In this document: piece by piece, positions 1-24,917 of the stretch
Layout of the letters: each line of letters starts with the position of its first letter
How positions within the stretch are numbered: the stretch's first letter is position 1
Assembly (NCBI GenBank): GCA_002269645.1
Contig: NIVC01004078.1
Span: forward strand, 1 to 24,917
DNA length: 24,917 bases
Direction of reading: 5' to 3'
Origin: Macrostomum lignano
Taxonomy: Eukaryota
The notes under the pieces: model-generated
Told to the model about the DNA's origin: nothing
The model's database searches: none
What the model saw: only the letters and a program-made list of their open reading frames with translations
Program-made: the position numbers and the translations under genes

Positions 1-75
1 CTGACGGGGAGAGTGACTGACGGGAGAGTGACTGAGGGGGAGAGTGACTGACGGGGAGAGTGACTGAGTTGGAAA
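1..75. repeat. Minisatellite, 15-16 bp unit CTGACGGG(G)AGAGTGA, 4 copies plus a degenerate fifth, probably truncated by the window edge
   Basis: Units start at 1, 17, 32, 48 and 64. Confidence 0.9.
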
Positions 76-585
76 CTGACTGATGATGCCAGACTTGGTT
101 ATCACCAGTCTTTCACTTAATTACTATAACTACAACACTCAAACAGCTGCACTAAACCTACCGAACATCATTGCGACCAAGCAAACGCAGATCATGAGCA
201 GGTATCCTGTAGTAACCTTGGAAATTCGACCGTTTGTCATAGTGACCTCGTTCAACAAGGCTTATGATAATAATGTATAGATTAGCAGGCACTTATGGGC
301 CTGCTCAGCCTACCGAAAATAAACGGCAGTTGCTGTGCCGCGCCCTCCTATTTACGCTGCTGCTGGAATGCTGGAGATGAGGGCGACTGCAGGCCTATCA
401 AACTAGTCTTAGACTTGCTCTAGTCTACGACGCTCGTATAAAGTTGTTGTTTAAGCTAGATACGCAAGTACTTGGCAGCGCGCGTGCCCACAACAGCTTG
501 CTTTATGACGACTCAAGGTCTTTCAGTGTTTTTTTTAGAACAATGCTGTTGGGAGGGCGAGACCAGCATGGAGACAGTGAGACAG

Positions 586-610
586 GAGAGAGAGAGAGAG
601 AGAGAGAGAG
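586..610. repeat. (GA)n microsatellite
   Basis: About 12 uninterrupted GA units. Confidence 0.95.
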
Positions 611-3469
611 AAAGGTATTGCGCTGAGTTAATCACATCTGAGGCTTTGAGTATCTGTGGTGGGGGCCGTGAGAAGCACCCAAACCCAAATCCAGTGATAT
701 ACATATGTAAGAGTTTGCAGAGAAGCTGCTGACTATAGCACGCCCATCAGCAATGCTATTTTGCATCTGTGAGGCTCATTGGGCTTCCGAACTTACGTAT
801 GAAGTTTGCATGCATTTGCTTGACCCTGGCGCACCGTACCGCATATTGCAATCCTTGCATGGCAGCCAGCTAGGTCTGGATTCTATTATACAGTGCAAAG
901 ATGTTGCTTGCTTGAGAGAATATTTTTGAGTCATTGAGTCATAGAGAACTTTGATTATACTCGTATTATATTAAAGTTACTCGAGGCATGTGATGTAGGC
1001 ACGTCTGGACCCACCACTCATTTTTGCCCACTCCCTTCTTTACCCTGTGATTCCTGCGCCCCGATGAGGCGATGACTCATGCTTATCGCCTACCACTCCA
1101 CGTCCTTTTTATTGTTCGAAGCTTTTTCCTGCCTGTTACGAAATCCCCTATCATATTTTTTTCTCCGCTGCGCCCCCCTAATTTCTCGATCAATGACAAC
1201 GCGGCTGACGACGTAATCATGCAGGGTTGCTATGTAACGAGGTCAAGGACAAGTCACGGCCTTCATATCACGCATTCACGCATCATGCTCACGTGATCTC
1301 AGGCTATAATTAAGAGACTGTTTTGAGCCCGGAGCGGCACCGTTTCTTCCCCTTCACTTTCCGTTTCTTTAGGGACCATTCGGAGCTGTAACAACCGTTC
1401 GGAACCCCTTCTCCTTTTCGGTGCTGGGCTGTAACTTCCCTTGGCTTTTCCCTCGTCTGGATCGATCGTCCCGTGATTGCAGCCGACATCGTGACTATCC
1501 GACGACCACCGCGCCAAGCAGCCCTTCCCGTCGGTCGCGTCTATAAGCCATAATTAAGGTATTTCTTTCTCTGTTGCGCTGCCCTTGGGTATCACCCCAT
1601 TGCTCATCATCCTATTTTTTAATCTTAACTTTAATTCCGTTTTAAAAATTAACTGAGCGGTTAAGGTTAAGTTTAGGGCCAGTATAGTTCAGGGCATTAG
1701 CTATTTAACTCGTTTTGCTTCTGTCTGTTTTCTGATTTACTATGAGATGCGATATGAGATGTGAGTAGAGAGTGCACCTGTCGCAGGCATGCATAGAAGC
1801 TGAGGATCAGAGAGAAGATCGCAGAGTATAAGCCGAATCCAACCAAATAATTATAGCAGAAACAATACCTCTAAATAAGCCGTAAGATGTGCATCACGAG
1901 AGAGCTCTGGGTCCTGCACCTCCCCATCCCCTGCCACATCGAACGATCCAGGAGGAAAGAAATTTAAATGGCGTTACCTACTATGCATCCTTGGATCCTG
2001 GGCTTAGGAGGGAATTGTAGTCTAAAATCGCTCACCAGCTAAAATATCCCTATGCAAAACTCCTCGTTTCAGCACTGACTAGACTGTCCTTATGCCCCAT
2101 AGAGTCCCTTAACCGCCAATTTCTAGTGTTGGGGTCAAGAACCTTCGTCTGTGACAGACTGGGAATACCGTCTCCTTAGTGGGAGATTTTACCGGTGTAC
2201 TCCTGCACAGGTGACTGTGGTGGCCGCGCCTCTGATGTATTATACATTGAAACAACTCGGGCCCGCCGTCTAAATGGGATCTTGGCCGCAACGTCAGCTA
2301 CCGCACCATCCAGAGGCGGACAGTCTACTAGAGGACGAGGCCTCGTGGCTGTACCTTTCAGCGCCAGAGCCCAGGGGTTTGCACAGGTGTGTTCATGCTG
2401 CCCGGGTTACGTCAAGATGTAAAATTAAAGGCATATAAAATATGGCAATCCCCACAAATGCAGTGGCGCCCCCTGGCTGCGCCTGTCTATTGCGTCATAT
2501 TTTATTATACCAAATTCATAAAACGCGCCTAATGCACTGAAAACTGTTTTAGTTAAGAGCAAGATTCTGAATCGTACGCTCGTATAATGTACGTGAGCAG
2601 TCCGGTAGACCCAGGGAAAATTTATTAAACAAAGAAATGCAACCAGAGACGTGACAACCCATAAGGCTACAATGTATAGGACCATGTATGAGAACTCGCA
2701 AGTGCAGAGCTAGCGAAGTAATTTAATATGCGATACAATTATGTGAAACTACTGTATGTGAATATAGGGCCTTTCACATATACGGAAATTTCCATGATAT
2801 TTGTCGCCCTCTCTTGTTCGCGGCTTGGGCTGTATAGTCGAAAGAGCTCTCCTAACGAACAACTTAATTAAAAAACCTAATCAACAACGCATTGAATTAT
2901 TCGAGTCTGAACCGTCTGACCCGACCCCTGAGTACGCAGACGCTCACACGGGGTGTACAGCGGTTCTGAGTTCATCGTAGGTCACTCTGCCAATTCTTCG
3001 GTAAATTTCAGTGCAAAACGCCTCAAATTAATATGGCAGATGCAGAATCGAATTATGGGACTTCCTGGGTTTTTGTGTCCTTGCATAACATAACAACGTT
3101 AATTTTGGCATCCTGAACTTGGATCCCGGATGTCGAATTGGCAGCCAGCTGTTTTATTAAGCTAGATAATACTATTAGTAGTTTCCATATTTCTGTATTT
3201 CATAGAGTTGATTTGAAGTATCAATAATTCTAAATTATTGACATTCTATGTCCAGTTAGAGTAATCTGTAAATAAGGTGGCTTAACAGTGTAAAAGGGTA
3301 GGGTAGACATGCTGGTACTGGTATTTTATTTGATTTTGAACTCTCTTGCTAATATCAGCTGGCATCCTGGTTTTGGACCCAGGATGTCAAATGGCGCGGC
3401 GATTCTGACGCTTAAAATAACCCAGATTTCCACGCAAGAGTTACCTTGGCATTCTCACTGTTAGGATAA

Positions 3470-3745
3470 GGGGTTGTAGCCTAGTGGTCAGAGCGTCTGA
3501 CTCACGACTTGAAGAAGGTCGGGGGTTCGATTCTCGACCCACTCGGAACAATTTGTGTCCTTAAGCCAGACACTCAACTCTGCATTGCTTCAATTCACCC
3601 AGCTGTAAAATGGGTGCCAGCATTAGCTGGGGTAATTGAGGGTGTGTGGCGACTCCCCCCCCCCCCTAGTCCTTGTACTCTGCCTTCAGATGCGCTGCGG
3701 CTGGCCCAATAGGGGCAGGTGCAATCAATTATCAATTAAATTGAG
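3470..3745 (+). mobile_element. tRNA-derived SINE with a CORE-like central domain
   Basis: Pol III A box TAGCCTAGTGGT (3477-3488) and B box GGTTCGATTC (3524-3533) sit in a tRNA-like head. They are followed by TGTGTCCTTAAGCCAGACACTCAAC...CCCAGCTGTAAAATGGG (~3553-3613), which resembles the CORE-SINE motif as I recall it. The tail is AT-rich (ATCAATT)2. The acceptor and anticodon stems are broken, so it is not a functional tRNA. Confidence 0.75.
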
Positions 3746-4866
3746 ATAAAAACTTTATATTTTTCGTGGAAAATAAGTAACAAATTTTATTTACTGTAAA
3801 AAGCCGTGACTACAATTTGAGTAAAAATCCAAATAAGCGATAGGAGCTAGAGATAACAAGTGCCTGCTGTTGTGCCTGAAGAATATATTGTAGTTTTTGC
3901 ATCAGGGGATTTAAAATTTGAGTAGCTGATAACAGCGGCTATAACAATGCGAAGCAGTGTGTGAACTTACGGATTGAGTATACACACAAATCAGGGAAAA
4001 CTGTGACTAAGTTTTCGTTTGAATGTACAAACAATGCTACTTAAACTAGGCTTTTAACAGTAGTAGTAAGCAATGAATATGAAAGGATTGACTAAAACTA
4101 AATCAGAGAAAGAGGAGGACAGGGGGCTTGGATGCTGTAGCCAAATAAAAAACCCAGTCAGCAATCAACAGGTATGCAGTACTGTACTCATCAGAAGTTT
4201 AAATTAAGAGAAAATTACAATGCCGAAATTAACACAATTCCAAGAACAATCTTCAGACACGATTGCAACTGCTTCAGTATGCAACACATAACAGTGGCGA
4301 TTATCGTTTAGTTAGCATAGCAATTGCATTGTAATAAAATAAGTGTTAATTTACCTTCCCGTGCCATTCTGCACATTCTGCCTACTAAACAACTCATATA
4401 TCAATTCTATTTGGCACCATAGCGTTGAAACAACTCCACCAAATACACATTAAACCAGGCTAATCCAGCTATGCCCAAACTAATCAGCCTTGAAAACTAT
4501 TTTTGCACACATAATTTACTCCAACTGAAGCTATCAATTAATAGCTCAGGTATTATTAAAATATTGCGCCAAATAGGATACTAGAGCAGTAAAAGAACAG
4601 TGATAGTTATTAAACTATTCTATTGAAGCCAATTTACCCTAAATTAACTAAACTAAAGTTATAAAAAAATTTCATTATTAGAATGGGTACACGGCAAGAG
4701 TAACTATGACCACCCTTTGATACGAAGATTCCCCATCATATAATAAGTGCTTTGTAAGTAAGTTGAATGTTTGCTAGGCGCGCCAGACGCAGTCCATCAA
4801 ATTCTCTATTGGCTCCAATAGAGATTATAATAGTTAAAGCATCAGTTCACTCAGCTAGCAAAGCCT

Positions 4867-5217
4867 TCACGACACCAGCACATAGATCATGCAGTAGAGA
4901 TAGTAGAAAAATGAGCACAGATAGATGGCCAATTTAACCCAGCCTTCGCGCATTGCCCTTCGCAACTTGTCGGCATTCATGATGCTGGTGGGGTCGTATA
5001 GGCCTGGCGAGCTCAGCACAGGCCTGTCTATGTACCGTTTCACATGGTAGGCAGCTAGCGGCAGGTTCAGTATGAATGAAAACAACTGGCCGCTGAACAA
5101 GAACATTAGTGACATTAGGGCGTGCACAATGTACTCTGGCAGCACTAGGGAGTTAAGGCTGCGACACTGGTCAATGGGATTCTTGTAATCATTTTGCAGC
5201 TCGTCAAAGGCAATCAC
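4867..5217 (-). CDS. CNIH1: Protein cornichon (CNIH1/cni-type ER cargo receptor), coding exon 2
   Basis: Translates VIAFDELQNDYKNPIDQC...LVLPEY...PGLYDPTSIMN...EGWVKLAIYLCSFFYYLYCMIYVLVS*, the cornichon signature. CAG acceptor at 5220-5218, phase 0. Confidence 0.97.
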   Translation of the reverse strand: MIAFDELQNDYKNPIDQCRSLNSLVLPEYIVHALMSLMFLFSGQLFSFILNLPLAAYHVKRYIDRPVLSSPGLYDPTSIMNADKLRRAMREGWVKLAIYLCSFFYYLYCMIYVLVS

Positions 5218-6189
5218 CTGTTGGATTTGGTAAATGTGTAAGATATTGTTTTACTTCAACTGGCATGGAAATATTTAGTTAATTGCATACTGCTACTCAT
5301 TTAATGTGCCAGCACCCTTGATCCTTGAGTGAGTGCCAATAACCCTTCATGATTGTGTGCCAGCACCCCTGAAAGCACCTCTGAAAGTGCCAATATCCTT
5401 AATACTTAACTAAGTGAGTACCAATAACTTTTCTTTGAAAATCTTCTTTTTCTCTTATACTAATTGTTATAGACTAACTGTTTTTTTAAACTTTCTAATA
5501 AGATCTATGTAATAGAATACAAATAGTTATATATTTTTTAATTAAAAAGTTCATTGGGCTTATAATCTTTTTTTCAAATGAAAAAACTTGCTTAACTCCC
5601 TAAACAGAGACCTTATAGTCAAACCTACCTTATTTGGCTATAGAAGCTTCCAGTCCAATTATAAGTTTTGGTTTAAAATATACTTTTAATATATTTAAAG
5701 CCTATTAAGCTTCTTTATAATTGAATTGCATGAATTTTAAATCTAATTTTAAATACAAAACAATTAAAAAGGCAATATATCAAAAGGGCAATAGTAAAAA
5801 GGTAAAATTTACAAAAAGTAATATATCATAGACCTATATTATGGAAATTTGTAAAACCATTTAGACCTATAATATTATTCATATTTTGCTAAATTCTTTC
5901 AGTTTGTAAAAAAATGAATGAAAAAAAGTCAGTAATCATAGGCTATTCATAGCTCAATGCTCCAATTCTATATACTCACATAGAATTAGAGCTATATACT
6001 ATTGTACTATTAGAATAAATGTAGAAAACCTGTGGACTTATGACATAGGATCTAAAATTATAGGCCCCTAGCTAAAAAGCATGATGCAATTTAGAACATG
6101 TTAACTTTTGCAACAAATACAGGTAATACTAATTAGATGATAAGGCATTTAGCCTTAATAACATATACAGGGGTTATTCCTCTGTCTTT

Positions 6190-6430
6190 ATGAACAATCC
6201 TACTGCTGGTACCAAAGTTGTAACAGTGGTTATTGTTCTCTCTAGTAAATCCTATCACTAAGTCACCAAGTTGTTATAGGCATTTTGGCTCTCTATGAAA
6301 TTATCCCATTGCTGAAACCAAGTTGTTGAAGGGCTGATTCTTCTGTCCCTACAAATGATTCCCCAGCTGTCATTAAAGTTGTCAAAGGGCTAAACTCCTA
6401 TTTTTATAAATGTTGGTAGCTGCCACCAGG
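6190..6430. repeat. Degenerate minisatellite, ~52-56 bp period, 4-5 copies, in the cornichon intron
   Basis: AGTTGT anchors at 6216, 6269, 6321 and 6377, with similar intervening sequence. Confidence 0.6.
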
Positions 6431-6515
6431 ATTATCCTATTAATAAATTATGAGTTAATCAATCTTAGAATAATCCAAGAAATGTTTCTTAGAATTGATT
6501 TGAGTATATATATTA

Positions 6516-6572
6516 GTATTTTAGTCTGAGTATTTAGTCTAAGTATTTAGTCTGAGTATTTATCTGAGTATA
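6516..6572. repeat. 13-bp tandem repeat GTATTTAGTCTGA, ~4 copies
   Basis: Visible directly in the sequence. Confidence 0.8.
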
Positions 6573-6618
6573 TTGTTCTTAGAATATTATTTAGCCCTTA
6601 CAATTGTTATTGTTTTCC

Positions 6619-6672
6619 TGTTATTCTGGTAGCGTTTACTATTGTTCTGGTAGCGTTTATTATTATTCTGGC
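6619..6672. repeat. 21-bp tandem repeat TTCTGGTAGCGTTTACTATTG, ~2.5 copies
   Basis: TTCTGG anchors at 6624, 6645 and 6666. Confidence 0.8.
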
Positions 6673-7956
6673 CTGAGTGGTCTATTGGCTATACTGGTAT
6701 ATATATTTCATGTACTTTGCAAGTCCTTGGGCATTACTGAGATCAGAGGGTCACAGCCTCCAGTTATTCTTACACGTATCACTTCAGATCTATTTCGTAT
6801 TCTCTTACTACTCAATACTACTGTTTTTCAATAGTATCTACTGTATATGCTTCAGTCTATTTCACTCTTATTTCATAAAAGGAATTAACACAGAAAGCAC
6901 TTCTTCAATTCTTATTTTCTCGGAACTCTTACTATTTGCTATTAATCACTTATTGCAAAACCGCGATGCGCGAGGTTGGTTCTCCCTCTGCCAAATTTGC
7001 TTCTATTTATACTATTTTTACTCGTAGGTTAAAACAAAATATATTTGCGCAAAATAATATGAAAAATACGAGTATTAAAACAAAAGAAATTGTGTCTTAG
7101 TTTTGGCATGAATTCAAATTGACTAAATAGTGACTATTTTATAAAGAAATTGGGAGGGGCCCTGTATAAACAGTCATAGTTACTCTTACCATTTATCCAA
7201 AAACTATACTACATTGCAATATTACCTGCTTTGACTTTAGCTGCGATGGGACACTAGAAAATTCCAAAATGATGAGACCATCAGATACCTTTTGGCCATT
7301 TATTCTGATAGGGGGTAGGCTATATATATTCTTCCCATTTTTTAGAATAGAGTACATTGAACTAAATGAACAATAAATAGATTATTGAATTGAAGCCTTA
7401 TTAAGCAAGAACTTTTAGATTACTACTAAATTAAGTAGAACTCCTAATCTTATAGAGAATGAGAACAGTTTTTAAAATGTTTTTTATCTATTTCACACCT
7501 TGCTTTCTTCCTCAACAATACATATTGCATTTATAACTAATTATATAATATTTAGCATATTGCCTTTTGACTAGGCCTATTGCTTATTTGACTATCAAAT
7601 TTTTATTGGTTATCTTTTTTACCTTAAACCTATGCACCCATATAATAAAAATTAGCTTTTTAATTTCAATTAACAATTAACATAGCCTATCTCTAACATA
7701 AACCTAAAAAATATAAATATATATTTGAACTAAAATTAAAAAGCAATTTATATATACTAGTAACTAGGCCTATCTTACCTATGATATATTGAGCATACAG
7801 GCATAAATCAATGTAAGTAAGAAGCAAATGTGACATATAATAAAATAGATAAATTTAAATATAATCTATACAACTATACTGTATAGTATAGGCCTAGTGT
7901 TTATATGCCATTTTATCATATAAACTGAAATTGTGAAAAGTAACTTGAATACTTAC

Positions 7957-8037
7957 ATGATGAATAACTACAAATAGAAGAAATGCAGTGAAAATAAGAG
8001 CCAGAATGTATGCAACTGCTATAAACCCAAAAGCCAT
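7957..8037 (-). CDS. CNIH1: Protein cornichon, coding exon 1 (27 codons; too short for the ORF track)
   Basis: ATG at 8037 reads MAFGFIAVAYILALIFTAFLLFVVIHH, followed by a GTAAGT donor (7956-7951). It matches the cornichon N-terminus (MAF.F.A..Y.LAL......IF..I.H) and joins exon 2 in phase 0 across a 2,739-bp intron, giving 143 aa. Confidence 0.95.
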
Positions 8038-9142
8038 TGTTTTCTCCAACAAATGAAAATCAAGTTCAAAGACTATTTAATGCAACCTAGCCGAATGATT
8101 CAAACTCCAAGTAGCTCAACACGACGATTTCCACACGCGTTGGCTTGGCAGTAAATAAAAGTGACGGATATTAAATAGTCAGCTAGAAAAAAATAAAAAA
8201 CAGAACTAAATAAAATATTGAGAACAGAAATTAGTTAGATATCAGAAATCAAGCAACATTAATAAAGAGAGTCTCGTGGAATCCCGTTTGAATTAATAAT
8301 GAATGACGTGTGAGCTCGCGGATTTAATATTGCAGAAAACTTTTGAACTTTAAAAAATAATAAGCGCTAAACAAAGTATTTCCGCCTAAACTAATAATAA
8401 ATTTCGTATCATAGTTAATCTAGACAGAAACTAGGTATAGTTTTACAAAGTTAAGTAAATTTTGTAATACATTGCCACGCAGTCATGTGTCTTTTTCTTT
8501 CAAACGAGTGTTTTTACGCGAAATAGCTTGGGAAAAAGTTGCAACTTGTGCCTAAAAGCCTAGCAATGCTTCTTTAACTGGTCAATGGTCAGCAACGCTC
8601 AGATCGCTGCTCTTACCTTGCGCCTTGTTATTCTTCAGCTTCCCTTTCTATAGATATTTATAGAGGCTACAGGTCAAAAGGACGGCAGATCAAAAAGGGC
8701 GACAGTCATTACATGTGTATAAGTTCATAATGCAGAAAACAAGTATTCGACTTATATCAATATTTGTTAATAGGCCTACGCCACACTTAGAGTTTAGAGA
8801 CACAGCGACCATGGCTATTGAATATAATTCAAAAATTTCGGTGGTCCCTTAATTGGCTTATTCCCAAAATTTAAGGCAATGGGCACATGTGCTTAACAAT
8901 AGACACGGCGGATGTGCAGCCAAAAACCAAGATGGCCACAACACTAAATCTCTATTATATCTACTCTCTTTCTACGAGCGTACTATTAATTAGCAACATA
9001 ATAGCTTTTTTATATTAATTATTGTTTAATCAAATAATGATATTATTATTTTAACATTAGGTCTATATTATAGGCCTAGGTAATCATTTCCCTTTGGCTT
9101 TAGCTTTTATTGTAGCCTGACTTAAAGGCCTATAGATATATA

Positions 9143-9147
9143 TCCAC
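9143..9147. repeat. Left target-site duplication TCCAC
   Basis: Identical TCCAC at 14182-14186, immediately after the 3' LTR. Confidence 0.95.
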
Positions 9148-9989
9148 TGTGACGTTGTCAGTTTAAGGTGGTCCCGAAAAGGGCCGTTGGACTGCTGGTT
9201 TTCCATAGTCATTCAACCCTTCAGTTTCACCGCTTCAACTAAACTTTTCCATTCGTTTATTGCGACGTTTACTTGTAGTAGTGCCCAACGATTTTGTGGC
9301 AATTTATAATTCATTGTATATTTTGCTATCCTCTCTCGCCACCGTATAAAATTGGCACGATCGATAATTTTAAGTTCTCTCGCCAGCCAATGAAATCACT
9401 CGTGTTCGCGCTACCCCCCTCTGCGCTCTTTTATTAAACCCCCCGCCTGGCGGCGGGCACTCCACGCTCCCCTCGCTCTCTCTCGCTCCTCTCTCTCCGC
9501 TTGCTCCTTGTTTCCTTCCCTGCGGCCTCTTAGCTGTCTTATCTGTTTGTCTGGCTGCCTCGAGCCTCCTTATTTCTCACCACGGCCCTTCTGTCTGGGC
9601 CAGCCTGCTCACACACTTACTTGACTGTTTCACGCCACGACCGACGCCTACTCACCACTACGTTTCACTGCCTTCACGGTGCTCATAGCCACTGCTCACG
9701 TCACGTCGCCATTGTGTCATTCGCCTGCCACTTGACTTCATATCCAAATTATATTCAACCCATTGCTGCAGCCGCCAGTGCCCAGAAAGCTATAGTCTGT
9801 TTATTGCCAGTAACAACCAAACTTAATACTGATATTAACAATAAAGACAACTACGGCAGTTCCTGCCTTTATCGCCAAGTGCTCCGCTACAAAATCCGCT
9901 TTACAAGAATTGACTTCAACTTATTTTGGGACTAAAACGGCCCTTTTAAGGGTCACCGCATAGCTGGCCGCTACGCCAATAACGTGACA
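9148..9989 (+). repeat. 5' LTR (842 bp)
   Basis: Starts TGTGACGTTG and ends AACGTGACA. CCAAT at ~9387, TTTATTAAA TATA-like at ~9429, AATAAA at 9840-9845. Constant 4,192-bp offset to the 3' copy. Confidence 0.97.
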
Positions 9990-9995
9990 TAATTT

Positions 9996-10012
9996 TGGAG
10001 GTCCCACCGAGA
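9996..10012 (+). promoter_or_regulatory. Primer-binding site complementary to the 3' end of tRNA-Gln(UUG)
   Basis: TGGAGGTCCCACCGAGA is the reverse complement of ...TCTCGGTGGGACCT-CCA, the metazoan tRNA-Gln(TTG) 3' end as I recall it (17 nt). It lies 6 nt after the LTR. Confidence 0.85.
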
Positions 10013-10300
10013 CCAAGCTCAGCACTGCCGGTTCGCAACTAAGCGCCACTGAGATTCTGCTCAACATCAACACGTTCGAAACTAAGCACCACCGAGACGT
10101 CTACTCAGCGCTGCCAACTCGTAATCAGTGCCACCGAGACTCTTGCTCAGCGCTGCCAGCACACAAGCAAGCGCCATCAAGACTTCTGCTCAGCCCTGCC
10201 AGCTCGCAACCAAGCGTCAGCGAGATTCTGCTCAGCCCTGCCAGCTCGCAACCAAGCGTCAGCAAGATTCTGCTCAGCTCTGCCGGCTCGTGACTGAGTG
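10004..10300. repeat. 42-43 bp degenerate tandem array, 7 units, first unit overlapping the PBS
   Basis: CCACCGAGA-like anchors at 10004, 10046, 10089, 10131, 10174, 10217 and 10259. Confidence 0.85.
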
Positions 10301-10324
10301 CCGGCCTGCCACGTTTCTGCCTGA

Positions 10325-10480
10325 CGGTCCGCAAGGCTGCGAGAGCCTGTGCCACGCCTGAGGTTCGGTCCGCAAGGCTACGAGAGCCTGTGCCACGCCT
10401 GAGGTTCGGTCCGCAAGGCTGCGAGAGCCTGTGCCACGCCTGAGGTTCGGTCCGCAAGGCTACGAGAGCCTGTGCCACGT
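10325..10480. repeat. 41-bp tandem array, ~3.8 units, alternating G/A variants (82-bp higher-order unit)
   Basis: CGGTCC anchors at 10325, 10366, 10407 and 10448; variants run GGCTG, GGCTA, GGCTG, GGCTA. Confidence 0.95.
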
Positions 10481-11089
10481 CAGGCCCAGGGGTCCTGACT
10501 GCTCGGCCGGTCTTCGCTCGTCGCCGCGAGTCGTCGCTGGTCGTCGCCCTGAGCAACGCGCGCTGTCAACTGCGTTGAGCTCGAGCTTACGCTCTGCCAA
10601 GATAGCTCCGCTGCGTGTGCCAAGCCACGCCAGGTTACGCTGTGCGCTGATTGTTTGTAGGGACTATTGCCTGACAGTTAGTCTGGGTGGTTTGCGTGAT
10701 AGGACTCTCCCCTGTTATAGGCTTTTTGTGGTTTGCCCCTGTCAGGCACGTATTTTTGTTAGTAGGACGCAATCTCTCTCGTCTCTCTCGCGTCATCAAC
10801 CTCAATTCGTTCTCTCTGGAACCTTACTCTCACTCGTGGTTGCTCCGTTCGCCTCACTCGGGCTCCTGCCTGAGCTTCATCTCGCACAATGTCCGGCAAC
10901 GGGGAAGACTTCGGCATGGCGCCTCCCGAGCCTGTGGCGGACCCAGTCGCCGCACAGGCAGTTAATCCACCAGCCCCAGCCACTGAACCCAGACCCAGCT
11001 ATGGGCGCCCCATCTGCCCACCCGTTAGGTACCGGGCGTGCCAGGTGTCCGGCCTGCTCCAGCTGTAGGGTGGCAAGCATTAGTTTGCT

Positions 11090-11330
11090 CACGCCCCGGG
11101 CAAGGCGTAAAACTACCTCCTGTGGCACCTGTCAGCCACAGGTCTCTGCGGCACCTGTAGACCGCAAGTTCACGCCCCGGGCAAGGCGTAAAACTACCTC
11201 CTGTGGCACCTGTCAGCCACAGGTCTCTGCGGCACCTGTAGACCGCAAGCTCACGCCCCGGGCAAGGCGTTAAACTACCTCCTGTGGCACCTGTTGGCCA
11301 CAGGTCCCTGCGGCATCTGCCAGCCGCAAG
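11090..11330. repeat. 81-bp tandem array, 3 units, each with three hairpins
   Basis: CACGCCCCGG anchors at 11090, 11171 and 11252. Confidence 0.95.
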
Positions 11331-11509
11331 CCACAAAACACAAGCCACAGCTGTTACTCACTGCCAGATACTAGTGTGCACAACTTCCACAGCTGTACCA
11401 GCCAACAGCCAACCACCGTAGTCAAGGGGATAAACTGCAGCGACATTGCAATTTGATAATTTATATAGCTAACTAAAATAAATAAAATAAAAAATAGCTT
11501 AGAATAGTC

Positions 11510-11635
11510 CTATAGCATCCGTTCGGTATTACCAAAGTCGATGAAATGAATAAGTGCGTCATCTCTGACGCTAATAGTAATACCCCGAAACCATGTAATG
11601 TGCAATATACGGTTAGTAATTAAAGCATAACTACT
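11510..11635 (-). pseudogene. Tudor-domain coding fragment carried antisense inside the LTR element
   Basis: Minus strand reads SSYALITNRILHITWFRGITISVRDDALIHFIDFGNTERML*, matching the Tudor consensus W[YF]R[AG]x[VI]...[VI]xF[IV]D[YF]GNxE. T-rich intron-like tracts flank it. No complete reading frame was recovered. Confidence 0.7.
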
Positions 11636-11909
11636 GGCGACTAGTGAAACGCATAAATAACTCAAAAAGGAAAATAAAAACTGAAAAAACAACCATTGAA
11701 AACTCGAGAAAAATATTCTGCCTATAAGAATATAGCTAGCTTAGTTCGCTGCTCAGCCCATTGACGAGTGCAGCATCGCTTTCGCTGTTGTCGGAAATGA
11801 GCTGTAGCTCGTCATTAAATTTCGCAAATTTCATAATGTAGCTAGATAGATATAATACTTGTGGGGTAAAAGTAAGCACTACACACACACACACCGCACC
11901 GCACGCACG

Positions 11910-12485
11910 CTCTCTCTGCCTTTGGCGCGTAGCGCCGTCCTCCGCCTGGCGCGCTGCGCCGTCCTCTGCCTTTGGCGCGTAGCGCCATCCTCTGCCTTGG
12001 CGCGTAGCGCCGTCCTCTGCCTTGGCGCGTAGCGCCGTCCTCTGCCTTTGGCGCGTAGCGCCATCCTCTGCCTTGGCGCGTAGCGCCGTTCTCTGCCTTG
12101 GCGCGTGGCGCCGTTCCCTGCCGTGGCGCCCTGTCGCCGTTTCCTGCCTTGGCGCGTGGCGCCGTTCTCTGCCTTGGCGCGTGGCGCCGTTCCCTGCCGT
12201 GGCGCCCTGTCGCCGTTTCCTGCCTTGGCGCGTGGCGCCGTTCCTTTGCCTGGCGCGCTGCGCCGTCCTCTGCCTTGGCGCTCTTGCGCCGTTCTCCGCC
12301 TGGCGCGCTGCGCCGTCTCCTGCCTTGGCGCGTTGCGCCTTTCTCCGCCTGGCGCGCTGCGCCGTTTTCTGCCTTGGCGCTCCGCGCCGTCCTGTCTCCG
12401 CCTTGGGCGCTCCCTTGCCGGTTTCTCCCTCCCGCCTGTTTGGCGCGCCGCGCCGTGTCCCGCCGCCCTTGGCGCTTGTCGTCGT
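11910..12485. repeat. 24-26 bp minisatellite, ~22 units, each with a GGCGC-NNN-GCGCC inverted motif
   Basis: GGCGC starts at 11924, 11948, 11974, 11999, 12024, 12050, 12075, 12100, 12125, 12151, 12176, 12201, 12227, 12252, 12277, 12302, 12327, 12351, 12376, 12406, 12442 and 12471. There is a 76-bp higher-order duplication (12091-12166 / 12167-12242). Confidence 0.95.
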
Positions 12486-13325
12486 TTGCCCGCAGTTGTC
12501 CGGACTGTGTCTCTGTTTCGTGCCTCTGCTCTGCATCTTTTGCCTCATCCGTCTTGTCACCTTTGTTCTGTGCTCCTTGCCTCATCTGTCTTGTCACCTC
12601 TGTTCGTCCTGTCGTTTTTTTGTGCGTTTGCGTGCCCCGCGCGCTCCGCTCTGCGCTACTTTTGTAACCAATGTTATTCTCACTGCCATACCTACGTTGA
12701 CTTTGATTTTCACCATTCATCTACCTGTATTCATTATTTACTGCAGTCTGTTCCTTTGTTTTCGTATTCCCCTTCAGCCTCTTCACTTCTTTTTGCGAGC
12801 GTGTGAAACATCCCATTTTGTTGCGGTGCCGGACCTCGAAAGCCGGGCGCCATAGGCGTTTTTCAACGCTCTTTCTTTTCTCTGTGCCTGTTTTTTTTCT
12901 TTGCGCCTCTGTGCGCGTGTCTGGGCGGCGCCTGCGTCCCATTGGGGGCGAGCCCATGCGGTCCACCGGGACCGGCCCAGCTGTTGAGCCGTTTGTCGGC
13001 TGGCTGCACCCTGCAGCGGATGCATTCTGCATCGTTTACACACCTTCACTCCACTGCTTCCCTCGCGTGCTAGCTCTTCTTTGTAATGTTCTGTAACTTT
13101 CTGTAATCCTACCACCTGTTCTGTAAGTTGACTTCGATTATTCAGCCACTCATAAGCCTGTGGGTTAGTAATCCCTAAAGCCTCCAGTAATCATATGCTC
13201 ATACAAACTGACTCAACCCCACTGTAATTCATTCTACTGTAATTTCATTTGCTGCGGTCATGCTGTGTTTTTCTTGCCGTCACCCCGCGTGTTGGTTTTC
13301 TTTTTGCGCGACCCTATCCTTTTTC

Positions 13326-13339
13326 GGAAGGGAGGCGAG
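13326..13339 (+). promoter_or_regulatory. Polypurine tract
   Basis: GGAAGGGAGGCGAG directly abuts the 3' LTR and is preceded by a T-run. Confidence 0.85.
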
Positions 13340-14181
13340 TGTGACGTTGTCAGTTTAAGGTGGTCCCGAAAAGGGCCGTTGGACTGCTGGTTTTCCATAG
13401 TCATTCAACCCTTCAGTTTCACCGCTTCAACTAAACTTTTCCATTCGTTTATTGCGACGTTTACTTGTAGTAGTGCCCAACGATTTTGTGGCAATTTATA
13501 ATTCATTGTATATTTTGCTATCCTCTCTCGCCACCGTATAAAATTGGCACGATCGATAATTTTAAGTTCTCTCGCCAGCCAATGAAATCACTCGTGTTCG
13601 CGCTACCCCCCTCTGCGCTCTTTTATTAAACCCCCCGCCTGGCGGCGGGCACTCCACGCTCCCCTCGCTCTCTCTCGCTCCTCTCTCTCCGCTTGCTCCT
13701 TGTTTCCTTCCCTGCGGCCTCTTAGCTGTCTTATCTGTTTGTCTGGCTGCCTCGAGCCTCCTTATTTCTCACCACGGCCCTTCTGTCTGGGCCAGCCTGC
13801 TCACACACTTACTTGACTGTTTCACGCCACGACCGACGCCTACTCACCACTACGTTTCACTGCCTTCACGGTGCTCATAGCCACTGCTCACGTCACGTCG
13901 CCATTGTGTCATTCGCCTGCCACTTGACTTCATATCCAAATTATATTCAACCCATTGCTGCAGCCGCCAGTGCCCAGAAAGCTATAGTCTGTTTATTGCC
14001 AGTAACAACCAAACTTAATACTGATATTAACAATAAAGACAACTACGGCAGTTCCTGCCTTTATCGCCAAGTGCTCCGCTACAAAATCCGCTTTACAAGA
14101 ATTGACTTCAACTTATTTTGGGACTAAAACGGCCCTTTTAAGGGTCACCGCATAGCTGGCCGCTACGCCAATAACGTGACA
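13340..14181 (+). repeat. 3' LTR (842 bp)
   Basis: I found no difference from the 5' LTR in a line-by-line visual comparison. Confidence 0.97.
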
Positions 14182-14338
14182 TCCACTAGGCCTACATAAA
14201 ACAAGTAACTTAGCATAAAGTAAATACTTTGTTGCATATTTATCCCAAATTTTTGCATAGCTAGCCTAGCATTACTACTAGGCCTAGTAATGGTTGCTTA
14301 ATAAACTGATAGTGATAGATTTGATAGATATAATCATA

Positions 14339-14512
14339 CATGCGCAACCTTGGGAATCACCCAGTTGTTTCTATTGGCAACACATACATGTAAGTCGCTA
14401 TTGGCTAAGAGCAGTCACGTGACTACTATTCCGTCCAATAGCGACTTATATGTGTGTGTTGGCGTTGCCAATAGAAACGGCCAAGTGAATCCCAAGGTTG
14501 CACCCAAGCATG
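14339..14512. mobile_element. Foldback palindromic element (probable MITE-type non-autonomous DNA transposon)
   Basis: Nested inverted arms GCAACCTTGGGA/TCCCAAGGTTGC, GTTTCTATTGGCAAC/GTTGCCAATAGAAAC and TAAGTCGCTATTGG/CCAATAGCGACTTA surround the central palindrome AGTCACGTGACT (14413-14424). No clear TSD. Confidence 0.7.
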
Positions 14513-14789
14513 GATATAATGATAGAGAATAAATTGGCATAAACATTGAAAAAGATTAAGTTTTTGTATTATAGGTAATTAGTTTCAAATATATAATTGT
14601 ATCAGCATTTATGAGTATGATTGATTAAATAAAAATTTATATAAAAATTTATAAATGAGTGGTTTTAATTTATTTAATAGCTTGCATTTGTTTAAATGTA
14701 CAAGTTATTCATTAAAAAAATCAATATTCAGCTTGCTTTTATTAACTTTCTAAATATATAAACCCAAATAATAGATGAGGAGCACAAGA

Positions 14790-15160
14790 AATTGTTGCAG
14801 GAAGTTTTCTTACTGAGGTTTTCCTACAACAAAGTTTTCCCACTGAAGGTTTTGCTGTAGAGCTTTTCCTGCCAAGATTTCCCTGCCAAGATTTTCCCTT
14901 AGCAAGGTTTTCCCACAAAAGTTTTTTCTACCAAGGTTTTCCTGCAAGGTTTTTTCCTATTAGAATTTTAAGTTAAATTAAGTTTATAGACAATGGCATG
15001 CTAGTCTAGATTAGAAGTAGGCCTAGCCTAGACTAGACTAGGCTAGGCTAGTTTAGACTAGACAACAAACTAGATTAGACTAGATTTCAAATCCAATTGG
15101 ATTTGACTTGAACTTCTGGCAGGAAAAACCTTGCAAGAAAACCTTGGCAAAAAACTCTCA
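14790..15160. repeat. Degenerate ~15-16 bp array (AAGGTTTTCCTGCC-like), then (CTAGA)n, then inverted copies of the array
   Basis: About 10 units at 14790-14960, CTAG-rich 5-mers at 15001-15085, and reverse-complement units GGCAGGAAAAACCTT/GAAAACCTT at 15117-15160. Confidence 0.65.
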
Positions 15161-16144
15161 CATTTTTAATATAGTATATATACTAGTATTGTATTTTTTA
15201 CATATCAAATAGTCTATTAATGGCCTAGAATTTCTTACTTGTATTTCTTAAAATAACTCTTATTTGTAAATTTTTTAGCAGCTATCTAGGTATTTAACCA
15301 TTAGTCCTTAGGTGTTACCAAGATTAGTTAGAGGGTTGTTGAACTTAATACTATGTATGCATTTCTAATATATTTTTTGTTTCACTTTGATCTCTTTAGT
15401 ATTCTGTGTATTAATAGGATATATAGCATGATTCCTTTTTATGTTACTCTTCAAAAAGAGTAAGTGTTTGAATTAATTTCTATGTTTCTGAACATAGAAT
15501 ATTTACTAGATAAAAAAGGTAGAAAAGGTTAATAAGTTGGTTGGTTTACTAGCCAGACTGCATCTATTTATACTGCCTAAGAAGCCTAGTCAAAATTGAT
15601 TTTATGATACATGATTAAAATACTAGCATTGTAAAAAAATTAGAGGTGAATATTATTTTTCAGTTTTAAAATGTATACAAACTTAATATGAATATTATTT
15701 TTGAACTAAAGAAAAGAGTTTTACAAAATATTTGATATTATTATTAATCTAATAAAATACTTAACCAATTTTTAATGAAAGCTTTTATTATTACCATTAG
15801 TAGCACTCAGACAATGTTTACTTGGTAAACTTAGGTTAAGATAGGTGAAATATACAAGCTAGTTGCCTAAAACTTCCTGTTTTTACAAGCTTTATTTTAT
15901 CATGATATTTGATAATAGCATTTTTATTTACAAAAAAGTAGATTCTATATATTATAAATTTTATTTATTTCTGAGTTAGGTTACAGTCTATGACTTAAAT
16001 ATACCATTGTCATTGTAGACATATTTGGTTGGTTTGGCTCTCAGGCTTGAATTGATCGAATTTATATACCCCAATGGTGCCCTGATCTAAGATTAATGAA
16101 TATAATCTGACTATAATACAATGACTTAACTATTTCAGCTTCCA

Positions 16145-16792
16145 ATGATGCCCTGCCAAAGCCCAACAGGCAATGCAGCCACCACTGGTGAATCAGTTTT
16201 GGCAGGCACAGCTGATGGCATTGATGGCGATGTTGAAGATTCTGAGCAGCAGCAGCAGCAGCAGTATGAAATGTATGGCTACGCTCCCATTGGTTCCACG
16301 CACTCCGATGATTCCGACTCTGATTCAGAACACGTTTCGGGCAATGCTGATTTTGAGCATTTTCCAGACGAGCACGCAGCAGAGGCAGGCGCCGAAATTG
16401 AAGAGGCCGAGCCTGTCGAGACCCCCGGCCTCGACCGGCTGATCGAGCGACAGCTGGCGGCGGACGAACTTTTGCCATCTGGCAGCGGCGGCGCCGGCAG
16501 CGACTCTCTGTCGGTGTTCGCCCAGCCGCCGCCGGCCGACCCGGCCTCTTCCCTGGCGGCCGTGTGGCGCGGGCCGCCCCGGCCAGCCGCCGGCATCAGC
16601 GAGGCCGAGGCCGCCAAAATTCGCGAGGCGATGCGCGGCGTCCGCCTGCCGGCCGGCGCGGCGCCAGACTGGGCGCACCGCCTGCCCGAGCGCGAGTGGA
16701 AGGACCTGCTGGTGGCTCGGCTGTCTGCCGCCGCCGCCGCCCCCGTCTCTGCAGATGCACCGTCCGGCAGTGGGGTTGACGACTCCCAATAA
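16145..16792 (+). CDS. MEA1: Male-enhanced antigen 1-like protein (single coding exon, 215 aa)
   Basis: Acidic N-terminal half with GYAPI and a poly-Q6 run. The C-terminal IREAMRGVRLPAGAAPDWAHRLPEREWKDLL matches the conserved MEA1 motif (M.G..LP....P.WA......W). Confidence 0.85.
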   Translation: MMPCQSPTGNAATTGESVLAGTADGIDGDVEDSEQQQQQQYEMYGYAPIGSTHSDDSDSDSEHVSGNADFEHFPDEHAAEAGAEIEEAEPVETPGLDRLIERQLAADELLPSGSGGAGSDSLSVFAQPPPADPASSLAAVWRGPPRPAAGISEAEAAKIREAMRGVRLPAGAAPDWAHRLPEREWKDLLVARLSAAAAAPVSADAPSGSGVDDSQ

Positions 16793-17429
16793 GCTAGTAG
16801 TTTTAGTTTTGCAATAGCAGTGCATGCCATTTCTCTGAAGGGATCTCATCCCAACATTCTATTGCATTCCAGAGACTGTTCTGAGTTCTAATCTTGTTTG
16901 CTTTCACCTGCTGCCGACAGACGCTTTTGGCCTTCACATAGCAACTGAATTGATTGAAGGAAAAGCGGCAGCGCAGCGGCTTTCATTTTTGTAAAATTGC
17001 CTACTGATAGTAGCATGATTGAGCCGTTTTCAATTAATGTACAAATACATACTGATTGAGGAAAGATGATGAGAAAGTGGCAAGGATCACTTTTGCGCGT
17101 ACAAGGAAGCAAATCATTCGCTTTGCCAAGCTTTGTTGCAGTTTCTTGTGATTTTTTCCGACTGATATTTCCTTTTATAGTTGCTTTTATCCGCTTTTGT
17201 TCTCACGGAAAATGGGAGCGATGTTGCTTTGCCGAATGCAGCCTCCTTAAGCTTCATAGTTTCGGTCACGTCTGCCCAGCCCCCCGGTCGCGGGGGGATC
17301 GCGTGCCGCAGTGCGAGCAATTCTCACTTTGATCGCATGGTCTTCATGCAGCCCTTCCCTTCTGCTCTGTTTTGGTCCATCTCCGCAAGCAGGGTCTGCA
17401 AACTTTTTTACCTCTAGCGCGTGACTGCG

Positions 17430-17581
17430 GGCCAGAGGATGGGGAGAGAGGAGAGTAAAGAGAAGAGAGATAGGAGAAAGAACAGAACAGAGGAGAGGAG
17501 ATTAGAGAGAAGAAAAGAGACGACCTTGAGTGGGCCGGATTTCTATTGTGAAGTTTCAAAGAACCCGAGGTCCGGATAGAG
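17430..17581 (+). repeat. Dispersed repeat, copy A (purine tract plus 59-bp core)
   Basis: Core 17523-17581 matches the reverse complement of 20755-20813 at 52/59 nt. Confidence 0.85.
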
Positions 17582-18649
17582 AGGTATCTATTTGTTACGA
17601 TCGTAACTGTAACTTCAAGAGACTGCAGTGATAATTACGTAAATTTATAGCGGGTTTGATGCCTTTATCAGTGGGGCGGCAGCAGCTCTGAGGGCGACTT
17701 CTGTAGAAAAATTGACCGGAGGGTTGTGCAATTCACAGCCATGTTGAGGGCCAACCCCCCCCCCCAAGGCACAGAGAGTACCTGACGATTAGAAAGTCAA
17801 ATTGCTGCACATATATGGCATCTTTATCCAGCTCTTGTTATGCATAGAAAATACGCTATTATTGTTATTAAACGATTACTTAGATTACTGCAATTTATCT
17901 GTACAGCCTCTTGGGGCGTCTAGTATGCATACAGTCAGTGACCTCTTTGCCCTGAAGGGCTGCCGTTGATCCATTCATGCTTTACTGAGACAGCCTTTAT
18001 TGTCCCCCGCAGTACCGCAGGCCACTCCCTTGTCTGATTTAGATTGCGCGTTCCCCAGCTAATGCAGGGCTTCATATGTCTGCTGTATGTCGCGTGTCTT
18101 CGCTCCGCTCTAAACGGTAAAGAGGAGAACACGCCCTTGGCGACTGCGAGCTTATAGAAGGCTATACGCAAGTACAATGAGCCTGTGTTTGAACTTGATT
18201 TAAAGCCCGATTCGATTCTTATTAAAATCCATGTCCCTGCATGCCACAGACGCATTTATCAATGAAATTTAGACCTGGATGTGGCACGACGATCGTGACG
18301 GCACTTTTACATGCTCGTGCTTCCTGCACATGTTACTGGAATCAGTATAGTTTAAGACATTGCTTAATTTTCGTGCCGCGTGACAGCGTGAATTCGGGGA
18401 GGGTTTTGTATATTTCTTAACGTTGTAGCTTCGAGTCAAAACGACAAGTTAGGGCCTATTGCTTCTTGATATTGGGCGAGGAATTGAATGAATAGGGTCT
18501 TCCTATACGAGTGTACATATACGTCTCGTTTTGCTTTTTACTGAACAATAAATCGAGACTTTAGGAGATAAACTTGATGTAGCTCGTACTACTGTATGTA
18601 CAGAGAGTCAGTAAAGATTCTTGTTAACTAAGTCAACTAAGCTGTTTTG

Positions 18650-19756
18650 TCAAAGGCGGCACTCAGCAGCTGGTGGCAGCCGACCGCCATGCGCTCGGCA
18701 GAAGCCGCACTGACTGCCGGCCGGCGACCCAGTCTCCCTGTCCTCGTCCGCGCCGCACGCCGCGAATTCGTCCTCGTCGCGCCCGATGGTCAGCATCAGC
18801 GCCGCCTTCTCGGTGGTGGCGGCGCCTCTGCCGCCGTGTTGAGTCTGCCGCCGATTCGCTGGCGCTGATCTGGGCAGCGTTGATGACGACATCAACAGGG
18901 AGGCGTCCGGCAGTGCGGCGGCCTCCGCCGCGGCCGCCACAGTTGACTGGCGCTGGCTGGTGCGGCCCTGGGCGACCGCGTGCAGCAGCAGGCAGGCCGC
19001 CAGCAGAGCCACCAGGGCTGTCAGCGAGCCGGCCAACCACATCAGGGCGCAGCGAATTCGAGCGACAGACGCCGCTGCTGACGCTGACGCCGATGCCGAT
19101 GCTGCAGCTTCTTCCGGCGGCAGAGGTTCCAGCTGGTCCGGCACCAGCACGGACGCTCGCCCAGGCCGTGGTGGCGTGGTTGGTGGCAGTGGCGGCGCGG
19201 GGCGCTGACAGAGGAAGAACACGGTGTCCGACTCACCGCCCCCGATGCGGCACAGGGTCCGCTGGGCCGGCAGGATGGCCTTCTCCAAGTCGAAGCCGCC
19301 CCCAGCAAAGTGCAAACACACCGGGTCCTGTCTCGGCCGGGTCTGGTCGAAGATGTCCGGTGTCTGCAGGATGAAGCAGAGGGCGAGCCGCTCGGCCGGC
19401 CGGTCTGGACTGTGCGCGGCAAACAGAGCGGACCGGAGGCTGCTCAGCAGACTGTGCTCGGCGTTCCACTGTGCGGTTGTCCTGCCATCTGTGTCGAGCC
19501 TGAGCAGGCCGTCAAATCCGCCGGTCAGGCAGACGGCGTCCAGAACGGCGAAGCAGTCATAGAGCTGGCGCAGCGTCAGCTCTTGGCTCGGCGGAGCCTT
19601 GAACTGCGGCCCGTCGGGTCTGAGGAACATCCCGGCCTGGCCGGAGCCGGCCACCAAGAAGGTGGCGTTCGCGTTGCCGACTGCGGCCGCCAGCAGCCGG
19701 CTGCAGCAGCCGGGCATGAACAGTAAAAGCAGCGGGAAAACAAGGATCAGAGACAT
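18650..19756 (-). CDS. Uncharacterised type I single-pass membrane protein (368 aa, single coding exon)
   Basis: ATG-initiated GC-rich ORF with a hydrophobic signal peptide, an N30-A-T sequon, six ectodomain cysteines (68, 76, 127, 147, 169, 183), a Pro/Ala-rich stalk, a TM helix at ~237-262 and a ~105-aa tail. Family not recognised. Confidence 0.8.
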   Translation of the reverse strand: MSLILVFPLLLLFMPGCCSRLLAAAVGNANATFLVAGSGQAGMFLRPDGPQFKAPPSQELTLRQLYDCFAVLDAVCLTGGFDGLLRLDTDGRTTAQWNAEHSLLSSLRSALFAAHSPDRPAERLALCFILQTPDIFDQTRPRQDPVCLHFAGGGFDLEKAILPAQRTLCRIGGGESDTVFFLCQRPAPPLPPTTPPRPGRASVLVPDQLEPLPPEEAAASASASASAAASVARIRCALMWLAGSLTALVALLAACLLLHAVAQGRTSQRQSTVAAAAEAAALPDASLLMSSSTLPRSAPANRRQTQHGGRGAATTEKAALMLTIGRDEDEFAACGADEDRETGSPAGSQCGFCRAHGGRLPPAAECRL

Positions 19757-20754
19757 TCTGGACAGCCGCTAGCAGATTTCTATCGGGCTGCTCCAGGGCC
19801 AGCAGCCTATTTGAAATGTTGCACTGCCACTTGTTGTTGCTGACTGGGCGTGACACCGCATGAGCGGCTGCCAGCCAGGTTGAAGCTCTGTGTTTGCTCA
19901 CTTTTGAGGAATCTCAATTTGACATGCGAGTCAAGCGAAGCAAAGAAGGCACTTTGCTCAGCCACTCAGTAAATAATAAATCAAGTTGACAGCTTCTTTT
20001 CACTTTTCAAAGCGACACTTCAGAGCGCTAGCTATACATGAATTAGCATCCATAGAGTCGCCATATTTTCATTGGTTAATCTTAAACTCAAGCAAGAGCC
20101 AATGAATAAAGAGGCAAAACTGCGAATTCAGTAGGGAGGAAGGAGAGTGCCAGGCTCCGGCAGTATCGAGCTCCTCTCGCACCGGCAGTTTCCCCAGGCT
20201 GGAGAAGAATTATTGCTGTCGAATTCTTGCCACGCGCGATTGGTTTCTGCGCCTGCAGCTCTTCGACACTCCCGGCTGGAAAACTACCGCCGCGTTCCAG
20301 GTGGCCCGGCTCCGGCCTCCGCAACCCCTGCTAATTAGTTTAGCTCGAACTCCCCTTCCCCATCCTCCGCCGCTCTCGCAGCGAAGCTTCTTGTTTCTGA
20401 TAAGCTCAACGATTTTTCCTCCGCTTTCAATTTTCTTCCAGCCCAGCTCCATGGCTCACCTGCATGCCGGTGGATTCGCCCTAATGGCATTGGAAATTCG
20501 ATATTGTCTCCGGGCGTCCAACAGCTGCAGTGGCCTCGCCAACAACGGGCCCAGATCTGCGCTGAAAAACAAAGAGCAGAAAACACAACGGGCTTCAAAT
20601 TTGCCCAGTAAGGCAGTTCGATGTACGTCTTATGTAACAGTAGTAATTCCAGTAGTTGAGTAAATTAATCTGAGATCCACAGCTAATTTAGTCTGCCAAA
20701 TGTCTGAGATCAGTGAGCACCCAGACGCACCGTCTTGTTTATCTTCCGTAAAGC

Positions 20755-20945
20755 CTCTATCCGGCCCTCGGGTCCTTTGAAACTTTCCAATAGCAATCTG
20801 GCCCGCTCAAGGTTTGTGTCTCTTCTCAGCTTTCTCCTCTCTCATCTCCTTTTCTCTCTCTTCTCATATTCTCTGTCATCTCTTCTCTTATTTTATCTCT
20901 AATCTCACCTCATCTGTCTTATCTCTCTCACCTCTCCCCTCTCCT
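20755..20945 (-). repeat. Dispersed repeat, copy B (inverted relative to copy A)
   Basis: 59-bp core followed by a pyrimidine tract mirroring the purine tract of copy A. Confidence 0.85.
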
Positions 20946-21640
20946 GATTTTGCCCATCTAGCTCGTAGATAAAAAACTCCACGAGGGACAAATGCGCAAC
21001 AGGCCGTTTTTGATTCAGAAGCTAAATTCAATCCTTTTTTTCAAACCTCGTATCACAGTTGTAAATTTGAGTTTTTTATGCACGTAACTTGATTAGACTA
21101 CTACTGAGTTCAGTAGGATTACGCGTGTAAATACGCTGAAATGACGTGCACCAATACTAGAGGAGTCAAATGCTGATATGGATCAGTAAAATGTGCAACG
21201 TCTGCACAATACGAACCGTATCTGCACAGCAATCCAGCAATCCTGACCAAGCGCTCTGGCCAGCCAATGCCGGTCTGAACGCTCTTATCCTTATCGAATC
21301 TGAGCGAGCGCACATTGCCGGCAGCCACAGGAAGCTACGGCTGGAGGCTCTGCACACAGGTTTGCATGATAGGAGAGAGTGGGGGTGAGAGATGTACGGA
21401 CAGGAGAGCGATCGGATCGCCTTATCTGCGGCGCTGCAAGGGTTTCGAGAGCTGGCTTTGTTAATGATGACGTGGCCTGAAAGACTGGAGGGAGAGAGGC
21501 AGACAGCGGGGTCAGGGTTCGGCTCGTCCCGGCTTAAAAGCTGCGCATCTGGAACTGCACGCGGGAACGGAGAGAGACCAGAAGTTAAAGGGTGAATACT
21601 TTACCAGCGAAGCGAACTTTGCATTACCAACGAAGCAAGC

Positions 21641-24269
21641 ATGCTGCGCAGTCATTCGCTCTGCTGGCTATACTTGGCTTGTGTATGCGCACAGCTGAGC
21701 ATCGCATTTGAGCCTGGCGTGCAGTACACCTACCAGTACGAGACCGACACTGTACTGAGCGAGCTGCAGCAGCAGACAGACGCCAAACACGCTGGTCGGC
21801 TGGTTTTCAAATCCAATCTGAGCTTGGTGCGCCTGAAGTTCGCCAATGGACTGTCAGCCCTGAGGCTTTGCTTCCTGACGGCATCCATGAGCAACGGCCT
21901 GGCGGCAGCAGCGACTGACGCACAACCGCCAGCCGACTCGGAGTTCCTGCTGACCGCTCAGGAGCCCAGCATGCCGGCCTGGTTCGGCTCCGTGGTCGCG
22001 CCGGAGCGTGTCGAACAGTTGTGGCTGAATTTGGCCCGCGGTGTGGCCTCGTTGTTGCGCTACCAGGACGCCAACGGCCAGTCCGTGGAGCGAGTCGCCG
22101 ACACCATGGGAGAGTGCGGCCTGTCGTTCACCTCGCTGCCGTCGGAGAACGGAAAGCGGCGGCTGGAGAAGCGCGCCGAGGCGTGCGAAAACGTCGAGCT
22201 GTCCGGCGAGCGGGACTCCGTCAATCCGCTGTTCGCCGTCCGCCGCCGCAACCCGGCCAGCTCGGTCACCGTTCTAGAATTCAGCGATAACAGCAACGGC
22301 CAGCCAGTGTCAGTGTCAGCCAGCGAAAGTCACGAGCTGCTGCCTCTCCGACTACCCGGCGATTTTGGCCTCCGAGTGACGTCCAGCAGCCGTCTAACCT
22401 TGTTGAAAGCCGAGCCAGCCACGGCTGCACCTGTCCCAGAGTTTGAGACCCTCTCCGCTTACCTGCAGTCTACTGGCAGACCAACCCGAGAGGTCGCCCT
22501 GCCAACATCACCAGAGACAGCCGACAGACCGGACACCGCAGCTCGCCTGGCTGAGTTCCTGTCTCGCCTGGCAGCTCAGACGGCCGGCCAGGCGAGCCAT
22601 TCAGCAGAGGCTCTGTCGCTGGTGCAAGGTCTACCGCTGGCTCGCGGAGCGCGCGATCAGGCGGCGCTTCGGCGGCAACTGGAGCTGGCGTTGGGCAAGT
22701 GGCAGCTTCCCGCGGTGCTGGAACTGTTTGCGGCCTGTGGCACCAGACCTTGCCTTGGCGCCCTGTTCGACTTTGTTGCTAAGAATCTTGACAATCTTGA
22801 CGACTCCGTATTGGAGCGGCTGCTGCTCTCGGTTGCCCAGGTAAGCCGAGTAGGCCGACCCTTGCTGGAGCGAGCCCGGGACCTCCTGGCACGCCTCGAG
22901 GCCGCCAAACGAACTGAAGCTGCGCAGTCCGCTCTGCACGCGCTGGCAACGCTTAGCAGAAAGTGGGCGGCGGCAAACAAAAGAAATTCAGACGTTTCAG
23001 GCCTGCTGCTGGACCGCCTGGCTGCTTGCGAAGCCGTCGAGGACATCGACTGCCAGCTGGCGGTCCTGTCCGCCATGTCCAACTGCCCCAGCCCCCTCTA
23101 CCGGACGCCGATTCTGCGTGGCCTCCTGGCGAACGGCACCGCTGGCTCCCAGGCTACCGTGGCACGACTTCGCGTTCTGCAAGTCTCTGGCCCACTGGAC
23201 GTCCAGCAGCGAAGCCACCTTGTTGGGCTGCTCCGCCAGCGCCACGTACCGCTCAGCAACCCGATGCGCTACGCCATCTCGGCGGCTCTGGGCGGCCCGG
23301 TGGCCTGTCCTGAATGTACCGAACGCCTGCGTCGGAGCGCAGATCTCTGGCTGCCGATTCGCCGGCGCCACAGCCGGCAGCTGCCCTCCGGCCCAGAGGA
23401 AATTCTGGAGCCGCTCACCTCGTCCGCCTACCGACGGGGCTTGCTTTTTCGCGACGGAAACGTCGGCTTTGAGTTTGACCTCCTCGGCAACAAGCTCGGC
23501 GGTATTCGCCTGTCCGACTTTCGCCTGGCCTTCAACAGTTCCGACCAATCAGCGGGGCTGGACATTCTCGGCGTGAGACTGTACGCGGACGCCGTCGACA
23601 GCCTCTTGGACAGCGGCGGTGGCGGCCAGGGCAGCGCAGCCAGTCCGGATGACGAGCTCCTCGAGGAGGCCACAGCCGGCCTGCAGCTGAGCGTGTTGGG
23701 TGAGTGGCTGCGGCCTCGGCGCTTCTTCACGGGCAGCTCCGGGCTGATGTCGGCCGTGTGGAATGCTCCCGAGGAGCCGGTCAACGTCTTGCAAGCCAGT
23801 TTCCAGCTGCACGACTTTGCAACCCGACTGCACCTGCAGAACGGCCTGATTGTGCAGGCGGCTCTGACCGGCTCCGCGGCCCTGAGTGTCTCCGGCTCCC
23901 TGTCGGTGAGCATTTGGAATCGGGACGCAGCCTCCCGAGTCCTGAACTCCATCGGGGCGGCGCTCAACGCTCAGGCGAGCCTCGGGCGGGCCACCACTCC
24001 GTTGAATTTGTCAGCCAGGCGCACGCCGAGCTCAGCAACAACTTCGTCACCTTTGTTGGCTTCGCCGAGGCGCCCGTCGCACCTGCTTGGTCATGTCCAA
24101 CTCGGCGGCGGCTGTGGCGCACAACTGTCACGTGACCGATTCCGTTGGGCCGCGCTACGACCGGCACAGTCACGATTTCTACCTGCCCGGCCGAACCTTC
24201 TCTATGGGGCCGCGCAATGACCAGCTGTGCGTTGAGCTGGCGCCAGATGGGGACGGGGTGGATGATTAG
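21641..24269 (+). CDS. MTTP: Microsomal triglyceride transfer protein large subunit (large lipid transfer protein family), intronless, two -1 frameshifts near the 3' end; ~876 aa if corrected
   Basis: Signal peptide, then FEPGVQYTYQYET and DTMGEC (vitellogenin/MTP N-terminal barrel), a helical domain, and SSAY...LRPRRFFTG...LQNGL...SGSLSVSIWNR (MTP C-sheet). MTP-like sequence continues in two shifted frames: EFVSQAHAELSNNFVTFVGFAEAP, then TCLVM...LPGRTFSMGPRNDQLC...DD* (TAG 24267-24269). Confidence 0.9.
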
Positions 24270-24917
24270 CCTGAGTGCAACTGCATGTTCCTCGTGTGTA
24301 TGAGTAGCCTATACATTGACTTTGACTAGACCCTGCTAGAATTTCTGGCAGTCTAGCGAGGAATTCCGTGACCATTTCTACTGATCGCTTTGTCAAATAA
24401 GTCTGTTCGACCAGCAGCATTTGTTCTCCTGCCAGAACCAGGACTCCTGTCCTGCCAGGACGTGACATTTCAGAATTATGGAAAATTAATCTGAAGACCT
24501 TTTTTAGTTTCAAATTGCATTAGCTAGCGAGATTCCGTTCCCTTCTGTACTTTATACCGAAAATCATTTGAAGCCACAGTAGTTGTGTTTGGTCCGCTAA
24601 GGTTCCTCAAGTTTATTAACTCCGAGTTGAGAAAAAATACCCCTGGAAAAAACTTCGAGCAAAATCATAGTTCTTCCATCTCTCGAATTCAATGTTCTAA
24701 ATGGATTTTTAGTCCAATTTTTCAAACTTTTCCTCGTAGAACCCTGTTTAATGTCGTGCATTCTACACTTTTACACTAAAAACCGGTGTAAAAGCCACAC
24801 TGTACTTTCGCTTATTTCCGGTATCCAATTTCTGATCACTACTCAGTTTTCAAAGTTGCCTGCTTTCCCTGAGTTTTAAATCCTGCTCAACTGTACTGTA
24901 ACAATGCTAACAATGTA

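Follow-up and report, generated by a model that had tools for sequence, protein, structure and literature searches.

The closest described counterparts of the element reported here are retrotransposons that have captured pieces of host silencing genes. In Drosophila melanogaster, the TART-A element carries pieces of the nxf2 gene (63–228 bp, 93–96% identity), for which small-RNA support has been presented (PMC7785250), and telomeric elements of Zaprionus and Drosophila are described as having captured aub and piwi repeatedly (PMC13534243). RNA-based counter-defence by animal transposons is known from Drosophila telomeric LINEs. These are special elements, being needed by their host. Here we analyze a young, active Ty3/gypsy family from the flatworm Macrostomum lignano, which carries a cassette of pieces antisense to several host genes, and one copy of which lies in the window (the whole stretch of 24,917 nucleotides that was analyzed, contig NIVC01004078.1). 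This copy is non-autonomous and occupies positions 9148–14181 of the window, with the following features:

9143–9147 and 14182–14186: target-site duplication of 5 bp, flanking both LTRs
9148–9989, plus strand: 5' LTR, 842 bp, with TG...CA ends
9996–10012, plus strand: primer-binding site just past the left LTR, which we take to be the complement of the 3' end of tRNA-Gln
10889–11068, plus strand: 59-codon remnant, a Gag-like start joined to the last codons of Pol
11089–11331, plus strand: three tandem repeats of 81 nt, downstream of the pol stop
11346–11391, minus strand: module H3, 85% identical over 46 nt to a 42-nt unit of host gene H; the weakest module
11494–11511: deletion junction, where about 390 bp with two modules matching gene G are gone in comparison with intact siblings
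11515–11563, minus strand: module A, 86% identical over 49 nt to host gene A at the aromatic-cage motif of its first Tudor domain
11753–11834, minus strand: module H5, 84% identical to the first ~85 coding bases of the C2H2-type host gene H
11908–12400, plus strand: GC-rich array of ~25-nt repeats
13326–13339, plus strand: polypurine tract directly before the right LTR
13340–14181, plus strand: 3' LTR, with no difference from the 5' LTR over its whole length

The paired LTRs with TG...CA ends, the duplication, the primer site and the purine tract make up the structure of a Ty3/gypsy LTR element, and they bear out the claim of an earlier, sequence-only reading that a Tudor-like stretch lies antisense inside a mobile LTR element. 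Its LTRs being identical, the insertion is very recent; that the element reads on the plus strand follows from the position of the primer site behind the left LTR and of the purine tract before the right one, and the copy is classified as non-autonomous because its gag-pol has been deleted. Beyond module A, a fainter codon-by-codon likeness extends to about position 11593, and module H5 of the window forms an ATG-started frame of 32 codons, which runs to position 11736. The insertion is flanked by ordinary host genes, namely cornichon, MEA1 and a lipid-transfer gene of the MTP/vitellogenin type (window 4867–5250, 16130–16792 and 21596–24220). The segment 12690–13080 of the window is found in non-autonomous copies of the window type, is absent from the autonomous ones and recurs in unrelated repeats.

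The search of the 764-Mb genome of M. lignano itself revealed at least 35 further places with the Tudor-like stretch, many of them in autonomous Ty3/gypsy copies with long pol frames. One autonomous relative (locus L065) shows the Pol order protease–RT–RNase H–integrase, and one complete copy of 10,342 bp has a single gag-pol frame of 1930 codons. In this family the cassette lies between the pol stop and the 3' LTR, i.e. in the 3' untranslated region; it measures 840 bp and contains three Tudor-like motifs in intact copies, versus 454 bp and one motif in the window. All modules are antisense to pol, and hence antisense on the element's own RNA, and their order differs by lineage (H-A-G in some, H-G-A in others). 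At least one module is present in 37 of 41 integrase-bearing copies and a Tudor module in 35 (H5 in 34, A in 30, G in 28 and H3 in 22), where the 41 copies are those examined out of 44 integrase matches at ≥93%, several loci span only 3 kb, and the score threshold overlooks weaker G modules. The carriers include lineages with LTRs merely 65–80% like those of the youngest. Four integrase-bearing copies show no module, and neither do nine non-autonomous siblings of the window copy; as these nine have spread, the cassette is not needed in cis. The latter lineage (L246–L254, 87–99% like the window copy) multiplied after the loss of the equivalent of window 11155–11947, and both sides of the deletion are visible in eight of the nine. 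Assembled contigs of four public runs, which drop rare forms and give neither strand nor level, cover the cassette unspliced, and the joints listed for them lack canonical intron ends.

In the sister families, no match to the host exons of the cassette was found among the matches listed for 20 loci (integrase 39–94% identical; two of the loci belong to the window's own family). For one sister family, the genome search with its AT-rich stretch yielded only its own copies. Among the sister families as a whole, four scanned antisense frames out of 67 listed gave no Pfam match, so that cassettes against other genes are possible there. One sister family (L225:1597–1896, minus strand) has a 100-codon stop-free antisense frame beside its 3' LTR, which has no Pfam match and is broken in another copy. 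In the Gag-Pol of autonomous copies of the family under study (L155:102–1529, minus strand; G000:C3014), a cold-shock domain (Pfam CSD, 31.1 bits, cut-off 27) follows the zinc knuckle and precedes the protease, which gives a Lin28-like domain pair; a literature search on this point listed no related report.

The cassette consists of host-gene pieces of 41–100 nt, 75–91% identical to their sources and set in AT-rich spacers. Three donors were identified: two extended-Tudor genes, A and G, each represented by its aromatic-cage motif and recognized by comparison at the DNA level with most of the Tudor loci located in the genome, and the C2H2 gene H, represented by two pieces. Module A of intact siblings is 88–90% identical to host gene A over 50 nt, and module G, the third motif, is 90% identical over 41 nt to the last Tudor domain of host gene G, while the other Tudor cores (n=30) match at most 28/45 and 27/36 positions. 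Triplication of a single captured motif was thereby ruled out, as the motifs match two different genes best. Module H5 is 75–91% identical to gene H across copies, and module H3 matches the 42-nt unit downstream of the gene H coding exons, the exact form of which is found at two H loci only. When the cassette was shuffled 100 times and compared with the same host sequences, no score reached 50 bits (maximum 38.3), and contigs of genes A and G from the public runs align to the element over the modules only. Thus, because the donors differ, all pieces are antisense and the scores lie beyond those of shuffled sequences, we regard the cassette as a string of host pieces in spacers and not as a gene. 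The host donor gene that the sequence-only reading had called for was found, namely an exon of Tudor gene A. Its two quoted peptides are indeed present, one on the minus strand at 11593–11522 and the other in a different frame upstream; the latter, taken for a helix preceding the Tudor core, turned out to be identical at 24 of 29 positions to the N-terminus of the C2H2-type host protein H.

Gene A (Mlig032908/Mlig024414) encodes two extended Tudor domains and gene G (Mlig016595) three, preceded in the latter by an N-terminal part that looks RRM-like and has no Pfam match. Neither has a named orthologue, and neither gene name was found in the papers and supplements searched, including the accessible parts of PMC5730564, PMC5816591 and PMC12896417. 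Gene H (Mlig014983g9) encodes a C2H2-type protein, for which the sequence search revealed no homologue outside M. lignano (the second match being a repeat protein) and the Atlas no usable match; its single-sequence model (pLDDT 45) is too poor for a structure search. Most host genes of M. lignano are present in three copies. Extended-Tudor genes form a class tied to the piRNA pathway and its biogenesis (PMC12147562). A, G and H may all act in transposon defence. Among the copies of gene H (L161, L163, L164), one pair shares its first 62 codons without a difference and lies 25% from the third copy, and another pair is closest beyond codon 110; such mosaics suggest that the copies have recombined and that the zinc-finger region changes fast. 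The unit of 42 nt to which module H3 corresponds occurs in about 15 tandem copies at one H locus (L181 about 6900–7580, G000:C2623) and singly at another, and is located between the H coding exons and MBTPS1, which shares the gene-model number of H, hinting that the two form one transcription unit. Behind a broken H copy lies a decayed stretch that resembles an HD domain (L166 and L240, G000:C255 about 361600–372400) and is presumably SAMHD1-like. A disrupted member of the element family is found a few kb from this broken copy and points toward it; antisense pieces could, among other routes, have been captured by read-through at this place. In all three host copies, a broken duplicate of the start of the element-matched exon (L061:7710–7900, L062, L063) lies about 3 kb past gene A and keeps bases shared with the older element lineages.

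The best explanation of these observations, to which we assign a probability of about 60%, is anti-silencing at the RNA level, through element-sense small RNAs directed against genes A, G and H. The piRNA ping-pong would cut the element RNA into element-sense piRNAs, and those from the cassette, being antisense to the A, G and H mRNAs, would guide their cleavage; alternatively, direct RNA duplexes could be read by Dicer or RdRP. Lowered levels of the Tudor and zinc-finger mRNAs would then weaken the silencing of the element. The codons of the aromatic cage may have been chosen since they are the ones that the host can change least, and the effect would be exerted in trans, so that copies without a cassette would profit without paying. 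Transposon-sense piRNAs of M. lignano have been described in ping-pong pairs (PMC4604429), and the genome has RNA-dependent RNA polymerase genes at nine loci (G000:C1144, C721, C18, C593, C2211, C1147, C172, C920, C482), whose products could boost targeting by antisense RNA or provide antisense host RNA to be captured. In terms of computed pairing potential, intact copies have 5–15 different 30-mers with at most 3 differences to the host copies A2, A3, G and H1. For the copies A1, H2 and H3 none of the 30-mers comes within 4 differences, and these may be copies that escaped or simply poor matches; the window copy itself has no 30-mer within 3 differences of any A copy. Several considerations count against the preferred RNA-level explanation. 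Host sense piRNAs from the matched sites would also strike the element, and the identity of the modules is borderline by analogy with Drosophila, where captures at 79–82% identity showed almost no targeting according to PMC13534243. Further points against it, detailed below, are the invariant site of gene G, the wide divergence of gene H, the equal conservation of modules and spacers, the lack of a G:U bias and the siblings that spread without a module. Of the three roles put forward by the sequence-only reading, the one in which the segment yields small RNAs directed at a host gene agrees best with these data and a protein decoy is unsupported; the host origin of the segment and a possible link to silencing have gained support.

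The signs of a conflict between element and host differ between the three donors: faster host evolution at the captured site is seen for gene A, is absent for gene G and is not confined to the site for gene H. In all these comparisons, host-site variation was assessed among copies within one genome. In the three host copies of gene A, 11 of 70 matched sites vary, versus 43/1397 elsewhere (P=2.5e-5), and the variation includes amino-acid changes in and beside the cage. By comparison, no site varies in the unmatched second Tudor core of the same gene (0/45), and 3 of 225 vary in five control cores, a count that leaves out two failed control gene sets and one with a wrong site. For gene G, the matched site is invariant among host copies (0/45), and its GC3 there, 9/19 vs 100/127, ranks below that of every other row among 28, with the unmatched core of gene A second lowest. 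The copies of gene H diverge over ~110 codons, past the 34 matched ones, with many amino-acid changes.

On the side of the element, four sites separate the three working A copies from the broken duplicate exon, and the number of host-like bases at these sites rises from 0/4 in the deepest element lineages through intermediates to 4/4 in the youngest (Spearman 0.76 for 16 haplotypes, which are not independent). This gradient was obtained from 31 of 40 rows, those with a pol-tail alignment of ≥300 nt, and its polarity assumes that valine is the residue usual in Tudor domains. The differences between element haplotypes are skewed to synonymous ones in the host frame (A 11:18, G 10:7, H 16:28, vs ~20% expected), in a count that drops one G-type row for A, one A-type row for G and one shifted row for H. 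Such a skew is expected if the element follows a protein-constrained target, and it is seen also in module A, which mostly lacks a start codon. The A and G cores exhibit no indels across eight lineages.

The tracking of host sequences would also be accounted for by a neutral history, in which antisense host pieces were picked up once and then, by virtue of the shared sequence, refreshed through recombination with the same or related host sequences (template switching, or gene conversion at ectopic sites, with either partner as donor), a process that could add variation to the host sites without any benefit to the element. We regard this possibility as unlikely, yet several observations speak for it. 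Conservation of the modules between lineages is no better than that of the spacers (A 37–43/45, H5 61–80/83, spacer 83–94% of aligned bases), i.e. they diverge as fast; the flanks of the Tudor pieces have decayed; many G modules resemble an A-type start joined to a G-type core, as homology-driven switching would produce; the differences compatible with G:U pairing show no enrichment (30 vs 24, P=0.5); and there are the nine siblings that spread without a cassette and the four integrase-bearing copies without a module. What neutrality leaves unexplained is that two of the three donors are extended-Tudor genes, always represented by the cage motif, that all pieces have a single orientation, and that the cassette has been retained in 37 of 41 copies versus no match in the 20 sister-family loci.

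The same synonymous skew would suit a different explanation, namely that translation of an antisense transcript yields a peptide of 31–46 residues copying the N-terminal helix of protein H, and perhaps short Tudor-motif peptides, which would disturb the host protein. Module H5 is the mainstay of this idea: 38 of its 42 copies have an in-frame ATG, where the host-like one has been lost, an ATG further upstream, placed at any of three spacings, keeps the frame, most of its indels preserve the frame, and in many copies an AG shortly precedes the ATG, like in the host gene. Moreover, a frame of 125 codons without a stop traverses two Tudor motifs in intact copies, with a Pfam TUDOR E of 1.3e-4, which falls short of the cut-off. 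Nonetheless, a decoy peptide seems improbable to us, as an in-frame ATG precedes module A in only 8 of 41 module copies and many lineages have in-frame stops just before or after it, yet it shows the same kind of synonymous skew, and one lineage keeps a second H-like piece that is out of frame with the ATG. Besides, a Tudor motif of 12–15 residues is unable to form a barrel, which, as established for Tudor-domain structures, requires more than that. The sequence-only reading had envisaged a larger product, an intron-containing extended-Tudor cargo gene, the protein of which would compete for methylated PIWI tails. The Tudor motif is real and antisense, as this reading holds, and its likeness stands at the DNA level (86% over 49 nt to a host Tudor exon in the window, 88–90% over 50 nt in siblings). 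A whole domain is absent: the match spans the β2–β4 part alone (26 residues), the Pfam TUDOR scores (E=0.13 and 0.029) fall under the cut-off, and the window frame meets a stop two codons past the motif. The introns proposed to join the pieces were not recovered, for no donor-like site lies between them and they derive from different genes. An intact Tudor ORF is missing from the siblings as well, since the 42 matches include no full domain, and among the traceable ones of 150 scored TUDOR matches none is an element. Since the pieces have different source genes, too little length to fold as Tudor domains and no common frame, the Tudor protein-decoy reading fails, and we consider a cargo gene very improbable; the Tudor-like stretch is one module of an antisense cassette. 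A hairpin microRNA found no support: the folding signals are local and inconsistent, with the lowest z of about −3.9 at a palindrome shared with the host gene, and no Rfam family was found at the cut-off.

If anti-silencing at the RNA level is the function of the cassette, a bolder version of it can be proposed tentatively, at somewhat less than even odds. The cassette might be a self-updating, multiplexed array of antisense guides against defence genes, by which the silencing of the element would itself weaken the silencing machinery, and which would aim at an orphan zinc-finger gene and, in two Tudor genes, at the codons least free to mutate. Such an array would name an unknown flatworm factor of transposon defence (gene H), and the copies without a cassette would be free riders.

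In the literature covered (mainly open papers, with the 2020 classification of M. lignano LTR elements outside its scope), we found no LTR element with captured pieces of Tudor or piRNA genes and no report of such a cassette for M. lignano. The Ty3/gypsy (Ty3/Mdg4) elements of PMC12801592 have the superfamily and the host in common with ours, while the topic of that paper is heat-shock elements; its main text does not use the words 'antisense', 'Tudor' or 'piRNA', and a search of the six family files in its supplement 5, which covered the first 400 characters of long cells, revealed none of three short motifs of our family. Rice miR820 in CACTA transposons provides a parallel in that a small RNA borne by a transposon is aimed at a silencing gene (OsDRM2) and that guide and target change together, but it is a hairpin microRNA of a plant DNA transposon and is described as experimentally tested (PMC3459959), whereas no common hairpin precursor was found in the M. 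lignano cassette. The aub and piwi captures share with that cassette the repeated capture, the amplification of pieces within the element and the turnover between lineages, and resemble it at gene A in the acceleration of the host at the captured region; they differ in their targets (PIWI genes, nxf2 and one F-box gene), in fragment length (140–235 bp) and in that all carriers described are telomeric LINEs (PMC13534243, where 'Tudor' does not occur in the main text). TART-A with nxf2 is the counterpart for short host pieces in the 3' UTR of a retrotransposon, for a proposed piRNA-guided lowering of a silencing gene and for faster host evolution at the captured site, the last seen in M. lignano at gene A only (PMC7785250). 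As in elements of the TART-A kind, host fragments are located in an untranslated region and are common to most family members. According to the same source, TART belongs to the telomeric non-LTR elements and has a single donor, in contrast to an LTR element with three donors and pieces of 41–100 nt at 75–91% identity; it is said to act via element-antisense piRNAs (PMC7785250), from which a sense-oriented piece can be deduced, whereas the M. lignano pieces are antisense, as known from sequence alone.

If our explanation is correct, an ordinary dispersed flatworm LTR family would show that the strategy is general, and it would do so with a new design, in which several genes are addressed through a conserved motif, antisense on the element's own RNA; host defence genes could then be found by reading what transposons target. 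M. lignano is amenable to experiments on these questions, with RNAi, transgenesis and published small-RNA libraries. By analogy, the cassette would thus resemble the anti-silencing elements that have captured host genes, while differing from them in the class of the element, the phylum, the number and kind of targets, the length of the fragments and their orientation.
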